From a phage: a stretch of DNA of 64,000 nt. Each line of letters opens with the position of its first letter. Positions within the stretch are counted from its first letter, which is position 1. The notes under the pieces are model-generated. The model did not search any database and was not told where the DNA came from. It saw only the letters and a program-made list of their open reading frames with translations. Shown here piece after piece: positions 1 to 64,000 of the stretch. The DNA is taken from the sequence record PZ445437.1. The stretch is one strand, 5' to 3'. The translations under genes were made by a program, and so were the position numbers.

Positions 1-32
1 AATATATTAAAGCATATTAAAGAGGATTAAAA

Positions 33-2012
33 ATGACTTTATTATCTCCGGGCATTGAGCTCAAAGAAACTACGGTTCAAAGCACCGTGGTTAATAACTC
101 TACTGGTACAGCAGCTTTGGCCGGTAAATTCCAGTGGGGTCCTGCTTTTCAGATTAAACAGGTTACAAATGAAGTAGATTTAGTTAATACTTTTGGTCAA
201 CCAACCGCTGAAACTGCTGACTATTTTATGTCTGCGATGAATTTCTTACAGTACGGAAATGACTTACGAGTAGTTCGTGCTGTTGATAGAGATACTGCTA
301 AAAACTCATCTCCGATTGCTGGTAATATTGAATACACAATTTCTACCCCAGGTAGTAACTATGCGGTTGGAGATAAAATCACGGTCAAATATGTTTCAGA
401 TGATATTGAAACTGAAGGTAAAATTACTGAAGTAGACGCAGATGGAAAAATTAAGAAAATTAATATTCCTACTGCAAAAATTATCGCTAAAGCGAAAGAA
501 GTCGGTGAATATCCAACACTAGGTTCTAACTGGACTGCAGAAATTTCTTCGTCTTCCTCTGGTTTAGCCGCAGTAATAACTCTTGGAAAAATTATTACTG
601 ATTCTGGTATTTTATTAGCTGAAATTGAAAATGCTGAAGCTGCTATGACAGCGGTTGACTTTCAAGCAAATCTCGAAAAATATGGAATTCCAGGAGTAGT
701 AGCTCTTTATCCAGGTGAGTTGGGCGATAAAATTGAAATTGAAATCGTATCTAAAGCTGACTATGCAAAAGGAGCTTCTGCATTACTCCCAATTTATCCA
801 GGTGGTGGTACTCGTGCATCTACTGCTAAAGCAGTGTTTGGATATGGACCACAAACTGATTCACAGTACGCTATTATAGTTCGTCGTAATGATGCTATTG
901 TTCAAAGTGTTGTTCTTTCAACTAAGCGTGGTGAAAAAGATATTTACGATAGTAACATCTATATCGATGACTTTTTCGCAAAAGGTGGTTCAGAATATAT
1001 TTTTGCAACTGCACAAAACTGGCCAGAAGGCTTCTCTGGAATTTTAACTCTGTCTGGTGGATTATCATCAAATGCTGAAGTAACAGCAGGAGATTTGATG
1101 GAAGCTTGGGACTTCTTTGCTGACCGTGAATCCGTTGATGTTCAATTGTTTATTGCGGGTTCTTGTGCCGGTGAATCTTTAGAAACAGCATCTACTGTCC
1201 AAAAACACGTCGTTTCAATTGGGGATGCTCGCCAAGATTGCTTAGTATTGTGCTCTCCTCCGCGTGAAACTGTAGTTGGAATTCCTGTAACTCGTGCTGT
1301 TGATAACTTAGTCAATTGGAGAACTGCAGCAGGTTCATACACTGATAATAACTTTAATATCAGTTCAACCTATGCAGCAATCGATGGTAACTACAAATAT
1401 CAGTATGACAAATATAATGATGTGAATCGTTGGGTTCCATTAGCAGCTGATATTGCTGGTTTATGCGCAAGAACTGATAACGTATCTCAGACTTGGATGT
1501 CTCCAGCTGGTTATAATCGTGGTCAGATTCTTAACGTTATTAAACTGGCTATTGAAACTCGCCAGGCTCAGCGCGACCGTTTATACCAAGAAGCTATCAA
1601 CCCGGTAACTGGTACAGGTGGCGATGGTTACGTATTGTATGGTGATAAAACAGCTACTTCTGTTCCTTCTCCGTTTGATCGTATTAACGTTCGTCGTCTG
1701 TTTAATATGTTGAAAACGAATATCGGACGTAGTTCAAAATATCGTTTGTTCGAATTAAACAACGCGTTTACTCGTTCATCATTCCGCACAGAAACCGCCC
1801 AGTACTTACAGGGAATTAAAGCTCTCGGTGGAATTTATGAATATCGTGTAGTTTGCGATACAACAAATAACACTCCATCAGTAATTGATAGAAATGAGTT
1901 TGTTGCAACATTCTACATCCAACCGGCTAGAAGCATTAACTACATTACCTTAAACTTCGTAGCAACTGCTACTGGTGCAGACTTCGATGAGTTAACTGGT
2001 CTTGCGGGTTAA
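33..2012 (+). CDS. 18: tail sheath protein gp18
   Basis: 659-aa ORF; translation recognised as T4 gp18 (MTLLSPGIELKETTVQ...), same length. Confidence 0.96.
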   Translation: MTLLSPGIELKETTVQSTVVNNSTGTAALAGKFQWGPAFQIKQVTNEVDLVNTFGQPTAETADYFMSAMNFLQYGNDLRVVRAVDRDTAKNSSPIAGNIEYTISTPGSNYAVGDKITVKYVSDDIETEGKITEVDADGKIKKINIPTAKIIAKAKEVGEYPTLGSNWTAEISSSSSGLAAVITLGKIITDSGILLAEIENAEAAMTAVDFQANLEKYGIPGVVALYPGELGDKIEIEIVSKADYAKGASALLPIYPGGGTRASTAKAVFGYGPQTDSQYAIIVRRNDAIVQSVVLSTKRGEKDIYDSNIYIDDFFAKGGSEYIFATAQNWPEGFSGILTLSGGLSSNAEVTAGDLMEAWDFFADRESVDVQLFIAGSCAGESLETASTVQKHVVSIGDARQDCLVLCSPPRETVVGIPVTRAVDNLVNWRTAAGSYTDNNFNISSTYAAIDGNYKYQYDKYNDVNRWVPLAADIAGLCARTDNVSQTWMSPAGYNRGQILNVIKLAIETRQAQRDRLYQEAINPVTGTGGDGYVLYGDKTATSVPSPFDRINVRRLFNMLKTNIGRSSKYRLFELNNAFTRSSFRTETAQYLQGIKALGGIYEYRVVCDTTNNTPSVIDRNEFVATFYIQPARSINYITLNFVATATGADFDELTGLAG

Positions 2013-2027
2013 TACGGTGCATTCTAA

Positions 2028-2046
2028 AGGCCTGTTTCGGCAGGCC
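2028..2046 (+). other. stem-loop after gene 18 (GGCCTG/CAGGCC), no U-run
   Basis: inverted repeat read in sequence; not followed by T-tract so not called a terminator. Confidence 0.4.
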
Positions 2047-2047
2047 A

Positions 2048-2055
2048 TATAAATA
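2048..2055 (+). promoter_or_regulatory. late promoter TATAAATA upstream of gene 19
   Basis: exact TATAAATA motif (T4 late promoter consensus) in 18-19 intergenic region. Confidence 0.6.
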
Positions 2056-2106
2056 CACTATATCCTTAATTCTTTAATTCTATATGCCCTAGGTTAAACA
2101 TAGGGA

Positions 2107-2114
2107 TATAAATA
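2107..2114 (+). promoter_or_regulatory. late promoter TATAAATA, 15 nt upstream of gene 19 start
   Basis: exact TATAAATA; preceded by 5-bp stem-loop CCCTA/TAGGG. Confidence 0.6.
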
Positions 2115-2128
2115 CTACAGAGGCTAAT

Positions 2129-2620
2129 ATGTTTGTAGATGATGTAACACGAGCGTTTGAATCTGGTGATTTTGCTCGACCTAACTTATTCCAAGTAGAA
2201 ATTTCTTATCTTGGACAAAATTTCACGTTCCAATGTAAAGCCACTGCTTTACCAGCTGGTATTGTAGAAAAAATTCCAGTCGGATTTATGAACCGTAAAA
2301 TTAACGTAGCAGGTGATCGTACATTCGATGACTGGACTGTTACAGTAATGAACGATGAGGCACATGATGCTCGCCAGAAGTTCGTTGATTGGCAAAGCAT
2401 TGCTGCTGGTCAAGGAAACGAAATTACTGGTGGAAAACCTGCAGAGTATAAAAAGAGCGCTATCGTTCGTCAATATGCTCGTGACGCTAAAACAGTAACA
2501 AAAGAAATTGAAATTAAAGGTCTGTGGCCTACTAACGTGGGTGAACTTCAATTAGATTGGGATTCAAACAATGAAATCCAAACATTTGAAGTAACTCTTG
2601 CTCTCGATTATTGGGAATAA
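2129..2620 (+). CDS. 19: tail tube protein gp19
   Basis: 163-aa ORF recognised as T4 gp19 (MFVDDVTRAFESGDFARPNLFQVEISYLGQ...). Confidence 0.96.
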   Translation: MFVDDVTRAFESGDFARPNLFQVEISYLGQNFTFQCKATALPAGIVEKIPVGFMNRKINVAGDRTFDDWTVTVMNDEAHDARQKFVDWQSIAAGQGNEITGGKPAEYKKSAIVRQYARDAKTVTKEIEIKGLWPTNVGELQLDWDSNNEIQTFEVTLALDYWE

Positions 2621-2652
2621 AATGAATGGGGAGAAATCCCCATCCTGCTTAA

Positions 2653-4277
<1,625 letters not shown>

Positions 4278-4278
<1 letters not shown>

Positions 4279-4517
4279 TGGAAGGTTTAATTGAAGCTAT
4301 TAAATCAAACGACCTCGTAGCCGCTCGTAAATTATTTGCTGAAGCCATGGCTGCAAGAACGATTGATTTAATTAAAGAAGAAAAAATCGCTATCGCTCGT
4401 AATTTCTTAATCGAAGGTGAAGAACCTGATGACGAGGATGATGACGAAGACGAAGATAGTGATGATAAAGACGACAAAAAAGACGAAGACTCTGACGAAG
4501 ACGAGGATGATGAATAA
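4278..4517 (+). CDS. 67: prohead core protein gp67 (acidic C-terminus)
   Basis: 79-aa [30 protein letters not shown]... with poly-D/E tail; ATGA overlap with gene 20 stop. Confidence 0.93.
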
Positions 4518-4942
4518 TGCTTCTGATCCCTGAAACTCATGAATTAGTTCTCGAGAATGTCGAAGCACTTATTCCTGAAGCACAGGGTCGCTTTGACGAA
4601 TTGTCTTCTGCTTTAAATAAAGACGATATAAATACAATTGTCGAGAATATGCTTGATGATGAAACTGATTTAGCGGTTGCATTAGCTTCTATTAATGAAA
4701 ATATGCCGTTAAATGAATTCATCGTTAAACATGTTTCCGCCCGTGGTGAAATTACTCGCACTAAAGACCGCAAAACGCGTGAACGTAATGCATTTCAAAC
4801 CACTGGGCTGTCTAAAGCAAAACGTAGACAAATTGCTCGTAAAGCTACCAAAACGAAGATTGCCAATCCAGCAGGTCAATCTCGTGCTCAGCGTAAGCGT
4901 AAAAAAGCTCTTAAACGCCGTAAAGCATTAGGATTAAGCTAA
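4517..4942 (+). CDS. 68: prohead core protein gp68
   Basis: 141-aa ORF; position and sequence as T4 gp68; basic C-terminus. Confidence 0.9.
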
Positions 4943-5580
4943 TGAATGAACCCCAATTACTAATTGAAACTTGGGGTCAACCTGGCGAAATTATTGATGG
5001 CGTGCCAATGCTTGAATCTCACGATGGAAAAGACTTAGGTTTAAAACCGGGTTTATACATCGAAGGAATATTCATGCAAGCGGAAGTTGTCAATAGAAAT
5101 AAACGTCTTTATCCAAAACGCATATTAGAAAAAGCGGTAAAAGACTATATTAATGAGCAAGTTTTAACTAAACAAGCTCTCGGAGAATTAAATCATCCTC
5201 CACGCGCTAATGTTGACCCAATGCAAGCCGCTATCATTATAGAAGATATGTGGTGGAAAGGAAATGACGTATACGGACGAGCTCGTGTTATTGAAGGTGA
5301 CCATGGTCCTGGAGATAAATTAGCAGCTAATATTCGTGCCGGATGGATTCCAGGAGTTTCTTCTCGTGGATTAGGTTCATTGACTGACACAAATAAAGGT
5401 TATCGTATCGTAAACGAAGGATTCAAATTAACTGTAGGTGTTGATGCAGTATGGGGTCCAAGTGCTCCAGATGCATGGGTAACTCCTAAGGAAATTACCG
5501 AATCACAGACGGCGGAAGCCGATACAAGTGCCGATGACGCCTATATGGCTCTCGCAGAGGCCATGAAAAAAGCGTTATAA
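4942..5580 (+). CDS. 21: prohead core protease gp21
   Basis: 212-aa ORF recognised as T4 gp21 ([42 protein letters not shown]...). Confidence 0.95.
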   Translation: MNEPQLLIETWGQPGEIIDGVPMLESHDGKDLGLKPGLYIEGIFMQAEVVNRNKRLYPKRILEKAVKDYINEQVLTKQALGELNHPPRANVDPMQAAIIIEDMWWKGNDVYGRARVIEGDHGPGDKLAANIRAGWIPGVSSRGLGSLTDTNKGYRIVNEGFKLTVGVDAVWGPSAPDAWVTPKEITESQTAEADTSADDAYMALAEAMKKAL

Positions 5581-5610
5581 ATATTATTATCTAAACAACA
5601 GGACTACAAA

Positions 5611-6420
5611 ATGCTTAAAGAACAACTGATTGCCGAAGCGCAGAAAATTGATGCTTCCGTTGCTCTTGATAGTATTTTCGAATCAGTTAATATTTCTCCG
5701 GAAGCAAAAGAAACTTTCGGCACTGTATTCGAAGCTACCGTCAAGCAGCACGCCGTTAAATTAGCTGAATCTCATATCGCTAAAATTGCTGAAAAAGCAG
5801 AAGAAGAAGTAGAAAAAAATAAAGAAGAAGCCGAAGAAAAAGCTGAGAAGAAAATCGCTGAGCAAGCTTCTAAATTCATTGACCATCTTGCGAAAGAATG
5901 GCTCGCTGAAAATAAATTAGCAGTTGATAAAGGCATCAAAGCCGAACTGTTTGAATCCATGCTTGGTGGATTAAAAGAGCTCTTTGTTGAACACAACGTT
6001 GTTGTTCCAGAAGAATCGGTTGATGTTGTAGCTGAAATGGAAGAAGAGCTGCAAGAACATAAAGAAGAATCAGCTCGTCTGTTCGAAGAACTCAATAAGC
6101 GTGACGCATATATCAATTATGTGCAGCGTGAAGTGGCATTGAGCGAAAGTACTAAAGATCTGACTGAGTCTCAAAAAGAAAAAGTCTCTGCTCTGGTCGA
6201 AGGTATGGATTATTCAGATGCATTCTCAAGTAAATTGAGTGCAATCGTAGAAATGGTGAAGAAATCTAATAAAGATGAAAGCACTATTACTGAGAGTATA
6301 AATACTCCTGATACTGAAGCAGCCGGACTGAATTTCGTCACTGAAGCTGTAGAAGATAAAGCTGCACAGGGTGCAGAAGATATTGTAAGTGTATATGCGA
6401 AAGTCGCATCTCGTTTCTAA
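5611..6420 (+). CDS. 22: prohead scaffolding core protein gp22
   Basis: 269-aa ORF, acidic coiled-coil-rich, matches T4 gp22. Confidence 0.94.
   Translation: MLKEQLIAEAQKIDASVALDSIFESVNISPEAKETFGTVFEATVKQHAVKLAESHIAKIAEKAEEEVEKNKEEAEEKAEKKIAEQASKFIDHLAKEWLAENKLAVDKGIKAELFESMLGGLKELFVEHNVVVPEESVDVVAEMEEELQEHKEESARLFEELNKRDAYINYVQREVALSESTKDLTESQKEKVSALVEGMDYSDAFSSKLSAIVEMVKKSNKDESTITESINTPDTEAAGLNFVTEAVEDKAAQGAEDIVSVYAKVASRF
6297..6304 (+). promoter_or_regulatory. late promoter TATAAATA inside 3' end of gene 22 (candidate P23)
   Basis: exact motif ~135 nt upstream of gene 23 start. Confidence 0.45.
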
Positions 6421-6438
6421 TTTTAAAGGTTAACACAA

Positions 6439-8004
6439 ATGACTATCAAAACTAAAGCTGAACTTTTGAACAAATGGAAGCCATTACTGGAAGGTGAAGG
6501 TTTACCGGAAATTGCTAATAGCAAACAAGCGATTATCGCTAAAATCTTTGAAAACCAGGAAAAAGATTTCCAGACAGCTCCAGAATATAAAGACGAAAAA
6601 ATTGCTCAGGCATTTGGTTCTTTCTTAACAGAAGCTGAAATCGGTGGTGACCACGGTTACAATGCTACCAACATCGCTGCAGGTCAGACTTCTGGCGCAG
6701 TAACTCAGATTGGCCCAGCTGTTATGGGTATGGTACGTCGTGCTATTCCTAACCTGATTGCTTTCGATATTTGTGGTGTTCAGCCGATGAACAGCCCAAC
6801 CGGTCAGGTATTCGCACTCCGCGCGGTATATGGTAAAGATCCGATCGCTGCCGGTGCTAAAGAAGCATTCCACCCAATGTATGGTCCAGATGCAATGTTC
6901 TCTGGTCAGGGTGCTGCTAAGAAATTCCCAGCTCTGGCTGCTAGCACAGAAACCACAGTAGGTGATATCTATACTCACTTCTTCCAGGACACTGGTACTG
7001 TGTATCTGCAAGCTTCTGCTCAAGTAACAATTAGTGCAAGCGCAACTGATGCAGATAAATTAGATGCTGAAATTAAGAAACAAATGGAAGCTGGTGCACT
7101 GGTAGAAATCGCTGAAGGTATGGCTACTTCTATCGCTGAACTCCAGGAAGGTTTCAACGGTTCTACCGATAACCCATGGAATGAAATGGGCTTCCGTATC
7201 GATAAACAAGTTATCGAAGCTAAATCTCGCCAGCTGAAAGCTGCTTACTCTATCGAATTAGCACAAGACCTCCGCGCTGTTCACGGTATGGATGCTGACG
7301 CTGAACTGTCTGGTATTCTGGCTACAGAAATTATGCTGGAAATCAACCGTGAAGTTGTTGATTGGATTAACTACTCAGCTCAGGTTGGTAAATCTGGTAT
7401 GACCCTGACTCCGGGTTCTAAAGCTGGTGTATTTGACTTCCAGGACCCAATCGATATTCGTGGTGCTCGCTGGGCAGGTGAATCCTTTAAAGCTCTGTTG
7501 TTCCAGATTGACAAAGAAGCAGTTGAAATTGCTCGTCAGACCGGTCGTGGTGAAGGTAACTTCATTATCGCTTCCCGTAACGTAGTTAACGTTCTGGCTT
7601 CAGTTGATACTGGCATTTCTTATGCTGCACAAGGTCTGGCTACCGGCTTTAACACTGATACTACCAAGTCAGTATTTGCTGGTGTTCTGGGTGGTAAATA
7701 CCGCGTATATATCGACCAGTATGCTAAACAGGATTATTTCACTGTAGGTTATAAAGGTCCGAACGAAATGGATGCTGGTATTTACTATGCTCCATATGTA
7801 GCTCTGACTCCGCTGCGTGGTTCCGATCCGAAGAACTTCCAACCGGTAATGGGATTCAAAACTCGTTACGGTATCGGTATCAACCCATTTGCAGAATCCG
7901 CTGCTCAGGCTCCGGCTTCTCGCATTCAGAGTGGTATGCCTTCTATCCTGAACAGCCTTGGTAAGAACGCTTACTTTAGACGTGTATATGTTAAAGGTAT
8001 CTAA
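6439..8004 (+). CDS. 23: major capsid protein gp23
   Basis: 521-aa ORF recognised as T4 gp23 (MTIKTKAELLNKWKPLLEGEGLPEIANSKQAIIAKIFENQEKDFQ...). Confidence 0.97.
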   Translation: MTIKTKAELLNKWKPLLEGEGLPEIANSKQAIIAKIFENQEKDFQTAPEYKDEKIAQAFGSFLTEAEIGGDHGYNATNIAAGQTSGAVTQIGPAVMGMVRRAIPNLIAFDICGVQPMNSPTGQVFALRAVYGKDPIAAGAKEAFHPMYGPDAMFSGQGAAKKFPALAASTETTVGDIYTHFFQDTGTVYLQASAQVTISASATDADKLDAEIKKQMEAGALVEIAEGMATSIAELQEGFNGSTDNPWNEMGFRIDKQVIEAKSRQLKAAYSIELAQDLRAVHGMDADAELSGILATEIMLEINREVVDWINYSAQVGKSGMTLTPGSKAGVFDFQDPIDIRGARWAGESFKALLFQIDKEAVEIARQTGRGEGNFIIASRNVVNVLASVDTGISYAAQGLATGFNTDTTKSVFAGVLGGKYRVYIDQYAKQDYFTVGYKGPNEMDAGIYYAPYVALTPLRGSDPKNFQPVMGFKTRYGIGINPFAESAAQAPASRIQSGMPSILNSLGKNAYFRRVYVKGI

Positions 8005-8030
8005 TCTCTAACGATAGAAACACAATTTTA

Positions 8031-8060
8031 GGGAACCTTCGGGTTCCCTTTTTCTATTTT
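8031..8060 (+). terminator. rho-independent terminator after gene 23 (possibly bidirectional)
   Basis: GGGAACC-TTCG-GGTTCCC hairpin followed by TTTTTCTATTTT. Confidence 0.75.
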
Positions 8061-8725
8061 ATACGATAGCAATCAGGCATATCATCCGCATTTATCCAAT
8101 TGCGAATAGTTTTAGGACTAACTTTAAAATGCTCCGCTGCGTAATCAGGATTATCAAATTTAACGCCCTTTATACATATTGGAATAAATTTTTTAATACC
8201 ACCAAGTTTTTCAGAAATAGCTTTACGATGTGAAATCGATATAGGTTTATTTTTTCGTGGATGAACATGTGTTTTATAGTATTCATTGCGCCCTTTAACT
8301 CGCTTCGCAATAGTTTCATCAGATTGCTTAACGCCTGTTTTTGCCTTTGATATTTTTCGTTTAGCTTCCACAGTCATTCCTTCTTTTGTTCGTATTGATA
8401 ACATATTACGATATGAAGGATCTTGCAAATGAACTATAACTGGATTTCCTCTGCCACCAATAGCAGCATTATAGGTATCAGTTCTCATAACGAATTCCTC
8501 ATTGACTAGTAAAGCTTCCATTTTATACATCTCCTCAGATGAGGAGAAAGAATAAAGAATTTCTTTTTTAAAGTTATGAATACCATATTTTTTGATGGAT
8601 TTTTTGATGTTTACTCCAGAACCCATATAACCATCGTTTTCGTCAAGAGTAGCATGAGCTCCGATGTAAATTTTTCCATTGATGATATTAGTAATTTGAT
8701 ATATTAAATATTTCATTTTAAACAT
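8054..8725 (-). CDS. segD: free-standing GIY-YIG homing endonuclease (SegD-like)
   Basis: GIY-YIG motif KYLIYQITNIINGKIYIGAH near N-terminus; sits between genes 23 and 24 as T4 segD does; start placed at internal ATG 8725 (223 aa), ORF-track ATG 8755 lacks SD. Confidence 0.8.
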   Translation of the reverse strand: MFKMKYLIYQITNIINGKIYIGAHATLDENDGYMGSGVNIKKSIKKYGIHNFKKEILYSFSSSEEMYKMEALLVNEEFVMRTDTYNAAIGGRGNPVIVHLQDPSYRNMLSIRTKEGMTVEAKRKISKAKTGVKQSDETIAKRVKGRNEYYKTHVHPRKNKPISISHRKAISEKLGGIKKFIPICIKGVKFDNPDYAAEHFKVSPKTIRNWINADDMPDCYRIK

Positions 8726-8780
8726 CGCTCCGTTTGTATATGAATATAATATCATATTACTTTGGTCTTGTAAATAACTT

Positions 8781-8788
8781 TATAAATA
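8781..8788 (+). promoter_or_regulatory. late promoter TATAAATA upstream of gene 24
   Basis: exact motif 28 nt upstream of ATG 8816. Confidence 0.6.
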
Positions 8789-8815
8789 GTATTATATTTC
8801 AACAAGGAAAATACA

Positions 8816-10099
8816 ATGGCTAAAATCAACGAACTTCTGCGCGAATCAACCACAACGAATAGCAACTCAATCGGTCGCCCAAATCTCGTTGCTTTGACTC
8901 GCGCTACCACTAAATTAATATATTCTGACATTGTAGCAACGCAAAGAACTAATCAACCTGTTGCTGCTTTTTATGGTATCAAATACCTTAACCCAGACAA
9001 TGAATTTACATTTAAAACTGGTGCTACTTACGCTGGCGAAGCTGGATATGTAGACCGAGAACAAATCACAGAATTGACAGAAGAGTCTAAATTAACTCTC
9101 AATAAAGGCGATTTATTCAAATATAATAATATCGTTTATAAAGTATTAGAAGATACTCCATTTGCTGATATTGAAGAAAGCGATTTAGAATTAGCTCTTC
9201 AGATTGCAATTGTTCTTTTAAAGGTTCGTCTATTTTCTGACGCAGCATCAACAAGCAAATTTGAAAGCTCTGATAGTGAAATTGCGGATGCTAGATTCCA
9301 GATTAATAAATGGCAAACCGCAGTTAAATCTCGCAAACTTAAAACTGGTATCACAGTTGAATTAGCACAAGATTTAGAAGCAAATGGATTCGATGCTCCT
9401 AATTTCTTGGAAGATTTGCTTGCAACTGAAATGGCAGATGAAATCAATAAAGATATTCTGCAGTCTTTGATTACAGTATCAAAACGTTATAAAGTTACAG
9501 GAATTACTGATACTGGATTCATTGATTTGAGTTATGCATCTGCTCCTGAAGCAGGTCGTTCATTATACCGAATGGTATGTGAAATGGTTTCACATATCCA
9601 AAAAGAATCAACTTATACAGCAACGTTCTGTGTTGCTTCAGCTCGTGCCGCTGCGATTCTTGCTGCATCAGGTTGGTTAAAACATAAACCAGAAGATGAC
9701 AAATATCTTTCACAAAATGCCTATGGGTTCTTAGCTAATGGTTTACCGCTTTATTGCGATACTAACAGCCCATTAGATTATGTAATCGTTGGTGTAGTAG
9801 AAAATATTGGCGAAAAAGAAATTGTTGGGTCAATTTTCTATGCTCCGTATACAGAAGGTCTCGACTTAGATGACCCTGAACATGTAGGTGCATTTAAAGT
9901 TGTTGTTGATCCAGAAAGCTTACAGCCGTCTATCGGTTTATTAGTTAGATATGCTTTATCAGCAAATCCTTATACCGTAGCAAAAGATGAAAAAGAAGCA
10001 AGAATAATTGACGGTGGAGACATGGATAAAATGGCGGGTCGTTCAGATTTGTCTGTTTTATTAGGTGTTAAATTACCAAAAATTATTATTGATGAATAA
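8816..10099 (+). CDS. 24: capsid vertex protein gp24
   Basis: 427-aa ORF, paralogous to gp23, matches T4 gp24. Confidence 0.95.
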   Translation: MAKINELLRESTTTNSNSIGRPNLVALTRATTKLIYSDIVATQRTNQPVAAFYGIKYLNPDNEFTFKTGATYAGEAGYVDREQITELTEESKLTLNKGDLFKYNNIVYKVLEDTPFADIEESDLELALQIAIVLLKVRLFSDAASTSKFESSDSEIADARFQINKWQTAVKSRKLKTGITVELAQDLEANGFDAPNFLEDLLATEMADEINKDILQSLITVSKRYKVTGITDTGFIDLSYASAPEAGRSLYRMVCEMVSHIQKESTYTATFCVASARAAAILAASGWLKHKPEDDKYLSQNAYGFLANGLPLYCDTNSPLDYVIVGVVENIGEKEIVGSIFYAPYTEGLDLDDPEHVGAFKVVVDPESLQPSIGLLVRYALSANPYTVAKDEKEARIIDGGDMDKMAGRSDLSVLLGVKLPKIIIDE

Positions 10100-10105
10100 A
10101 GCAAA

Positions 10106-10130
10106 GGGACCTTTCGGTCCCTTTTTATTT
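10106..10130 (+). terminator. rho-independent terminator after gene 24
   Basis: GGGACC-TTTC-GGTCCC hairpin + TTTTTATTT. Confidence 0.75.
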
Positions 10131-11133
10131 AACTTACCAATTCAATCCAAGCCGGACGAAGTACATCTTGTACCATTTTAACTAATTCCTTTTTAATCAA
10201 AGAAGGATTATCCGCTTGAGTTAGAGTAATACCTTCACGAGAAGTTTCTTCCAAAATATCTTGAACAGTTAGTCCCATCACCTTTCCAAAATCTTTTGGA
10301 CCAATTTCGCCAATTTTAGAAATAACGTTATTTACTCGGTTTAGTGTAACGTAACAAGCTAAAATCCCCACCAATTTGTTATCAGCTTCTGACAGTTCAA
10401 CTTTAGCTTTAATAGGCTTATCAGACTTTTTCTTTTCACTAAATTTAGAATTCTTGCATTTGATGGCTACACGATTGCGATTAGGCAGCCAAGAAGGATA
10501 ACAAGGTTTCAATACATATCCTTCAGCGGTAAATACTTCGCCTTTGGCTTCAGCTTTCCAAACACATTTGTTAGCGTCAATTAAACCTGCATTATCTACG
10601 GTAAAATTATAAGACGGAACAACAGAATCCAAATCATTTGGAAGTTTAATAAGATCTTCAAATTTACCACGACCCAAAAGTGGAGCGATTTTAAACCCAA
10701 ATGAATTACAAAACGATTCCATCATGTAATCATCAACATAAGTTACATCACCACTTTCGGTAGTGACAATAATGTCAAATACATAAAAATCTTTATCGCC
10801 ATAATCAACATTCTTCTGAATGCCAGGTCCAGCGAATTCGCCAAAAACTTGATAAGTCACAACAGCTGAAGTTTCCATAATATCTTGTACTGCTTTAATG
10901 GAATCTTCGTAATTCTTTAAAATAATTTCATAACCGAAGAAATCTTCAGCAGGAAGAATCGGTCCAGTACGTTTAGCGCAAGTTACTTTATCACGCTCAA
11001 TAATCAATGAGAAATTTGTGCCGTGAATCTTTTCACGAGCTACCCATTCGCCGCCAGTCAATCCCAAGCTATAAAGTTTTTCAATAAATTTAGAGTTGTA
11101 ATGATTTTCAAGACTGCTATACTTTTTAAACAT
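10129..11133 (-). CDS. rnlB: RNA ligase 2 (Rnl2)
   Basis: 334-aa ORF recognised as T4 Rnl2 ([45 protein letters not shown]...; KxHGxN ligase motif). Confidence 0.95.
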
Positions 11134-11142
11134 AATTAATCC

Positions 11143-11421
11143 TCAAAATGTAATTTCTAACCAATCACCATCACGCTGATCACTATTAACTTTAAAGATG
11201 AATCCTTCTTTTCTCAGCCAATCACCAATTTCTTCAGTAATCAATTTATCACGAGCAGTACAATAATAACTAAAATGTGTTTTACCTTGTTCAGCTGCTT
11301 TATTAGCAAGTTCCGAAAAATCTTTAATAAAACACTCTAGTTTAAACTGTTTGCTTTTAAGTGCTTTTTCGCGTAATCGATTAGCAAAAGATTCATTTTC
11401 ATAAAGATCATACTGTTCCAT
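11143..11421 (-). CDS. hypothetical protein (T4 24.2 position)
   Basis: 92-aa ORF with ATG start; positional equivalent of T4 24.2. Confidence 0.7.
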   Translation of the reverse strand: MEQYDLYENESFANRLREKALKSKQFKLECFIKDFSELANKAAEQGKTHFSYYCTARDKLITEEIGDWLRKEGFIFKVNSDQRDGDWLEITF

Positions 11422-11623
11422 TTTTCACCTTTTTATTGATATGTCTTTTTCTATAGACAACTTTTTCTCGAGTTTCAAATTTATTCTTAGCAGTCATAGC
11501 TCGAGCCCATAATACAGCCACTTCTTTTGCCTGTAAGTTTAATTCACGAGCAATTTCAATGAATGACTTTCCAGACTCATGAAGAGTAAACACCACAACC
11601 TCAGTTCTCATAATCAATCTCAT
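11408..11623 (-). CDS. hypothetical small protein with helix-turn-helix-like segment (T4 24.3 position)
   Basis: 71-aa ORF; segment GKSFIEIARELNLQAKEV resembles sigma70 region-4/LuxR-type HTH. Confidence 0.65.
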   Translation of the reverse strand: MRLIMRTEVVVFTLHESGKSFIEIARELNLQAKEVAVLWARAMTAKNKFETREKVVYRKRHINKKVKNGTV

Positions 11624-11679
11624 GTTATCGAGTTGGTGCCATTATATACATCATTTTCTGATTGTGTTTTGTGTGCTTT

Positions 11680-11708
11680 CAAAATGAAGAAAGGGGCCGA
11701 AGCCCCTT
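11680..11708 (-). terminator. terminator downstream of hoc (minus strand)
   Basis: AAGGGGC-CGAA-GCCCCTT hairpin; on minus strand followed by UCUUCAUUUUG. Confidence 0.55.
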
Positions 11709-11712
11709 ATGA

Positions 11713-12843
11713 TTATGGATAGGTATAGATGATACCAGTTTCTAAAGCAGTTTTATGAATGATGTATCCATTACGTGATTCTTGAACATCAACTTCTGGA
11801 TAGTCTTTCATCATCTTCTGAAGAGTATAACGATGCAGATAGTATTTACTATCTGGATTTTCAGTTTTCCAATCTTTACCTTCTTCGGTCATTTTTTGGA
11901 TTTCATCCATAACCCACCAACCACACCAGATGTAAGCTGAAGTACGATGTGGAAGAGGATGAACATAAGGTAATTCACCTTCTGGCTCTGGAGCAACTTT
12001 ATCAGTTACCTGAACTTGACCTTCCGCCGTAATAGTTTTGCTATCATAATCAGCAGCAGTAACAGTTGCAGTAACTTCAATAGTTTGACTTCCAATAGAT
12101 GAGGTATCAACTGTATATACATTAGTTGATCCTTCTACAGGAGAAGAATCTTTCTTCCATGAATATTCAATTTGCGCTTCTTCTGGAGCATCAGTGACAT
12201 TAGCAGTAAATGTAGCCGAAGCATCTTGCTGAACGTTAATAGAAGGAGGAGTCAATGTAACCTGTGGATTCATTGTCTTCTTATTAACCGTTAATGATAC
12301 TTCATTAGAAGTAACTTCCTTTTCATTGTAATTTTCAGCAGTTACTTGAGCTACGCATTTAATTCTTTTTACTCCACTTGTAGTTGGAGTATAGCTAAAT
12401 GTAGAGTTAGTTTCTCCACCAACTTGTGAATCATCTACATACCACTGATACGTAGCAGATGCACCTGGTGGCTGCGAAGCTAAGGCAGCGGTAAATTCAA
12501 CAGCTGTTCCAATCACTCCAGCAGCAGGACTATCGGGAGTTACTGCCAAAGTAGTTGTCTGTGTCTTATTTTGAACTGTGATAGTTGTAGTAGCTTCTGC
12601 TGTTTCAGCTTCAGCTTCTGGAACTGTATTTGTTGCAACTACTTTAATAGTCTTTTGACCGGCAGGTCCTTTTAATACATAATTAAAAGTTGCTTCAGCT
12701 CCATCTTGTGGAAAATCATCTACAGTCCAAGCATAGGTAATAGTTCCACCTCCAGTTTCACCACTGGGTGTAGCAGTAAACTGCTGAGTCTGATCTATAA
12801 CTCCAGTAGGTGTTTTAGGAGTTATATCAACTGTAAAAGCCAT
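11713..12843 (-). CDS. hoc: highly immunogenic outer capsid protein Hoc (Ig-like repeats)
   Basis: 376-aa ORF recognised as T4 Hoc (…YAWTVDDFPQDGAEATF…, C-terminal capsid-binding domain). Confidence 0.95.
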   Translation of the reverse strand: MAFTVDITPKTPTGVIDQTQQFTATPSGETGGGTITYAWTVDDFPQDGAEATFNYVLKGPAGQKTIKVVATNTVPEAEAETAEATTTITVQNKTQTTTLAVTPDSPAAGVIGTAVEFTAALASQPPGASATYQWYVDDSQVGGETNSTFSYTPTTSGVKRIKCVAQVTAENYNEKEVTSNEVSLTVNKKTMNPQVTLTPPSINVQQDASATFTANVTDAPEEAQIEYSWKKDSSPVEGSTNVYTVDTSSIGSQTIEVTATVTAADYDSKTITAEGQVQVTDKVAPEPEGELPYVHPLPHRTSAYIWCGWWVMDEIQKMTEEGKDWKTENPDSKYYLHRYTLQKMMKDYPEVDVQESRNGYIIHKTALETGIIYTYP

Positions 12844-12852
12844 AAGTTATCC

Positions 12853-13533
12853 TTATTTTAATGTTACGAAAGAAGAATTGCGTGTTTCACGAATTAAAAC
12901 TGATCCGTCACGGTTAATGTAATAAATTAAGCTAAATAAAGTTTGGTGTGCTGACGCATGCTCAAAACTTGTTGGGTGAGATTTCCAATCCGGAGTTTCA
13001 GCAATCCATTGATAAATCCACCAAGGAACAGTGCAGAATCCTGGATTTTTTCCAATCAACTGAAGATTCGGGCTAAAGTTTTCCGGAAGAGTAAATACAG
13101 ACGGCTTTTCAGATTCAATAATCTCAGCTACAGCTTGTTCGAATTTTTCTTCAACAAAAGGAGTATCTTCAATCAAAACATCGGTATTTTCAGGAATTTT
13201 ATCCGTTTCTACTACTTCAATTTTAATGTCAGATTTAACTGGAGAATCAATCAGAAGTGCTGCTTCTGGATTGACTTCTTCATCGTCATATTTTAATCCC
13301 TCTGCGGCATCAGCAGCATCAATTAAGTCTTTAATAGATAACCCATCAGTCTCTGGCATAGGTTCACTAGCGAGCTTCTGGAGGGCTTCTTCAATATCAA
13401 CAACGATATTATCAAAAGATTTATTCTTTTTGACCTTTATACCAAACTGTTCAGCATATTCAGCTAGTTTAGCTTTAGCTTCTTTATTATCATCAAGAGC
13501 CTTCAGCTCTGCAATATAATCTTTATCTATCAT
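12853..13533 (-). CDS. inh: Inh, inhibitor of prohead protease gp21
   Basis: 226-aa ORF at T4 inh position, acidic N-terminal half. Confidence 0.85.
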   Translation of the reverse strand: MIDKDYIAELKALDDNKEAKAKLAEYAEQFGIKVKKNKSFDNIVVDIEEALQKLASEPMPETDGLSIKDLIDAADAAEGLKYDDEEVNPEAALLIDSPVKSDIKIEVVETDKIPENTDVLIEDTPFVEEKFEQAVAEIIESEKPSVFTLPENFSPNLQLIGKNPGFCTVPWWIYQWIAETPDWKSHPTSFEHASAHQTLFSLIYYINRDGSVLIRETRNSSFVTLK

Positions 13534-13546
13534 AATATTTCCTCAG

Positions 13547-13554
13547 TATAAATA
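13547..13554 (+). promoter_or_regulatory. late promoter TATAAATA upstream of uvsW
   Basis: exact motif 30 nt upstream of ATG 13584. Confidence 0.6.
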
Positions 13555-13583
13555 TAGATATATTTATTACATGGTATTTAGAC

Positions 13584-15095
13584 ATGACTGACATTAAAGT
13601 ACATTTTTATGATTTTAGTCACGTGAGAATTGATTGTGAAGAAAGTACATTTCATGAACTCCGTGATTTCTTTAGCTTTGAAGCTGATGGGTATCGTTTT
13701 AATCCGAAATACAAATATGGCCACTGGGATGGACGAATCCGTCTTTTAGATTATAATCGTCTTCTTCCATTTGGCTTAGTCGGGCAAATTAAAAAGTTCT
13801 GTGATAACTTTGGCTATAAAGCCTGGATTGACCCACAAATTAACGAAAAAGAAGAATTATCAAGAAAAGATTTTGATGAATGGCTTTCTAAATTAGAAAT
13901 CTATTCAGGAAATAAAAGAATTGAACCACACTGGTATCAAAAAGATGCAGTGTTCGAAGGATTAGTTAATCGTCGTAGAATTCTTAATCTTCCAACATCC
14001 GCTGGTAAATCGTTAATTCAAGCTTTGCTTGCTCGGTATTATTTGGAAAATTATGAAGGTAAAATTCTTATCATTGTTCCAACAACTGCTCTGACAACTC
14101 AGATGGCTGATGACTTCGTTGACTATCGTTTATTCAGCCATGCAATGATAAAGAAAATTGGTGGCGGAGCATCAAAAGATGATAAATATAAAAATGATGC
14201 ACCAGTCGTTGTTGGTACATGGCAAACTGTAGTAAAACAACCAAAAGAATGGTTCTCACAGTTTGGAATGATGATGAATGATGAATGCCATCTTGCTACA
14301 GGAAAAAGTATTTCATCTATCATATCAGGATTAAATAACTGTATGTTTAAATTTGGTCTATCAGGTTCATTACGTGATGGCAAAGCTAATATCATGCAGT
14401 ATGTTGGAATGTTTGGTGAAATATTTAAGCCAGTAACGACTTCTAAATTAATGGAAGATGGACAAGTAACTGAGCTAAAAATTAATAGTATTTTTCTTCG
14501 CTATCCAGATGAGTTCACTACTAAATTAAAGGGAAAAACTTATCAAGAAGAAATAAAAATTATTACTGGGCTTAGTAAAAGAAATAAATGGATCGCTAAA
14601 TTAGCTATTAAGCTTGCGCAAAAAGATGAAAACGCTTTTGTCATGTTTAAACATGTATCACATGGTAAAGCTATTTTCGATTTAATTAAAAATGAATACG
14701 ATAAAGTTTATTACGTATCAGGGGAAGTTGATACCGAAACCCGCAATATAATGAAAACCTTAGCTGAAAATGGTAAAGGAATAATTATAGTAGCTAGTTA
14801 TGGTGTATTTTCTACTGGTATTTCAGTTAAAAATCTGCATCACGTTGTTTTAGCGCACGGTGTTAAATCAAAAATCATTGTATTACAAACAATCGGTCGT
14901 GTATTACGTAAGCATGGTTCTAAGACAATAGCAACAGTCTGGGACCTCATAGATGATTGTGGTGTTAAGCCAAAATCTGCTAATACTAAAAAGAAATATG
15001 TTCATTTGAACTATCTTTTAAAACACGGCATTGATCGTATTCAGCGCTACGCAGATGAAAAATTTAATTACGTAATGAAAACAGTTAATTTATAA
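13584..15095 (+). CDS. uvsW: UvsW SF2 DNA helicase
   Basis: 503-aa ORF recognised as T4 UvsW (MTDIKVHFYDFSHVRIDCEESTF...; Walker A NLPTSAGKS; DECH box). Confidence 0.95.
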   Translation: MTDIKVHFYDFSHVRIDCEESTFHELRDFFSFEADGYRFNPKYKYGHWDGRIRLLDYNRLLPFGLVGQIKKFCDNFGYKAWIDPQINEKEELSRKDFDEWLSKLEIYSGNKRIEPHWYQKDAVFEGLVNRRRILNLPTSAGKSLIQALLARYYLENYEGKILIIVPTTALTTQMADDFVDYRLFSHAMIKKIGGGASKDDKYKNDAPVVVGTWQTVVKQPKEWFSQFGMMMNDECHLATGKSISSIISGLNNCMFKFGLSGSLRDGKANIMQYVGMFGEIFKPVTTSKLMEDGQVTELKINSIFLRYPDEFTTKLKGKTYQEEIKIITGLSKRNKWIAKLAIKLAQKDENAFVMFKHVSHGKAIFDLIKNEYDKVYYVSGEVDTETRNIMKTLAENGKGIIIVASYGVFSTGISVKNLHHVVLAHGVKSKIIVLQTIGRVLRKHGSKTIATVWDLIDDCGVKPKSANTKKKYVHLNYLLKHGIDRIQRYADEKFNYVMKTVNL

Positions 15096-15108
15096 GGGCT
15101 TCGGCCCT

Positions 15109-15351
15109 TTGGAGAAAAAGATGTTACTAGAATTTAAACAATTTCTTTATGAAGCTTCTATTGATGAATTTATGGGTAAAATTGCCTCTTGTCAAACATT
15201 AGAAGGTTTAGAAGAACTTGAAGCTTATTATAAGAAAAGAGTCAAAGAAACTGAATTAAAAGATACTGATGACATCTCTGTGAGAGATGCTTTGGCAGGA
15301 AAAAGAGCTGAATTAGAAGATTCAGACGATGAAGTAGAAGAAAGCTTTTAA
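15109..15351 (+). CDS. uvsW.1: UvsW.1 small acidic protein
   Basis: 80-aa ORF immediately after uvsW, SD GGAG inside intercistronic hairpin. Confidence 0.85.
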   Translation: MEKKMLLEFKQFLYEASIDEFMGKIASCQTLEGLEELEAYYKKRVKETELKDTDDISVRDALAGKRAELEDSDDEVEESF

Positions 15352-15352
15352 A

Positions 15353-15383
15353 TTAAAAAAGGCCCAACCAAAAAGGAAGGGCC
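15353..15383 (-). terminator. candidate minus-strand terminator
   Basis: GGCCC...GGGCC stem with 13-nt loop; on minus strand followed by UUUUUU. Confidence 0.4.
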
Positions 15384-15406
15384 AAAACTATAGACTAAAG
15401 GTCACA

Positions 15407-15574
15407 CTATAGCAAAAGTTGTGTTTCATTTAATTGTTCTTCCGAACTTTCTGAAACTGGTAGTTCTTTAATGTAATTATAGCAAGGCCCAGGATGTACA
15501 GGACCTTTGTCTGTTTCAACAACCAATGCAGAATCGATTGGAGTTTTACAGACAACACAAATCTTATCTGACAT
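15407..15574 (-). CDS. 55-aa Cys-containing small protein (not in ORF track, below 60-aa cutoff)
   Basis: ATG preceded by GAGGAGA SD; translation MSDKICVVCKTPIDSALVVETDKGPVHPGPCYNYIKELPV...; CxxC + C motif. Confidence 0.6.
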   Translation of the reverse strand: MSDKICVVCKTPIDSALVVETDKGPVHPGPCYNYIKELPVSESSEEQLNETQLLL

Positions 15575-15602
15575 GATTGTCTCCTCTGAATTATATATCT
15601 AT

Positions 15603-15827
15603 TTATACAACTCTCATATGCATATCAATGCCCATATCTTTAGAATAAAAATATTCATCAAGATATCCGGCAAATTTTCCTTTAATATAAAGGACATCTT
15701 CACCGCATGGATGGTCGGCCAGGATACGAATATCCTGACGCTTAAGATTATGCTTTTTCATTAAGAATTGAATCTCAGTTTCAAATTCTTCTTCATAATT
15801 AAAAGCATCATCAATGCTATATCTCAT
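15603..15827 (-). CDS. hypothetical protein upstream-adjacent to uvsY (uvsY.-1/-2 region)
   Basis: 74-aa ORF with ATG start overlapping uvsY stop. Confidence 0.7.
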   Translation of the reverse strand: MRYSIDDAFNYEEEFETEIQFLMKKHNLKRQDIRILADHPCGEDVLYIKGKFAGYLDEYFYSKDMGIDMHMRVV

Positions 15828-16240
15828 TATTTTCCAGCCTCAAATGCTCGCATGTCTTGAATATGCTTAATAGCAAATCCACGTGATTTAATAGCATCAA
15901 GAGCTCCGCTACAGAAATCCAATAAAATCCCCCAATACTGTAACGAGGTATCAACCTTTAAAACATCCTTATCAGCTGATAGAACTGTTTTCATTTCTGA
16001 TTTCTCGTAACGATCCATACTAAATTCATCACCATCTCCTCGTCCCGAGTAGTAGTCTAATCTAGCTTTAAGAGCAACTTTTTTCTGTGCATCAATTCTA
16101 AGCATTTCCTTTTTAATACTTGAATGCTTATTAAGCCATTTACTATATAACATCACATTATTAGCTGCTTCATACTGCAATTTAGTCGAATCTATAAACA
16201 CATCTTTCTTCAATTCTTCTTGAAGATCTTCTAATTTCAT
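15827..16240 (-). CDS. uvsY: UvsY recombination mediator
   Basis: 137-aa ORF recognised as T4 UvsY (MKLEDLQEELKKDVFIDSTKLQYEAANNVMLYSKW...). Confidence 0.95.
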   Translation of the reverse strand: MKLEDLQEELKKDVFIDSTKLQYEAANNVMLYSKWLNKHSSIKKEMLRIDAQKKVALKARLDYYSGRGDGDEFSMDRYEKSEMKTVLSADKDVLKVDTSLQYWGILLDFCSGALDAIKSRGFAIKHIQDMRAFEAGK

Positions 16241-16280
16241 ATTGTTCTCTATTCAATTGTTATTGGATGGACTTAGATTC

Positions 16281-16306
16281 ATTATACCACGTTTATACGT
16301 GAAGCA
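16281..16306 (-). promoter_or_regulatory. MotA-dependent middle promoter for uvsY
   Basis: minus strand reads TGCTTCA (MotA box) - 13 nt - TATAAT; matches T4 middle-promoter architecture. Confidence 0.6.
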
Positions 16307-16705
16307 TTATACTCTGTTACTGGAAGCCAGTTGTAGTTTTATCTGCTCAATATCATCAGGGTTATCGATGACTGAAAAGCGTATTTCTACTATCAGAGTA
16401 TAATCATCATAAACTGGTATTACATTAACTGCTAATTTATCAATACGTGGCTCGTAGTTTCTTACTGCGCTTTCAATGTTACGCTCAACAGTATCAGCAG
16501 TAAGAGGAGTCATATTCTCAAAAAGCTGATCAGATAAATCGCATCCAAACTCTGGGTCAAATGGCCTTGACCCTTTCCTGGTTGTAATAATTCCTAAAAG
16601 GCTATTTTTAATTGACCTTAATCCAAGAGATCTGGAAACGTCTTTGTCCCAATCCATTTTCATTTCTGGGTCAATGTCAGAATAAAGCTTATTAATATTT
16701 GCCAT
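16307..16705 (-). CDS. 25: baseplate wedge protein gp25
   Basis: 132-aa ORF recognised as T4 gp25 ([57 protein letters not shown]...). Confidence 0.95.
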   Translation of the reverse strand: MANINKLYSDIDPEMKMDWDKDVSRSLGLRSIKNSLLGIITTRKGSRPFDPEFGCDLSDQLFENMTPLTADTVERNIESAVRNYEPRIDKLAVNVIPVYDDYTLIVEIRFSVIDNPDDIEQIKLQLASSNRV

Positions 16706-17331
16706 TACAATAGCTCAAAGAATTCTTTGAGTCCTCTTATTACATGAGCGTGAGTTTTTCCACACTCTGGACACTTAATTGGAACAGCCAAATAAACAGT
16801 AGGCTTTAAAAGCATATCTTTTATAGCTACAATATCTGACTCTGTGATGATAGAATATAAATCTTCCAACTCTTTTTCATTTAAGTCTTCAATTGGAATG
16901 CTTTCACCGTTAGCATGAATCGTTTCTATACATGATACTATCATGTGGGCTATATTTTTATCATCAAAAATTTTAGGGTAATGGAACTTAATTTTAATGT
17001 CACCCAGTGTATACCAGAGGTCTTCTGGTGCATCTATTTGTGTATGTAATAGATTTATATGGGTTGGTATTTCAGTTCCGCAGGTGCACTTCCAGGAGTT
17101 TTCGTGATTAACTTCTCCAAGAGAATGTGCCCATAAATGAATCAATAGTAGTTCTGATTCTTGGCGGTTTAAATCTTTTGCATTTGTGCATTCTTTAATT
17201 AGCTTTTTAACGATCTCTTCTACTGAACCGTTCTTTTTAGCAGTAATAAGTTCTAGATATTCTTTAAGAGTAAATGCGCGACAGTTGATTATTTTAGAAC
17301 CAACTCTCACATCAAATTTGTATTCATACAT
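16705..17331 (-). CDS. 26: baseplate hub protein gp26
   Basis: 208-aa ORF at T4 gene 26 position. Confidence 0.9.
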
Positions 17332-17352
17332 ATTTAGCTCCTTTATTTATCA

Positions 17353-17360
17353 TATTTATA
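17353..17360 (-). promoter_or_regulatory. late promoter TATAAATA (minus strand) for gene 26
   Basis: plus-strand TATTTATA = minus TATAAATA, 22 nt upstream of gene 26 ATG; overlaps the divergent gene 51 late promoter. Confidence 0.55.
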
Positions 17361-17364
17361 AATA
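17357..17364 (+). promoter_or_regulatory. late promoter TATAAATA for gene 51
   Basis: exact motif 18 nt upstream of ATG 17382. Confidence 0.6.
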
Positions 17365-17381
17365 GAATAAAAGGAGCATCT

Positions 17382-18134
17382 ATGGCAAACATTATTCGTT
17401 GTAAATTACCAGATGGTGTTCATCGTTTTAAACCATTTACGGTAGAAGATTATCGAGATTTTTTGTTAGTTCGAAACGATATAGAACATCGGTCACCACA
17501 AGAACAAAAAGAAATAATTGCTGATTTAATTGCCGATTATTTTGGAGACTATCCGAAGACTTGGCAACCATTTATATTTTTGCAGGTATTTGTAGGGTCA
17601 ATAGGTAAAACTAAAGTACCGGTCACATTTGTATGTCCAAAATGTAAAAAAGAAAAGACAGTTCCATTTGAAATATATCAAAAAGAATTAAAGGAACCTG
17701 TTTTTGATGTAGCTAATGTTAAAATTAAATTAAAGTTTCCTTCTGAGTTTTATGAAAATAAAGCAAAGATGATTACTGAAAATATTCATTCCGTTCAAGT
17801 AGATGAAATGTGGTATGACTGGAAGGAAATTAGCGAATCAAGTCAAATAGAACTTGTTGATGCCATCGAGATAGAAACATTAGAAAAAATTCTCGATGCA
17901 ATGAATCCTATTAATTTAACATTACATATGTCATGTTGTAATAAGTATGTAAAAAAATACACTGATATAGTAGATGTGTTTAAGCTATTAGTTAACCCAG
18001 ATGAAATATTTACTTTTTATCAAATTAATCACACGCTTGTAAAAAGTAATTATAGCTTAAATTCAATAATGAAAATGATTCCTGCCGAGCGCGGATTCGT
18101 ATTAAAACTGATTGAGAAGGATAAGCATCAATGA
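17382..18134 (+). CDS. 51: baseplate hub assembly catalyst gp51
   Basis: 250-aa ORF at T4 gene 51 position, Cys-rich (CPKCKK, CCNKY). Confidence 0.9.
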
Positions 18135-19306
18135 GTATGTTACAACGTCCTGGATATCCAAATCTCAGCGTTAAATTATTTGAGAGTTATGACGCTTGGA
18201 GTAATAATAGATTTGTTGAATTAGCTGCTACTATTACCACCTTAACTATGCGGGATTCTCTTTATGGACGAAATGAAGGAATGCTGCAGTTTTATGATTC
18301 TAAAAATATCCACACAAAAATGGATGGAAATGAAATAATTCAAATTTCTGTAGCTAATGCAAACGATATTAATAATGTTAAAACACGAATTTATGGATGT
18401 AAGCATTTTTCCGTGTCAGTAGATTCAAAAGGCGATAACATCATTGCTATTGAATTGGGAACTATTCATTCTATAGAAAATCTTAAATTTGGTAGACCAT
18501 TTTTCCCTGATGCAGGTGAATCTATAAAGGAAATGCTTGGTGTCATTTATCAGGATTGCACGTTATTAACTCCAGCAATAAATGCTATAAATGCTTATGT
18601 TCCTGATATTCCATGGACTAGCACATTTGAAAACTATTTGTCGTATGTTAGAGAAGTTGCTCTAGCTGTAGGAAGTGACAAATTTGTATTTGTGTGGCAA
18701 GACATCATGGGAGTTAACATGATGGACTATGATATGATGATAAATCAAGAACCGTATCCAATGATTGTCGGTGAGCCATCTTTAATAGGTCAATTCATCC
18801 AAGAATTAAAATATCCATTAGCATATGATTTCGTTTGGTTGACTAAATCGAATCCTCATAAACGCGACCCAATGAAAAACGCTACTATCTATGCTCATTC
18901 ATTTTTAGATTCTTCATTGCCAATGATTACTACAGGAAAGGGAGAAAACTCTATTGTAGTGTCAAGGTCAGGTGCTTATTCTGAAATGACTTATAGGAAT
19001 GGATATGAAGAAGCTATTCGTCTTCAAACTATGGCACAATACGATGGCTATGCTAAATGTTCTACTGTCGGTAATTTTAACTTGACTCCTGGCGTTAAAA
19101 TTATTTTTAATGATAGTAAAAACCAATTTAAAACAGAATTTTACGTTGATGAAGTTATCCACGAATTATCTAATAATAATTCAGTAACTCATCTATATAT
19201 GTTCACTAATGCAACGAAACTGGAAACAATAGACCCAGTTAAGGTTAAAAATGAATTTAAATCTGATACTACCACTGAAGAAAGTAGTTCTTCCAATAAG
19301 CAATAA
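18131..19306 (+). CDS. 27: baseplate hub protein gp27
   Basis: 391-aa ORF recognised as T4 gp27. Confidence 0.94.
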
Positions 19307-19784
19307 AGAAGTTTCTATTCCTAAGATGGGTCTTAAACATTATAACATTTTAAAAGATGTTAAAGGTCCTGATGAAAATTTAAAACTTCTTATTGATTCT
19401 ATTTGCCCGAATTTATCACCAGCAGAAGTTGATTTCGTTTCCATTCATTTATTGGAATTTAATGGAAAGATTAAATCTCGTAAAGAAATAGATGGTTATA
19501 CTTATGACATTAATGATGTTTATGTATGCCAAAGATTAGAATTTCAATACCAAGGAAATACATTTTATTTTAGACCTCCTGGAAAATTTGAACAATTTTT
19601 AACGGTGAGCGATATGTTATCCAAATGCTTGCTTAAGGTCAATGATGAAGTTAAAGAAATTAATTTTCTTGAGATGCCAGCATTCGTTTTAAAATGGGCA
19701 AATGATATTTTTACAACTTTAGCAATTCCTGGCCCTAATGGTCCAATAACCGGAATTGGCAATATTATTGGATTATTTGAATGA
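19251..19784 (+). CDS. 28: baseplate hub distal subunit gp28
   Basis: 177-aa ORF overlapping 3' end of gene 27, as in T4. Confidence 0.88.
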
Positions 19785-21553
19785 AAAAGCCACAAGAAAT
19801 GCAAACGATGCGTAGAAAAGTTATTTCAGATAATAAACCAACACAGGAAGCGGCTAAATCCGCTTCTAACACTTTATCTGGACTTAACGATATATCTACG
19901 AAATTGGATGATGCTCAAGCTGCTTCTGAATTAATTGCTCAAACTGTCGAAGAAAAATCGAATGAAATAATTGGAGCAATTGACAATGTAGAAAGCGCAG
20001 TGAGTGATACTACTGCTGGTTCTGAGTTAATTGCTGAAACTGTCGAAATTGGCAATAATATTAATAAAGAAATCGGTGAATCGCTCGGAAGTAAATTAGA
20101 TAAATTAACGAGTTTACTCGAGCAAAAAATCCAGACAGCCGCAATTCAACAAACAGGAACTAGTTTAGCTACGGTTGAAAGCGCTATTCCTGTTAAAGTT
20201 GTTGAGGACGATACAGCTGAATCTGTGGGTCCTTTATTACCGGCTCCTGAAGCAGTTAATAATGATCCTGATGCTGATTTTTTCCCTACCCCTCAGCCAG
20301 TTGAACCTAAACAAGAATCGCCAGAAGAAAAACAGAAAAAAGACGCATTTAACTTAAAATTATCTCAAGCTTTAGATAAATTAACAAAGACTGTTGATTT
20401 TGGATTTAAGAAATCCATTTCAATTACTGATAAAATATCAAGCATGCTATTTAAGTATACCGTTAGTGCTGCTATTGAAGCTGCTAAAATGACTGCAATG
20501 ATATTGGCTGTTGTTGTTGGAATAGATCTGCTGATGGTTCATTTCAAATATTGGTCAGATAAATTTTCGCAGGCTTGGGATTTGTTTAGTACAGACTTTA
20601 CTAAATTCTCTAGCGAAACCGGAACATGGGGTCCTTTATTACAGAGCATCTTTAGTTCTATTGATGAAATTAAAAAATTCTGGGAAGAGGGAGATTGGGG
20701 CGGTTTGACGGTAGCTATTGTAGAAGGGCTTGGAAAGGTTCTTTATAATTTAGGAGAACTTATTCAGCTTGGAATGGCTAAATTATCTGCTGCAATTCTT
20801 CGAGTCATTCCTGGCATGAAGGATACCGCTGATGAAGTAGAAGGAAGAGCACTAGAAAATTTCCAAAATTCTACTGGAGCATCTCTCAATAAAGAAGACC
20901 AGGAAAAAGTTGCAAATTATCAAGATAAACGAATGAACGGAGACCTTGGTCCGATAGCAAAAGGATTAGATAAAATTGCTAATTGGAAAACTCGTGCATC
21001 TAACTGGATTCGTGGCGTTGATAATAAAGAAGCATTGACAACCGATGAAGAACGCGCAGCAGAAGAAGAAAAATTAAAGCAACTTTCACCTGAAGAAAGA
21101 AAAAATGCTTTAATGAAGGCTAATGAAGCTCGGGCCGCGATGATTCGTTTTGAAAAATATGCTGATTCAGCTGATATGAGTAAAGACTCAACGGTTAAAT
21201 CAGTTGAAGCTGCCTATGAAGACCTTAAAAAACGGATGGATGACCCGGATTTAAATAATTCACCGGCAGTTAAAAAAGAACTTGCTGCTAGATTTTCTAA
21301 AATTGATGCTACTTATCAAGAGCTCAAGAAAAATCAGCCTAATGCCAAACCTGAAACTTCTGCTAAATCGCCAGAAGCAAAACAAGTCCAGGTAATAGAA
21401 AAGAACAAAGCACAGCAAGCTCCTGTTCAACAAGCATCTCCTTCGATCAATAATACTAATAATGTTGTTAAGAAAAATACTGTCGTTCATAATATGACAC
21501 CCGTAACGAGCACGACTGCTCCTGGTGTATTTGATGCGACCGGAGTTAATTAA
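19781..21553 (+). CDS. 29: tail length tape-measure / baseplate hub protein gp29
   Basis: 590-aa ORF at T4 gene 29 position, extended helical/low-complexity protein. Confidence 0.93.
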   Translation: MKKPQEMQTMRRKVISDNKPTQEAAKSASNTLSGLNDISTKLDDAQAASELIAQTVEEKSNEIIGAIDNVESAVSDTTAGSELIAETVEIGNNINKEIGESLGSKLDKLTSLLEQKIQTAAIQQTGTSLATVESAIPVKVVEDDTAESVGPLLPAPEAVNNDPDADFFPTPQPVEPKQESPEEKQKKDAFNLKLSQALDKLTKTVDFGFKKSISITDKISSMLFKYTVSAAIEAAKMTAMILAVVVGIDLLMVHFKYWSDKFSQAWDLFSTDFTKFSSETGTWGPLLQSIFSSIDEIKKFWEEGDWGGLTVAIVEGLGKVLYNLGELIQLGMAKLSAAILRVIPGMKDTADEVEGRALENFQNSTGASLNKEDQEKVANYQDKRMNGDLGPIAKGLDKIANWKTRASNWIRGVDNKEALTTDEERAAEEEKLKQLSPEERKNALMKANEARAAMIRFEKYADSADMSKDSTVKSVEAAYEDLKKRMDDPDLNNSPAVKKELAARFSKIDATYQELKKNQPNAKPETSAKSPEAKQVQVIEKNKAQQAPVQQASPSINNTNNVVKKNTVVHNMTPVTSTTAPGVFDATGVN

Positions 21554-21561
21554 GGAATAAT

Positions 21562-22656
21562 ATGGCAATTGTTAAAGAAATAACTGCTGATTTAATTAAA
21601 AAGTCCGGTGAGAAAATTTCAGCCGGACAGAGTACTAAATCAGAAGTAGCAACTAAAACATACACTGCCCAGTTTCCAACTGGGCGTGCTAGTGGTAATG
21701 ACACTACAGGGGACTTCCAGGTAACAGATCTATATAAGAATGGATTATTATTTACTGCATACAATATGTCATCTAGGGATTCTGGAAGTCTTAGATCGAT
21801 GAGATCTAACTACTCTTCTTCATCTTCGAGTATTTTAAGTACAGCTAGAAACACTATTAGTAGTACAGTATCAAAACTATCAAATGGATTAATATCAAAC
21901 AATAATTCAGGAACAATAAGTAAAGCTCCTGTCGCAAACATTCTTTTACCGAGATCTAAATCTGACGTTGATACATCATCACATAGATTTAATGATGTTC
22001 AAGAAAGTCTTATCAGCAGAGGCGGAGGTACTGCTACTGGTGTGTTAAGTAATATTGCTTCAACTGCAGTATTTGGGGCACTGGAAAGTATAACACAAGG
22101 TATAATGGCTGATAATAATGAACAGATTTATACGACAGCTAGAAGTATGTATGGCGGTGCTGAGAATAGAACTAAAGTGTTTACATGGGATTTGACGCCA
22201 CGTTCAACAGAAGATTTAATGGCTATTATTAATATCTATCAATATTTTAACTATTTTTCTTATGGTGAAACGGGTAAATCTCAATATGCTGCTGAAATAA
22301 AGGGGTATTTAGATGATTGGTATCGTTCTACGTTAATTGAACCTTTATCTCCGGAAGACGCAGCTAAAAATAAAACACTATTTGAGAAAATGACATCGAG
22401 TTTAACTAACGTTCTAGTAGTTTCAAACCCGACAATTTGGATGGTGAAAAACTTTGGCGCAACATCTAAGTTTGATGGAAAAACGGAAATATTTGGCCCA
22501 TGCCAAATACAGAGCATCAGATTTGATAAAACGCCTAATGGTAACTTTAACGGATTAGCTATTGCTCCAAACCTCCCTAGTACATTTACTCTTGAGATTA
22601 CTATGAGAGAAATTATCACGTTAAACCGTGCTTCTTTATATGCGGGGACTTTTTAA
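21562..22656 (+). CDS. 48: baseplate tail tube cap gp48
   Basis: 364-aa ORF at T4 gene 48 position. Confidence 0.92.
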   Translation: MAIVKEITADLIKKSGEKISAGQSTKSEVATKTYTAQFPTGRASGNDTTGDFQVTDLYKNGLLFTAYNMSSRDSGSLRSMRSNYSSSSSSILSTARNTISSTVSKLSNGLISNNNSGTISKAPVANILLPRSKSDVDTSSHRFNDVQESLISRGGGTATGVLSNIASTAVFGALESITQGIMADNNEQIYTTARSMYGGAENRTKVFTWDLTPRSTEDLMAIINIYQYFNYFSYGETGKSQYAAEIKGYLDDWYRSTLIEPLSPEDAAKNKTLFEKMTSSLTNVLVVSNPTIWMVKNFGATSKFDGKTEIFGPCQIQSIRFDKTPNGNFNGLAIAPNLPSTFTLEITMREIITLNRASLYAGTF

Positions 22657-23621
22657 TGTATTCTTTAGAGGAATTTAATAATCAAGCAATAAACGCAGAT
22701 TTCCAACGTAATAATATGTTTAGCTGCGTTTTTGCGACAACTCCATCAACTAAAAGCTCTTCGTTGATAAGTTCAATTAGCAACTTTTCTTATAATAACT
22801 TGGGTCTAAATTCAGATTGGTTAGGATTGACTCAAGGCGATATTAATCAGGGAATTACCACACTAATTACCGCTGGCACACAAAAACTGATAAGAAAATC
22901 AGGGGTTAGTAAATATCTTATTGGTGCCATGAGTCAACGTACAGTTCAAAGTTTATTGGGCTCATTTACAGTTGGTACATATTTAATTGACTTCTTTAAC
23001 ATGGCATATAACTCATCTGGATTGATGATATATTCTGTAAAAATGCCAGAGAATAGATTATCCTATGAAACTGACTGGAACTATAATTCTCCTAATATTC
23101 GTATAACTGGGAGAGAATTAGACCCTTTGGTTATTTCATTTAGGATGGATTCAGAAGCTTGTAACTATCGTGCGATGCAAGACTGGGTTAACGCTGTTCA
23201 AGACCCAGTAACTGGATTGCGTGCTTTGCCACAAGATGTCGAGGCAGATATTCAGGTTAATCTTCATGCTCGTAATGGATTACCTCATACTGCGGTGATG
23301 TTCACTGGATGCATTCCAGTGTCAGTGAGCGCTCCTGAGTTATCATATGATGGAGATAACCAAATAACTACATTTGATGTTACTTTTGCGTATAGAGTCA
23401 TGCAGGCTGGGTCGGTTGATAGACAAGCTGCGCTTGAGTGGCTTGAATCTGCTGCTATAAATGGCATTCAAAGCGTTCTCGGAAATAGTGGAGGTGTTAC
23501 TGGATTATCTAATTCGCTTTCACGACTTAGTAGATTAGGGGGAACTGCTGGAAGCATTTCAAACATTAATACTATGACAGGAATTGTCAATTCGCAAAGT
23601 AAAATATTAGGAGCAATATAA
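22656..23621 (+). CDS. 54: baseplate tail tube initiator gp54
   Basis: 321-aa ORF at T4 gene 54 position. Confidence 0.92.
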   Translation: MYSLEEFNNQAINADFQRNNMFSCVFATTPSTKSSSLISSISNFSYNNLGLNSDWLGLTQGDINQGITTLITAGTQKLIRKSGVSKYLIGAMSQRTVQSLLGSFTVGTYLIDFFNMAYNSSGLMIYSVKMPENRLSYETDWNYNSPNIRITGRELDPLVISFRMDSEACNYRAMQDWVNAVQDPVTGLRALPQDVEADIQVNLHARNGLPHTAVMFTGCIPVSVSAPELSYDGDNQITTFDVTFAYRVMQAGSVDRQAALEWLESAAINGIQSVLGNSGGVTGLSNSLSRLSRLGGTAGSISNINTMTGIVNSQSKILGAI

Positions 23622-23625
23622 CAAT

Positions 23626-23655
23626 GGGGACCGAAAGGTCCCCATATTTTTATTT
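23626..23655 (+). terminator. rho-independent terminator after gene 54
   Basis: GGGGACC-GAAA-GGTCCCC hairpin + ATATTTTTATTT. Confidence 0.7.
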
Positions 23656-23940
23656 ACGGAATGAAATAAAAGCAGCAACTGAAGCAACTAAACTGTCTTC
23701 AATATAAACTTCAATTTTTACCGGAGCTTCTGACTCAAATTTACCTGTTACTACACCTTGGAAAATGCTTTCAGTCTGTTCTGGCTTTGAAAAATTTTCA
23801 GAAGGAAAAATTCCGAACTTTTTATCTGTTCCAAAAATTTTGATAAATTCATCATAAACTGCTTCATTAAAAGCGTTATCAGCAGGAATAACGCCTTCAA
23901 CTACAAGTTCTTGACCTAAAAAGCGTAAAGAAGATTTCAT
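23650..23940 (-). CDS. hypothetical protein (T4 alt.-3 position)
   Basis: 96-aa ORF with ATG and GAGGA SD, downstream of the Alt genes. Confidence 0.75.
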   Translation of the reverse strand: MKSSLRFLGQELVVEGVIPADNAFNEAVYDEFIKIFGTDKKFGIFPSENFSKPEQTESIFQGVVTGKFESEAPVKIEVYIEDSLVASVAAFISFRK

Positions 23941-23971
23941 TTTATGTTCCTCATGTTATGTCAGTAAGATT

Positions 23972-24000
23972 ATTATAACACAACACGAGGGACTTGTAAA
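23972..24000 (-). promoter_or_regulatory. sigma70-type early promoter (TTTACA-17-TATAAT) for the alt.-3-position gene
   Basis: minus strand GTTTACA agtccctcgtgttgtgt TATAAT; 54-bp cassette duplicated at 39254-39307. Confidence 0.65.
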
Positions 24001-26058
24001 CTACATCTTGAACTTTTTAGACATTCCGTTGATGTTAACCAAAGAAGCCAAGATTTGAGAAACTTCGTTTTCCTCTTCTTTTGATTCTTCTACAAGGAAT
24101 TGATTAAACCCGGCCATTGGACGAACTTCGCCAGTTTCCATTAGATGATCGCCATCATATACCGATTCTTCTAATTGTTCAGAAGGAGGAACGATTGTGC
24201 CTTCGATTAGATACTTGTTATAAGCAGTTTCTTTCATCATGTACGTGCTTACTTTATTAATCTTCAACAAAATTCCACGCGGTAGAATAACTTCAGCTTC
24301 TGATGGAAATCCTGATAAATGACCTGGAACGATAACTTTGATTCGCTCAGCTCCTTTAATTACCATACCCACGCTAGTTTCAGCATCTTCATTAGCATAT
24401 GTAGAATGACTACCCATATGCATCAAATCTTCTGCATCAACAGAACCTTCTCCTTCGCCAGAAAATACTGCACCGGAATCATCTAGAGCCATATAGTTTT
24501 TACCATGCTCACCGAAGATATTTGGTTTAAGTGATGTCGATACGAAGTTCTTGAAATAGAACATTTTATTTTCAATATTGTGACGCAAAGTTTTAAAGGT
24601 AACTTCTTGTCCACGGTAAAGTGTAGTTCCTGGAGGAAGAACTGAACCTTTAGCGAATGCAGAATCCAGCGTCTCAATATGTTTAATAGCTCGTTCCATA
24701 TATTCTTCACGGGTAGAATCTGGTTTACCCAAAAGGAACGAGTTCATTTCAACATATGAATCTGCGCAATAATCTTCAATTACGTCAGATTCAGCCTGAG
24801 TTAATCCTTTTGGAGTTACTTCAGTACTTGCATATTCATATGCCTGAGCGGCAGATTCATTAATCAATTTATAAATGCCATTCATGACAAATTGAATAAT
24901 AGCTGTCTTTTCATCTGGCGTAGCTTTAGAACCTTTAACTAAATCATTGATAATTTTCTTAATAACATCAAAACTATTAGAAATATTAATATCAGCAAGA
25001 TCGCTTAAAATTTTATCAGTTTTATAATCAAAGAATTCTTTATTCTTTAAATATTCTTGAGAACCTTGATATGATGTATCGCTCTGCAACTTGATAGATG
25101 GATCACGTAAACGCGCATGGGCTAATGCAATATGATTTCGGAAGTTTTCTAGTTCATAATCGTTAGATTTAAAACGAGAAGCACTTCTCATACCACCGAT
25201 AGCTCCTTTGCCGAAGTTTGAACCAATCTGAATAACGCCAGAGTTCATTGGTCCTTCTGCTTTATATACCGGAACTTTGGATTCAAACTCTTGATATTTC
25301 TTAGCAGCGAAGCTATCACCCTGAAGTGAAGCATCAACAGTAGAATATTGAGCTTGTGCTGCTAATCGACGACTAATTTTAGTTTTCTGAATAACAGCTT
25401 GATCCGTGCGCTTATCATTTTCCAAAGCAATAGAAGCAGCAACTGCGACAGCTTTAGGAACAGCATTACCTGTTTTAACGTCTACATAAACATCACCAAC
25501 CTTTGATTCAACTTTTGTGAATAACTCAGTTGAAATAGGAGGTACACCTGGAATGTCTTCTAAATTGGCATTTTTACGGTAAACCATAATATATGCATAT
25601 TTCTTATCATAGTCCCAGATTTCCTTTAAAAGAACATATCGACCTGCTCCTTTAGTACGTACTAAACGGTCAGCAATAACTTGCATTTGACGAGCAGCGC
25701 CATTTGTTTTACTCTTTAGTACGCGGAATAAGCATGCATCAATTTTATACTGTTTCATTGTTTGAAGAGCAGTATCAAAAACAGCATTAATGACGCCAAT
25801 TGGATTTCCACCCAAGTTTTTAAGCTTAACTAATGATAGTTTCTCATTAACACCTATCATTACGATATGCATCATTTTGTCGCCTGGCTTAACGTTTTTA
25901 TTCGTATCACCGCCAGAGGTGTATGTACAAAATCTAAATCCAGGAAGCACGCTTTCTTCACCGGCTTGAATAGCAAAAATTTGTGGTATTTTATGCTTAG
26001 GATTTAAGTTAACAACCGGCGCCGAAGCGCCGTCAAATAATTCTGTAATAAGTTCCAT
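24001..26058 (-). CDS. Alt-like ADP-ribosyltransferase, second paralog (packaged internal protein type)
   Basis: 685-aa ORF; N-terminus MELITELFD...NLNPKHKIPQIF near-identical to Alt; C-terminal R (LYRGQ), FVSTSL and EAEVILPRG motifs. Confidence 0.85.
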   Translation of the reverse strand: MELITELFDGASAPVVNLNPKHKIPQIFAIQAGEESVLPGFRFCTYTSGGDTNKNVKPGDKMMHIVMIGVNEKLSLVKLKNLGGNPIGVINAVFDTALQTMKQYKIDACLFRVLKSKTNGAARQMQVIADRLVRTKGAGRYVLLKEIWDYDKKYAYIMVYRKNANLEDIPGVPPISTELFTKVESKVGDVYVDVKTGNAVPKAVAVAASIALENDKRTDQAVIQKTKISRRLAAQAQYSTVDASLQGDSFAAKKYQEFESKVPVYKAEGPMNSGVIQIGSNFGKGAIGGMRSASRFKSNDYELENFRNHIALAHARLRDPSIKLQSDTSYQGSQEYLKNKEFFDYKTDKILSDLADINISNSFDVIKKIINDLVKGSKATPDEKTAIIQFVMNGIYKLINESAAQAYEYASTEVTPKGLTQAESDVIEDYCADSYVEMNSFLLGKPDSTREEYMERAIKHIETLDSAFAKGSVLPPGTTLYRGQEVTFKTLRHNIENKMFYFKNFVSTSLKPNIFGEHGKNYMALDDSGAVFSGEGEGSVDAEDLMHMGSHSTYANEDAETSVGMVIKGAERIKVIVPGHLSGFPSEAEVILPRGILLKINKVSTYMMKETAYNKYLIEGTIVPPSEQLEESVYDGDHLMETGEVRPMAGFNQFLVEESKEEENEVSQILASLVNINGMSKKFKM

Positions 26059-26061
26059 GAT

Positions 26062-28158
26062 TTATCCTTGAACGAACTTGTAAGGCATGTTTGTAATATC
26101 TATGCAAGACGCAATAATTCCAAGAGATGATTCTACTTTCTGTTTAACGTTTGATGAAACAAATGATGCAAAGTCAACTCTGTCTTCTATTTCAATATCA
26201 CCTGTCATTGCAACTACTTCGCCGGTTTCCATTAAATGGTCTCCATCATAGATTACCGATTCGGTGAGCTCTTCCGTGGTCATAACTTCAGCTTGAATGA
26301 GTTTTGTATTATTAGACGTGGTTCCGTCATTATTAGAAGCATCAGTTATTTTATTAACTTTGACCATCAATCCGCGCGGTAGAATAACTTCAGCTTCTGT
26401 TGCTATTCCGAGACTTCCTGGATATACAACATTAACTTTATGAGCTCCATCAATTGCCCATCCTATTTGAACTTTAACGTATTCAGGATTTTCTTTATAC
26501 GCTCTTATTTCGTTTGGATTAATAGTTATTCCTTCTTCATTTTTATCAACTGTCAATTCATTACGAGCTTCTGGTTCTAAAAGACCAATACCAGCATGTG
26601 TAATTCCAAAACGTCCAAAAATGATAGGAGTTAAAGAAGTAGATACAAAATTTCTGAAATAGAACACTTTATTTTTAACTAGTGCTTCGTATATAGGAGC
26701 AGTCATACTTTGAGCACGATAAACTGTGATGCCTTCCGGTATGCGGTCACCATTTTCAAAAGCTGAATCTAAGTTATTTATAGCAGATTCAATTTCTTTT
26801 TCACTCATTACATCATATCGTTCTGGATTGTAACGACCTAAAAGAAGATTATTGATGTCAGTATATCCTGAACCACAATATTCTCTAATGCCACGCTTTT
26901 GTGATGGAGTATATTTAGAACCATCGCGGGCAATAGTAATATCAATCATTGGACCAGCACCAATTCCAGAAAAACTGTAAATCATTCGTTTGAGGAATTT
27001 AGTTTTTGCTGCGTTCCAGGAATTTTTAGTTATTTCTTCCCAGACTTCATCTGGTTGTCCTTTACGATTTTTATTATGATTAGCAAGCCATTTATCTTTA
27101 TAATCTTCAAAGAATTGATTTACAGCTGCTGCGTATTTCTCTAAACATTTTATTGAAGTAGTTGGTTCATTTTTAATTGCATTAAAAATTACTTCTTTAA
27201 TTTTTTCTGAAACTTCACCGACTTGACTCATTGGAAAGAATTTATAATCATAGTGAAGTTCATCTGCCGTTCCTTCAGCAATAATTTTTGCTGCCTTTGT
27301 TTTAGAAGCTAATGAATTAATTCCAATTTTCATTTCTTCTGCTTCGGGAATTAAAGGTGCAGTAGCAGGTTTATTGAAATTAGCTGCGGTAGATTCATAC
27401 TTCTGGAATAATTCACTTTCAAATCTAGAAGATTCCAATGATTGACTTTGCGCAATTGCTCTACGGGAAATTTTAACTTTAACGATTACAGCTTGGTCAG
27501 AACGTTTATCATTTTCTTGTGCAATAGATGCTGCAATTGCCTCATTTTTAGTTACTTGAGCTCCAGTATCTTTATTGATATAAACATCGCCGACTTTCGA
27601 TTCAACTTTAGTAAAGAGCTCGGTACTAATTTCCGGAACTCCTGGAATGTCTTCTAGTGATACATTTTTGCGATGTATAAGAATATATGCATACTTTTTA
27701 TCATAATCCCAGAGTTCCTTAAGAAGGACGTATCTGCCACCTGAACGACTACGGATAAGTCTATCAGCAATAACTTGAATTTGTCGAGCTTGACCAGCGG
27801 TTTTAGACTTAAGAATACGAAGCATACAAGCATCAATTTTATACTGACGCATTGTTTGCATTGCAACAGTAAAAACTGAATTGATATAATTAATTGGGCT
27901 TGGACCGAGACCTTTTAATTTAGCAATTGAACCTTTGGCAGTTAATGTAAAAGGAACAATATGCATCATTTTATCGCCCATCTTTAAATCGCGATTAGTA
28001 TCACCTCCAGATGTATAGGTGCATAAACGAAAGCCTGGTTGTTCAATTGCATCATCAACACGAACTGAAAAAATTTGCGGTATTTTCTTCTTTGGATTTA
28101 AGTTTGTAATCGGAAGAGTAGTATCTTCGTCAAATAATTCTGTAATAAGTTCCATCAT
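26062..28158 (-). CDS. alt: Alt ADP-ribosyltransferase
   Basis: 698-aa ORF MMELITELFDEDTTLPITNLNPKKKIPQIFSV... recognised as T4 Alt; R (VYRAQ), FVSTSL, EAEVILPRG motifs. Confidence 0.93.
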   Translation of the reverse strand: MMELITELFDEDTTLPITNLNPKKKIPQIFSVRVDDAIEQPGFRLCTYTSGGDTNRDLKMGDKMMHIVPFTLTAKGSIAKLKGLGPSPINYINSVFTVAMQTMRQYKIDACMLRILKSKTAGQARQIQVIADRLIRSRSGGRYVLLKELWDYDKKYAYILIHRKNVSLEDIPGVPEISTELFTKVESKVGDVYINKDTGAQVTKNEAIAASIAQENDKRSDQAVIVKVKISRRAIAQSQSLESSRFESELFQKYESTAANFNKPATAPLIPEAEEMKIGINSLASKTKAAKIIAEGTADELHYDYKFFPMSQVGEVSEKIKEVIFNAIKNEPTTSIKCLEKYAAAVNQFFEDYKDKWLANHNKNRKGQPDEVWEEITKNSWNAAKTKFLKRMIYSFSGIGAGPMIDITIARDGSKYTPSQKRGIREYCGSGYTDINNLLLGRYNPERYDVMSEKEIESAINNLDSAFENGDRIPEGITVYRAQSMTAPIYEALVKNKVFYFRNFVSTSLTPIIFGRFGITHAGIGLLEPEARNELTVDKNEEGITINPNEIRAYKENPEYVKVQIGWAIDGAHKVNVVYPGSLGIATEAEVILPRGLMVKVNKITDASNNDGTTSNNTKLIQAEVMTTEELTESVIYDGDHLMETGEVVAMTGDIEIEDRVDFASFVSSNVKQKVESSLGIIASCIDITNMPYKFVQG

Positions 28159-28178
28159 AGCCTCTCTAGTGTTTATTC

Positions 28179-28186
28179 TATTTATA
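28179..28186 (-). promoter_or_regulatory. late promoter TATAAATA (minus strand) for alt
   Basis: plus TATTTATA; ~20 nt upstream of alt ATG. Confidence 0.6.
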
Positions 28187-28191
28187 AAATT

Positions 28192-28209
28192 AAAGGCCCG
28201 AAGGCCTTT
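28192..28209 (-). terminator. hairpin between ligase-proximal ORF and alt (candidate early-transcript terminator)
   Basis: AAAGGCC-CGAA-GGCCTTT stem-loop; weak U-tract on minus strand. Confidence 0.35.
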
Positions 28210-28396
28210 AATAATCTATTGGTAAGAGAGTACGATATATTTCAAACTTTGGACCTTTTTCATAAGCATCAAAAGTTTCTGTGAATTTATTATAAGCATA
28301 TGCATCTATAAATTCAATCATGATTTGTGATACAGAAGTAGAAACATCTCCACCTTCTTTTTGAGCCACGACAATTGTTTCTAAGTAAGCTTTCAT
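28208..28396 (-). CDS. hypothetical small protein between DNA ligase and alt
   Basis: 62-aa ORF, ATG overlapping ligase stop (ATGA). Confidence 0.6.
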   Translation of the reverse strand: MKAYLETIVVAQKEGGDVSTSVSQIMIEFIDAYAYNKFTETFDAYEKGPKFEIYRTLLPIDY

Positions 28397-29856
28397 AGAC
28401 CAGTTACCTCATGAAAATCACCAAATACATCTTCGAATGTATTAGCTTTAGTTTTATCTTCACGTAAACGAATCGCAATCGGAAGAAATAATTTAACGTA
28501 ATCAGTGCGGCCATCGGATTTTAACCAACCGTTGCATTCGCACTCTAGAATTTTTCCAATATAATAATTTTGGTTTTCCATAATGCGAGTACGGTCAAGT
28601 TCATGTGATTTTACGCCGGCTTTATCTTTTAAGCCTGAACCGGCATTTACCTTAATTTTTCCACACTCTGACTCAAGAATAAATCCACCTGCTTTAGTAG
28701 GGTCTTTACGGTGAGGATAAATTCCTACAATTTTTAAATCAACATCAATTACTTCTTTAAATTTATAGAGATTTTTTGAACGAGCATTTTCCCATAATCC
28801 ATCGATATTTTTGAGAATAATACCTTCAAGACCTTGGTCAATATACTTTTTATAAATTACCTTAGCTTCATCTAGGTTATTTACTACTTGGTTTTCAATT
28901 AAAATTACTTTATCATATCCTGATGTCATTTGTTCTAATTTAGAAAAACGTACATCATATTTTAAACGAAATGCTGGAAGACCGTATATTTCTACCAACG
29001 GAACATAATCCCAGACCTGAAACTTCATGCATTGAGCTTCTTTTTCTGAAATAGTTCCCTTTAAAGATTTATTAGCGATTCCATTAGAAGTAGTACGTGA
29101 TTCAGCTACTTCAGCAAACTCTTTAGCTTTACTAATTTCAGGATAAGCATCAAAAAGAAAATCTAGGCCTTCTGGCTCCTTTTTAACTTGCTCATGGTAT
29201 ACCAATTCGCCATCAATTAACACACCTTCTGGATGAATCTGGCGGGCTTCAGCGGTCATTTTGATTAACTCTTCCTTAAGAAGATCTAATCCTAGATATT
29301 CATTACCAGCTCGTGATAAAAGACGGACATCATCTAATTCATCACCTCTAACTTCAGCAAAACACCGAGCTCCATCTGCTTTTAATTGTGCAAAGGCTGG
29401 AAATTTGATATTCTTACTAATGCCTTTTTCATCATAAGAACTTGCGAGCATTTGAGGTTGTTCAGGAATTAAACCTGGCCAAACTTTGTTTGCAATAGAT
29501 ACTGAAGCACCACATTCAAGGTCTCGCATCATCACTCGACGCAAAACTTCAACATCATCTTTTTTACCATCAGTGATATATCCAGTTAATTCCTCAATTG
29601 CCGCATTTCCAGTCAATTTCCGAGTAGCTAACGTGAATTCAATGAAGTCAAGCATATCGGTAAGAGTCAACATTCCAAAACTCTGGGTAGCAATACCAGA
29701 TTTAGGCCATTTCTTGATATAATACTGCAACCCACGAGAATAAGTCAGACGATATACTCGTTTAAGCAATTCATTATCTTTATTCTTTTCAAGAATTGCT
29801 TGCTTCTGCTTAGTTGAACCAATAGATGCTATTTCGTTCAGAATTTTAAGAATCAT
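28393..29856 (-). CDS. 30: ATP-dependent DNA ligase gp30
   Basis: 487-aa ORF recognised as T4 DNA ligase (MILKILNEIASIGSTKQKQAILEKNKDNELLKRVYRL...; KADGAR adenylation motif). Confidence 0.97.
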   Translation of the reverse strand: MILKILNEIASIGSTKQKQAILEKNKDNELLKRVYRLTYSRGLQYYIKKWPKSGIATQSFGMLTLTDMLDFIEFTLATRKLTGNAAIEELTGYITDGKKDDVEVLRRVMMRDLECGASVSIANKVWPGLIPEQPQMLASSYDEKGISKNIKFPAFAQLKADGARCFAEVRGDELDDVRLLSRAGNEYLGLDLLKEELIKMTAEARQIHPEGVLIDGELVYHEQVKKEPEGLDFLFDAYPEISKAKEFAEVAESRTTSNGIANKSLKGTISEKEAQCMKFQVWDYVPLVEIYGLPAFRLKYDVRFSKLEQMTSGYDKVILIENQVVNNLDEAKVIYKKYIDQGLEGIILKNIDGLWENARSKNLYKFKEVIDVDLKIVGIYPHRKDPTKAGGFILESECGKIKVNAGSGLKDKAGVKSHELDRTRIMENQNYYIGKILECECNGWLKSDGRTDYVKLFLPIAIRLREDKTKANTFEDVFGDFHEVTGL

Positions 29857-30122
29857 TGTTCATCCTTTAGAGTTTGGTTTACAGCTCTATTATAAATCAA
29901 TTCATCATTAAGCTCAGTCAAAGACCTATGGTACGTGGTTCTAACTTTATTTCCTTGCATCCAGTGTTTGACGTAAATGAAACCTTGCTCTACACATTTT
30001 TTAAAAATTCGTTCGTCTTTTTGAGCTCGGAATTCTGGATTGCATCTAAAAAATTGATTTACGTGACCGTAATCACGTGTAGTATTACCTTCATTTTCAT
30101 AAATAGTGTGAACAACAAACAT
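29853..30122 (-). CDS. hypothetical protein (T4 30.1 position)
   Basis: 89-aa ORF, ATGA overlap with ligase start region. Confidence 0.7.
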   Translation of the reverse strand: MFVVHTIYENEGNTTRDYGHVNQFFRCNPEFRAQKDERIFKKCVEQGFIYVKHWMQGNKVRTTYHRSLTELNDELIYNRAVNQTLKDEQ

Positions 30123-30949
30123 TAGAATGCTCCTTGGAAAATATTATCACCACTAGTAGGTCTATTATACAAATACTCTATGCCACCAGGTTTAATATAG
30201 TTCCATGTCTGAAACGGATGTGTCTGATATGGATTATAAGGATTAAATCCAGGAGTTCTCCAGGTAGTGTTCCAACGAAAAGAATCATTTTTAATCATCT
30301 TTTCAATTACATCTTTTATAGCTTTTTCACTATCAAAACTTTCTTTATTTTCCTTTGGTGAAAAAAGCTTATTCTCTACATCGTTCCATGTATAAACTCG
30401 CTGAGCGGTTTTTGGAATACTGTCACGTTCCCCTCGAGCCATCCAATACACAGGAACACGTAATATTTCACTCGCATGATCGCAGTGGTGAGCGAGATCG
30501 TCAATATAACAAATTACGTTATATTTCTCTTTTGCCTTTTTGAACAACTCTTCTTTTGAAGAATCATGACCACACATCATTACTTCTGAGAAGGCACCAG
30601 GAAAAAGAGCATTCAAATTAAATTGACGATTCAGCAGAGCGTCAATAGAATCACCCAATGCTGTAACAGCTACAAAATTATAATCTTCTTTTAATTTGTT
30701 AATTACACACAGGGCATCTTTATATGGAGACAAGTAACGAATAAAATCTGAACGATTGTATTTTTCAATTAGCTTAACGCCAAGCTCTTCATCGCAATTA
30801 AATAGTTTACCTGGAGAGATAAATTTCTCATCTTGGATCATTTTTAAAATATGTTCCAACGGAAGATTATATTTCTGAGCAAAATAAGGAAGACCTGATT
30901 GCCAGCTTAAACATACTCCATCAATATCAGTTAAAATAGTAGGCTTCAT
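30122..30949 (-). CDS. HAD-superfamily hydrolase-like protein (T4 30.2 position)
   Basis: 275-aa ORF; N-terminal LTDIDGV (HAD motif I DxDG[TV]) and later ICYIDDL (motif IV). Confidence 0.75.
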   Translation of the reverse strand: MKPTILTDIDGVCLSWQSGLPYFAQKYNLPLEHILKMIQDEKFISPGKLFNCDEELGVKLIEKYNRSDFIRYLSPYKDALCVINKLKEDYNFVAVTALGDSIDALLNRQFNLNALFPGAFSEVMMCGHDSSKEELFKKAKEKYNVICYIDDLAHHCDHASEILRVPVYWMARGERDSIPKTAQRVYTWNDVENKLFSPKENKESFDSEKAIKDVIEKMIKNDSFRWNTTWRTPGFNPYNPYQTHPFQTWNYIKPGGIEYLYNRPTSGDNIFQGAF

Positions 30950-31404
30950 AGAGAGTCTCTTAATAGGTTTAACACATCAATAAATTCAGCTTCGGTTAGT
31001 ATTGTATCATCTTTTGTTAGATCACTAGCCATGCTGTGCTTCAAAACTTTTCCTTTCGAGGCTTGTAATGCATCACGAAAGCCCTTGTTTTGGATCGCTG
31101 CTTCAAAATATGCATTTGTGTATAATTCTTTCCACGCCGGGGAGTATCTTGAAAACGGAACTCCAAGCCAGAAGAGGGTCCCACGGTCCTGAGCTCTAGC
31201 ATAAGACCTTCCAGCTTGTTGGGCGGCAAGCCCGGATAACCCAAATATACGACGTTGTTGTTCAACATTTTTCACCTTACACCCTTGGAGGAATCCTTCA
31301 AGACCTCCAAATTGAATACCATCCATAACGAAAGGCCATTGGGCGAAATTACTTAATGCACATGATGGCCACCTAAAATTACTTCTAATCTCTAACTCAG
31401 ACAT
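30946..31404 (-). CDS. YbiA/NADAR-family protein (T4 30.3 position)
   Basis: motif ALSNFAQWPFVMDG...EGFLQGCK parallels E. coli YbiA FSNFAAWPIKVDG...EHYFQAQK (recalled); ORF-track start is TTG, first ATG at 31404. Confidence 0.7.
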   Translation of the reverse strand: MSELEIRSNFRWPSCALSNFAQWPFVMDGIQFGGLEGFLQGCKVKNVEQQRRIFGLSGLAAQQAGRSYARAQDRGTLFWLGVPFSRYSPAWKELYTNAYFEAAIQNKGFRDALQASKGKVLKHSMASDLTKDDTILTEAEFIDVLNLLRDSL

Positions 31405-31603
31405 TTTCAATGCTTATAATTTCAACATCAGCCCAATGACCATAGCAAGGAAGACGAAATTCAACTGGCCAGTTAGGGTCCTTTTCTAATATAATAGACT
31501 TAACTTGTGGTTCTTCGTGTTCATCAGTATACGGATTTTTATCTGTTACTTTATATGTGACCTTAATGTACTGAATTCCAAAAATCTTATTAATTATATT
31601 CAT
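31397..31603 (-). CDS. hypothetical protein
   Basis: 68-aa ORF, ATG, translationally coupled in 30.x operon. Confidence 0.6.
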   Translation of the reverse strand: MNIINKIFGIQYIKVTYKVTDKNPYTDEHEEPQVKSIILEKDPNWPVEFRLPCYGHWADVEIISIENV

Positions 31604-31797
31604 ACTAATTCCTTTAATCCGTAGATAGGAGATAATTCATCACCCATACGAAGGTCTTCATTTCCATCTACCCAGGAAACAATATAAGCCTCTTTTATTT
31701 GAATACCACTCCATTTAAATGGAGGTAGAACCTTAGAAATTAATCCAGGTATACCAACTCCCTTTAATTCAACGGTTTGACCTAAAAAGAATTTCAT
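31600..31797 (-). CDS. hypothetical protein
   Basis: 65-aa ORF, ATGA-coupled. Confidence 0.6.
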   Translation of the reverse strand: MKFFLGQTVELKGVGIPGLISKVLPPFKWSGIQIKEAYIVSWVDGNEDLRMGDELSPIYGLKELV

Positions 31798-32084
31798 TAA
31801 AACCTCATCTGAAAACCATGCGATTTAACGTTACCACCGCCAATATCAGAAATATTAATTTCACGCGCAATTGAAGGGTCAATGTCAATTTCACGATTGA
31901 GTTTAGTGATAGCTAAAGTATCGCGCCCATTTACAGTACGGAACTCTAAAGGACAAACCACATCAACGTAGTTTTTAATCGATTCACTAGTAGGCTGCAA
32001 ATGAGCAGGAAGGTCTTTAGGCGCCTTTGAGAAAACCACTTCACAGAAATTTTTGCGGGTATCAAAATAAGTAGTCATAAACAT
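31797..32084 (-). CDS. hypothetical protein
   Basis: 95-aa ORF; GAGGA SD 9 nt upstream of ATG. Confidence 0.65.
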   Translation of the reverse strand: MFMTTYFDTRKNFCEVVFSKAPKDLPAHLQPTSESIKNYVDVVCPLEFRTVNGRDTLAITKLNREIDIDPSIAREINISDIGGGNVKSHGFQMRF

Positions 32085-32101
32085 AATATTTTCCTCAGTA
32101 A

Positions 32102-32128
32102 GGGGCCGAAGCCCCTCATTTTATTTTT
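32102..32128 (+). terminator. plus-oriented terminator-like hairpin inside the minus-strand early operon
   Basis: GGGGC-CGAA-GCCCC followed on the plus strand by TCATTTTATTTTT; on minus strand no U-run. Confidence 0.4.
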
Positions 32129-32492
32129 AAATATCAAATTCGTTAAGAACTACATCAAAGATTGCTTCCAAGTGCTCAGGTTTAGCTTTGTTACTCAGAA
32201 TATGACGAATCCAAGTTTTAACTAAGAGTTTACGATTAGCACCATTCCAGCAAGGATGAGTCCCTAAATCGCGTTGGCGGAAATCATCATCCAGAGCGAT
32301 TTTGAAGTTGGAACCTTTCATCGTGATTGAAACCGTGATACCGTTTTCAAATCGCATATAAACGTAGTTAGGAGTCATATACTGTTCAATTTCGCATACT
32401 GATCCGTTTTGATGTTTCCAGAGGCAAATAGTATCAATAGAACCTGCAATACCATTAGAAACATATTTACGTTCAAAGTTGATGTAGTTCAT
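32127..32492 (-). CDS. hypothetical protein (T4 30.6 position)
   Basis: ORF-track TTG start replaced by ATG 32492 (MNYINFERKY...) with GGAGA SD. Confidence 0.65.
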   Translation of the reverse strand: MNYINFERKYVSNGIAGSIDTICLWKHQNGSVCEIEQYMTPNYVYMRFENGITVSITMKGSNFKIALDDDFRQRDLGTHPCWNGANRKLLVKTWIRHILSNKAKPEHLEAIFDVVLNEFDI

Positions 32493-32528
32493 TTTATTCT
32501 CCAAGATGTTTAATTGCGGTACAGGTAT

Positions 32529-32556
32529 ATAATATCATATCCTGTACCAAAGTAAA
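32529..32556 (-). promoter_or_regulatory. sigma70-type early promoter (TTTACT-16-TATTAT) with 8-bp inverted repeat bracketing -10
   Basis: minus strand GTTTACT...TATTAT; GGTACAGG / CCTGTACC arms at 32518-32525 and 32541-32548. Confidence 0.5.
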
Positions 32557-32559
32557 CAA

Positions 32560-32892
32560 TTATTTTACTACTTTCCAATGCTGCATGTCAAGTTTACCAA
32601 CTTTTTTCATCTTCTCAATTAAGCGTTCTGCACGTTGGCGAGCTGTAACATAATGCCATTCGCCTAATTCATTTTGTTCAATTTTTCCAACGATTACTGT
32701 ATTCAATTCATAAATCCAACCAGTAAAGAAATTATGAACTTGAATTGTAAAGGTGAAATCTGTTCCCATACCTTCTGTTGTTTCTACTTCAATAATATCA
32801 CCTTCAACTGCCATTAAGAACCACATAGTTTCATTATATTTACCATTGAAGCATTTAGTTTTAACTGCAGCGTTCAGATTAATCGTTTTCAT
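32560..32892 (-). CDS. hypothetical protein (T4 30.7 position)
   Basis: 110-aa ORF, ATG with AAGGAG SD. Confidence 0.7.
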   Translation of the reverse strand: MKTINLNAAVKTKCFNGKYNETMWFLMAVEGDIIEVETTEGMGTDFTFTIQVHNFFTGWIYELNTVIVGKIEQNELGEWHYVTARQRAERLIEKMKKVGKLDMQHWKVVK

Positions 32893-32919
32893 TTTATTCT
32901 CCTTTGTTTGTGTAAGATA

Positions 32920-32948
32920 ATACTATCACAAAGGAACTATACTGTAAA
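32920..32948 (-). promoter_or_regulatory. sigma70-type early promoter (TTTACA-17-TAGTAT) with inverted repeat covering spacer and SD
   Basis: minus TGTTTACA gtatagttcctttgtga TAGTAT; arms TCCTTTGT/ACAAAGGA at 32900-32907 and 32928-32935. Confidence 0.5.
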
Positions 32949-32968
32949 CAACTTTATGCAATCTTTGG

Positions 32969-32997
32969 AAAATAAAAAAGGACTCCCGAAGGAGTCC
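32969..32997 (-). terminator. rho-independent terminator (minus strand) after the small basic protein gene
   Basis: GGACTCC-CGAA-GGAGTCC hairpin followed on minus strand by UUUUUUAUU. Confidence 0.65.
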
Positions 32998-33002
32998 TCA
33001 AC

Positions 33003-33221
33003 TTATGCTTTCTGCTTACCAAAACGAGAAGCATCATCTCGAAGAACCGCACGTGCTCGGCGCATGATCTTCTCAACAGTTTGATTGATACGAGAGTTCG
33101 ACCCACGCTTGTAACCAGCGCGTTTAGAATCACCAACTTTCTTTTCAACTGCTTTCTTTGCTTTAACTTGTTTTGCCATTATAAATTCTCTTTTAAATGA
33201 AAATGCAGGACTTATTGGCAT
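33003..33221 (-). CDS. small basic (Lys/Arg-rich) protein (T4 30.8 position); start uncertain (33221 or 33179)
   Basis: ORF with ATG at 33221 and internal ATG 33179 (MAKQVKAKKAVEKKVGDSKRAGYKRGS...). Confidence 0.55.
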   Translation of the reverse strand: MPISPAFSFKREFIMAKQVKAKKAVEKKVGDSKRAGYKRGSNSRINQTVEKIMRRARAVLRDDASRFGKQKA

Positions 33222-33400
33222 TGCCTGCGCAAGCCCTCAAAGGGGTACTTAGGTTTTGAATATTTACCGACAGGATAACCATAAACCTCGTCATCATACC
33301 ACCAAGACTTACACAGATAACACTTTTCTGACGCATGATAGTAACATTCAAGAGGTACACCATAAAACTGCCGGGGTCTTAAAACTATAATGATTCGCAA
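33212..33400 (-). CDS. hypothetical Cys/aromatic-rich small protein (T4 30.9 position), TTG start only
   Basis: 62-aa ORF with no in-frame ATG; start is TTG in ORF track. Confidence 0.35.
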   Translation of the reverse strand: MRIIIVLRPRQFYGVPLECYYHASEKCYLCKSWWYDDEVYGYPVGKYSKPKYPFEGLRRQCQ

Positions 33401-33468
33401 ATCATTAATCAGACAGTTCGATGGCTCCTCGATTTTAGCTCACACTAAGGCAGTGAATCTCCAATAAA

Positions 33469-33717
33469 TTACTTCAATGTTACCACAAAGTGACGAACTG
33501 CTTTTCGTGCAGCAGAAGCCAGAGGCTTAGCATACTTAAGTTCATCTTTTTCCTGAAGCTCAGCAGCTAATGCAGTTTGAGCAGGATTCAGATGTTTGAA
33601 ATAACGCAGGATTTCAAGAGCTTCGGCTTCAACATCAATAGATGCGCCATAGTTTTCGTGACCATTATTCCATGCGTTTCGTTGCAGTTCAAGAGCGTGT
33701 TGTAATTGTTTAATCAT
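33469..33717 (-). CDS. rIII: rIII lysis-inhibition accessory protein
   Basis: 82-aa ORF recognised as T4 rIII (MIKQLQHALELQRNAWNNGHENYGASIDVEAEALEILRYFKHLNP...). Confidence 0.93.
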   Translation of the reverse strand: MIKQLQHALELQRNAWNNGHENYGASIDVEAEALEILRYFKHLNPAQTALAAELQEKDELKYAKPLASAARKAVRHFVVTLK

Positions 33718-33835
33718 TTAAAAATTCTCGTTAGAGATTAAAACTCGGTAGTCACGTTCTTCTGAATTTCATCTTCTTTCGACAGATCTCTCAGTTGTAG
33801 ACTACCACATAGAATTGAAACTCAATTCATATTAT

Positions 33836-33843
33836 TATTTATA
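33836..33843 (-). promoter_or_regulatory. candidate late promoter TATAAATA (minus) upstream of rIII
   Basis: plus TATTTATA immediately after gene 31 stop, ~120 nt upstream of rIII. Confidence 0.4.
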
Positions 33844-34179
33844 TCACTTATAAAGACACGGAATAGCTTTATAGTGACAAGTAACGAATTTTTGTTTAAT
33901 TTCTTTTGGCTGCTTAAGACCCAGAGCTACAAAAGGATGCGGAACATTTCGAATTTGACCAACTGGAAGAGAAGTCAAATCGCCAACTTCGCAGAAACCT
34001 TCAGGAACATCAGGACCAACAGAGTGAACTACACACAGTTCAGGAACTTCACCTTGAACACGTTTACCGATAATAAGTCCTGATTCTGTAACTTCTTCAT
34101 CACCGGCTTGTGCAGGTTCAGAAACTAAAATAACATATTCACCGACAGCACGAATTGGTAGCTGTTGTACTTCAGACAT
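33844..34179 (-). CDS. 31: gp31 co-chaperonin (GroES analogue for gp23 folding)
   Basis: 111-aa ORF recognised as T4 gp31 ([48 protein letters not shown]...). Confidence 0.95.
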
Positions 34180-34209
34180 CGTTTTTCCTTTTTGTTAACA
34201 GATGAATTA

Positions 34210-34234
34210 ATAATAACAAATAATTCTTAAAGCA
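34210..34234 (-). promoter_or_regulatory. candidate MotA-dependent middle promoter for gene 31
   Basis: minus strand aaTGCTTTA (MotA box) - 12 nt - TATTAT. Confidence 0.45.
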
Positions 34235-34235
34235 T

Positions 34236-34544
34236 TTATTTACCAATAAATTGAAGCAAATGCTCAACTTTCATACCATTAACAGAAATCAATTTGTCAA
34301 TAGAAAAACCTCGCCATGCACCAAGCTCAACATCAAACACTGGAATCATGTCAGTAGATTCTTTCCGAGTAGATTCAGTCAATTTACCAGTTTGCATGGT
34401 TGGCATAAAGTCTGCATCACGAGTACCTTTCATAGTACGAATAGTACCATCAGACTTTTCAAAAACTACGTTTGAAACACCCATGGACAATTTAGTTTTC
34501 AAAATTTCACGAATTGCTACTTTCTGCTCAGTTGTCAGTTTCAT
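34236..34544 (-). CDS. hypothetical protein (T4 31.1 position)
   Basis: 102-aa ORF with ATG. Confidence 0.7.
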   Translation of the reverse strand: MKLTTEQKVAIREILKTKLSMGVSNVVFEKSDGTIRTMKGTRDADFMPTMQTGKLTESTRKESTDMIPVFDVELGAWRGFSIDKLISVNGMKVEHLLQFIGK

Positions 34545-34781
34545 TTATTTACCTATTACAGTTTTAATATGAGTTGTTCCACGTTCTTTAAGGGTGGAAA
34601 GTAATTTTTGGCATTTTTCTAAATCAGATTTCCAACTATATGGTCTATCAATACTAGTCCAATCAGTTTTATAATACTGTTTCCATTTAGAGAAAAAATA
34701 TTTCTTATACTCTACAGCAAATGAGATGTTCTCGTTAGAATAAGAACTAATTGCTGTGAGCTTTACCAAACGAAATTTCAT
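34545..34781 (-). CDS. hypothetical protein (T4 31.2 position)
   Basis: 78-aa ORF with ATG. Confidence 0.65.
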   Translation of the reverse strand: MKFRLVKLTAISSYSNENISFAVEYKKYFFSKWKQYYKTDWTSIDRPYSWKSDLEKCQKLLSTLKERGTTHIKTVIGK

Positions 34782-35362
34782 TATTCACCACAGAATTCGT
34801 TGATATTTTCCCAGTTTAACTTATTCAAGTTTTTCTTGGGAACATTAAACACTTCAATACCTGCATTTCGCAGAATATCATCCCAGCCAGGTTTATTTTT
34901 ATCATATGTTTCGCAATAAACCAGCTTTTTAATACCAGATTGAGCTATCGCTTTTGCGCAATCTGGACAAGGAGAAAGTGTTACATACATAGTAGCACCT
35001 TCAATAGAAGAACCATTTCGTGCAGCAAACAAAATTGCATTTAGTTCAGCATGAATTTCATTTTTAGACGACCATTCAGAGTGAGCGCTACGGTGTTCTT
35101 TCGCCAAGACAAAGCGATCAGTTGAACCAAATGATACGCATTCAGGCTTATGGCCTTGGATGATAGTATGTTTAGGTTTATTCAGCAACCAACCTTGCTC
35201 AGCGGCATAATCACAACAGTTCACACCTCCTGCGGGTGAACCGTTATACCCAGTAGAAATAATACGTCCATTCTTTTCAATTACTGCTCCTACCTTCCAG
35301 GAGCAACATTTTGATTCTTGTGATACTAAATATGCAATTTGAAGTACTGTACTCGCTTTCAT
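34781..35362 (-). CDS. cd: dCMP deaminase
   Basis: 193-aa ORF with zinc-deaminase motifs HAELNAI and PCPDCAKAI. Confidence 0.93.
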   Translation of the reverse strand: MKASTVLQIAYLVSQESKCCSWKVGAVIEKNGRIISTGYNGSPAGGVNCCDYAAEQGWLLNKPKHTIIQGHKPECVSFGSTDRFVLAKEHRSAHSEWSSKNEIHAELNAILFAARNGSSIEGATMYVTLSPCPDCAKAIAQSGIKKLVYCETYDKNKPGWDDILRNAGIEVFNVPKKNLNKLNWENINEFCGE

Positions 35363-35697
35363 TTCATAATCACCAGATAAGCAGATTTAGCAGTTTCAAC
35401 ACGATAAATTTCATGACGAAGTTTAGTTATACTTTTAATAACAGAACTAATTATATTCTGTCCGTCTTTAAAGCGGTTTTTCTTATCAATAAAAATTGCG
35501 CCAACCATCTTTTTGTGAAGCTCAACTGGATACTTCGTCACAATAATAGCATCATATACAGAAGGATGAATACTATTTACTAGAGTGTCATTCATTAAAG
35601 TTATTCTAATGAACTGTGCTGTTTCAGAGTCAAGCGCTCTATGATCGCCAGTATCATTTTCAAGACAATTATCAATTATATCAGTTAAATTCATCAT
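35359..35697 (-). CDS. hypothetical protein (cd.1 position)
   Basis: 112-aa ORF, ATG. Confidence 0.65.
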   Translation of the reverse strand: MMNLTDIIDNCLENDTGDHRALDSETAQFIRITLMNDTLVNSIHPSVYDAIIVTKYPVELHKKMVGAIFIDKKNRFKDGQNIISSVIKSITKLRHEIYRVETAKSAYLVIMK

Positions 35698-35933
35698 AGT
35701 ACGCCATACACCCTTTGTGCTTCAACTAATCCATCAAAATCCAGTTTAAGATGCGATATTTGATCGCCATCACCTGGATTCACAATTACTAATACTGAAC
35801 GAGGAGTTTCGGTAATAACACGAACCGATGTTTCAGGAAATCGTTCAGAAACCTTATTTACCAATTCCTGAGCAAATAGTTTAACTTTTTCTTGGAATTC
35901 TTTAACAGTAATTGGTTTTTCACTTAGCAGCAT
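35694..35933 (-). CDS. hypothetical protein (cd.2 position)
   Basis: ORF-track TTG start replaced by ATG 35933 (MLLSEKPITVKEF...) with GAGGA SD. Confidence 0.6.
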   Translation of the reverse strand: MLLSEKPITVKEFQEKVKLFAQELVNKVSERFPETSVRVITETPRSVLVIVNPGDGDQISHLKLDFDGLVEAQRVYGVL

Positions 35934-35994
35934 TTTGTTTTCCTCATTTGTTTGGTAGAGCCATAATATCACAACTCTACCGTAAAGTAAACTA

Positions 35995-36270
35995 TTAAAT
36001 CGCTTTGAATTCCGCAGTTTGAGATTCAAAGCGAATGTCGCCTTTGATAACTAACTCAGCATCAAGACCGAATACGACAATGATATGCGCGGAACCTGGA
36101 TACAGCGTAATGGCAACAGAATCCACCTGGTCTGGAAGCAAAGTGTTTAATACATGAGTCACTTGAGCATGGATTCGAAGCTCGGCTGCGTTATCAAGCT
36201 TTTCAAACATATTATTAGCGATAATTTGACTAAACACTACTTCTACGATTTTAGAATAAGTCGGAAACAT
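35995..36270 (-). CDS. hypothetical protein (cd.3 position)
   Basis: 91-aa ORF, ATG. Confidence 0.65.
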   Translation of the reverse strand: MFPTYSKIVEVVFSQIIANNMFEKLDNAAELRIHAQVTHVLNTLLPDQVDSVAITLYPGSAHIIVVFGLDAELVIKGDIRFESQTAEFKAI

Positions 36271-36272
36271 AT

Positions 36273-36473
36273 TTACCTCACATAATTTTCTTCAAGCCAA
36301 TCAATAACATCCAAAGCGTTATCAAAAGTTGAACCATCTACTTTGTCTTCTGTTTCATAATCAAGAACATCTAAGCCTACTCTTCCGTCAACAATAGGCC
36401 ATAAACAAAATAGATATTTCTTTTCTTTTTCAATTTTATCACAAAGACGATAAATCTTTTCTATGTTATTCAT
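36273..36473 (-). CDS. hypothetical protein (cd.4 position)
   Basis: 66-aa ORF, ATG. Confidence 0.6.
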   Translation of the reverse strand: MNNIEKIYRLCDKIEKEKKYLFCLWPIVDGRVGLDVLDYETEDKVDGSTFDNALDVIDWLEENYVR

Positions 36474-36662
36474 AAGTTTTCCATGGTAAAGGCAGTTTAG
36501 TTTTCTTTACTGTTAGTTCAACATCAGGATTCTTTTCTCTCAATTTAAGACATTCCTCCCAAGCTCTGATTTCACTAGTGAATACACAAAATTGCCCATT
36601 ACTAGTACCGACTAAACCACTATTTACAATAATAATAGCCCAAGTTTCATGATGCCACGCCA

Positions 36663-36663
<1 letters not shown>
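36466..36663 (-). CDS. hypothetical protein (cd.5 position)
   Basis: 65-aa ORF, ATG. Confidence 0.6.
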
Positions 36664-37875
<1,212 letters not shown>

Positions 37876-37879
<4 letters not shown>

Positions 37880-38112
37880 TTATTTTTCTCAACTAATGAT
37901 TGAATATAATCATGCAGGTCTTTAGATGCTTTACCCCACTTATTTTGATATTCATTTTTGAGATTAGCACGTGATTGAGCTAATAAAACATCATTAGTTG
38001 GAGGTAAAGATTCTAACCGCTGAATCTGGCGTCCATAAATCATTGCAGCCATCTCGGATTCATAAATCAATCCTTTGAGATGTTCAAATTGATGCCATGA
38101 AATCATTTGCAT
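37876..38112 (-). CDS. hypothetical protein
   Basis: 78-aa ORF, ATG with AAGAGGA SD. Confidence 0.65.
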
Positions 38113-38402
38113 TTATCCTCTTTTAACTCTTGACGATAATAACATATCATAGTTTTCTGGTCATGTACATATCGTTTTACATCATTAAGCCAAATACGAA
38201 ATTCCTGGGAATCTTCAAATGGCATACCGACCCAAGCTTTACCATCAATAACTTTAACTTGCCAAGATAGTTTAGCTTCGTCATATGACTTTATTTGTAC
38301 AGGCCAGTTAGGATGAACTGTTTCTTTCTTTACTTCTAGAGGCTTTGTCGAACAACCAGCTAGAAGACCAATAGATAATATTACTGCGGATAGTTTAATC
38401 AT
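38103..38402 (-). CDS. outer-membrane lipoprotein, o-spanin (Rz1-like)
   Basis: 99-aa ORF with signal peptide + lipobox LLAGC; overlaps upstream i-spanin; T4 equivalent recalled as pseT.2. Confidence 0.75.
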   Translation of the reverse strand: MIKLSAVILSIGLLAGCSTKPLEVKKETVHPNWPVQIKSYDEAKLSWQVKVIDGKAWVGMPFEDSQEFRIWLNDVKRYVHDQKTMICYYRQELKEDKCK

Positions 38403-38752
38403 TTAGAAAGATCCTGGATGTCTTCTGCGAACTTGTTGAAGGAGTTGTTGATTTGTTTTTCAACCAATCCTGGCTTATGAGCCACCACATCCGCCTTCTT
38501 TGCGTCTTTGCGCAGTTTTTCATTTTCACGCTCAATAGCAGCAATTGCCTCACGATTTTTATTATTCATCGCATCAATATAATTATACTGAATTCGCAAA
38601 TTATTTAATGCTAAAGCGTTTTCATTGGCTGTTTTTGTAATTTCAGTAACTGATGTTTCTAATCTTTCTACCTTATTTTTTAAAATAATAGATGTTCCGC
38701 CCAACGCAATTACAATTAATAACAAGCCTGCTGTCGTATTACTTAATTGCAT
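38399..38752 (-). CDS. i-spanin (Rz-like): N-terminal TM helix + periplasmic coiled coil
   Basis: 117-aa ORF; hydrophobic segment AGLLLIVIALGGTSIIL then heptad-rich region; T4 equivalent recalled as pseT.3. Confidence 0.75.
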   Translation of the reverse strand: MQLSNTTAGLLLIVIALGGTSIILKNKVERLETSVTEITKTANENALALNNLRIQYNYIDAMNNKNREAIAAIERENEKLRKDAKKADVVAHKPGLVEKQINNSFNKFAEDIQDLSK

Positions 38753-39249
38753 AAAGTTTTAATAACCTCTATAATATCGTCTTGAGAAAGACCGTTAATT
38801 AAAATATGATGTTCAGCTGGAGATTTAGAAATTTTAAAGCATGCCGCAACATCTTCTGCCATATCTGATGCACTACGATTTGGATTACTAATTCCAAGAC
38901 GATGTTTTCCCGTCAAAGGATTAACGATGATATAACATTTGCAGCTATTGATATGAACATTAGGCTGAGTCTGATTAATGAATACTTCGCACTCATACTT
39001 AGCGAGTTGATTTTCTAAAAAGACTTTCATCTCCTCAACCGCATCAGGAAGCATATCACGGGCTTGCTCAAGACGACGATTTCGATATTCTTTAATGGTC
39101 GTTTTCCGCTTGACTTGCTTAGCTAAATCTTTCTTAAGATCGGTGATATATCCAACTCGACGATTTCCTTTGAATACAGAAATCCCATCTGTAGTATCAC
39201 CGTATGCTTCAACGACCATTTCAGTAGTAATAAGCTGTAAATCCATCAT
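38743..39249 (-). CDS. alc: Alc, inhibitor of host transcription
   Basis: 168-aa ORF at T4 alc position. Confidence 0.8.
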   Translation of the reverse strand: MMDLQLITTEMVVEAYGDTTDGISVFKGNRRVGYITDLKKDLAKQVKRKTTIKEYRNRRLEQARDMLPDAVEEMKVFLENQLAKYECEVFINQTQPNVHINSCKCYIIVNPLTGKHRLGISNPNRSASDMAEDVAACFKISKSPAEHHILINGLSQDDIIEVIKTLCN

Positions 39250-39277
39250 AAAGTCCTCATGTTATGTCAGTAAAACT

Positions 39278-39306
39278 ACTATAACACAACATGAGGGACT
39301 TGTAAA
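39278..39306 (-). promoter_or_regulatory. sigma70-type early promoter (TTTACA-17-TATAGT) for alc, second copy of duplicated cassette
   Basis: minus GTTTACA agtccctcatgttgtgt TATAGT; 50/54 identical to copy at 23948-24001. Confidence 0.65.
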
Positions 39307-39310
39307 CAGC

Positions 39311-40898
<1,588 letters not shown>

Positions 40899-40906
40899 AA
40901 TAAAAT

Positions 40907-40920
40907 GGGCCTTGCGGCCC
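40907..40920 (-). terminator. hairpin between nrdB stop and denA start (candidate attenuator)
   Basis: GGGCC-TTGC-GGCCC; followed on minus strand by AUUUUAUU and the denA ATG. Confidence 0.4.
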
Positions 40921-40925
40921 ACTCC

Positions 40926-41428
40926 TTAAAAGTATTTTTTAAAACTCATCATAACTTTATCATCAACATCATTATCAATCTGTGCAACAAGGTAAGATGA
41001 CAGTTCTACTTCTTGTGGCGCGGATTGAACATTATCAGAATTAAGATATTCACGAATCCAAGGATATGGATGTTTAACCGGAGCATCGGTAATTGGGCAT
41101 GGAAGACCACACTGTTTCATACGAGATACAGTTAAGTAATCAATAAAGCTCCACATGCTATTTGTATTTAATCCAGGAACATCGCCATCTTTAAATAAAT
41201 GAACTGCCCAATCTTTTTCTTGGCGGTTAACTTCCATAAAAATATCAACTGCTTCTTGTTCACACTCTTTGGCAATTTTAACCCATTCATCGCCGTCAGT
41301 GCCAAGTTGAAGTTGACGAATAATATATTGGGTGCCTTTAAGGTGAAGCTGTTCATCACGTGCAATGAACTTCATAATCTTGGCATTACCTTCCATGATT
41401 TCCATGTTCTTATGGAAGTTAAAGGTAC
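40926..41428 (-). CDS. nrdB: ribonucleotide reductase small subunit NrdB, exon 2
   Basis: C-terminal NrdB sequence (…MEIMEGNAKIMKFIARDEQLHLKG…); exon start inferred so that exon-1 T + GT gives Cys and intron ends in G. Confidence 0.8.
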
Positions 41429-42517
41429 CGTATGTTCGATTGAGCTCGCTAATTCTCAACCCGTTCTCTTATGAACTGCTGCATGTTACCATGCAGTCCA
41501 GACTATATCACAATCCCGGAGGGATTCTCCCCATTTCGAGTCGCTTGACCCTACGTCCGAAGACTAGTCGTTGAACCTTGTTTTGCAATTGTCGCCGTGC
41601 CATCGTTTATATGTTGATGGTGATAAATCTTTCTTACCACAATATGGACAATTCAATTGAATTCTATTTGGATTTAATTTACATCTGTCATTATGTTTTA
41701 GATAAAATCCAGGACCTTTACCAATGTGACCACAGAAATCACATGTGATTTCTTTTTGTGCAGGATGGGTCCCGTTCTTAACCATTTCTAATGTTTTTGC
41801 TGATGTTCTTTTCTTATGGTCTTCTGATAAGAAATGATGTGAACCGTCATTTACCCGTTTTGATTGAGTTTCTGACTGCATTTTACCACCGCAAAATACA
41901 TGAGTACCTTCTTTTATAGCTGCAATATTGCGTTCTTTAACTTTTGCAATATGCTCAGCTTGTTGAAAATTATGTATACCTAATGCAACTCTATTTAAAT
42001 TAGATTTACGCTGTATTTCACCATCTAAAAGATGAAATGTACCATTTTCTATCTTAGATTTAATAGAGGCAATATTTTTAGCTCGTACTTCAGGGATATT
42101 AAAAATCTGGATTTCTCTAGATTTTGCGGCTTTAGAAGCTAATTCAGAAATTTCTTCAGGAGAATATTTCATTCTAAGCTTTATAGCATGACAAGCCTGG
42201 TAATCTTTTTGAGCTAAATGTATATCATAATGTTCCTGTATAGAAAGGCACATCAAATTATCTAAATCATTATTTTCACGGTTACCGTCTTTATGATGGA
42301 TTTCGTATGTTCTTCCATCAGAATCTTTAGGTATAGGTCCGTTAGCATCTATCCAAATTTTTCTATAGTTCAATTGTGCATCCTCTTAAAAGTATAATCA
42401 TATTTATATTATACTAATTAAAGGTGCAAGCAAAACCTTGGCTGCTAGTTTTCCATAAAGGACTTTCCAGCAATTAAAGGAGTTTTCGATAAACGTTACC
42501 GTTTAAAGGCGCATTTT
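41429..42517 (-). mobile_element. group I self-splicing intron in nrdB carrying an HNH homing endonuclease gene
   Basis: nrdB reading frame interrupted for ~1089 bp; contains 269-aa HNH ORF; boundaries inferred (exon 1 ends in U, intron ends in G), not verified by structure. Confidence 0.7.
41564..42373 (-). CDS. I-TevIII: intron-encoded HNH homing endonuclease, I-TevIII-like (full length)
   Basis: 269-aa ORF with HNH motif EIHHKDGNRENNDLDNL and Cys-rich C-terminal zinc-finger-like region; start is TTG preceded by AAGAGGA SD. Confidence 0.85.
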   Translation of the reverse strand: MNYRKIWIDANGPIPKDSDGRTYEIHHKDGNRENNDLDNLMCLSIQEHYDIHLAQKDYQACHAIKLRMKYSPEEISELASKAAKSREIQIFNIPEVRAKNIASIKSKIENGTFHLLDGEIQRKSNLNRVALGIHNFQQAEHIAKVKERNIAAIKEGTHVFCGGKMQSETQSKRVNDGSHHFLSEDHKKRTSAKTLEMVKNGTHPAQKEITCDFCGHIGKGPGFYLKHNDRCKLNPNRIQLNCPYCGKKDLSPSTYKRWHGDNCKTRFND

Positions 42518-43193
42518 ACGCAAAAGATACATAAAAACGAATAGCTTCCAATGCGTTGATTGCATGGAGGCAAAGGTAAAGAGATTTCATTAAAGCACGT
42601 TTAGCTTCGGCTTCTTGTTTAATAGCTCGGTTTAAACGAAAGACAGCATCAGGAGATTCTTTAGCTAGTTCTACAAATTCTTTAGCGTTTTCCCAATAAC
42701 GAGTTTTAATCAGAACATCATCATAATAACGTCCAATGGATTCAGCACGTTTCATAATAGCTTCATCTAATACAATTTCATCAAATACCTTCGATGGATC
42801 AGTATAAAGATTTCGCATGATATGTGTATATGAACGGCTGTGAATAGTTTCACTAAAAGTCCATGTAGCAACCCATGTATCAAGGCTTGGGTCTGAAATT
42901 AACGACATAAGTACAGCAGACGGCGCACGACCCTGAATGCTATCCAAAAGTGATTGATACTTCAGATTATTAGTAAAAATATTTTGCTGATACTGAGGAA
43001 GCTTATTAAACTGTGCAGCATCCATCATCAAGTTTACTTCTTCAGGACGCCAGAAAAATGATAATTGCTTTTCGGTTAAATCTTCAAAAACTTTATGGCG
43101 TTGAATATCATAACGCGCAATACCAAGACCTGAACCAAAAAACATAGGTTCTTTTAAAACATCAACTGGATTTGTATTAAAAACTGTGCTCAT
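42518..43193 (-). CDS. nrdB: ribonucleotide reductase small subunit NrdB, exon 1
   Basis: N-terminal NrdB sequence ending …AIRFYVSFA then in-frame stop in intron. Confidence 0.85.
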
Positions 43194-43244
43194 AAATTTT
43201 CCACTTAGTTAATAGATAGTGACTCGTCCATGAGTCAAATTATA

Positions 43245-45509
43245 TCATAATTTACAGGATGAACAATCTTCAGCTTTTGGAGTTTCTATTTCATAATCAT
43301 CAGTACCAGAACCATCACGGGTATTATGATAATAGAAATTTTTTCCGCCAAAATACCAAAAATACAAAAGGTCATCAATCATTATTGACATTGGAACCTT
43401 TCCTTTTGGAAAAATCTGTGGGTCATAATATGTATTCGCTGAAGCTGATTGACATACCCATTTCAGCATAATAGCTACCTGCGTAAGATAAGGTTTATTA
43501 CCTTTCTTAGCTAATTTCCATGTATAATCATAGAGGTCTATGTTATGCTCAATATTGGGCACGACTTGATTAAAGGAGCCCTCTTTTGATTCTTTAACAG
43601 AGACTGGTCCACGTGGAGGCTCGATACCGTTTGTACTGTTAGAAACTTGGGAAGATGACTCACATGGCATAAGTGCTGATAATGTGCTATTACGGATGCC
43701 AAAGAGCTTAAGGTCTTCCCGCAGCGACGACCAGTCACAAACGTATTTTGGAGCTGCGATTTGGTCAATCTTTTTATTGTACCAGTCGATAGGTAATTCG
43801 CCTCGAGACCAACGAGTGTCTGAATAATATTCGCAAGGTCCTTTTTCTTTGGCGAGCTTAATGGATGCTTTAATGAGTCCATACTGTAATCTCTCAAATA
43901 GTTCATGTGTTAAATCGTTAGCATCTTCATAAGAAGCAAAGTTACTTGCCAGCCAAGCTGCATAGTTAGTAACACCTACACCAAGGTTTCGACGCTTTTT
44001 AGCTTTTTCTGCTTCAGGAACTGGATATCCTTGGTAATCCAAAAGATTATCAAGAGCACGAACTTGAACTTCTGCTAATTCATTAATTTTATCTTGGTCT
44101 TGCCAATCGAAGTTATCCAGCACAAATGCAGAGAGAGTGCACAATCCAATTTCAGCATCAGGGCTATTCACATCATTTGTTGGAATAGCAATTTCACAGC
44201 ACAAGTTACTCTGACGAATAGGTGCCTTTTCACGAATAAACGGAGTATAGTTATTCGTATTATCAATGAACTGCACATAAATCCTTGCTGTTCCTGAGCG
44301 TTCAGTCATGAGCAATTCAAATAGTTCACGGGCTTTAATGCGCTTTTTACGAATATTAGGGTCTTTTTCTGCTGCTTCGTATAATTCACGGAAACGGTCT
44401 TGGTCTTTAAAATAAGAATAATAAAGCTCGCCACCCATTTCATGCGGACTGAACAAAGTAATGTAATCGTTCTTTCCGAATCGTTCCATCATCAAATCAT
44501 TCAGCTGAACACCATAATCCATATGACGAATGCGGTTTTCTTCTACGCCTTTGTTATTTTTCAAAACGAGAAGATTTTCAACTTCCAAATGCCAAATAGG
44601 ATAATAAGCAGTAGCAGCGCCGCCACGAATTCCACCCTGTGAGCATGATTTAACTGCAGTCTGAAAATGTTTCCAAAAAGGAATAACACCAGTATGACGT
44701 ACTTCACCCATGCCAATCTTAGAACCTTCGGCACGAATCATACCAACATTAATACCAATTCCAGCGCGTTTAGAGATATATTCAACAATTGAAGCGGAAG
44801 CCTTATTGATAGACTTCAATGAATCACCTGCCTCAATAACAACGCATGAACTAAACTGTCGAGTCGGAGTACGACAACCAGCCATAATAGGAGTTGGCAA
44901 TGAAATCTGTCGAGTAGATACTGCTTCATAAAAACGAATAACGTGTTTTAATCTATCAACAGGTTCATCTTGATGCAAGGCCATTCCAATAGTCATAAAT
45001 GCAAACTGTGGAGTTTCATAAATTTGACCAGTGGTTTTATCTTTAACTAGATATTTTTCTTTTAATTGCATCGCCCCGGAATAAGTAAATTCCATATCAC
45101 GCTCGTGCTTAATTTTTGATTCTAAAAATGTAATTTCTTCTGCTGAATATTTTGACAATAATTCAGGGTCATATTTACCTGCATTTACACAATAAGAAAT
45201 ATGGTCAATAAATGAACGCGGTTCATACTGCCCATAAACATGCTTACGAAGAGCAAACATTAAACAACGTGCAGCTACATATTGGTAATCAGGCTCTTCA
45301 ACCGAAATAGAATTCGCAGCGGCCTTAATGACAATAGTCTGAATATCATCAGTTGTCATTCCATCACGGAGATAAGATTTAATATTTTCATATAATTCAT
45401 AAGGATCTACTGATGTTCCTTCAGCTGCCCAAGATAAAACTTTAATAATTTTTTGTGGGTCAAAGCTCTGAGAAACACCACTACTTTTGATAACATTAAT
45501 TAATTGCAT
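43245..45509 (-). CDS. nrdA: ribonucleotide reductase large subunit NrdA
   Basis: 754-aa ORF with class Ia RNR features, same length as T4 NrdA. Confidence 0.96.
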   Translation of the reverse strand: MQLINVIKSSGVSQSFDPQKIIKVLSWAAEGTSVDPYELYENIKSYLRDGMTTDDIQTIVIKAAANSISVEEPDYQYVAARCLMFALRKHVYGQYEPRSFIDHISYCVNAGKYDPELLSKYSAEEITFLESKIKHERDMEFTYSGAMQLKEKYLVKDKTTGQIYETPQFAFMTIGMALHQDEPVDRLKHVIRFYEAVSTRQISLPTPIMAGCRTPTRQFSSCVVIEAGDSLKSINKASASIVEYISKRAGIGINVGMIRAEGSKIGMGEVRHTGVIPFWKHFQTAVKSCSQGGIRGGAATAYYPIWHLEVENLLVLKNNKGVEENRIRHMDYGVQLNDLMMERFGKNDYITLFSPHEMGGELYYSYFKDQDRFRELYEAAEKDPNIRKKRIKARELFELLMTERSGTARIYVQFIDNTNNYTPFIREKAPIRQSNLCCEIAIPTNDVNSPDAEIGLCTLSAFVLDNFDWQDQDKINELAEVQVRALDNLLDYQGYPVPEAEKAKKRRNLGVGVTNYAAWLASNFASYEDANDLTHELFERLQYGLIKASIKLAKEKGPCEYYSDTRWSRGELPIDWYNKKIDQIAAPKYVCDWSSLREDLKLFGIRNSTLSALMPCESSSQVSNSTNGIEPPRGPVSVKESKEGSFNQVVPNIEHNIDLYDYTWKLAKKGNKPYLTQVAIMLKWVCQSASANTYYDPQIFPKGKVPMSIMIDDLLYFWYFGGKNFYYHNTRDGSGTDDYEIETPKAEDCSSCKL

Positions 45510-45826
45510 AAGTCCTCAACTTGAAAATCGTCTTTAAACAATCGGTTAACTATATGAGCTATTATATCACCATGACACGGCTTTGGTTTACATGTGCATC
45601 CTAGCCTCATTCCACGTAAAGGCTCTAAATGTGCTTTAGTTATTTCTCCGGATTTAATTCGACGTATAAAATCTTTTTTGAATAATTCAATGGCAGCCTC
45701 CCGGCTGCCAGCATCTTTACCGACGTAATTTCCCCAAAATGTACCACGGTGAATATTAACATCAAAGTCGGATTTATATTTATTCACTACCCGGCATAGA
45801 CGGCCCGCGCGGTTGTAGGTGTTCAT
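45500..45826 (-). CDS. hypothetical protein (nrdA.1 position)
   Basis: 108-aa ORF, ATG. Confidence 0.7.
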
Positions 45827-46043
45827 ATTGTTCTTCCGTTAAAACAGTAATATCGTAGTAACAGTCAGAAGAAGTTTTAACTGTGGAAATTTTATTATCA
45901 AAATACTCACGAGTCATTTTATGAGTATAGTATTTTTTACCATAAATGGTAATAGGCTGTTCTGGTCCTGGAACTTCTAACTCGCTTGGGTTAGGAAGTG
46001 TAAAAAGAACAACGCCAGAAGTATCTTTAAATCGTAAAATCAT
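45780..46043 (-). CDS. hypothetical protein (nrdA.2 position)
   Basis: ORF-track TTG start replaced by ATG 46043 ([12 protein letters not shown]...) with GAGGA SD. Confidence 0.6.
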
Positions 46044-46063
46044 ACATCCTCGCAATAATAAAA

Positions 46064-46924
46064 TTACACCGCCATTTTTCCTTTAATTGGCAGATGAGAT
46101 ACATAGTTGTTAAGAACAAAATTATGAGGCTTTGCAAATTGACTCAACCAAAATACCTGCGATTCTGTGTCCCATTCATCAAATTCATCTGGAAATTTTA
46201 ATTGTAATTCGCATAAATCCATAGGTTCACGACGTAAAATTTCTTTACATTGTTCTACGTGATTCATATAGATATGAGTATTACCACCAGAAAATATCAA
46301 ATCTCCAGGAATAAGATTACACATTTTAGCTACAATATGAACTAACGTAGCATATGATGCAATATTAAATGGAAGACCGAGGAAAACATCTACCGAACGT
46401 TGATACCACTGCAAATCTAAATAGCCATTACGCACATTAAACTGATAGAACATATGACAAGGCGGTAATGCCATATATTTAAGTTCAGCTGGATTCCACG
46501 CAGAAACAATTTGACGCCTATCATTTGGCAGTTTTTTAATACGATCAACAACTTCTATAATTTGGTCTACACCGCCAAAATCACGCCACTGTTTTCCATA
46601 AATTGGACCAAGTTCACCACTATGGTATCCTAAATCTTTTGCCTGATTTTCGTAATTTTCATCCCAAACTGTTTTGCCTTGGATTAACGAATCGTGTTGA
46701 ATTAATCGTAAATCATTGACATTTGTGCTTCCCGATAAAAACCATATTAGCTCAGCAATGCATGCATTCCAGGCGAGCTTCTTAGTTGTTACTGCAGGAA
46801 AACCTTTGGTTAAATCCCATCGTAATTTAGTACCGAACAAAGCAATTGTTCCTGTGCCCGTTCGGTCATCGGTTTCATAGCCATTTTCAAAAATGTCTTT
46901 AATTAAATCTTGGTATTGTTTCAT
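46064..46924 (-). CDS. td: thymidylate synthase, uninterrupted (no intron)
   Basis: contiguous 286-aa ORF recognised as T4 TS ([31 protein letters not shown]...); catalytic Cys in PPCH motif. Confidence 0.96.
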
Positions 46925-46969
46925 TTAGTACCTTATATAAATTATAATACATTTTATGAAGCTAAATAA

Positions 46970-47317
46970 TCAATACGATTTAGCATCAAATTTTCTCTCA
47001 ATTTCAGGCGTGAAATATAATTCTTTACCGCGTTTGGAAAAGCGACCAATAATATGATAATTATTCTCATCAAACGTGATATTACCAATATCCATAGCTT
47101 TCAACCAAATATCGATATTTCTATCCAGCTTTATATCAAAATTCCAATACGGAGAACTATTACCGAAAATAATGCAAGCGGATTCAGTGAAACAACTGCT
47201 ATAAATCTTGTCTTTAGGAACTACTAATTGATAGACACCTTTAATAAACTGAGGACCCTGCCACTTTGGCTGTTTCTCGTCTTTTTCTAACAGAATAGGG
47301 TAATAATTAAAATTCAT
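46970..47317 (-). CDS. hypothetical 115-aa protein inserted between frd and td
   Basis: ATG-initiated ORF occupying a position where T4 frd and td overlap (recalled). Confidence 0.6.
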   Translation of the reverse strand: MNFNYYPILLEKDEKQPKWQGPQFIKGVYQLVVPKDKIYSSCFTESACIIFGNSSPYWNFDIKLDRNIDIWLKAMDIGNITFDENNYHIIGRFSKRGKELYFTPEIERKFDAKSY

Positions 47318-47336
47318 ATTTCCGCCACGCGTTATT

Positions 47337-48163
<827 letters not shown>

Positions 48164-48174
48164 ATCATCTCCAA

Positions 48175-48507
48175 TTAAAAAGGATCAGGAACGTATCCGC
48201 TAGCTTTAATCATTTTAATTAACGTTAACATTCCTTTGTTAACTGCTCGTGAGATTTCATCAAAAGCTTCAGGATTAAAAAGTTCTAACACGCCCTTCTG
48301 AACTTTTAATTTACAGCCAACAATTTCTTCATCGCCTATAGTAAATTCATTACCACCAATTCCTCCGAAAAACTTAATTACACCAGTTAACTGTCTTCCA
48401 CGAGAATATGGGTCGTGTGATAAATTAATATGAGTCACCCCGGGTACAGTTTTAAATTGGCAGCGAATGTTTACTTGGGAAATTCCAGTTACATGAATAT
48501 CAGACAT
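48175..48507 (-). CDS. hypothetical protein (frd-32 interval)
   Basis: 110-aa ORF, ATG with GAGGA SD. Confidence 0.65.
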   Translation of the reverse strand: MSDIHVTGISQVNIRCQFKTVPGVTHINLSHDPYSRGRQLTGVIKFFGGIGGNEFTIGDEEIVGCKLKVQKGVLELFNPEAFDEISRAVNKGMLTLIKMIKASGYVPDPF

Positions 48508-48517
48508 AATATTTTCC

Positions 48518-48760
48518 TCAAACAGACTTTTTCACAATTTTCCAATCAGCTTTAAACTGTTCAACGTCAGAATGGTAAATCCAGAATCCTGCGCTTTCTC
48601 CATCCTCATAAAGAGGGCATCCATCACATTCATCTTCCCATCCCATATCACGCAAAAGACGTTCAGCTTTTTCAACAAGTTCAGAATCTTTACCAATAAT
48701 ATTAAAATACCATTTACCTCTAACTTCTGAATCTTTGATACTCTGACGTTGTAATCTCAT
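48518..48760 (-). CDS. hypothetical protein (frd-32 interval)
   Basis: ORF-track TTG start replaced by ATG 48760 (MRLQRQSIK...) with AAGGAG SD. Confidence 0.6.
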   Translation of the reverse strand: MRLQRQSIKDSEVRGKWYFNIIGKDSELVEKAERLLRDMGWEDECDGCPLYEDGESAGFWIYHSDVEQFKADWKIVKKSV

Positions 48761-48785
48761 TTTATTCTCCTTAGTTGATAAGGCT

Positions 48786-48814
48786 ATAGTATCACTACCA
48801 TAGCCTGTTGTAAA
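48786..48814 (-). promoter_or_regulatory. candidate sigma70-type early promoter (TTTACA-17-TACTAT) with 7-bp inverted repeat at -10
   Basis: minus GTTTACA acaggctatggtagtga TACTAT; AGGCTAT/ATAGCCT arms. Confidence 0.4.
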
Positions 48815-48817
48815 CAA

Positions 48818-49078
48818 TTATTTTTGAATTTTATCGAGCCACTTACCAAGCTTAATCATTTCTTTAGTAGCCTTTTCCATACTTCTGAACTTAACCAATA
48901 GAGGATAGGTATCGACACCCATAACTAAACTGGTTACAAGACTGTGTTCACCCACAAGCCATAACGAATACGTTTGAATATCGAGCCCGTAATTTCTGTC
49001 TTTGTGGACCCGTACACCCATCACTTCAAATTTCTCACTAGCTTTTTCTACCGCATTCAGGAAATCATCTTTAGTCAT
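48818..49078 (-). CDS. hypothetical protein (frd-32 interval)
   Basis: start placed at ATG 49078 (MTKDDFLNAVEK...) with AAGG SD, 2 nt after upstream stop; ORF-track ATG 49120 would overlap upstream gene by 41 nt. Confidence 0.55.
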   Translation of the reverse strand: MTKDDFLNAVEKASEKFEVMGVRVHKDRNYGLDIQTYSLWLVGEHSLVTSLVMGVDTYPLLVKFRSMEKATKEMIKLGKWLDKIQK

Positions 49079-49079
49079 A

Positions 49080-49460
49080 TTAGGCCTTAAAAGTTTTTCG
49101 CAAAAGTTCAATGATTTCATCTACATTGTTTTCGTCAACAATACAGTGAATTTTTGTTACGCCAGAAACCTTGTCTTTGACTTCATCTTTTTCAGAAGTC
49201 GGTTCTTTATACTCACGAAAACAATGAAATTCGTCTTCGCAAATTTCTAAAAGTCTATCTTTGAGGTAAAAATGCTTTCCATTTGCGCATTCAATGTGTT
49301 TTACTGCTTTATATCCATTAGCGACGGAAACTTCTTTAACTTCAAACCATCCGCCATTATCTCGAATCGCTTTAACTATTGATGAATTAGAACGTGGGCT
49401 ATAATTAATAAATGTATCAATAAGTCTTGGAACAAGCTCATACTTTTTACCGGTATACAT
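49080..49460 (-). CDS. hypothetical protein (frd-32 interval)
   Basis: 126-aa ORF, ATG with GAGGA SD. Confidence 0.65.
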   Translation of the reverse strand: MYTGKKYELVPRLIDTFINYSPRSNSSIVKAIRDNGGWFEVKEVSVANGYKAVKHIECANGKHFYLKDRLLEICEDEFHCFREYKEPTSEKDEVKDKVSGVTKIHCIVDENNVDEIIELLRKTFKA

Positions 49461-49504
49461 TACGTTTTCCTCATTTTAATAGGGGCTTAATAGCCCCTTG
49501 ATAA

Positions 49505-49732
49505 TTATTGTTCAATCAGTCCCATGTAAAATTCTGCGTCTTCGGCATCCATGCCATCACAATATTCATTAGCCATAAAGCGGGTGAGGTCTTCAAGAGG
49601 ACCTTCAATAACGATTTGAATACTCCAAAACTTAGAATCTTGCACGCTTGTGATACTAAGTTCAGGATAACGATTACGAATAATTTCTTCGATATATTCA
49701 AAATCAACGATGTCAATATCAACTTTAGCCAT
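49505..49732 (-). CDS. hypothetical acidic protein (frd-32 interval)
   Basis: ORF-track TTG start replaced by ATG 49732 ([13 protein letters not shown]...) with AAGAGGA SD. Confidence 0.6.
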
Positions 49733-49824
49733 ATTATTTTCCTCTTTAATCATCAGCAGTATTGCCGATAGTTGTATAGTACCATGGAAGGACAAGGATG
49801 TAAACCGTTTTGTGAAAAAATTTT

Positions 49825-49855
49825 TGAAATAAAAAAGGGGACCCTAGAGGTCCCC
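49825..49855 (-). terminator. rho-independent terminator after gene 32 (minus strand)
   Basis: GGGGACC-CTAGA-GGTCCCC hairpin followed on minus strand by UUUUUUAUUUC. Confidence 0.65.
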
Positions 49856-49877
49856 AATTAATTAGTAATATAATCTA

Positions 49878-50783
49878 TTAAAGGTCATTCAAAAGGTCAT
49901 CTAGGTCCGTGTCATCAGCACTAGATGAACTGCCAGAGCTTGAGCTCATAAAATCATCTTCAGTTTTTGTATTGAAGTCATCAACATTGAATGCATCCAA
50001 ATCATCAGCAACTTTATCAGCTTTCTTAGCAGCAGTTGCAGCGGCACCGCCCATCACAGCAGTTCCCATGACTTGACCGAATTTAGTGCTCAGTTCTTCA
50101 AACGATTTGAATTTATCTTTAGAAGTCATTTCAGAAAGGTCAACCATTTGTTCGAACAGTTCTTTCTGGAAAGATTCATCGTCAATGTTTGGAATCGCAG
50201 ATTGATTTAGGAATTTAGATTCATCGTAGTTACTAAATCCAGAAACCTGTTTAACTTTCAGTACAAAGTTAGCACCTTCCCACGGACAAGTTACATCAAC
50301 TGGAGTTTCACCCATTTCAACATCAACCGCAATCATCGCGTTGATTTTATCCCAGATTTTCTTACCGAAACGATATTTAAATACTTTACCTTCATTTTCT
50401 GGAGCAGCTGGGTCTTTTACAACAAGAATATTAGCCCAGTAAGAAGTTTTACGTTTAACAAGACTGTACTCTTTATTGTCAGTGTTGTACAGATCATTTT
50501 TACTGATGTACTGACATACTGGGCAAGAATCGTAATCACCGTGGGTAGATGAACATGTTTCAATATACCATTTACCATTTTTCTTGAAACCGTGATTTAC
50601 AAGAATTGCGAATGGTGCTTGTTCATCATTTTTAGACGGAAGAAAACGAATTACTGCTTGACCGTTACCCGCATTATCGAGTTTCAGTTTCCACTCGCCT
50701 TTATCTTCAGAAGAAAAACCTTTATTGCCATTCAGTTTAGCCATTTGTGCAGCAAGTTCAGCAGTAGATTTACGTTTAAACAT
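49878..50783 (-). CDS. 32: single-stranded DNA-binding protein gp32
   Basis: 301-aa ORF recognised as T4 gp32 ([51 protein letters not shown]...). Confidence 0.97.
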
Positions 50784-50856
50784 TTTATTTCCTTTTTAAT
50801 TTAATTTAATTTAATTAACAGTTGGTGCTATGACACTTTACCTCATAGCTGGCATA
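50784..50856 (-). promoter_or_regulatory. gene 32 autoregulatory translational operator (pseudoknot + UUAAA repeats)
   Basis: leader reads GCUAUGAGGUAAAGUGUCAUAGCACCAACUGUUAAUUAAAUUAAAUUAAAUUAAAAAGGAAAUAAA-AUG, matching the T4 gene 32 operator as recalled. Confidence 0.75.
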
Positions 50857-51475
50857 ATTCGCAATACTCTGGGTCTTCGAGAGGTATCCAACCTGAGTTG
50901 AAATACTTTACCATCGATTTAGCAGTTGTATCAGTTATATTTATATTACCTTTAACTCTTCGCCATCCAGGAGTTTTACCGTACAGATTAGAGGATAATA
51001 ATAACACATAATTCTCGTAAGCAATATGAGATAATTTCCAAGACTCTATATTAGCTCGTGATGTTTTCCAAGGTCTAAAATCGTCACGGTTCATATAATT
51101 AGCCAATCTCATATGCTCTCTAACTTCCGGGTCTTTGGCTGGATGAGTTTCACCACTCACACCAAATCCACCACCAGCATATACCAGATTAAAATAGTCT
51201 GGATTATCTCTGGCATTTACTTCAAGTTGGTATTTTCGTTCTGCTTCAATAACATCCAAGTCATCATCAATTTGAATTATTTTAACGCTCGGTTTTTGAA
51301 GCATTAGCGCATTCAAAAATCTTTTTTGTTTACATGAGCTCCAGTATTCCTTTCCGGAAGAGTCATATATTATTCCGTTCTCAAATGAGCAATTTAATTT
51401 ACTACCGATATAGTAGTATGGCGGAGTCTTATTTTTGACACGGTCTTCAAATGTAAACCAATATACTATATTCAT
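50843..51475 (-). CDS. segG: free-standing GIY-YIG homing endonuclease (SegG-like)
   Basis: 210-aa ORF, N-terminal IVYWFTF...PYYYIGSK (GIY...YIG); between genes 59 and 32; 3' end overlaps gene 32 operator. Confidence 0.75.
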   Translation of the reverse strand: MNIVYWFTFEDRVKNKTPPYYYIGSKLNCSFENGIIYDSSGKEYWSSCKQKRFLNALMLQKPSVKIIQIDDDLDVIEAERKYQLEVNARDNPDYFNLVYAGGGFGVSGETHPAKDPEVREHMRLANYMNRDDFRPWKTSRANIESWKLSHIAYENYVLLLSSNLYGKTPGWRRVKGNINITDTTAKSMVKYFNSGWIPLEDPEYCELCQL

Positions 51476-51476
51476 A

Positions 51477-52130
51477 TCAATACTTGCAAGATTTCACAGT
51501 TTCAATGAAAACATTTTTAGCTTTCTGTGAATCAATATTTAAAATTTTTCTATAAGCCTTTAACTTTATAGAATAATTATTCCAGACTAAATTATCAGTC
51601 TGTTCATCATGTTTATCAATTATATTTAAAAATGAATCAAGCAAGATAAACGTCTCAAACGAAATTATGTTCGACTGAAGCAGTTTAAAAATATAACTTG
51701 ATTGAACTTTTGGATTATATTCAAAGATTTCTTTAAAAGCAGAAACTTCAACTTTTTTACTAAAATAATAAATGTTGCGAATATCTTCTTCAAACTTAAA
51801 TTTAATTTGCTTTAAGCGTCCGATATATTCACGATAAAACACAAGTGCATCAGCGTCAGAGATGTCACCAATCCAAGCATCTTGGTTAGCAACCAAATTG
51901 CTTATAAAGATTAAAGCAAGTTCCTTTAATTTATATTTTTCTGATAACTTCTGGAAAAAATACTTATCCCTTCGCTTTTGATAAGCAGCATCAGACACCC
52001 GCATGCACCAATTATACTTAATAACATCATACTTTCCATTCATATGCTGTTTTATCATTAAGTATAATTTATAAACTGATTTACCATCAATGTATCTTTC
52101 ACCACCAGCAGGCATGCGGAGTTTAATCAT
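51477..52130 (-). CDS. 59: helicase loader gp59
   Basis: 217-aa ORF recognised as T4 gp59 (MIKLRMPAGGERYIDGKSVYKLYLMIKQHMNGKYDVIKYNW...). Confidence 0.95.
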   Translation of the reverse strand: MIKLRMPAGGERYIDGKSVYKLYLMIKQHMNGKYDVIKYNWCMRVSDAAYQKRRDKYFFQKLSEKYKLKELALIFISNLVANQDAWIGDISDADALVFYREYIGRLKQIKFKFEEDIRNIYYFSKKVEVSAFKEIFEYNPKVQSSYIFKLLQSNIISFETFILLDSFLNIIDKHDEQTDNLVWNNYSIKLKAYRKILNIDSQKAKNVFIETVKSCKY

Positions 52131-52465
52131 AGCAGAAAATCTAATGTATTAGTTTTTTCACAACGAACAACAGAAGGACGTAAAAGATTTTCGTCAATAG
52201 CTTCTGACTGAATTTTTTCAATTATACCCGAAGGAATAAATTTAGCAAATTGAGTTTCAGGAATAGAGTTTTCTTCTAAGAATGCTGTCGTAGCTTCAAG
52301 ATAACTCATTCCAAACTCTTCTACCATTTTTTCAATAATAAATCCATTTTCTTGACGATCAAGAAGCTTTGCTATTTCATCCTTTTCTTTCTTGATTGAA
52401 AGTTCTTTTTCTGAAAGACCGGTCTCATCGACCGGGCGAATATCATTTAGAGAAAACTGTGTCAT
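52127..52465 (-). CDS. 33: late transcription co-activator gp33
   Basis: 112 aa from ATG 52465 (MTQFSLNDIRPVDETGLSEKELSIKKEKDEIAK...); ORF-track start is TTG. Confidence 0.92.
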   Translation of the reverse strand: MTQFSLNDIRPVDETGLSEKELSIKKEKDEIAKLLDRQENGFIIEKMVEEFGMSYLEATTAFLEENSIPETQFAKFIPSGIIEKIQSEAIDENLLRPSVVRCEKTNTLDFLL

Positions 52466-52712
52466 AAAGTTCAACTACCTCTTCAGTTTCAGCTTCAAAC
52501 ACATCACGGTTATCTTTATGATACAAAGCTAATAGACGATTAAACATCTTACCATCAACGCCAAGTTCATCTTTGGCACGAATTCGAATATCTTTAATCA
52601 GTTCATTATAACCGGAAATTTTCAGTTTATGATCAGATGCTTCTTTAATAAATTTAGCCAAGTCTTCGCCATGGATAGCTTCATCAAATTCAACCATTTC
52701 TTTTTTAGCCAT
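52443..52712 (-). CDS. dsbA: double-stranded DNA-binding protein DsbA
   Basis: 89-aa ORF (MAKKEMVEFDEAIHGEDLAKFIKEASDHKLKISGYNELIKDIRIR...) as T4 DsbA. Confidence 0.92.
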   Translation of the reverse strand: MAKKEMVEFDEAIHGEDLAKFIKEASDHKLKISGYNELIKDIRIRAKDELGVDGKMFNRLLALYHKDNRDVFEAETEEVVELYDTVFSK

Positions 52713-52720
52713 TATTCACC

Positions 52721-53638
52721 TCAAAATTCATTAATGCTATTAGTTAATTTAGAAAGACCCGCTTTTACAAAATATGAATAAATTTTGCCACGCGGTGGTA
52801 ATTTATATGAATTATAGTAATTCACAATGTTTGAAGCAATATTATCAGGAATATAATCAAAATCAATTAGAACTAAATTTTCTTTATAACGATTATATTC
52901 AGATTCTGTGAGAAGCACCTTAGCTTGCTCACGGTCATTAGCAATAGCTTCAACGATTGAAGTTTTCATTGAAGGAGTTCGTTCACCTTCAACTCTGGTA
53001 AACCAAAAGTCAGATCGTACTTTAACTGAAGCAACGTTATCCTTTTTGTCGCCTTTAAGGATTTTAGTCATGCAATCAATTTCAGCAGAACCGCTTTTAA
53101 TTTTAACCCATTTCTTATGCATCGGTGACCATTGCTTAACATTTGGATATTTGTGAAGCTGTGTAAAGTCACCATCCGATGAAATGATTAAAATCTTGTG
53201 TCCTTCTAAAGAGAACTTTTTAACAAGAACAGCAATGTGGTCATCCGCTTCATACTTATCAATATCCATAACAATGTATGGCATATAAGCTTTCAATTCA
53301 TCTATAACTTTATGGCTGGATTCAAAATAACCTTCCCAGTCCCAAGTAGATTCTTCTCGTGCTTTTCCACGGTTTTTCTTATAATAATAAGCGAAATCAC
53401 GACGCCAGTATCCAGATTTCGCGTTATCAATACACAGTACAATTTTAGTGTATCCAAGCGTTTTTGCTTTTTTGACATTAAACTTAATTGAGTTCAATAT
53501 CAAATGACGAACCATTGATAAATTAATTTTTTCTTTATCTGGGAAGTTTACTAAAGCAGTTGAAAGCGCAATTTGACTAAAGTCAATAAAGCAAATTCCT
53601 TCTTTGTAATCTTCATCCAACATCATTTCTAAATCCAT
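52721..53638 (-). CDS. rnh: RNase H (5'-3' exonuclease, FEN-1 family)
   Basis: 305 aa from ATG 53638 (MDLEMMLDEDYKEGIC...), GAGG SD; upstream ATG 53653 lies too close to predicted TSS. Confidence 0.94.
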   Translation of the reverse strand: MDLEMMLDEDYKEGICFIDFSQIALSTALVNFPDKEKINLSMVRHLILNSIKFNVKKAKTLGYTKIVLCIDNAKSGYWRRDFAYYYKKNRGKAREESTWDWEGYFESSHKVIDELKAYMPYIVMDIDKYEADDHIAVLVKKFSLEGHKILIISSDGDFTQLHKYPNVKQWSPMHKKWVKIKSGSAEIDCMTKILKGDKKDNVASVKVRSDFWFTRVEGERTPSMKTSIVEAIANDREQAKVLLTESEYNRYKENLVLIDFDYIPDNIASNIVNYYNSYKLPPRGKIYSYFVKAGLSKLTNSINEF

Positions 53639-53667
53639 ATGAACCTCGTTCAATTAGTGAGATTTCT

Positions 53668-53696
53668 ATTATATACCATCCAAATCTTAAAGTAAA
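53668..53696 (-). promoter_or_regulatory. sigma70-type early promoter (TTTACT-17-TATAAT) for rnh
   Basis: minus GTTTACT ttaagatttggatggta TATAAT; 6-bp inverted repeat AGATTT/AAATCT brackets -10. Confidence 0.6.
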
Positions 53697-53700
53697 CAAG

Positions 53701-53708
53701 TATAAATA
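53701..53708 (+). promoter_or_regulatory. late promoter TATAAATA upstream of gene 34
   Basis: exact motif 35 nt upstream of ATG 53743. Confidence 0.6.
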
Positions 53709-53742
53709 CTTATTATTGAAAACACAATAGGAGCCCGGGAGA

Positions 53743-56700
53743 ATGGCCGAGATTAAAAGAAAGTTCAGAGCAGAAGACGGTCTGGACGCAGGTGGCGATA
53801 AAATAATCAACGTAGCTTTAGCTGATCGTACCGTAGGAACTGACGGTGTTAACGTTGATTACTTAATTCAAGAAAACACAGTTCAACAATATGATCCAAC
53901 TCGTGGATATTTAAAAGATTTTGTAATCATTTATGATAACCGCTTTTGGGCTGCTATAAATGATATTCCAAAACCGGCAGGAGCTTTTAATAGCGGGCGC
54001 TGGAGAGCATTACGTACAGACGCAAACTGGATTACGGTTTCATCTGGTTCATATCAATTAAAATCCGGTGAAGCTATTTCGGTTAATACTGCAACTGGAA
54101 ATGACATCACGTTTACTTTACCATCTTCTCCAATTGATGGAGATACTATCGTTCTCCAAGATATTGGAGGAAAACCTGGAGTTAACCAAGTTTTAATTGT
54201 AGCTCCAGTACAAAGTATTGTAAACTTTAGAGGTGAACAAGTACGTTCAGTACTAATGACTCATCCAAAGTCACAGCTAGTTTTAATTTTTAGTAATCGT
54301 CTGTGGCAAATGTATGTCGCTGATTATAGTAGAGAAGCTGTAGTTGTAACACCAGCGAATACTTATCAAGCGCAATCTAATGATTTTATCGTGCGTAGAT
54401 TTACTTCTGCTGCACCAATTAATGTTAAACTTCCAAGATTTGCTAATCATGGCGATATTATTAATTTCGTCGATTTAGATAAACTGAATCCACTTTATCA
54501 TACAATTGTTACTACATACGATGAAACGACTTCAGTACAAGAAGTTGGAACTCATTCCATTGAAGGCCGTACATCGATTGACGGTTTCTTGATGTTTGAT
54601 GATAATGAGAAATTGTGGAGATTGTTTGACGGGGATAGTAAAGCACGTTTACGCATTATAACGACTAATTCTAATATTCGTCCAAACGAAGAAGTTATGG
54701 TATTTGGTGCGAATAACGGAACAACTCAGACAATTGAACTTCAGCTTCCTACTGATATTTCTGTTGGTGATACTGTTAAAATTTCCATGAATTACATGAG
54801 AAAAGGACAAACAGTTAAAATCAAAGCTGCAGGTGAAGATAAAATTGCTTCTTCAGTTCAATTGCTGCAATTCCCAAAACGCTCAGAATATCCACCTGAA
54901 GCTGAATGGGTTACAGTTCAAGAATTAGTTTTTAACGGTGAAACTAATTATGTTCCAGTTTTACAACTTGCTTATATAGAAGATTCTGATGGAAAATACT
55001 GGGTTGTACAGCAAAACGTTCCAACTGTAGAAAGAGTTGATTCTTTAAATGATTCTACTAGAGCAAGATTAGGCGTAATTGCTTTAGCTACACAAGCTCA
55101 AGCTAATGTCGATTTAGAAAATTCTCCACAAAAAGAATTAGCAATTACTCCAGAAACATTAGCTAACCGTACTGCTACAGAAACTCGTAGAGGTATCGCA
55201 AGAATAGCAACTACTGCTCAAGTGAATCAGAACACCACATTCTCTTTTGCTGATGATATTATCATCACTCCTAAAAAGCTGAATGAAAGAACTGCTACAG
55301 AAACTCGCAGAGGTGTCGCAGAAATTGCTACGCAGCAGGAAACTAATACAGGTACTGATGATACTACAATCATTACTCCTAAAAAGCTTCAAGCTCGTCA
55401 AGGTTCTGAATCATTATCTGGTATTGTAACTTTTGTATCTACTGCAGGTGCTACTCCAGCTTCTAGCCGTGAATTAAATGGTACGAATGTTTATAATAAA
55501 AACACTAATAATTTAGTTGTTTCACCTAAAGCTTTGGATCAGTATAAAGCTACTCCAACACAGCAAGGTGCAGTAATTTTAGCAGTTGAAAGTGAAGTAA
55601 TTGCTGGACAAAGCCAAGAAGGATGGGCAAATGCTGTTGTAACGCCAGAAACGTTACACAAAAAGACATCAACTGATGGAAGAATTGGTTTAATTGAAAT
55701 TGCTACACAAAGTGAAGTTAATACAGGAACTGATTATACTCGTGCAGTCACTCCTAAAACTTTAAATGACCGTAGAGCAACTGAAGGTTTAAGTGGTATA
55801 GCTGAAATTGCTACACAAGTTGAATTCGACGCAGGCGTCGACGATACTCGTATCTCTACACCATTAAAAATTAAAACCAGATTTAATAGTACTGATCGTA
55901 CTTCTGTTGTTGCTCTATCTGGATTGGTTGAATCAGGAACTCTCTGGGACCATTATACCCTTAATATTCTTGAAGCAAATGAGACACAGCGTGGCACACT
56001 TCGTGTAGCTACACAAGTTGAAGCTGCTGCAGGAACATTAGATAATGTTTTAATAACTCCTAAAAAGCTTTTAGGTACTAAATCTACCGAATCACAAGAA
56101 GGTGTTATTAAAGTTGCAACTCAGTCTGAAACTGTGACTGGAACATCAGCAAATACTGCTGTATCTCCAAAAAATTTAAAATGGATTGTGCAGAGTGAAC
56201 CTACCTGGGCAGCTACTACTGCGATAAGAGGTTTTGTTAAAACTTCATCTGGTTCAATTACATTCGTTGGTAATGATACAGTCGGTTCTACTCAGGATTT
56301 AGAGCTATATGAGAAAAATAGCTATGCAGTATCACCATATGAATTAAACCGTGTATTAGCAAATTATTTGCCGTTAAAAGCAAAAGCTGCTGATACAAAT
56401 TTATTGGATGGTCTAGATTCATCTCAGTTCATTCGTAGGGATATTGCACAGACGGTTAATGGTTCACTAACCTTAACCCAACAAACGAATCTGAGTGCCC
56501 CTCTTGTATCATCTAGTACTGCTGCGTTTGGTGGTTCAGTTTCGGCAAATAGTACATTAACTATTTCTAATACTGGAACGGCAACTCGTCTGATTTTTGA
56601 AAAAGGACCTCAAACTGGAACTAACCCAGCACAGACGATGACTATAAGAGTTTGGGGAAATCAGTTTGGTGGCGGATCAGATACAACACGTTCTACTGTA

Positions 56701-57612
56701 TTTGAAGTTGGTGATGAAACATCTAATCACTTTTATTCTCAACGTAATAAAGCTGGTAATATTACGTTTAGCATTAATGGTACTGTGATGCCAATAAATG
56801 TTAACGCTTCCGGTTCATTGAATGCGAATGGCGTAGCAACATTTGGTAGTTCAGTTACAGCCAATGGTGAATTCATTAGCAAGTCTGCAAATGCTTTCAG
56901 AGCAATAAACGGTGATTATGGATTCTTTATCAGGAATGATGGCGGCAGCACATATTTTATGCTTACTGCATCTGGTGATCAGACCGGTGGATTTAATGGA
57001 TTACGTCCATTATCAATTAATAATCAATCCGGTCAAGTCACAATTGGTGAAAGCTTAATCATTGCCAAAGGTGCTACTATAAATTCAGGCGGTTTAACTG
57101 TTAACTCGAGAATTCGTTCTCAGGGTACTAAAACATCTGATTTATATACCCGCGCACCAACAACTGATACTGTAGGATTCTGGTCAATTGATATTAACGA
57201 TTCAGCCACTTATAACCAGTTCCCGGGTTATTTTAAAATGGTTGAAAAAACTAATGAAGTGACTGGGCTTCCATACTTAGAACGTGGCGAAGAAGTTAAA
57301 TCTCCTGGTACACTGACTCAGTTTGGTAACACACTTGATTCGCTTTACCAAGATTGGATTACTTATCCAACGACGCCAGAAGCGCGTACCACTCGCTGGA
57401 CACGTACATGGCAGAAAACCAAAAACTCTTGGTCAAGTTTTGTTCAGGTATTTGACGGAGGTAACCCTCCTCAGCCGTCTGATATCGGTGCTTTACCATC
57501 TGATAATGCTACAATGGGGAATCTTACTATTCGTGATTTCTTACGAATTGGTAATGTTCGCATTATTCCTGACCCAGTGAATAAAACGGTTAAATTTGAA
57601 TGGGTTGAATAA
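53743..57612 (+). CDS. 34: long tail fibre proximal subunit gp34
   Basis: 1289-aa ORF (MAEIKRKFRAEDGLDAGGDKIINVALADRTVGTDGVNVDYL...) as T4 gp34; internal ~40-aa tandem repeats. Confidence 0.96.
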   Translation: MAEIKRKFRAEDGLDAGGDKIINVALADRTVGTDGVNVDYLIQENTVQQYDPTRGYLKDFVIIYDNRFWAAINDIPKPAGAFNSGRWRALRTDANWITVSSGSYQLKSGEAISVNTATGNDITFTLPSSPIDGDTIVLQDIGGKPGVNQVLIVAPVQSIVNFRGEQVRSVLMTHPKSQLVLIFSNRLWQMYVADYSREAVVVTPANTYQAQSNDFIVRRFTSAAPINVKLPRFANHGDIINFVDLDKLNPLYHTIVTTYDETTSVQEVGTHSIEGRTSIDGFLMFDDNEKLWRLFDGDSKARLRIITTNSNIRPNEEVMVFGANNGTTQTIELQLPTDISVGDTVKISMNYMRKGQTVKIKAAGEDKIASSVQLLQFPKRSEYPPEAEWVTVQELVFNGETNYVPVLQLAYIEDSDGKYWVVQQNVPTVERVDSLNDSTRARLGVIALATQAQANVDLENSPQKELAITPETLANRTATETRRGIARIATTAQVNQNTTFSFADDIIITPKKLNERTATETRRGVAEIATQQETNTGTDDTTIITPKKLQARQGSESLSGIVTFVSTAGATPASSRELNGTNVYNKNTNNLVVSPKALDQYKATPTQQGAVILAVESEVIAGQSQEGWANAVVTPETLHKKTSTDGRIGLIEIATQSEVNTGTDYTRAVTPKTLNDRRATEGLSGIAEIATQVEFDAGVDDTRISTPLKIKTRFNSTDRTSVVALSGLVESGTLWDHYTLNILEANETQRGTLRVATQVEAAAGTLDNVLITPKKLLGTKSTESQEGVIKVATQSETVTGTSANTAVSPKNLKWIVQSEPTWAATTAIRGFVKTSSGSITFVGNDTVGSTQDLELYEKNSYAVSPYELNRVLANYLPLKAKAADTNLLDGLDSSQFIRRDIAQTVNGSLTLTQQTNLSAPLVSSSTAAFGGSVSANSTLTISNTGTATRLIFEKGPQTGTNPAQTMTIRVWGNQFGGGSDTTRSTVFEVGDETSNHFYSQRNKAGNITFSINGTVMPINVNASGSLNANGVATFGSSVTANGEFISKSANAFRAINGDYGFFIRNDGGSTYFMLTASGDQTGGFNGLRPLSINNQSGQVTIGESLIIAKGATINSGGLTVNSRIRSQGTKTSDLYTRAPTTDTVGFWSIDINDSATYNQFPGYFKMVEKTNEVTGLPYLERGEEVKSPGTLTQFGNTLDSLYQDWITYPTTPEARTTRWTRTWQKTKNSWSSFVQVFDGGNPPQPSDIGALPSDNATMGNLTIRDFLRIGNVRIIPDPVNKTVKFEWVE

Positions 57613-57620
57613 GAGGTATT

Positions 57621-58736
57621 ATGGAAAAATTTATGGCAGAGTTTGGACAAGGATATGTCCAAACTCCATTTTTATCGGAAAGCAATTCAGTAAGATACAA
57701 AATAAGTATAGCGGGTTCTTGCCCGCTTTCTACTGCAGGACCATATGTTAAATTTCAGGATAATCCTGTAGGAAATCAAACATTTAGCGCAGGTCTTCAT
57801 TTAAGAGTTTTTGACCCTTTCACAGGAGCATTAGTTGATAGTAAGTCATATGCTTTTTCGACTTCAAATGATACTACATCAGCTGCTTTTGTTAGTTTCA
57901 TGAATTCTTTGACGAATAATCGAATTGTTGCTATATTAACTAACGGAAAGGTTAATTTTCCTCCTGAAGTAGTATCTTGGTTAAGAACCGCCGGAACGTC
58001 TGCCTTTCCATCTGATTCTATATTGTCAAGATTTGACGTATCATATGCTGCTTTTTATACTTCTTCTAAAAGAGCTATTGCATTAGAGCATGTTAAACTG
58101 AGTAATAGAAAAAGCACAGATGATTATCAAACTATTTTAGATGTTGTATTTGACAGTTTAGAAGACGTCGGAGCTACCGGATTTCCAAGAAGAACGTATG
58201 AAAGTGTTGAGCAATTTATGTCGGCAGTCGGTGGAACTAATAACGAAATTGCGAGATTGCCAACTTCAGCTGCTATAAGTAAATTATCTGATTATAATTT
58301 AATTCCTGGTGATGTTCTTTATCTTAAAGCACAGCTATATGCTGATGCTGATTTACTTGCTCTTGGAACTACGAATATATCCATTCGATTTTATAATGCA
58401 TCTAATGGATATATTTCCTCGACACAAGCTGAGTTTACTGGGCAAGCTGGGTCATGGGAATTAAAGGAAGATTATGTAGTTGTTCCAGAAAACGCAGTAG
58501 GATTTACGATATATGCACAAAGAACTGCGCAAGCTGGCCAAGGTGGCATGAGAAATTTAAGCTTTTCTGAAGTATCAAGAAACGGCGGTATTTCAAAACC
58601 TGCTGAATTTGGCGTCAATGGTATTCGTGTTAATTATATCTGTGAATCTGCTTCACCTCCGGATATAATGGTACTTCCTACGCAAGCATCGTCTAAAGCT
58701 GGTAAAGTGTTTGGACAAGAATTTAGAGAAGTTTAA
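57621..58736 (+). CDS. 35: long tail fibre hinge connector gp35
   Basis: 371-aa ORF at gene 35 position. Confidence 0.9.
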   Translation: MEKFMAEFGQGYVQTPFLSESNSVRYKISIAGSCPLSTAGPYVKFQDNPVGNQTFSAGLHLRVFDPFTGALVDSKSYAFSTSNDTTSAAFVSFMNSLTNNRIVAILTNGKVNFPPEVVSWLRTAGTSAFPSDSILSRFDVSYAAFYTSSKRAIALEHVKLSNRKSTDDYQTILDVVFDSLEDVGATGFPRRTYESVEQFMSAVGGTNNEIARLPTSAAISKLSDYNLIPGDVLYLKAQLYADADLLALGTTNISIRFYNASNGYISSTQAEFTGQAGSWELKEDYVVVPENAVGFTIYAQRTAQAGQGGMRNLSFSEVSRNGGISKPAEFGVNGIRVNYICESASPPDIMVLPTQASSKAGKVFGQEFREV

Positions 58737-58743
58737 ATTGAGG

Positions 58744-58769
58744 GAGCCTTCGGGTTCCCTTTTTCTTTA
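58744..58769 (+). terminator. rho-independent terminator after gene 35
   Basis: GGGAGCC-TTCG-GGTTCCC hairpin + TTTTTCTTT. Confidence 0.7.
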
Positions 58770-58777
58770 TAAATACT
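58770..58777 (+). promoter_or_regulatory. late promoter TATAAATA upstream of gene 36
   Basis: exact motif 22 nt upstream of ATG 58799. Confidence 0.6.
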
Positions 58778-58798
58778 ATTAAAATAAAGGGGCATACA

Positions 58799-59464
58799 AT
58801 GGCTGATTTAAAAGTAGGTTCAACAACTGGAGGCTCTGTCATTTGGCATCAAGGAAATTTTCCATTGAATCCGGCCGGTGACGATGTACTCTATAAATCA
58901 TTTAAAATATATTCAGAATATAATAAACCACAAGCTGCTGATAACGATTTCGTTTCTAAAGCTAATGGTGGTACTTATGCATCAAAGGTAACATTTAACG
59001 GCGGTGTTCAAATACCATATGCTATAAACAATACAAATCAATCTGGTATTTATCCTGGTAATGGAGATGCAGCTACTTTTGTTACAGCAAATATTGATAT
59101 TGTTTCATGGTATGGCGTAGGATTTAAATCATCACAAGGATCTGCCGGTAGAACTGTAGTAATTAATACACGCAATGGTGATATTAGCACAAAAGGTGTT
59201 GTGTCGGCAGCTGGTCAAGTAAGAAGTGATGCGACTTCTCCTATAGCAGCGAATGACCTTACTAGAAAGGACTATGTTGATGGAGCAATAAATACTGTTA
59301 CAGCAAATGCGAACTCTAGAGTGTTGCGTTCTGGCGACACTATGACAGGTAATTTAACCGCGCCAAACTTTTTCTCACAGAATCCTGCATCTCAACCTTC
59401 ACATGTTCCACGATTTGACCAAATCGTAATTAAGGATTCTGTTCAAGATTTCGGCTATTATTAA
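58799..59464 (+). CDS. 36: long tail fibre distal connector gp36
   Basis: 221-aa ORF ([49 protein letters not shown]...) as T4 gp36. Confidence 0.93.
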
Positions 59465-59472
59465 GAGGACTT

Positions 59473-62400
59473 ATGGCTACTTTAAAACAAATACAATTTA
59501 AAAGAAGCAAAACCGCAGGTGCACGTCCTGCTGCTTCAGTATTAGCCGAAGGTGAATTGGCTATAAACTTAAAAGATAGAACAATTTTTACTAAAGATGA
59601 TACAGGAAATATCATTGATCTAGGTATTGCTAAAGGCGGTCAAATTGATGGAAATGTAACTATTGATGGAACTTTACGCGTCAATGGACCAATAAACAAC
59701 TTTGGAAATTTTTCTACAAGTGGTACTATTACGGCAAGTAATATTGTTTCTGCTACAGTATTCAGATCAACATCTGGTTCATTTTATACAAGAGCAATAA
59801 ATGATACTGCAAATGCCCATCTTTGGTTTGAAAATACAAATGGCTCAGAACGTGGCGTTTTATATTCAAAACCGCAGTCTGAAAATGAAGGCGTAATTAC
59901 AATGCGTGTTCGTCAAGGAACCGCTGCGGGAGCTCAAAATTCAGAATTTCATTTCATTTCTACTGATGGCGGTATCTTCCAGGCACGCAAGCTAACTGCT
60001 TTAACTTCTATTAGTACACCAACTATTAGTGTTAATTTAATTAATCATGATTCTAAATCATTTGGACAATACGATTCACAGTCTTTGGTTAACTATGTTT
60101 ATCCTGGAACCGGTGAAACAAATGGTGTAAACTATCTTCGTAAAGTTCGCGCTAAGTCCGGTGGTACAATTTATCATGAAATTGTTACTGCCCAAACAGG
60201 CCTGGCTGATGAAGTTTCTTGGTGGACTGGTAATACACCATTATTTAAACTATACGGTATTCGTAACGACGGCAGAATGATTATCCGCAATAGCTTGGCC
60301 ATTGGTACTGTGACGCAAGGGTTTCCGTCAAGCGATTATGGCAATGTTGGGGCACTAGGAAATATATTTCTTGCTTTAGGTGATAATGGAACTGGTCTAG
60401 TTTATAGAAAAACCGGGGTATTTGATTTCGTTGGTTCTGGTTTATCTTTGGCATCTATTACTCCTGATAGTTTCCGTAGTACCCGTAAAGCGATTTTTGG
60501 TCGTTCCGAGGACCAAGGTACAACATGGATTATGCCTGGAACGAACGCTGCATTTTTATCAGTTCAAACACAAGCTGATACTAACACTGCTGGCGACGGC
60601 CAGACGCATATTGGCTATAACTCAGGCGGAAAAATGAACCACTATTTCCGTGGTAAAGGCAAAACTAATATTAATACCCAAGAAGGCATGGAAGTTAACC
60701 CGGGTATTCTTAAACTAGTGACTGGCTCTAATAATGTAATGTTTTATGCTGATGGCGGTATTACATCTGTTAAGCAGCTTTCAATATATAACGGCATATA
60801 TTTAGCAGCTAATAATTCTACTGCTGGGCTAACATTCGCTCCAACTACTACAGTTGATGGCACTAAGCAAATTTTGTGGGAAGGTGGTACTCGTGCTGGG
60901 CAGAATAAAAGCTATGTAACTGTTAAAGCATGGGGTAATTCATTTAACGCATCTGGCGATCGTTCCCGTGAAACGGTTTTTGAAGTATCAGATGGGCAAG
61001 GTTACCATTTTTATTCTCAGCGAGTTGCTCCCGGATCAGGTTCTACTGTCGGACCTATTCAATTTCGAGTTAATGGTGGTTTATTAACTTCAGGTAGTAT
61101 TGTTGCTTCTGGTTCTATTACAACTGAATCTTCTTTAAATGTTAATAATGGATTGTCTGTAAATGGACAAGCTAAATTTGGTGGAACAGCAAACGCATTG
61201 AGAATTTGGAACGCCGAATATGGCGCTATTTTCCGTCGTTCAGAAAGTAATTTTTATATTATTCCAACCAATCAAAATGAAGGCGAAAGTGGAGACATTC
61301 ACAGCTCTTTAAGACCTGTGAGAATAGGATTAAGCGATGGCATGGTTGGGTTAGGAAGAGATTCTTTTATAGTAGATCAAAATAATGCTTTAACTACTAT
61401 AAACAGTAACTCTCGCATTAATGCCAACTTTAGAATGCAATTGGGGAAGTCGACATATATTGATGCAGAATGCACTGATGCCGTTAGACCCGCAGGGGCT
61501 GGTTCATTTGCTTCGCAAAATAATGAAAACGTCCGTGCTCCGTTCTATATGAATATTAATCGCACAGATACAAGTACTTACGTTCCAATTGTTAAACAGA
61601 GATACGTACAAAATAATAGTTGCTATTCTATTGGTACTTTAATTAATGGCGGTAATTTTAGAGTTCATTATCATGAAGGTGGTGATGGCGGTTCTACTGG
61701 CGCGATTATAAAGGATTTAGGTTGGGAATTTAATAAAAATGGTGATTTTTACTCTCCTGGTAAATTAGGTGCTGGAAATATTCGTATCGGAACAGACGGT
61801 AATATCACGGGTGGTTCTGGTAATTTTGCTAACTTGAATACCACATTAAACCGTAAGGTCAATTCCGGATTTGTAACATACGGTGCAACTGCTGGATGGT
61901 ATAAATTCGCTACAGTAACGATGCCACAATCTACTTCTACTGTTTCATTTACTATAACTGGTGGTAAAGGATTTAATACCGGACTGTTTACACAGTGTGC
62001 TATAACAGAAATTGTTCTTCGTACTGGCAATGACCGCCCAGCAGGTTTAAACGCCGTGATGTATACCAGAACAGCTGCAGGTCTTACTGATATTGCTGTA
62101 GTTAATACCTCAGGAAATACATATGATATCTATGTTGAATCGGGTACTTATGCCAACCAATTAGCTTATACTTGGCATACAGTTGATAATGCTACCGTAG
62201 AAGTTATCGGCGCTTTTGGTCCTACTCAAAACCCAGTAGATTCTTTGCCGGTTGATTATGTTAAAGGTCAAGTAGCTAACATGCTTAACAACCTGGTAGA
62301 CACTGGTAAAGTAAAACGCTATGTAGCAGAGTCGGAAATTGCTATTAATAACCCAACTGGTATTCGTATTACGAGTAATTCTGATAGATCAGGTTCTAAT

Positions 62401-63411
62401 TCCGTTTTATTTCGAAATGACGGTGGAAGCTTCTATATTTTACTGACCGACAAAAACTCTTCAGACGGCGATAATAAAGCAACTGAAGGTGATTGGAATG
62501 GAAAACGACCATTTTCAATTGATATGACTGCTGGTACTGTTCGTCTTGGCGAAAATACTTCTTTTGGTAAAGATGTTACTATTGATGGAAGCATTAATTC
62601 ACGAGTTAAAGTTGTCGGACAGTGGAATGTTAGCTTTTCTGATATTTCAGATGTGACTCGTGACCGTTCTGCATTTTTAGTGAATACGGGTGGCATTTCC
62701 AAGACAAGTCAATCTTATTACCCGCTATTTTCTGGATACAGTTTTTTAACTGACGCAGGTTATCGACAATCGTTTGAATTTGGATGGTTAGGTGTTTCTG
62801 GTACTTGGCGTCAAGGCATTATTCGCATGCGTGGTGACAACCCATCGGGGCAACAGGCTCGTTGGACTTTTGATATGGACGGAACATTTTATGCTCCTAT
62901 ACTATCATGCGGATCTGCGAGAGCATTCGGTGTCAATGCATCAAATGGTCTCGGTGGAAACAGTATAACATTTGGTGATAGCGATACTGGTATTAAGCAA
63001 AATGGCGATGGATTATTAGACATATATGCGAACAGCGTACAAGTGTTCCGTTTCCAAAACGGTGATTTGTACTCATACAAAAATATAAATGCTCCAAACG
63101 TTTATATTCGTTCTGATATTCGTTTAAAATCCAACTTCAAACCTATCGAAAATGCACTTGATAAAGTTGAAAAACTTAACGGTGTCATTTACGATAAAGC
63201 TGAATACATCGGTGGAGAGGCAATTGAAACTGAAGCTGGTATTATAGCTCAAACGTTACAAGACGTTTTACCAGAAGCTGTCCGTGAAACAGAAGACAGT
63301 AAGGGTAATAAAATACTCACTGTTTCTTCTCAAGCCCAGATTGCTCTTCTAGTTGAAGCTGTGAAAACACTTTCTTCTCGTGTAAAAGAACTTGAATCTA
63401 AACTTATGTAA
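59473..63411 (+). CDS. 37: long tail fibre distal subunit gp37, T2-type with C-terminal intramolecular chaperone domain
   Basis: 1312-aa ORF; N-terminus [39 protein letters not shown] as gp37; C-terminal ~110 aa resemble autoproteolytic chaperone domains of other phage fibres. Confidence 0.93.
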
Positions 63412-63441
63412 AGGAGGGCTTCGGCCCTCTAAGGATTTTTA

Positions 63442-64000
63442 ATGGCAATTGTAGGTGTTCCTGGCTGGATTGGTGAATCTGCCGTGAATGAAACTGGACA
63501 ACGCTGGATGGACGCTGCGATGAAAGCTGTTCGTGTTTCAGTTCCCGGTTGGATGAGTTCAATGGCTGGGCAATCTAAAGAAGTATATTATAGCGTTGGT
63601 GCTAGCAATTCTTACAATAAAGACACACTAATAAATTGGATAAAAGCCCAAGGCAGTACTCCTGTTGTTATTACTATTACAGGAAATATTGTTTCTCAAT
63701 CTACTGGTGTTCCATGCTTAGATTTTCCTAGCTCATTAACTAATGCATATGTTACCTTAAATATTAATAGTGGGGTTCATGTATTAGGTCGGGGAGGAAA
63801 TGGCGGAAGTAACTCTGCTGGCGGAGCAGGAGGAACTGCAATAAATAACGGAATTGGAACTCGTTTAAGAATAAACAATAATGGTATTATTGGTGGCGGC
63901 GGAGGTGGCGGCGCTGGTGCTAGATACCATCCTTTCCCTCAAATGGATATGATATTTGGTGGCGGCGGAGGTCGTCCATTTGGCGCAGCTGGCGCAGCAG
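63442..64000 (+). CDS. 38: tail fibre adhesin gp38 (T2-type, glycine-rich motifs), truncated by window end
   Basis: MAIVGVPGWIGESAVNETGQRWMDAAMKA... followed by GRGGNGGSNSAGGAGG and GGGGGGGAGA glycine runs; runs to window end. Confidence 0.88.
   Translation, partial: MAIVGVPGWIGESAVNETGQRWMDAAMKAVRVSVPGWMSSMAGQSKEVYYSVGASNSYNKDTLINWIKAQGSTPVVITITGNIVSQSTGVPCLDFPSSLTNAYVTLNINSGVHVLGRGGNGGSNSAGGAGGTAINNGIGTRLRINNNGIIGGGGGGGAGARYHPFPQMDMIFGGGGGRPFGAAGAA

Follow-up and report, generated by a model that had tools for sequence, protein, structure and literature searches.

An early-promoter hairpin predicted to mask the alc ribosome-binding site in read-through transcripts of T4-type phages

In T4-type phages alc follows rnlA closely and has an early-type promoter of its own, which raises the question of whether alc is translated alike from RNA arriving from upstream and from RNA started at this promoter. 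The window analysed (the whole stretch of DNA) comprised 64,000 nt of phage record PZ445437.1, and the elements discussed here lie on its minus strand. Hundreds of Tequatrovirus (T4-type) genomes matched the region at 97-99% identity, and the matching records are annotated with rnlA, for RNA ligase 1, and after it alc, for an inhibitor of host transcription. The features of this locus were as follows.

39311-40471, minus strand: rnlA, open reading frame with annotated matches in hundreds of Tequatrovirus records.
39311-39313, minus strand: rnlA stop codon TAA, 4 nt before the -35 hexamer, 3 nt before GTTTACA and 10 nt before the hairpin 5' arm.
39301-39307, minus strand: -35 element GTTTACA of the alc early-type (sigma-70) promoter, from a promoter scan; invariant in all aligned relatives.
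39284-39300, minus strand: hairpin 5' arm, which is the 17-nt promoter spacer AGTCCCTCATGTTGTGT; it holds the segment CCCTC, complementary to the Shine-Dalgarno (SD) sequence, and its final TGT is the extended -10.
39278-39283, minus strand: -10 hexamer TATAGT, inside the hairpin loop (sequence, folding and promoter scan).
39271, minus strand: predicted transcription start, an A 7 nt past the -10, placed by geometry only.
39252-39267, minus strand: hairpin 3' arm ACATAACATGAGGACT with the alc SD GAGGA at 39254-39258 (sequence and folding).
38743-39249, minus strand: alc coding sequence, open reading frame with Pfam domain ALC (PF17527) and tandem ATGs at 39249 and 39246.

The minus strand read GTTTACA-AGTCCCTCATGTTGTGT-TATAGT-AGTTTTACTG-ACATAACATGAGGACT-TTATGATG, and the 61-nt spacer between rnlA and alc, with its bordering codons, was TAA-GCT-GTTTACA-AGTCCCTCATGTTGTGT-TATAGT-AGTTTTACTG-ACATAACATGAGGACT-TT-ATGATG. 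The promoter scan described the alc promoter as TTTACA-17-TATAGT with a TGn extended -10 (10 of 12 matches). The first-pass annotation of this DNA had proposed an inverted repeat here, and the sequence bore this out: the arms at 39284-39300 and 39252-39267 paired over 16 bp with one bulged C and one G-U pair, the SD GAGGA lay inside the 3' arm, and the 16-nt loop carried the -10 hexamer TATAGT. Since the 5' arm is the promoter spacer, transcripts of the alc promoter cannot contain it, wherever their +1 falls. With the predicted +1 at 39271 the leader would measure 22-25 nt, a length conserved in all relatives examined. The gene begins with a tandem ATG ATG (39244-39249, minus strand); the second ATG is the start annotated in T4, and ATA replaces the first one in phage UFV05, so that translation of alc probably begins at the second codon of the pair (39246), 7 nt after GAGGA. 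Some 30 nt before the hairpin, still in the 3'-terminal part of rnlA, the sequence TATAAAAA (39333-39340, minus strand) differed by one mismatch from the late-promoter consensus TATAAATA. This site is annotated as late-promoter-like in phage ASO78A, and a transcript started there would carry the entire hairpin.

Predicted RNA structure clearly differed between the two kinds of transcript. For read-through RNA, RNAfold gave a hairpin of about 22 bp with an MFE of -27.7 kcal/mol (z = -6.5; none of 200 dinucleotide shuffles was as good), which persisted with 40, 60 or 100 nt of upstream context, whereas the leader beginning at the predicted +1 reached only -3.2 kcal/mol, no better than shuffles. 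The contrast that had been anticipated between a stable hairpin and an essentially unstructured leader was thus obtained in the predictions. The cost of opening the ribosome site, taken as the ensemble energy needed to unpair positions -18 to +12 around the start, was 27.5 kcal/mol in alc read-through RNA vs. 4.0 kcal/mol in promoter-started RNA. By the same measure the proven hairpin of T4 gene e required 17.5 kcal/mol, with a masking effect (ddG) of 13.5-16.2 kcal/mol as compared to 21-23.5 kcal/mol for alc. No match at gathering score was found in Rfam 15 (best score 22 bits vs. a gathering score of 60; all E-values ≥ 0.8).

The same arrangement had been noted at 23948-24001, upstream of the alt.-3 homologue, and this region turned out to be a near-copy of the alc element with a stable fold of its own (MFE -21.4 kcal/mol, z = -4.0 vs. 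dinucleotide shuffles, 0 of 200 as good). Opening its ribosome site cost 21.8 kcal/mol in read-through RNA and 5.7 kcal/mol in promoter-started RNA.

26062-28158, minus strand: first alt paralogue, in tandem with the second.
24001-26058, minus strand: second alt paralogue, with an ADP-ribosyltransferase domain.
23995-24003, minus strand: stop codon TAG of the second alt paralogue (24001-24003), abutting the alt.-3 -35 hexamer TTTACA (23995-24000).
23978-23994, minus strand: alt.-3 5' arm and promoter spacer AGTCCCTCGTGTTGTGT (sequence and folding).
23972-23977, minus strand: alt.-3 -10 hexamer TATAAT, in the loop (sequence and folding).
23948-23961, minus strand: alt.-3 3' arm ACATAACATGAGGA with the SD GAGGA at 23948-23952 (sequence and folding).
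23650-23940, minus strand: alt.-3 homologue, 96 aa, DUF5498 / phrog_1739, of unknown function.

Together the alc and alt.-3 sites constituted a 54-nt direct repeat (93% identical), and nothing similar was found elsewhere within the window. Exactly two copies of the cassette per genome occurred in about 499 Tequatrovirus records, T4 included, and the two T4 copies presented one difference in 54 nt. The alt.-3 copy adjoins a variable region, occupied by a full second alt in the window and by the remnants alt.-1 and alt.-2 in T4, which has a single alt. Both alt (ADP-ribosyltransferase) paralogues of the window were full-length (698 aa at 26062-28158 and 685 aa at 24001-26058), with DNA blocks 70-97% identical. 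The loop variant TATAATAATC appeared in the alt.-3 copy of the window (23972-23980) and in the alc copy of UFV05, and T4 had TATAGTAGTC at both loci; from such sequence variants, the alc and alt.-3 copies seem to exchange sequence by gene conversion or recombination, which is consistent with PeSL-like behaviour. A covariance model (R1) run against all loci recovered the alc and alt.-3 elements as well as that of regB described below; its alignment (A4) included reverse-strand matches and other early promoters and was excluded from the pair counts. The model built from the alc cassettes also matched window positions 32890-32949 and 35931-35992, L052:8159-8218 and L053:20553-20613. These additional matches fell in early-promoter/RBS regions upstream of 30.8, an ORF of the cd region, motB.2 and denV, and they probably reflect a common promoter-leader frame. 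Another repeat of the window consisted of two terminator-like elements AAUUUNAGGGANCCUUCGGGUUCCCUUUUUCU (8024-8055 and 58735-58766; 91% identical, 50.7 kb apart), each with a G/C stem and a UUCG loop followed by a U-run.

These predictions suggest how the cassette would operate. Its parts are arranged in the order stop codon, GTTTACA, 17-nt spacer, -10, leader of about 22 nt, SD and ATG, with the promoter spacer doubling as an anti-Shine-Dalgarno arm. RNA polymerase coming from upstream, whether by early read-through, from the middle promoters of the nrd region or in late alt transcription, would copy both arms, and the SD-bearing 3' arm would be caught on emergence in a helix of 16-22 bp, keeping 30S subunits off. 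RNA from the own promoter would start in the loop; its leader would be unstructured, its SD accessible and its translation efficient. The net result would be that Alc and Alt.-3 are made solely for as long as the early promoters are active, during the first few minutes, and that early-promoter shut-off ends their synthesis despite continued transcription within longer RNAs. The structure, its stability, the promoter geometry, the evolutionary maintenance and the recurrence were computed in this work, whereas from them we infer the start site, the translational effect with its size, and the biological purpose. We assign a probability of roughly 0.65 to the reading that the hairpin masks the SD of alc and alt.-3 on read-through RNA and so restricts their translation to their own early promoter.

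Read-through into alc is to be expected, since no terminator-like site was found between rnlA and alc in a scan of 38500-41500 (minus strand) and the middle promoters PI-TevIII and PnrdB have been mapped upstream of denA-rnlA-alc (PMC2988021 Table 1). In time-resolved omics data, Alc, Alt.-3, RegB and ModB were classed as early proteins, and RnlA, encoded immediately upstream of alc, displayed early RNA and late protein (PMC9697503 supplements); this timing fits the gating model and is no proof of it. Two further influences on alc translation were set aside. Translational coupling by the terminating ribosome was discarded on the distance between the stop codon and the 5' arm (6-14 nt). A terminating ribosome reaches about as far as this or less far. 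Cleavage of the alc SD by RegB is not relevant in Tequatrovirus, because GAGGA contains no GGAG.

The pairing was then examined in a comparative set of 42 loci, obtained from viral contigs via Alc alignment, and six annotated genomes. Every one of these loci had a spacer close to 60 nt in length, in which GTTTACA is followed by 16-17 nt, TAnnnT and a leader of 21-25 nt. A significant hairpin with different arms was present in 22 of about 30 distinct rnlA-alc spacers (T4 relatives, Alc identity 46-60%; z mostly ≤ -4, ddG 8-23 kcal/mol), and paired but divergent arms were found in at least five genera (Karamvirus, Gelderlandvirus, Jiaodavirus, Dhakavirus and Tequatrovirus) and in several untyped lineages. 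Thus, the arms were UCUCCAUUUGGUU/AACCAAAUGGAGA in Karamvirus and Moon/Merlin-type phages, UCUCCGUUU/AAACGGAGA in Gelderlandvirus, UCCUCAUCAG/CUGAUGAGGA in Jiaodavirus and UCUCCUCAU/AUGAGGAGA in Dhakavirus, and two related untyped lineages differed as ACCUCUCAUUUUU vs. CCUCUCGUUUUUG. Within Tequatrovirus, variation was limited to the loop, the bulged C or the replacement of a G-U by an A-U pair. Stem length ranged from 9 to 22 bp between genera, and the SD formed the base of the helix in 22 of the 25 hairpin-bearing alc lineages, although with a leader of only about 22 nt the 3' arm overlaps the SD almost necessarily, so that its inclusion is weaker evidence than it appears.

Compensatory change was supported by several counts. 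In an alignment-free comparison, duplexes between cognate spacer and RBS reached -15 to -25 kcal/mol as compared to means of -6 to -13 kcal/mol for non-cognate combinations, and changes on both sides occurred at 13 of 15 promoter-anchored positions. In the formal count (promoter-anchored constructs with the loop trimmed and the 3'-arm register taken from each sequence's own fold), 92.2% of the cells were paired vs. 65.9% in shuffles (0 of 500), register-slid controls remained at 44-51%, 10 of 12 pairs had changed on both sides and the covariation score was 0.71 vs. 0.23 (0 of 500). The comparison of G-U pairs with A-C mismatches comprised few independent events. In a plain MAFFT alignment of 24 spacers the 3' arms of different genera do not fall in register, and RNAalifold accordingly returned no consensus structure. 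Judged from these sequences, the hairpin is a real feature, and compensatory changes have preserved its pairing in different phage genera.

Not every lineage carried the element in this form. Among the lineages examined, Mosigvirus and several others had no promoter-spanning hairpin upstream of alc. In three alc loci (L028 and L045, both about 545-600, and PEi20, L035, about 541-600) the hairpin spans the -10 and stops 3-5 nt before the SD, with small masking (ddG -0.7 to 4.5 kcal/mol). Gaprivervirus-type genomes (L020:528-560; also L021 and L048; cf. L006) have an extra short alc-like ORF upstream of alc, and before this ORF a terminator-like hairpin (GGGGUGUACAAGCCCC, then UUCUUUCU) with a -35-like TGTACA in the loop; to judge by its sequence, this element would seem to insulate at the equivalent position by acting on transcription and not on translation.

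The design recurred at other early promoters of T4. Among 31 pairs of sigma-70-like promoter and gene start, four reached a ddG of at least 12 kcal/mol (alc 21.2, alt.-3 17.4, regB 14.2 and modB 12.6), a value attained by 0.9% of the controls in which the upstream 80 nt had been shuffled (binomial P about 2e-4); since alc and alt.-3 are one duplicated sequence, the four cases amount to three independent events. The early promoter of regB, GTTTACT-TTTCCTCTTGACTGTGG-TATAAT...CAGTTAAGAGGAG, formed a hairpin of -22.4 kcal/mol (z -5.7) in which the spacer UUCCUCUUGACUG pairs with CAGUUAAGAGGAG, which holds the regB SD (L053:17938-17997, corresponding to T4 62740-62797). This pairing was kept with other arms in two lineages, CUCUAGUUG/CAACUAGAG and CUGUAAG/CUUACAG (L060 and L062-L065, about 336-403). 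At modB (T4 13130-13186; L052, minus strand) the early-promoter hairpin reached -18.0 kcal/mol (z -3.9); its 5' arm is the -10 hexamer plus discriminator, UAUGAUAGCUUC, its partner GGAGGCUAUCAUG comprises the SD and the start codon, and transcripts of the modB promoter itself are predicted to be without most of the 5' arm. At mobD.2 (T4 57932-57990) a hairpin spans the -10 of the early promoter and ends 3-5 nt before the SD (ddG 10.0 kcal/mol). The hairpins that miss the SD (mobD.2, L028, L045 and L035) were of -19 to -23 kcal/mol; they may point to a role independent of the SD and are the chief ground for keeping a non-translational reading under consideration. In Moon/Merlin-type genomes the alc (L022/L027) and regB (L063-L065) cassettes share GTTTACATCTCC...TTGTGTTACTAT...CTTACAC...GGAGAAACAAAATG, and their central arms differ in a complementary manner (ATTTGG/CCAAAT vs. 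TGTAAG/CTTACA), a pattern that suggests a family of paralogous cassettes. RegB is known to need tight, brief expression. The early-promoter hairpin probably represents one small class in T-even phages, of which the alc cassette is a member. All these factors taken together, namely opening costs, promoter geometry, compensatory change and recurrence at regB and modB, lent in silico support to the initial proposal that the SD is masked on read-through RNA.

Other explanations of the hairpin have to be weighed against SD masking. It could be a transcriptional insulator of the PeSL type, whose stem-loop attenuates or terminates upstream transcription and masks the SD incidentally. In RB49/phi1 the PeSL stem-loop is most often found in the interval from -35 to -10 or at a position overlapping the -10, and with one such stem-loop lacZ expression fell as it does with a strong terminator (PMC2839356 section 14); PeSLs have also been reported in the T4/PST pair (PMC4122927). 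The hairpins described above that span the -10 and miss the SD, and the terminator-like hairpin of Gaprivervirus, point in the same direction. The alc element, however, drew no call in the terminator scan, no U-tract follows the stem (alc CUUUAUGAUG, alt.-3 AACAUAAAAUG; A-rich in other genera), the stems are long and A/U-rich as compared to the G/C-rich stems of RB49, and the SD is the helix base in nearly all hairpin-bearing alc lineages. We therefore consider termination or attenuation unlikely as the main function of the alc hairpin, although attenuation of a non-canonical kind is conceivable. Insulation from upstream transcripts, transcriptional or translational, may nevertheless be the common theme, because hairpin positions vary like the five positional subclasses of PeSLs, which their discoverers read as terminators or attenuators. 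The hairpin could also serve in RNA processing or stability, as an RNase III site or as a protective 3' hairpin of the upstream rnlA or alt message, with loss of alc translation as a side effect. In length its stem (about 22 bp, one bulge) is compatible with an RNase III substrate, and the hairpin immediately follows the stop codon of the upstream gene in every lineage; against this, the upstream genes are unrelated (rnlA, alt and vs.3) whereas the downstream partner is always an SD, and with stems of 9-22 bp between genera many would be too short for RNase III, which makes this explanation improbable.

A structure at the DNA level, with the inverted repeat around the -10 extruding in supercoiled DNA or forming on single strands and thereby tuning the promoter or cassette recombination, would agree with the near identity of the two copies per genome, with the sharing of loop variants across loci, which suggests recombination between copies, and with the balance between strands when all lineages were pooled (sense more stable in 11, antisense in 12). 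As no consistent advantage of the sense strand exists across lineages, the comparative data do not prove an RNA-level over a DNA-level constraint. In Tequatrovirus and T4 regB, though, the sense RNA gains 5-9 kcal/mol over the antisense through its G-U pairs, and the hairpins were weak when folded as DNA: alc reached -13.3 and -10.9 kcal/mol, and alt.-3 reached -7.5 and -6.4 kcal/mol (z -2.4 and -1.5). A loop of 16 nt, moreover, disfavours cruciform extrusion. PeSLs are proposed recombination sites (PMC4122927, PMC2839356), and we still regard a DNA-level role for the alc hairpin as quite improbable. The hairpin might, finally, have no function at all, being a duplicated promoter/RBS cassette that is self-complementary by chance and conserved through the constraint on promoter and SD. 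The two copies of the window are indeed one duplicated sequence, and the -35, TGn, -10 and SD are constrained anyway. Chance self-complementarity is nonetheless very improbable: the arms diverge between genera yet stay complementary, including 5-10 bp past the SD, unrelated sequences at regB and modB share the design, and the enrichment over shuffles was significant.

SD masking on read-through RNA has close parallels in T4 itself. In e, soc, 49 and I-TevI (also I-TevII/III, segB and Aeh1 mobE) the SD and/or AUG is sequestered only on upstream transcripts (PMC3014915, PMC2988022), and a promoter inside the structure gives a shorter RNA without the 5' arm, which is translated in those genes and predicted to be so here. 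The gene e hairpin lowers lysozyme synthesis about 100-fold (PMC3014915 section 29), and the opening costs of alc and alt.-3 given above (27.5 and 21.8 vs. 17.5 kcal/mol) indicate comparable or greater stability. All the genes known to use internal-promoter hairpin gating are late genes according to a 2010 review (PMC2988022 section 12), whereas Alc and Alt.-3 are early proteins. Those late gates contain a late promoter of the gp55 type (TATAAATA), in contrast with the sigma-70 early promoter (GTTTACA-17-TAnnnT) found here, where the 5' arm of alc and alt.-3 is the promoter spacer itself; the gate would therefore select the first minutes of infection and not the last. The alc cassette would thus be an early-promoter variant of the T4 start-inside-the-hairpin logic, new with respect to the late-gene cases in the reviews. 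No published description of a promoter-embedded hairpin at alc, alt.-3, regB or modB was found, and an earlier mention is possible in the T4 genome review, the mobE or IS papers or the 1994 T4 book.

The cassettes also display the anatomy of PeSLs, with stop codon, strong sigma-70-like promoter, stem-loop, SD and ATG within about 60 nt (Arbiol et al. 2010; Comeau et al. 2014), and like these they are repeated within the genome and may be conserved enough to recombine. They differ in that PeSL stem-loops have been read as terminators or attenuators, without considering SD masking, whereas the alc 3' arm is the SD; the stems of RB49 are short and G/C-rich, and those of the T4/PST pair are described just upstream of the promoter. 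As compared with an intrinsic (Rho-independent) terminator, the alc element has neither the G+C-rich stem nor the direct U-run. A similar fold-back inhibition reportedly acts against external promoters in IS10, in what is said to be work of Davis, Simons and Kleckner from 1985, and in IS50, reportedly from the Reznikoff laboratory: transcripts from outside are said to pair the transposase RBS, and those of the own sigma-70 promoter to start inside and be translatable. There the arrangement is reportedly a transposon defence, in contrast with the temporal phage switch proposed here, and the sequences are not known to be related.

The shut-off of early T4 expression has been described in reviews as incompletely understood. 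We tentatively propose, at somewhat less than even odds, that early-promoter cassettes with spacers serving as anti-Shine-Dalgarno arms form a family in the Tevenvirinae and act as an "immediate-early only" gate for the briefly needed effectors Alc, RegB, ModB and Alt.-3; such cassettes may spread and homogenise by recombination as PeSLs do. If true, the gate would account for some of the shut-off of early protein synthesis, which is still poorly understood: production of these proteins would end while upstream middle and late promoters continue to transcribe their genes, and Alc, RegB and ModB would be confined to the first minutes although their genes sit within longer middle-period transcripts. 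PeSL-type cassettes would gain a second, translational meaning, and the cassette would constitute a portable design of about 60 nt that insulates a gene from read-through expression. In T4, a model for temporal gene control, the early-promoter gate would work in the opposite way to the late-gene hairpins of the reviews (PMC2988022).

Follow-up and report, generated by a model that had tools for sequence, protein, structure and literature searches.

The nrdB gene of the Tequatrovirus studied here is almost certainly interrupted by the RB3-type full-length group I intron, with an intact gene for the endonuclease I-TevIII; nothing in the analysis contradicts the reading as the full-length nrdB intron. 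The element is already known, being another example of an intron that ranks among the best known in phages. The nrdB intron has had textbook status since 1986-1991, RB3 being the phage in which its full-length form was originally described, and its endonuclease has been both purified and characterised; the RB3 nrdB intron with its I-TevIII gene is reportedly treated by Eddy and Gold (1991). The DNA analysed, referred to below as the window, is a stretch of 64,000 nucleotides (sequence record PZ445437.1) from a Tequatrovirus without an exact match in the phage collection; over 24 kb, its best matches reach 96.5-96.8% identity with 95-97% of the query covered. The features of the locus are collected in Table 1.

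Table 1. Exons, intron, ribozyme helices and expression signals of the nrdB locus (positions in the window)
Feature	Position	Strand	Remarks
nrdB exon 1	42518..43193	-	676 nt = 225 codons + base 1 of junction Cys codon
nrdB exon 2	40926..41428	-	503 nt with stop codon
Group I intron, IA type	41429..42517	-	1089 nt, last base G
Ribozyme 5' half	42374..42521	-	all pairs form in 9 variants
Ribozyme 3' half	41429..41592	-	Rfam alignment; terminal G 41429
P1	42521-42518/42512-42509	-	U.G pair at splice site
P2	42505-42500/42495-42490	-	3 compensatory pairs
P3	5' strand 42482-42477; 3' strand 41532-41527	-	
P4	42472-42467/42448-42443	-	
P5	42462-42460/42454-42452	-	1 compensatory pair
P6	5' strand 42442-42440; 3' strand 41577-41575	-	
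P6a	5' strand 42435-42430; 3' strand 41586-41581	-	
P7	41569-41565/41505-41501	-	
P7.1	41564-41562/41557-41555	-	GUC/GAC hairpin
P7.2	41551-41547/41542-41538	-	GGGUC/GACUC hairpin
P8	41525-41521/41517-41513	-	
P9	41496-41490/41485-41479	-	compensatory change
P9.1	41476-41473/41466-41463	-	
P9.2	41461-41455/41444-41438	-	compensatory changes
Putative I-TevIII operator TTTTGCTTGCACCTTTAATT	42416..42435	-	homing-site look-alike, just upstream of late promoter
SD-pairing hairpin	42377..42428	-	CCUUU with AGAGG, UGCA with UGCA, in read-in transcripts
T4 late-promoter consensus TATAAATA	42401..42408	-	exact match, in loop of hairpin upstream of ORF
Shine-Dalgarno AAGAGGA	42381..42387	-	7 nt 5' of TTG; overlapped by in-frame TAA 42388-42386
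I-TevIII gene	41564..42373	-	269 aa, TTG start, TAG stop 41566-41564, intron positions 145-954
TTG initiation codon of I-TevIII	42371..42373	-	sole canonical start between in-frame TAA and HNH motif
Direct repeat ACAATTG, copy 1	42371..42377	-	contains TTG start; left end-point of ORF-less deletion
Direct repeat ACAATTG, copy 2	41586..41592	-	right end-point of ORF-less deletion

The interrupted nrdB gene

The N-terminal NrdB open reading frame (ORF; 43193..42519, minus strand, 225 residues) is closed by a TAA right after ...AIRFYVSFA. Exon 1 ends with ...GCG T at 42518, followed by this in-frame TAA, and exon 2 starts with GT at 41428; the frame break and insert of about 1.09 kb in the original prediction are therefore exact in their coordinates, the insert (42517-41429, minus strand) measuring 1089 nt, with AAAATGCGCC / AAAAUGCGCC as its first letters and ...ACATACG as its last. 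Joining of the exon 1 T to the exon 2 GT gives a Cys codon, with ...YVSFA-C-TFNFHKNMEIMEGNAK as the protein junction and ...TTTTGCGT/GTACCTTT as the predicted ligated DNA. Removal of the insert leaves an NrdB of 392 aa, residues 3-388 of which align with E. coli NrdB (E = 1.5e-127), the junction Cys being conserved between the two proteins (YVSFAC-TFNF here, YVSFAC-SFAF in E. coli). Both exons match the Pfam family Ribonuc_red_sm, exon 1 on profile positions 9-142 (E = 6.6e-20) and exon 2 on positions 174-271 (E = 1.3e-11); by this full-length match and by its similarity to E. coli NrdB chains of solved structure, the product is a class Ia ribonucleotide reductase (RNR) beta subunit. In addition, 80 nt of the spliced junction agree without a gap with the intronless nrdB of phage Sfk20 (79/80), and the continuous junction that had been predicted through the Cys codon is supported by both comparisons: excision restores an uninterrupted host gene, as for a group I intron. 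A 200-nt query across the spliced junction matched 709 phage records; in 608 of them at least 80% of the query lies together, for the most part, among the records listed, as a single uninterrupted piece.

At exon 1 position -2 (42519), all 10 intron-containing alleles read GCGT and intronless Sfk20, the one intronless allele in this comparison, reads GCAT, a synonymous Ala codon. The G at -2 pairs with a C in P1, and it may be an intron-linked base that P1 needs and that co-conversion has brought in.

The importance of the locus is mostly one of annotation. nrdB is correctly annotated as one joined CDS, join(43193..42518, 41428..40926) on the minus strand, and the ORF 42373..41564 as I-TevIII from its TTG. 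Many public records of T4-like genomes list the nrdB exons as two separate NrdB fragments and I-TevIII as a 'hypothetical protein', and in the record of DCP80 nrdB exon 1 carries no annotation at all.

The ribozyme fold

At the gathering threshold, an Rfam search of the whole window returned no match; for RF00028 the reason is the 810-nt ORF that stands between the halves of the core. The missing match was considered as evidence against an intron and rejected, since an E-value search and the ORF-less copies resolve it. The Rfam check of structure and splice sites proposed with the original prediction gave, by E-value, a sub-cut-off RF00028 match on the 3' half of the intron in the window (35.7 bits, E = 3.6e-7) and, in natural ORF-less copies whose core is more than 90% identical to the present one, 68.6 bits (PD112) and 74.1 bits (DCP80) against a cut-off of 50. 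The T4 intron, run against the same model for a full-model score, again reached only 35.7 bits because about 300 nt of ORF remain in it. Other matches in the E-value search that fell within the ORF (rseX, snoRNAs, HIV GSL3; E = 3.7-8) were put down to chance.

A fold comprising P1, P2, P3, P4, P5, P6, P6a, P7 (the pseudoknot), P7.1, P7.2, P8, P9, P9.1 and P9.2 was drawn by hand and tested on an alignment of nine ORF-deleted intron variants. Its 76 proposed pairs are standard pairs in 683 of 683 cells (100% paired), and compensatory double changes occur in 8 of them (three in P2, two in P9.2 and one each in P5, P7.2 and P9), such as the U-A to C-G change in P7.2 of DCP80; sliding the partners by 1-3 columns produced none, and the observed values were reached in 0 of 500 shuffles. 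This covariation and the RF00028 scores of the natural ORF-less copies uphold the group I reading, with the core helices P3 to P9 in place, the P3/P7 pseudoknot included. The extra helices P7.1 and P7.2 lie between P7 and P3', as in the IA type, and the GenBank record of T4 labels the T4 nrdB intron group IA. P1, in which exon GCGU pairs with intron GCGC, marks the 5' splice site by its U42518.G42512 pair; the final intron base is G41429. The T4 nrdB intron has been described as self-splicing (PMC2790892); with a core identical to that of T4, the present intron would be expected to be so too.

The endonuclease

The 269-aa ORF had been noted for an HNH motif and a Cys-rich C-terminus, and both hold: Pfam HNH_3 matches residues 4-48 (E = 6e-13; motif EIHHKDGNRENNDLDNLMCLSIQEHYDIH), and the C-terminus contains two zinc fingers of the CX2CX12-13HX3C type (residues 211-231 and 242-263) with all eight zinc ligands intact. 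This motif has been defined as part of a DNA-binding and dimerisation domain (PMC1865063). Over the full length, 266 of 269 residues are identical to RB3 I-TevIII, which identifies the two as orthologs and agrees with the earlier suggestion of an intact, RB3-type enzyme. The three substitutions are D23Y, D246G (beside a zinc-finger Cys) and A265T, and S16 and HY03 likewise have Y23. The RB3 enzyme has been obtained in purified form; it is a dimer that cleaves the homing site, and homing was more than 40-fold above that of the defective T4 intron (PMC1865063). The exon sequence that is the counterpart of that in the RB3 work (PMC1865063) lies at about 42531-42533.

The gene's final 8 codons and its stop overlap P6a, P6, J6/7, P7 and P7.1. 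A Pfam match to FlgM (anti-sigma-28 factor) on residues 74-114 (window 42032-42154; 26.2 bits against a cut-off of 25, E = 9e-6) falls on the linker, a charged helical segment, and is probably spurious. Plus-strand ORFs of 42-91 aa inside the intron are unsupported and were treated as spurious.

Start codon and expression signals

The TTG start predicted 7 nt after a strong AAGAGGA Shine-Dalgarno (SD) sequence is confirmed, at 42373-42371 and 42387-42381 respectively. An in-frame TAA lies 5 codons upstream of the TTG, the 4 codons between them (GAG GAT GCA CAA) include no start, and an in-frame ATG does not follow until codon 41, by which point the first HNH histidines have been passed; between the TAA and the HNH motif the search found no alternative start, so that the TTG is the only sensible one. 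The RB3 GenBank record annotates the I-TevIII CDS from the same TTG. The AAGAGGA is invariant in the 10 nrdB-intron variants compared, and the same AAGAGGA-N7-TTG occurs in the 9 others (RB3, T4, S16, HY03, ESh36, AV109 and the ORF-less copies); the TTG start is thus real but already known, being common to RB3, T4 and seven other variants. The annotated 97-codon ORF of T4 begins instead at an out-of-frame ATG 25 nt downstream of the TTG, from which the I-TevIII C-terminal domain is read after the frame-shifting deletion. A review of 2010 gives an 'AUG initiation codon' loosely for all three T4 intron endonucleases, and the UUG is therefore not stressed in the literature consulted (PMC2988022). 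The idea that TTG is a family-wide feature was rejected: viral-metagenome homologs in IMG/VR (31-41% identity) start at ATG.

For the T4 intron endonucleases, a late promoter and a hairpin that sequesters the ribosome-binding site have been documented, and autorepression has been proposed (PMC2988022). The late promoter, the SD hairpin and the operator look-alike are all three present in the window. The late-promoter consensus TATAAATA, of which the window has 18 copies where chance would give 8.8, occurs here at the position that matches the late promoter of the T4 intron ORFs (PMC2988022). The hairpin with its 5' arm folds at -17.9 kcal/mol (z = -3.76; 0 of 200 shuffles fold as well) and a shorter version of it at -9.8 kcal/mol, whereas an RNA resembling the late transcript, which starts downstream of the promoter and lacks the 5' arm, reaches -1.0 kcal/mol (z = +0.84); the SD-pairing stem is invariant across 9 variants. 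The operator proposed for autorepression is a putative one (PMC2988022); its candidate here, TTTTGCTTGCACCTTTAATT, is identical to the homing site TTTTGCGT/GTACCTTTAACT at 17 of 20 positions, a level that 0 of 500 shuffles reached. Scans of the region for sigma-70 promoters and terminators gave nothing above chance.

From these elements a course of events can be proposed. The nrdB pre-mRNA would fold into an IA-type ribozyme in which the U.G pair of P1 (exon GCGU, intron GCGC) sets the 5' splice site, and self-splicing would ligate T42518 to G41428, giving the Cys codon and the 392-aa class Ia RNR beta subunit. In this fold P6a closes the loop that contains the I-TevIII ORF, and the final 8 codons of the gene extend into P6a, P6, J6/7 and P7. 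By analogy with the T4 intron ORFs, the SD would be locked in the hairpin in early and middle transcripts and set free in late transcripts, which would start just downstream of TATAAATA without the 5' arm; translation would then begin at the UUG, 7 nt past AAGAGGA. From what has been published on the RB3 enzyme, to which it is 99% identical, the product would be expected to bind in dimeric form by means of its two zinc fingers. Together the UUG, the hairpin and the homing-site-like operator would hold ribosomes and enzyme low, the share of the UUG in this being conjectural. Splicing and cleavage in the present phage are likewise expected from near-identity to characterised alleles.

The ACAATTG repeat and ORF-less introns

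The I-TevIII ORF is bracketed by a 7-nt direct repeat, ACAATTG. Public phage genomes contain ORF-less nrdB introns of 304 nt (PD112) and 309 nt (DCP80 and CJY920), which have the insertion site and ribozyme of the present intron and retain the late promoter, hairpin and SD, but from which the whole ORF is gone, exactly between the two ACAATTG repeats. Because these signals are still there, the ORF-less introns look derived from the ORF-containing form.

Alternative readings

That the insert is not spliced at all, a free-standing endonuclease gene splitting nrdB into two polypeptides as for some other phage genes, is a reading invited by the many GenBank records that annotate the nrdB halves as separate CDSs and by the in-frame TAA directly after exon 1. 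It is nevertheless extremely unlikely: the group I core is complete and covaries, it is identical to that of the T4 intron, annotated as group IA and described as self-splicing (PMC2790892), and exon 2 has neither an SD nor a start at the junction and takes the opening base of its first codon from the end of exon 1. Another view accepts the intron and takes the I-TevIII allele for an inactive, cryptic pseudogene, which would leave the element unable to move by itself. The three substitutions that distinguish the allele from the RB3 enzyme that was tested, D246G beside a zinc-finger cysteine among them, could be read in this way; gene decay is common, deletions of the T4 type and of the ORF-less type both exist, and the neighbour mobE is absent, so that the intron would not be mobilised in trans. 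The frame is complete, however, with the HNH motif and the eight zinc ligands intact, and introns 99.7-99.8% identical occur in E. coli, Shigella and Salmonella phages, and one 99.6% identical in a Klebsiella phage; such a spread of a near-identical intron over phages of several hosts fits recent transfer, and an inactive allele is accordingly improbable.

It had been suggested that the non-AUG start keeps endonuclease expression low. Premature translation into the core impairs splicing in the case of I-TevI, a reason to exclude ribosomes (PMC2988022, citing Gibb and Edgell 2010), and given this precedent and the overlap of the ORF's 3' end with the catalytic core, any weaker initiation would plausibly be useful and a contribution of the UUG to low expression is reasonable. 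About even chances must be given to the contrary view, that the UUG is a neutral, inherited quirk of the intron lineage and no adaptation limiting I-TevIII: the sampled copies are all close relatives (at least 89% identity), too close for the conservation of the TTG to be informative; the TTG persists in the T4-type defective and the ORF-less copies, where it is useless to the enzyme; the distant homologs at 31-41% identity begin with ATG; and the hairpin and late promoter already account for regulation (PMC2988022). A more elaborate proposal, rather doubtful at present, is that the UUG is a conserved attenuator that acts with the hairpin to keep ribosomes off the core, and that the ACAATTG repeat containing it is a built-in deletion site for the ORF. 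If this were true, deletion at ACAATTG would shed the endonuclease gene precisely and leave a splicing-competent ORF-less intron. Either the attenuator or the deletion-site idea may already be in print.

Genomic context and related introns elsewhere

In the window, nrdA (45509..43245) is followed by 51 nt (43194-43244) and then by nrdB, and these 51 nt contain no mobE, which RB3 and T4 carry between the two genes. mobE is a free-standing HNH endonuclease gene that in T4 mobilises the defective intron in trans. The td gene (thymidylate synthase, 286 aa; 46064-46924, minus strand) is uninterrupted and thus lacks the td intron with I-TevI; downstream of nrdB lie denA, for a GIY-YIG nuclease, and rnlA. 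An intact nrdB intron, with neither mobE nor the td intron, is another data point on the patchy distribution of selfish elements in T-even phages.

The 3' core of the intron, roughly from P7' to P9.2, is 82-96% identical to unannotated DNA in other phages, namely those of Pectobacterium, Klebsiella, Salmonella, Vibrio, Aeromonas and Pseudomonas, and RF00028 scores these matches at 32-42 bits (E = 2e-5 to 2e-8). Two loci were checked, in Pectobacterium phage Slant (810-1531) and Klebsiella phage NDO71 (860-1531); in both the core match comes just after an HNH endonuclease gene, which in NDO71 lies inside a split DNA polymerase gene. Matches of this type look like group I introns of related core that have escaped annotation.

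Comparison with known phage introns

A search with the intron matched 190 phage records, 84 of them at full length; identity is 99.8% to the copies in AV119, AV120, G2285 and vB_ECOLIGBLB0003. The GenBank records of RB3 and T4 both give nrdB as a CDS joined from two pieces with I-TevIII inside. The alignment proposed earlier with the nrdB introns of these two phages places the present copy close to both. RB3 (KM606994; Robbins et al. 2007, PMC1865063) has the gene, insertion site, architecture and SD-N7-TTG found here; its intron is 98.9% identical and measures 1091 nt against 1089 nt, the two differing by two single-base indels, with three amino-acid changes in I-TevIII. Unlike the present phage, RB3 has mobE between nrdA and nrdB.

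The T4 nrdB intron (598 nt) shows 1 mismatch to the present one over its shared bases, and the two share the ribozyme core in full as well as late promoter, hairpin, SD and TTG. T4 lacks 491 nt of the ORF, lost between the imperfect repeats GAAGAaCATA and GAAGAcCATA, with the result that the HNH motif is gone and the frame shifted; its GenBank record describes the I-TevIII copy as defective, with a deletion in the proximal half, and the spread of the T4 intron, with this defunct copy, depends on mobE (PMC2790892). The background to the original prediction, that I-TevIII is truncated in T4 and intact in RB3-type relatives, is in accordance with this, the T4 intron being the present one minus 491 nt in the ORF.

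Similarly to the present intron, the td and nrdD introns of T4, which encode I-TevI and I-TevII, are of the IA type; a peripheral loop houses the endonuclease ORF, there are a late promoter and a hairpin that sequesters the SD, and the ORF runs into the core at its 3' end (PMC2988022). I-TevI and I-TevII, however, are GIY-YIG enzymes encoded in introns of other genes, whereas the enzyme found here is an HNH endonuclease in nrdB.

Follow-up and report, generated by a model that had tools for sequence, protein, structure and literature searches.

A Conserved Accessory Gene between frd and td of T-Even Phages That T4 Has Probably Deleted

In the T4 genome (NC_000866), the genes for dihydrofolate reductase (frd, 145109..145690) and thymidylate synthase (td, start at 145112) overlap directly by 4 nt (ATGA), in agreement with the initial annotation of the DNA analyzed here. 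In the 64,000-nucleotide stretch of phage DNA that is the subject of this work (sequence record PZ445437.1, hereafter the window), the same two genes are separated by a 115-codon open reading frame that is absent from T4. This raises the question of whether the frame is DNA gained by one lineage or a gene that T4 has lost, and of what its product might do for the phage. The account that we favor, to which we assign a probability of roughly 0.55, is that of an ancestral accessory gene of the Tevenvirinae frd–td string, which was lost from T4, which would be transcribed from the middle promoter Ptd, and the product of which would have a binding function. Our confidence is high for the gene-level and evolutionary parts of this account and low for the functional part, and the value reflects both.

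All three genes lie on the minus strand of the window. The upstream neighbor, frd (47337..47918, –), encodes 193 amino acids and has dihydrofolate reductase as its annotated product in near-identical phages, while the downstream neighbor, td (46064..46924, –), encodes 286 amino acids in one intronless piece. The gene between them (46970..47317, –) is given by the open reading frame listing and by a match to the protein family PHROG 1928, and corresponds to the RB32ORF229c family. It starts at the ATG at 47317, the earliest possible start past the upstream in-frame stop, and its translation begins MNFNYYPILLEKDEKQPKWQGPQFIKGVYQLVVPKDK, such that both the frame and its ATG start are as initially described. 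The same holds for the two spacers, the lengths of which agree exactly with the earlier values. The 19-nt spacer between frd and the open reading frame (47318..47336, –) carries a GGCGGA Shine–Dalgarno-like stretch that ends 4 nt before the ATG, and the sequence GGCGGAAA(A)TATG preceding the gene is kept in both Tequatrovirus-type and Mosigvirus-type alleles. The 45-nt spacer between the open reading frame and td (46925..46969, –) contains putative promoter-like motifs. The encoded protein is near-neutral and soluble, with a computed mass of 13.7 kDa and a computed pI of 7.7.

We note two further features of the surrounding region. The td gene of T4 is annotated as two pieces with I-TevI between them (a group I intron), and in KarlGJung and similar close relatives the td intron and the 115-aa gene are both present. 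In addition, frd.1 and frd are separated in the window by two small open reading frames, one at 47918–48163 (–, 81 aa), which overlaps the start of frd via ATGA, and one at 48175–48507 (–, 110 aa). The T4 annotation has just a 71-nt gap at this place, and thus T4 also has the shorter segment upstream of frd.

The 115-aa open reading frame is a genuine protein-coding gene and not a chance reading frame, as follows from its low ratio of nonsynonymous to synonymous substitutions (dN/dS), its codon usage, and the presence of same-slot homologues at 26–48% identity in other genera. Pairwise dN/dS values for the gene are 0.045 against T2, 0.028 against JoYop, 0.065 against JQD51, 0.062 against the Mosigvirus Shf125875, and 0.091 against a metagenomic T4-like contig (L014), compared to 0.10–0.25 for frd in the same five pairs. 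The gene is thus under strong purifying selection (dN/dS 0.03–0.09). Its codon-adaptation index, calculated with nrdA, td and frd as the reference set, is 0.65 in its own frame and 0.42–0.58 in the other five frames, with values of ∼0.70 for frd, td and nrdA, and its GC content of 32.5% is ordinary for the window. The dN/dS values and the codon-adaptation index together exclude the suggestion that degraded codon usage might mark a pseudogene.

The gene is also well placed to be transcribed together with td. Table 1 of a review by Hinton (PMC2988021) places the start of the MotA-dependent T4 middle promoter Ptd at 145142, within frd and 30 nt before td. The consensus given in this review for such promoters is a MotA box, (a/t)(a/t)(a/t)TGCTTtA, separated by 12 ± 1 bp from a downstream –10 element, TAtaaT. 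Window positions 47425..47340 are base-for-base identical to T4, with T4 145142 corresponding to window 47370, and the Ptd counterpart (47370..47404, –) is identical to T4 within the 3′ end of frd. On our own reading of this sequence, it comprises a MotA-box-like element, AAATGGTTGA (47404..47395, –), followed after N12 by a –10 element, TAAAAT (47382..47377, –). Putative forms of both elements are hence present at the mapped position of the T4 middle promoter, and Ptd would be expected to be active in this phage, with transcription predicted to begin at 47370, 53 nt ahead of the ATG of the 115-aa open reading frame. The initial annotation had not noted this promoter, the position of which, within the 3′ end of frd, puts it ahead of the 115-aa open reading frame in this phage, and the gene would then form the first cistron of the Ptd transcript, before td. 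Read-through from frd would also reach it, and a scan for terminator-like sites found none between frd, the open reading frame and td.

The initial annotation had pointed to a TATAAT in the td-proximal spacer, suggesting that td might have gained its own promoter. The TATAAT is present and forms part of a promoter-like element upstream of td. More specifically, a sigma-70-like scan finds TTGATT-N18-TATTAT at 46973..46944 (9/12 matches), and a MotA-box-like TTTAGCTTCA lies upstream of TATAAT or TAATTT. This stretch is annotated as a promoter in phage Lutter, and the promoter-like element is kept in four Tequatrovirus phages carrying the 115-aa gene, while being absent from the Mosigvirus-type allele, where the spacer measures 13 nt. 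Sigma-70-like sites in the region number 16, compared to 15.6 ± 4.0 expected from shuffled sequences, and because the count equals this expectation, the extra td promoter is only a candidate. A scan of the spacer against Rfam gave no match, and its RNA fold has a z-score of –1.8, with 10 of 200 shuffled sequences folding equally well.

The 115-aa protein is identical to QXV84805.1 of phage TadeuszReichstein in GenBank (exact-sequence look-up), and it matches the PHROG 1928 hidden Markov model with an E-value of 3.2e-36 (residues 4–111 on positions 2–125 of the 126-position profile). In the RB14 and RB51 records, the gene is named RB32ORF229c. Both PHROG 1928 and RB32ORF229c thus denote the same gene as that of the window, with no difference between them; since PHROG 1928 is without an assigned function, however, membership explains nothing about mechanism. 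Other records mostly label the product “hypothetical protein”, and occasionally “putative homing endonuclease” or “dihydrofolate reductase”. In the literature searched, including accessory-gene screens and T-even transcriptomics, we found no study on the gene. It is thus already catalogued and annotated, yet unstudied.

Searching 1.84 billion cluster representatives exhaustively with a profile of the family returned only 43 proteins at E ≤ 1e-3. Among these are two long Ig-repeat proteins (P0034 and P0051) that look like spurious repeat hits. In a database protein of 195 aa from NCBI (P0016), the last ∼40 residues of a Jiaodavirus-type member are joined to an N-terminal part of 150 aa that is unrelated; this protein probably arose by erroneous gene calling or assembly, or else by recombination. 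The distant members (117–145 aa) make up a second subfamily, which in CIP9, Melville, Cronus and the L014 contig is encoded by the neighboring gene of the first. In a profile–profile comparison (hhalign), the two subfamilies match with a probability of 99.7% and an E-value of 2.4e-25, which identifies them as tandem paralogues. The paralogue subfamily (∼115–145 aa; CIP9 gp060, Melville gp235, Cronus gp170 and a protein of Providencia phage PSTRCR_127) occupies the same frd–td slot and has the QxxW, HG-x-Y and G-R-F-x-K-x-G...F motifs in common with the 115-aa protein, but differs from it by a ∼20-residue insertion after QxxW, with the pattern PTIxxYKxNP. A hidden Markov model search of all six-frame open reading frames found no second copy or paralogue in the window. 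Four residues (W19, G91, K95 and G97) do not vary across 48 sequences, and L9, Q16, G27, Y29, F93 and F102 are almost constant. The conserved features of the family are Q16, W19, G27 and a C-terminal hairpin, G91-x-F93-x-K95-x-G97...F102-x-P104. The wider profile built from these 48 sequences found no annotated relatives.

An AlphaFold2 model of the protein, based on a 16-sequence alignment, is a confident one, with a pLDDT of 85 and a pTM of 0.80. It comprises strands at residues 6–12, 27–34, 48–50, 62–64 and 80–82, a helix at 68–76, and a long hairpin (86–96 and 99–104) that carries the GRFxKxG motif. The predicted fold is a compact β-barrel with one helix, which is at best weakly OB-like, and which bears a faint resemblance to OB-fold nucleic-acid-binding domains (SSB, RPA, Teb1, HIN and the RecO N-terminal domain). 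Foldseek comparison of the model with the PDB returned nothing at E ≤ 1e-3, and the structural matches in BFVD are only uncharacterised proteins of T4-like phages, including the adjacent paralogue Cronus gp170. Searches with Pfam, NCBIfam and PADLOC gave nothing usable for the 115-aa protein, its paralogue or the 68-aa gene described below, the sole match being HlyIII (E 0.17). A partial-stretch match to TagH in a PDB sequence profile search (E 0.0046) was treated as chance. The Pfam and NCBIfam scans showed no catalytic motif in the 115-aa protein.

We turn now to the distribution of the gene. A tblastn search with the 115-aa protein returned 581 phage records, 362 of them at ≥90% identity and 219 below 60%. 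The former are Tequatrovirus, including T2, T6, RB6, RB27, RB32 and RB68, together with some Mosigvirus, and the latter belong to other genera; in 338 records, the identity is 95–99%. Within Tequatrovirus, the frd–td junction takes three forms. Allele A, with the 115-aa gene, is found in ∼355–362 records including T2, T6, RB14, RB32 and RB51; allele B has an unrelated 68-aa gene with an ATGA overlap on both sides (∼135 records at ≥90% identity); and allele C is the T4-type direct overlap (32 records). These three alleles would be exchangeable by recombination inside the conserved flanking genes. In the Mosigvirus-type allele (JoYop, JQD51 and Shf125875; L011, L012 and L013, respectively), frd encodes 205 aa with a different C-terminus, its overlap with the 115-aa gene measures 11 nt, and the gap between the gene and td is only 13 nt.

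The 68-aa gene (translation beginning MSNKLKVKDVPNAM) is found at 1761–1967 of the sequence from phage vB_EcoM_FT (L008) and at 3173–3379 of that from CIP9 (L004). In the latter phage, a Kanagawavirus, it is the third gene between frd and td, and homologues with 40–43% identity are found in Phapecoctavirus phages, which are unrelated. Its product is mislabeled “flagellar biosynthesis protein” in one record. In Shigella phage SH7 (L010, 1711–1913), it is frameshifted by a change in an A-run and unannotated, through either gene decay or an error in sequencing.

Outside Tequatrovirus, a member of the 115-aa family lies directly after frd in Kanagawavirus CIP9, in Jiaodavirus, in Gelderlandvirus Melville and in Mosigvirus Shf125875, as well as in the contigs L014, L016/L017 (a Providencia phage), L018, L019, L022 and L024. 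In Roskildevirus Cronus, it also follows frd, with the paralogue in between. The homologue falls within the frd–td interval in every annotated case examined, and its start usually overlaps the frd stop; in these other genera, it overlaps frd at its start codon and the following gene at its stop codon. A short contig (L015) has a homologue with a different upstream context. At least six Tevenvirinae genera other than Tequatrovirus carry a diverged homologue at this position. Its divergence between genera, moreover, about tracks that of Frd: in the closer relatives (L014 and CIP9), the protein is 44–62% identical and Frd 49%, and in the more distant ones (Jiaodavirus, Cronus and L019), the corresponding values are 31–36% and 46–49%.

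The relationship between the window and T4 can be described precisely. A 9-nt direct repeat, TAAATGAAA, is present once across the frd stop codon (47335..47343, –) and again, 416 bp away, across the td start codon (46919..46927, –), and the T4 junction is the window sequence minus the 416 bp between the two copies. Both share the flanking genes and the Ptd sequence at the end of frd, and the difference is the additional 416 bp in the window, close to the ∼410 bp initially estimated. The T4-type 44-nt junction occurs in 32 records, around half of which are T4 isolates or fragments, and 31 of these 32 are 100% identical. Because the 115-aa gene is the majority state and also sits after frd in other genera, the T4 overlap is most simply read from these sequences as a derived deletion between the 9-nt direct repeats, and the rarity and near-invariance of the T4-type junction are what one recent event would leave. 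We infer that the gene is probably ancestral to the frd–td slot and that T4 deleted it. In such a scenario, an ancestral frd-A(-B-C)-td string would have undergone differential loss, with T4 and a small clade losing the 115-aa gene through the 416-bp deletion, fusing the frd stop to the td start in one recent event.

The converse reading, put forward in the initial annotation, is that ∼410 bp entered an ancestral frd/td overlap recently and in one lineage, as a moron with its own promoter. The 9-nt repeat flanking the extra DNA could indeed be taken for a target duplication, and the promoter-like element is found in the allele A spacer and is missing from the Mosigvirus-type one. However, the synteny comparison with T4, T2, T6 and the RB phages, proposed alongside this reading, places the gene in T2, T6, RB14, RB32 and RB51 and shows it to be missing in T4. 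The 355–362 Tequatrovirus records with the gene, set against 32 with the T4-type junction, and the presence of the gene in other genera thus contradict a lineage-specific insertion. The gene is the majority state of the genus, its divergence in the same slot elsewhere matches that of frd, its composition and codon usage resemble those of its neighbors, and it is the T4-type junction that is rare and nearly invariant, all of which leaves a recent insertion very improbable. Less probable again is a free-standing homing endonuclease or its remnant, an idea encouraged by presence/absence polymorphism beside td, a gene known for intron homing, and by the label “putative homing endonuclease” in several GenBank records (those of the BASEL phages and of ValerieMcCarty04). 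Yet Pfam returns no GIY-YIG, HNH, LAGLIDADG or PD-(D/E)XK domain even at E ≤ 10, which bears out the earlier remark that neither of the first two motifs is recognisable, and NCBIfam gives no hit. The sequence contains a single histidine and neither GIY nor YIG, the model does not show a nuclease fold and its structural matches include no nuclease, and 115 aa is far smaller than the Seg and Mob proteins. The suggestion of a remnant, also made initially, likewise finds no support from Pfam or structural matches, and full-length purifying selection with stable vertical inheritance is not remnant-like. As for a second dihydrofolate reductase or a fragment of one, it is the product names alone, in JLBYU24, APTC-EC-2A, JQD51 and a “reductase” record, that speak for it. 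Against these stand the lack of a match to Pfam DHFR_1, the lack of a PDB sequence hit, the lack of sequence or fold similarity to this enzyme, and the fact that in JQD51 all product names of the region are visibly displaced by one gene, such that the chance of this label being correct is negligible.

With neither a nuclease nor a reductase supported, we read the protein as a noncatalytic binding module, which would act by binding rather than catalysis. Tentatively, and at a level of confidence well below that of the evolutionary account, we favor a role as a dispensable binding partner or modulator in the thymidylate and deoxynucleotide-precursor module, made together with Td, and binding Frd, Td or nucleic acid at the deoxynucleotide-precursor complex. 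Nucleic acid is the ligand to which the faint OB-like resemblance would point. The choice of this role follows from the position of the gene, which stays beside frd from genus to genus, from its translational coupling in the majority of genera and from its predicted cotranscription with td, along with its strong constraint and its vertical evolution in the manner of Frd. The main competitor, which we consider unlikely although far from negligible, is a host-interaction gene, that is, an anti-defence, exclusion or host-takeover factor in the form of a small early or middle protein that neutralises a host or competitor protein, and that is kept or lost depending on the hosts met. Three alternative alleles at one Tequatrovirus junction (the 115-aa gene, the unrelated 68-aa gene or nothing), tandem paralogues with 0–4 small open reading frames in the frd–td slot across genera, a family limited to T4-like phages (43 representatives among 1.84 billion proteins) and the lack of an enzymatic signature are all in keeping with such a gene. 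Its dN/dS of 0.03–0.09 and vertical inheritance at approximately the rate of Frd, however, would be unusual for an arms-race gene, no link of the gene to a defence system was found in the literature searched, and no PADLOC model matches it, noting that PADLOC covers defence and not counter-defence proteins. A similar tension appears on comparison with the small open reading frames of variable (“hyperplastic”) slots in T4-like phages, which are likewise small and dispensable, vary in number between core genes and are swapped by recombination in flanking conserved genes, but compared to which the 115-aa gene is unusually well conserved and vertically inherited.

The binding-partner role in the thymidylate module can also be given a more specific form, in which the family and its tandem paralogues represent an unrecognised fold serving as a dedicated partner of the phage dihydrofolate reductase or thymidylate synthase. 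We regard this as a long shot. If true, the partner could, for example, adjust the output of dTMP or anchor these enzymes in the complex that synthesises deoxynucleotides, and T4, the model phage for this biochemistry, would be among the few T-even phages without the partner gene.

These observations serve above all to correct a T4-centred assumption. The frd/td overlap for which T4 is commonly cited is a minority arrangement and probably a derived one. Most T-even phages have a strongly conserved gene at this junction, and its absence from T4 is why it has never been studied. Two database labels, “putative homing endonuclease” and “dihydrofolate reductase”, are misleading and can be retired. 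In most T-even phages, moreover, Ptd would serve the 115-aa gene first and td second, making the name of this promoter a T4-centric one. The gene itself appears to be an ordinary accessory gene, with no sign of an unusual mechanism or a new kind of system, but its tight selection, its lack of a known fold and its fixed place by two enzymes of nucleotide metabolism make it a reasonable candidate for a deletion study.

Follow-up and report, generated by a model that had tools for sequence, protein, structure and literature searches.

We found that the homing endonuclease gene segG, in a window of 64,000 nucleotides of phage DNA (sequence record PZ445437.1; 'the window' below means this whole stretch), ends inside the autoregulatory pseudoknot of the gene 32 leader. 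In all probability, this overlap is a by-product of a compact insertion of the endonuclease gene, and not an obligatory coupling of the two genes, in a classical T4 59–segG–32 block that is transferred whole at homing. The source of the window is a T4-type phage (genus Tequatrovirus) with the classical T4 order gene 59–segG–gene 32, in which segG sits between the two other genes and all of the relevant genes are on the minus strand (Table 1). The product of the ORF is identical to T4 SegG (NP_049855) at 210 of 210 residues, and the ORF at the same position is annotated as SegG in NC_000866 and AF158101. Across the 1.1-kb region (used as a 1101-nt query), identity is 99.5% with Yersinia phage PYPS2T and its relatives, and 99.0% with T4. 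In the segG–32 region of the T4 record AF158101, no operator, promoter or RNase E features are annotated.

Table 1. Positions of the genes and regulatory elements discussed, numbered from the first nucleotide of the window.
Feature	Position	Strand	Basis
Gene 59, helicase loader	51477..52130	minus	Pfam T4_Gp59_N and T4_Gp59_C; sequence
segG, free-standing homing endonuclease gene, 210 aa	50843..51475	minus	End coordinate includes the stop UGA 50845-50843
MotA-type middle promoter (TTGCTTA ... TATTAT), inside segG	~50998..51024	minus	Mapped from the promoter feature of the near-identical phage ASO78A; MotA box located
TATAAATA, late-promoter consensus for gene 32, inside the segG coding sequence	50938..50945	minus	Exact match
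GCGAAUUAUGCC, counterpart of the T4 RNase E '-71' processing site	50851..50862	minus	Sequence identical to T4; cleavage by analogy with T4 (PMC3014915)
12-nt overlap, UGC CAG CUA UGA: last three sense codons of segG and its stop, which form the 5' half of the pseudoknot	50843..50854	minus	Read directly from the sequence
Gene 32 autoregulatory H-type pseudoknot	50827..50854	minus	Covariation of both stems; identical to the T4 operator sequence
Pseudoknot stem 1, 5' strand UGCC	50854-50851	minus	
Pseudoknot loop 1, A	50850	minus	
Pseudoknot stem 2, 5' strand GCUAUGA	50849-50843	minus	
Pseudoknot stem 1, 3' strand GGUA	50842-50839	minus	
Pseudoknot loop 2, AAGUG	50838-50834	minus	
Pseudoknot stem 2, 3' strand UCAUAGC	50833-50827	minus	
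Four tandem UUAAA units, unstructured part of the gene 32 operator; preceded by UUAA at 50818-50815	50795..50814	minus	TRF; alignment with T4 and segG-less phages
Gene 32 SD AAGGAAA (50794-50788) and AUG (50783-50781)	50781..50794	minus	Sequence
Gene 32, single-stranded DNA-binding protein, 301 aa	49878..50783	minus	Pfam PF08804 (gp32), E 7e-67

The original prediction described the endonuclease gene as a GIY-YIG ORF, with which its fold and motifs agree, while the domain profiles detect no such domain: no Pfam family at E ≤ 0.01 (PF01541 is unmatched) and no NCBIfam family at E ≤ 10. A search with phmmer of the ORF product against PDB sequences returned nothing relevant, and the Foldseek match of SegG to I-TevI was not significant (E 1.3). 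PHROG 7504, 'homing endonuclease', matches the ORF with an E-value of 1e-133. The N-terminal domain of SegG has the GIY-YIG alpha/beta fold, and the motifs are represented by IVY (residues 3–5) and YIGS (residues 22–25), with the two motif tyrosines 17 residues apart, which we take to be a longer spacing than in I-TevI. R12, Y22, I23, G24, S25, E79 and N96 are invariant in 26 of 26 SegG homologues, and Y5 is nearly so; E79 and N96 would be the counterparts of I-TevI E75 and N90. The placement of SegG in the GIY-YIG superfamily rests on fold and motifs, together with published work on the identical T4 protein, for which endonuclease activity and a target in gene 32 have been reported (a table in PMC2988022; PMC2330249).

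Some relatives of SegG (P0014, P0016, P0017, P0020–P0022, P0025, P0028 and P0029) share with it only the N-terminal nuclease half (43–56% identity over about half of the query) and diverge beyond it; some of the C-terminal regions contain Cys-rich motifs, and one type is 292 aa long. Because these proteins keep the nuclease half but carry different C-termini, swapping of DNA-binding domains within the SegG family is suggested.

At its 3' end, the endonuclease ORF runs into the gene 32 leader, as had been predicted: the stop codon is nucleotides 5–7 of GCUAUGAGGUAAAGUGUCAUAGCACC, and 12 nt are shared with the knot. The stop thus lies inside stem 2, and the 3' strand of stem 1 starts at the very next nucleotide. 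The knot occupies positions −71 to −44 relative to the gene 32 AUG. Downstream of it come ACCAACUGUUAA, four perfect UUAAA units (TRF: period 5, 4.4 copies, 100% matches), AAGGAAA and the AUG at 50783, so that the repeats and the gene 32 SD were also seen on the same strand as described. By its sequence, the leader is the T4 gene 32 operator, bar one extra UUAAA unit (T4 has three) and one A less between the SD and the AUG. T4 has the same SegG, gene order, knot sequence and 12-nt overlap of ORF and knot (its segG is also known as ORF 32.1), as well as the same embedded TATAAATA and MotA-type promoters and the same AAUUAU site. Studies of the T4 operator reportedly include those of McPheeters (1988), Shamoo (1993) and Liu (2003). 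For T4, whose knot has the same sequence, specific binding of gp32 and translational repression are established (works cited in PMC535899 and PMC3014915).

Two further features of the leader were noted. The number of UUAAA units varies among segG-carrying phages, being two, three (T4) or four (the window), as judged from the coverage classes of the matches to a junction query (below) plus alignments of the leaders. In addition, the motif ACUGU (50819–50823 in the window, within ACCAACUGUUAA) is enriched in gene 32 leaders (loci L008–L033, at −22 to −64): 23 distinct 90-nt leaders hold 40 copies of it, a density of 1.74 per 90 nt where the flanks have 0.10, although the relatedness of the loci inflates the count.

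We compared the locus with that of phages lacking segG. Among 510 matching phage records, 140 carry segG, and the same count was obtained with the 1101-nt query and with a 117-nt query from the 3' end; segG is therefore either complete or wholly absent in the phage collection. In the segG-less phages RB14, PP01, G2540-3 and 235Ecol030PP, a non-coding spacer of 99 nt lies between gene 59 and gene 32. It reads TTGCTTATTATAAATAGATTATAAT, which contains a MotA-type box, TATAAATA and TATAAT, and continues with AAUUAUCUCAC and a complete knot of the T2 type; gene 59 ends 57 nt upstream of this knot. A comparison with T-even phages lacking segG had been proposed as a check on whether the operator is bound to the endonuclease gene; it places the whole pseudoknot in non-coding DNA.

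The knot of the T2/T6 type has the same topology as that in the window, the same single-A loop 1, an identical 7-bp stem 2 (GCUAUGA/UCAUAGC) and, after it, the same ACCAACUGUUAAUUAAA leader. It differs in being fully non-coding, without segG; in stem 1, which is UGACC/GGUCA in T2 (5 bp, −6.3 kcal/mol) and UGCC/GGUA here (4 bp with a G-U pair, −3.1 kcal/mol); in loop 2 (UACAUCG in T2, AAGUG here); and in having two UUAAA units. An NMR structure of the T2 gene 32 knot is available (cited in PMC3014915). The left boundary of the segG block is the gene 59 stop, which is TAA in segG-less and TGA in segG-carrying phages. On the right, homology between the two kinds of locus returns at CCAGCTATGAGGT; the 3' strand of stem 1 and loop 2 then differ again, and the sequences are identical from UCAUAGC onwards.

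The type of knot is completely linked to the presence of segG. A junction query (the segG 3' end and the leader) matched 140 records, all at a coverage of at least 80%. A T2-type spacer query matched 357 records at a coverage of at least 80%, and its remaining partial matches were about 140 segG-carrying records with 80–95% identity. The T4-type knot was thus found in 140 of 140 segG-carrying records and the T2 type in 357 segG-less records, and no hybrid, i.e. segG with a T2-type knot or a T4-type knot without segG, was seen among these 140 and 357 records. Such linkage would fit whole-block transfer during homing. It contradicts the expectation that a gain of segG must preserve the operator of the recipient, since the T4-type knot travels with the endonuclease gene.

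We considered two simple origins for the T4-type sequence and rejected both. The segG 3' end (UGC CAG CUA UGA) could be a duplicate of the gene 59 3' end (UGC AAG UAU UGA), but gene 59 of segG-less phages ends 57 nt before a knot that is non-coding. The T4-type stem 1 and loop 2 could be a compensatory derivative of the T2 type, but its AAGUG and GGUA recur in L019 (82% gp32 identity), a more distant leader that reads AUACC A GCUACGA GGUAU AAGUG UCGUAGC and has the loop 2 of the T4 type. On this evidence, the T4-type knot is more likely a separate allele than a T2 derivative. L019 may be the RB69 leader. For RB69, an operator made of a pseudoknot and UUAAA/UAAA repeats has been probed for structure and footprinted with gp32 (PMC535899). 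The RB69-type operator differs from that of the window in the lack of segG and in a stem 2 whose sequence is changed by compensated substitutions.

Four other T4-like lineages also have SegG homologues (39–64% identity) between genes 59 and 32, with stop codons 23 (L088), 19 (L089), 5 (L091) and 17 nt (L093) upstream of their own pseudoknots. The C-terminus of T4 SegG falls at the same alignment column as that of several homologues, indicating that the ORF has not been extended within the family. Since T4 SegG ends level with its homologues, the alignment speaks for a replacement of the terminal segG codons by knot sequence, or for the loss of a short spacer. The equal lengths would not fit an extension of the reading frame into the knot, the idea proposed in PMC535899.

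A further variant of the locus is found in Escherichia phage a51 (OQ067376.1; L094), where a 2-nt TC insertion in a TCTC run (at about position 869–870 of the locus, corresponding to about 51027 in the window) truncates SegG at 178 aa, while identity to the window is 100% over the 3' 190 nt, in which the promoters, the AAUUAU site and the knot lie. This single record may represent a naturally occurring segG pseudogene, or the insertion may be an error of sequencing. The operator is thus separable from the endonuclease 3' end in the segG-less spacers, in the homologues that stop 5–23 nt short and in the a51 frameshift. The original prediction that coding sequence and operator are physically fused is right in so far as the end of the ORF and the 5' half of the knot are the same 12 nt; as an obligatory fusion it does not hold.

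In other T4-like lineages (L012–L018, L020, L021 and L026, at about 1400–1503; gp32 66–81% identical), the pseudoknot is absent. Gene 59, ending in AAC UGU AAA UAU UAA, there stops 10–20 nt before gene 32, and the whole leader lies inside the gene 59 coding sequence. Because the post-knot AACUGUUAA of T4 resembles the gene 59 terminus of these lineages, it may be a relic of such a terminus. The knot-less leaders have three to four copies of ACUGU, 10 and 13 nt apart, which places them in three different frames of the gene 59 3' end and, for this reason, hints at an element acting at the level of RNA.

Promoter signals for gene 32 are also contained in segG. The middle and late promoters of gene 32 were located inside segG, and the transcripts are processed by RNase E (PMC2988022); in T4, every gene 32 mRNA species is cut at −71, and degradation of the RNA upstream of the cut follows (PMC3014915). 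The nucleotide equivalent to T4 −71 is A50858, at −75 in the window, 13 nt before the segG stop and 4 nt before stem 1. If cleavage takes place here as in T4, the mature gene 32 mRNA would keep only the last five codons of segG and the upstream fragment would lose the segG stop, because the cut falls 13 nt before it. A sigma-70-like promoter on the plus strand over the knot (50830–50858; ATGACA-17-CATAAT with an upstream TG, 10/12), reading antisense into segG, was rejected as within chance expectation (4.3 per region); sigma-70-like matches in the region are no more numerous than in shuffled sequence.

Taken together, we propose the following course of events. segG would have replaced most of the 99-nt 59–32 spacer of its segG-less relatives, in which lie the middle and late promoters of gene 32, an AU-rich site of the RNase E type and the pseudoknot. 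Of each of these, the segG block would bring its own version: the promoters within its reading frame, AAUUAU 13 nt ahead of its stop and the 5' strand of stem 1 in its last codons. By analogy with T4, gp32 would nucleate on the knot and spread cooperatively over the UUAAA repeats and the SD, blocking gene 32 initiation, as was established for T4 (PMC535899, PMC3014915). SegG would cut gene 32 of a segG-less genome, and repair would copy segG and the adjacent T4-type knot as one block; indeed, SegG drives the exclusion of T2 gene 32, with co-conversion (PMC2330249). Since homing co-converts flanking DNA, the operator would never be split and the knot allele would be inherited with segG. Processing by RNase E, again as in T4, would strip the segG frame from mature gene 32 mRNA.

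It is possible, and we hold this only tentatively, that the overlap, the embedded promoters and the RNase E site were in addition selected as a means of retention by which a clean loss of segG is made costly, since no deletion of the gene would leave stem 1, the promoters and the processing site of an essential gene all intact. The same argument has been made for embedded promoters (PMC2988022). It would account for a segG that is complete or wholly absent by both queries, and decay was seen only in a51, where a 2-nt frameshift left the regulatory 3' part identical. However, segG-less genomes are in the majority (357 against 140), the SegG homologues of other lineages persist without the overlap, and recent homing with co-conversion explains the linkage equally well. 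Such retention is compatible with the by-product explanation.

The overlap might, doubtfully, serve a dual function, in which terminating ribosomes melt the knot on unprocessed transcripts and briefly de-repress gene 32, while the 12 nt, the promoters and the RNase E site together lock the locus against loss of segG; the last codons would, separately, have been replaced by knot sequence and not gained by frame extension. If true, the synthesis of the endonuclease would be tied to the supply of the single-stranded DNA-binding protein that is needed for repair of the breaks made by SegG.

The original prediction also held that gp32 autoregulation might influence termination and reinitiation at the endonuclease 3' end. 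On an unprocessed polycistron, ribosomes ending at the segG UGA in stem 2 could unfold the knot, and then reinitiate at gene 32 or transiently remove the nucleation site of gp32; conversely, bound gp32 could hinder termination on segG. A ribosome terminating within stem 2, with the 3' strand of stem 1 directly adjacent, would have to melt the whole knot, judging from the size of the ribosome footprint. Furthermore, the gene 59 stop is 1 nt from the segG AUG (UGAUAUG, 51475–51479) and an upstream SD is not obvious, for which reasons translation of segG itself probably depends on coupling to gene 59 within the polycistron. However, 59 nt separate the segG stop from the gene 32 AUG, which is preceded by a strong SD of its own. 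Transcripts from the middle and late promoters begin within segG, leaving most gene 32 mRNA without a translatable segG, and in T4 the gene 32 mRNAs are all cut at −71, 13 nt before the stop (PMC3014915). In addition, the overlap is absent from the homologues that stop 5–23 nt upstream and from the 357 segG-less genomes, and in a51 the frame is shifted. Because of the 59-nt gap, the SD of gene 32, the internal promoters and the processing by RNase E, we regard such coupling of segG termination to gene 32 reinitiation as speculation, and as quite unlikely.

We analysed whether the pseudoknot is conserved in gene 32 leaders. The gp32 loci from viral contigs and the loci with SegG homologues gave 12 distinct leaders with a knot of the same topology. 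Pairing holds in 95.1% of cells across these 12 leaders, both partners have changed in 8 of the 12 pairs, and covariation scores 0.707 as against 0.224 in shuffles; these values come from an ungapped alignment, with loop 2 padded with N and the register set by hand, that leans towards the structure. This alignment replaced an unguided MAFFT alignment, which misplaced the loop 2 gaps and broke the outer pairs of stem 1. When the 3' partner was slid by 1–3 columns as a control, paired cells fell to 27–47%. In stem 1, 88% of cells pair and four of the five pairs have changed on both sides; in stem 2, 100% pair and four of seven pairs have done so. Loop 1 is A in 12 of 12 leaders. Leaders L031 and L032 were excluded from the count; they have candidate stems AAUGA/UCAUU and GGUGUAG/CUACAUC (at about 1420–1480), with loops far longer than in the T4 and T2 types.

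Folding was less informative than the comparison. The nested-fold energies of the stems taken singly are −3.1 (stem 1) and −8.6 kcal/mol (stem 2), and the MFE fold of the leader recovers stem 2, nested folding being unable to show stem 1. The thermodynamic fold of the 90-nt leader was no better than that of shuffled sequence (z −0.17), and an Rfam scan of 50500–51700 gave chance-level matches only (E 2.5–9), with no gene 32 operator family. Comparative pairing supports both stems, and the gene 32 pseudoknot can be considered well supported by covariation. The last two null results are what one would expect if the end of the ORF were merely palindromic with no conserved RNA structure, a reading to which the pairing relative to the slid controls, the changes on both sides of the stems and the identity to the experimentally mapped T4 operator leave practically no room.

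Endonuclease ORFs holding the regulatory signals of an essential downstream gene are also known from T4 segA, segE, mobB and mobC (PMC2988022); segG differs from these in that an RNA operator element also overlaps the ORF, and not promoters alone. The overlap of segG and the pseudoknot is itself already known, having been explicitly noted in print by Borjac-Natour et al. in 2004 (PMC535899). Together with the embedded promoters and RNase E processing it is textbook T4 biology, and carries little weight as a discovery. Our additions are modest: the complete linkage of knot allele and segG in about 500 genomes, an overlap that is peculiar to the T4-type allele, and an ORF that is no longer than its homologues. 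The locus illustrates how the regulatory signals of an essential gene can be captured intact by a selfish endonuclease gene next to it.

Follow-up and report, generated by a model that had tools for sequence, protein, structure and literature searches.

Homology-based assignment of a T2/T6-type long tail fibre tip in a Tequatrovirus phage and prediction of its receptor

Fibre tips of T-even phages and the locus under study

The structural template for fibre tips of the kind described here is the complex of phage S16 (genus Gelderlandvirus, host Salmonella; PDB entry 6F45), in which a trimeric gp37 tip, parted from its chaperone by a cut at S^SDRRIKK, carries one gp38 that is docked by three tryptophans and built as a polyglycine-II sandwich with variable loops (PMC6851490, PMC7917993). 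The tryptophans are the prongs which enter the pockets of gp37 (PMC6851490, PMC7917993), while the cut itself falls between two serines, removes 113 residues and is the only event by which the docking surface is uncovered (PMC7917993). A site of the same type, DVYIR^SDGRLKI, has been inferred for T4-like phages of Yersinia (PMC7917993). In T2, according to Drexler et al. 1986 as cited in PMC3157838, gp37 is also C-terminally processed and capped by gp38. T2 uses FadL as receptor and T6 is the classical Tsx phage (PMC3157838); AV114 and AV115 (OR352944, OR352945), which belong to Mosigvirus, a genus other than that of the phage studied here, were found to recognise Tsx by means of receptor-deletion mutants (PMC10844046). 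T4 has the same locus and gene order as the present phage, but its gp37 of 1026 aa, a length given correctly in the earlier note and confirmed in the T4 RefSeq record, has its own receptor-binding tip and is without an S74 domain, and its gp38, of 183 aa in that record, is an assembly chaperone unrelated to the gp38 described below. The authors of the S16 structure regard T4 as the rarer type among T-even phages (PMC6851490), and the abstract of Trojet et al. likewise presents it as the less common one (PMC3157838). This is in accordance with our tblastn search, in which relatives of the gp38 studied here were found in 761 phage records and the T4-type gp38 in 297.

The window analysed, i.e. 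the whole stretch of 64,000 nt from record PZ445437.1, contains the genes g34-g35-g36-g37-g38 in this order. In the relatives Geo, T2, T6, S16 and AV114 the holin gene t lies 3' of g38, which places it beyond the window end here. g38 itself is incomplete, since the window ends at its codon 186; the truncation is not a property of the phage. On the minus strand of 63090-64000 there is no ORF of at least 60 aa. The nearest relative is Escherichia phage vB_Eco_Geo (Geo), with 99.9% DNA identity over 62400-64000, and a dozen other Tequatrovirus records are 90-98% identical over this part, with labels such as "long tail fiber distal subunit" and "receptor recognizing protein". The backbone (30000-54000) is that of Tequatrovirus as well, with a best identity to any record of 96.7%. 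By homology, the locus very probably represents the distal part of a Tequatrovirus long-tail-fibre operon with a fibre tip of the T2/T6 type, and the sequence itself holds nothing against this model. Features are collected in Table 1.

The earlier note, made from the letters alone, had described a T2-type receptor-recognition module on a T4-like backbone. The T2-type tip is indeed present; the combination is not a special one, because T2 itself is a Tequatrovirus and a T2-type tip is the majority state in T-even phages (PMC6851490, PMC3157838). The arrangement is the standard, common and well-studied tip of T2/T6-like coliphages, with nothing new in it: architecture, processing, structure and receptor logic are all already published, and this fibre tip raises no new biological question. 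Its value is a routine one, namely that the host range of this phage is to be read from gp38 and not from the gp37 tip.

Table 1. Features of the long-tail-fibre locus, with DNA identity to T2 and to AV114 (Mosigvirus) where segments were compared
Feature	Position in window	Strand	Identity to T2	Identity to AV114	Remarks
T4 late-promoter consensus TATAAATA	53701-53708	+			42 nt upstream of g34
T4 late-promoter consensus TATAAATA	58768-58775	+			31 nt upstream of g36
Gene 37	59473-63411	+			1312 aa, long tail fibre distal subunit
gp37 aa 466-671, paralogue of the gp34 C-terminal trimerisation domain	60868-61485	+			Pfam Gp34_trimer, E 2.2e-10
gp37 upstream of the exchanged block	62400-62924		49.5%	38%	
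gp37 distal tip, aa 1152-1213	62926-63111	+	97.3%	90%	aligns to S16 gp37 tip (6F45_A); identities over 62925-63111
Predicted autocleavage site R1213^S1214, YIR^SDIRLK	63109-63114	+			aligns with S16 NVS^SDRRIKK
Intramolecular chaperone/autoprotease domain	63112-63411	+	98.0%	97%	gp37 aa 1214-1312, 99 aa, plus stop codon
Intergenic spacer g37/g38	63412-63441	+	96.7%	96.7%	30 nt
Intergenic hairpin GGAGGGC-UUCG-GCCCUCU, then T-run	63413-63430	+			between g37 stop and g38 start
g38 ORF	from ATG 63442 (not 63443)	+			open for 186 codons, then window end
gp38 aa 1-115, N-terminal attachment domain	63442-63786	+	73.3%	95%	Pfam Gp38_N and start of GP38; W9, W22, W37
gp38 aa 116-186, start of glycine-rich specificity domain	63787-64000	+	60.3%	100%	cut by window end

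The C-terminal domain of gp37 and its predicted cleavage

The first 844 residues of gp37 are homologous to T4 gp37 (69% identity) and the remainder is T2-like. A gp37 of the same length, 1312 aa, is also found in Kha5h, JLBYU24, Geo, JK1, T-01 and Kelasse, while that of T2 (MH751506), which has the same architecture and gene order, is 1341 aa long and only 65% identical overall. In the Kha5h record (KT184312 / NC_054905) an "attP; prophage attachment site (type 2851)" is annotated inside gene 37, an odd label for a virulent T-even phage.

The proposal that this protein ends in an autoproteolytic intramolecular chaperone is well borne out. Pfam Peptidase_S74 ("chaperone of endosialidase", PF13884) matches aa 1214-1271 with 59.2 bits (cutoff 22 bits) and E 4.9e-16, over its full length (profile positions 1-58 of 58). 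The motif SDIRLK starts at aa 1214 (codon 63112), a few residues into the C-terminal peptide quoted in the earlier note, which begins at aa ~1206. The S-D-x-R-x-K motif is whole, with S1214, R1217 and K1219 and a Ser-x4-Lys spacing; it is identical in T2 gp37, aligns column for column with S16 and also aligns to its counterpart in MYRF. It is known that in such domains the serine and the lysine five residues downstream form a catalytic dyad, the arginine stabilises the oxyanion, and the geometry of the dyad is attained only after trimerisation (PMC3742443). From the alignment with S16 and the correspondence of Ser, Lys and Arg, cleavage at R1213^S1214 with release of a fragment of 99 aa is predicted, in comparison with the 113 residues shed by S16. 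The preceding segment, aa 1152-1213, would then form the C-terminal end of the processed protein, on which gp38 docks.

Searches of structures and protein families give a similar picture. The S16 tip-plus-chaperone chain 6F45_A matches the gp37 C-terminus with E 2.7e-12 and ~32% identity, and the tail fibre 8JOV matches the chaperone domain with E 1e-6. The ICA domain of MYRF (7DC3) was found with E 8.8e-4 from the single sequence and 2.2e-9 with a profile. S16 gp37, MYRF and 8JOV were the only matches of this PDB sequence search (phmmer, four-sequence profile), with no endosialidase and no T5 fibre chaperone among them, so the link to the endosialidase chaperones is that made by Pfam. The domain shares with the endosialidase type and the MYRF ICA the Ser-x4-Lys with an Arg between and its place at the very C-terminal end of a fibre trimer (PMC3742443), but here it sits on the shaft of a T-even long tail fibre and not on a sialidase tailspike. 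Of the 33 PHROG families found with the gp37 C-terminus nearly all are tail fibre families, and the match falls at the C-terminal extreme of their profiles, which fits a portable C-terminal chaperone module.

It is conceivable that the domain is a degenerate, non-cleaving relic which is kept in the mature fibre, with gp38 bound elsewhere. Cleavage in this phage is a prediction from homologues, and the model of the chaperone domain, made with AlphaFold2 from a single sequence, is poor, with a mean pLDDT of 58.7 that is too low for a fold search. However, the full-length Peptidase_S74 match, the intact Ser, Arg and Lys of the motif, the 98% DNA identity to the domain of T2, whose gp37 is reported as processed in the work cited in PMC3157838, and a docking surface that in S16 opens by cleavage only (PMC7917993) make such a relic very unlikely. 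We therefore keep to a cleaved gp37 as the probable mature form.

The adhesin gp38 and its predicted receptor

The gene which follows g37 was said to encode an adhesin of the T2/T6 type and not a T4-type chaperone, and all matches agree with this. Pfam Gp38_N (PF21721) is found with 66.3 bits and E 2.4e-18, GP38 ("phage tail fibre adhesin Gp38", PF05268) with 177.2 bits and E 5.5e-52 (cutoff 25 bits for both), and PHROG 2056 with E 1.2e-81. In its 186 residues the window copy does not differ from the gp38 of Geo, which has 263 aa; the full Geo protein is matched over residues 8-261 by S16 gp38 (6F45_D, E 1.1e-48; 44-51% identity), and the GFP-gp38 fusion 9V85 matches gp38 with E 7e-32. W9, W22 and W37 are unchanged across the alignment with T2, T6 and S16. 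The domain assignments and the cleavage motif are established for this locus, as are its homologies and its identity with alleles already characterised.

In some records the orthologue does bear the name "tail assembly protein" or "distal long tail fiber assembly catalyst", which could be taken to mean that gp38 is merely a T4-like assembly chaperone outside the virion and that the gp37 tip binds the receptor. These labels are a legacy of annotation taken over from T4. T4 gp38 and the gp38 studied here gave no meaningful alignment in BLASTP (E 13), the present protein matches in full both the adhesin family and the tip-bound S16 adhesin of known structure, and the homology of gp37 to T4 stops at aa ~844, so that the T4 C-terminal receptor-binding region is missing. 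A chaperone role of this kind is extremely improbable, and gp38 is treated in the following as a tip-bound adhesin.

Both glycine runs quoted in the earlier note can be located, aa 116-131 being GRGGNGGSNSAGGAGG and aa 151-160 GGGGGGGAGA, and a third run lies within the window at 173-177+RPFG. Between them, aa 132-150 are moderately conserved and aa 160-172, ARYHPFPQMDMIF, are variable; the borders of these segments are our own and were drawn from alignments. The other glycine motifs and two more variable segments belong to the remaining 77 codons and are seen in relatives (Geo) only. The Pfam E-values given above for Peptidase_S74, GP38 and Gp38_N show that the peptides quoted in the earlier note are not chance matches of low complexity.

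The label "T2-type" is adequate for the architecture and for the attachment domain, which is 74% identical to T2 and 46% to T6. It is not adequate for specificity, since the variable segments are closer to T6: identity across these segments is 38-53% to T6 and 7-28% to T2, and at aa 160-172 it is 53% to T6 and 7% to T2. In this last segment YHPFPQMDMIF corresponds to YSPFPQMRLTF of T6 gp38 (MH550421), a protein which has the same family and glycine-run scaffold; the gp37 of T6, by contrast, is 994 aa long, its tip is of another kind and its chaperone domain reaches only 56% DNA identity. The variable segments of T2 gp38 are unrelated to those found here, and T2 uses FadL where Tsx is predicted for the present phage.

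The idea that the hypervariable loops of gp38 set the host range is supported by homology, through a specificity domain which is the same as that of Tsx-dependent AV114 and AV115 (PMC10844046). The gp38 of these two phages is 98.9% identical to that of Geo, with differences only at 48, 49 and 52, which all belong to the attachment domain; from residue 53 to 263 there is no difference. As the Geo, AV114 and AV115 specificity domains are identical and AV114 and AV115 depend on Tsx, we consider Tsx the probable receptor of the present phage, with the last 77 codons taken as equal to those of Geo. Because the variable segments are just 38-53% identical to T6, it is the experiments with AV114 and AV115, and not the likeness to T6, which carry this prediction.

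The same T2-type module could be directed at OmpA, FadL or OmpF instead, or at Tsx together with LPS as a co-receptor. The part of g38 with the last variable segments lies beyond the window, and small changes in later variable segments may switch such adhesins to OmpA (PMC10844046, PMC3157838): the adhesin of AV108 resembles that of AV114 and yet uses OmpA, which its authors attribute to differences in HVS3/HVS4 (PMC10844046), and in T6-like adhesins changes at a few residues are enough for a switch between Tsx and OmpA (PMC3157838). Moreover, the present attachment domain is like that of FadL-using T2. Against this stand the 99.9% DNA identity to Geo as far as the window end, the identity of Geo gp38 to the two Tsx-dependent proteins over residues 53-263, and the visible variable segment at aa 160-172 with its likeness to T6 and not to T2. 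We therefore regard a receptor other than Tsx alone as rather unlikely, and Tsx remains the preferred prediction. It is checkable and can be of use in the design of phage cocktails or in host-range engineering.

Cleavage of gp37, the presence of gp38 in the virion, its stoichiometry and the receptor are modelled on homologues in the following proposal. gp37 would be produced as a precursor of 1312 aa, in which the last 99 residues, the Peptidase_S74-type chaperone, would aid the folding of three chains into a trimeric beta-helical tip. After trimerisation the Ser1214/Lys1219 dyad would cleave the R1213-S1214 bond, by which the chaperone would be freed. The hydrophobic tip uncovered in this way would take up one gp38 via the three tryptophans of its N-terminal domain (W9/W22/W37). 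The C-terminal domain of gp38 would form from its glycine runs a polyglycine-II helix lattice, which would present the variable loops to an outer-membrane protein, for this allele presumably the nucleoside channel Tsx.

Transcription, exchange of the tip and domains shared between fibre genes

On the plus strand of the fibre locus the late-promoter consensus TATAAATA occurs only at 53701 and 58768, with none upstream of g38; across the window there are 18 matches where 8.8 are expected. The presence of the consensus before g36 and its lack before g38 suggest that g36-g37-g38 probably form one late transcript, with the site before g36 as the promoter. A promoter for g38 only was considered and rejected: there is no TATAAATA upstream of it, and the sigma-70-like matches are at background level and irrelevant for late genes. 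The GC-rich hairpin between g37 and g38 is conserved, a single change apart, in T2 and AV114, occurs as a variant in T6 and is labelled a terminator in the records G50 and NR1. Its folding energy is no better than that of shuffled sequences (z -1.26), and it is retained here as a feature because of its conservation and its annotation in relatives only; attenuation or stabilisation of the transcript at this point is possible. In the whole 64 kb no Rfam family reached the gathering score and no tRNA gene was found, therefore the nrd/td region, unlike that of T4, appears to be without recognisable group I introns.

Identity to T2 and AV114 changes abruptly along the end of the locus (Table 1). 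Within g38, identity to T2 is 92-98% up to ~63550 and then ~60%, and DNA identity to T2 is 92-100% across the gp37 tip, the chaperone domain, the hairpin and the initial ~36 codons of g38. In AV114 and AV115, the stretch from ~62950 on is 95-100% DNA-identical to the present phage, and the part of gp37 ahead of aa ~1152 is unrelated in DNA (38%). Many phage records match a query of 62400-64000 only from query position ~526-551 on, i.e. they have the same left border. The sharp step in identity and this common border lead us to conclude that the gp37 tip, the chaperone and gp38 move as a unit, which in the window comprises ~62950-64000 with its left bound near gp37 aa 1152. The 90-100% identity of the cassette (62926-64000) to AV114/AV115 indicates horizontal exchange between the genera Tequatrovirus and Mosigvirus. 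The start of the cassette at gp37 aa ~1152 is also a handy junction for adhesin swaps. Tentatively, the combination of a T2-like attachment domain with Tsx-specific loops could be a second, partly independent solution for binding Tsx, which spreads horizontally as a unit from gp37 aa ~1152; for the most part this reading is already found in the work on the AV phages and in Trojet et al.

Within gp37, identity to Geo is just 44-84% at aa ~250-550 (window 60220-61120), as against 98-100% elsewhere in the protein. On the basis of this comparison the segment is a second mosaic patch, situated inside the fibre shaft.

The earlier note had also pointed to a block shared by gp34 and gp37 as a likely substrate for recombination. 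Both peptides which it quoted are present, though listed in reverse order: WGNQFGGGSDTTRSTVFEV belongs to gp34 (aa 971) and its counterpart of 19 letters to gp37 (aa 487). The latter lies in a domain of gp37 which is matched by the gp34 crystal structures 4UXE/5NXF with E ~2e-17, and is 32% identical over 210 aa to the window's own gp34 in BLASTP. At the DNA level no similarity could be detected. A blastn comparison of genes 34 and 37 with word size 7 gave nothing significant, in the 57-nt core of the block 31/57 bases (54%) are identical, the longest exact word common to the two genes is 13 nt and is located elsewhere, and the repeat search found no repeat pair at the positions of the block. 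A role as substrate for homologous recombination is therefore rejected on the strength of the empty blastn result and the 31/57 bases, and the block, with Gp34_trimer in both proteins, is an old paralogy of domains at the protein level. In the neighbouring fibre hinge gp35 (57621-58736), Pfam ILEI ("Interleukin-like EMT inducer", PF15711) matches aa 58-127 with 34.8 bits (cutoff 27), an unexpected domain label for a hinge protein of a phage fibre.
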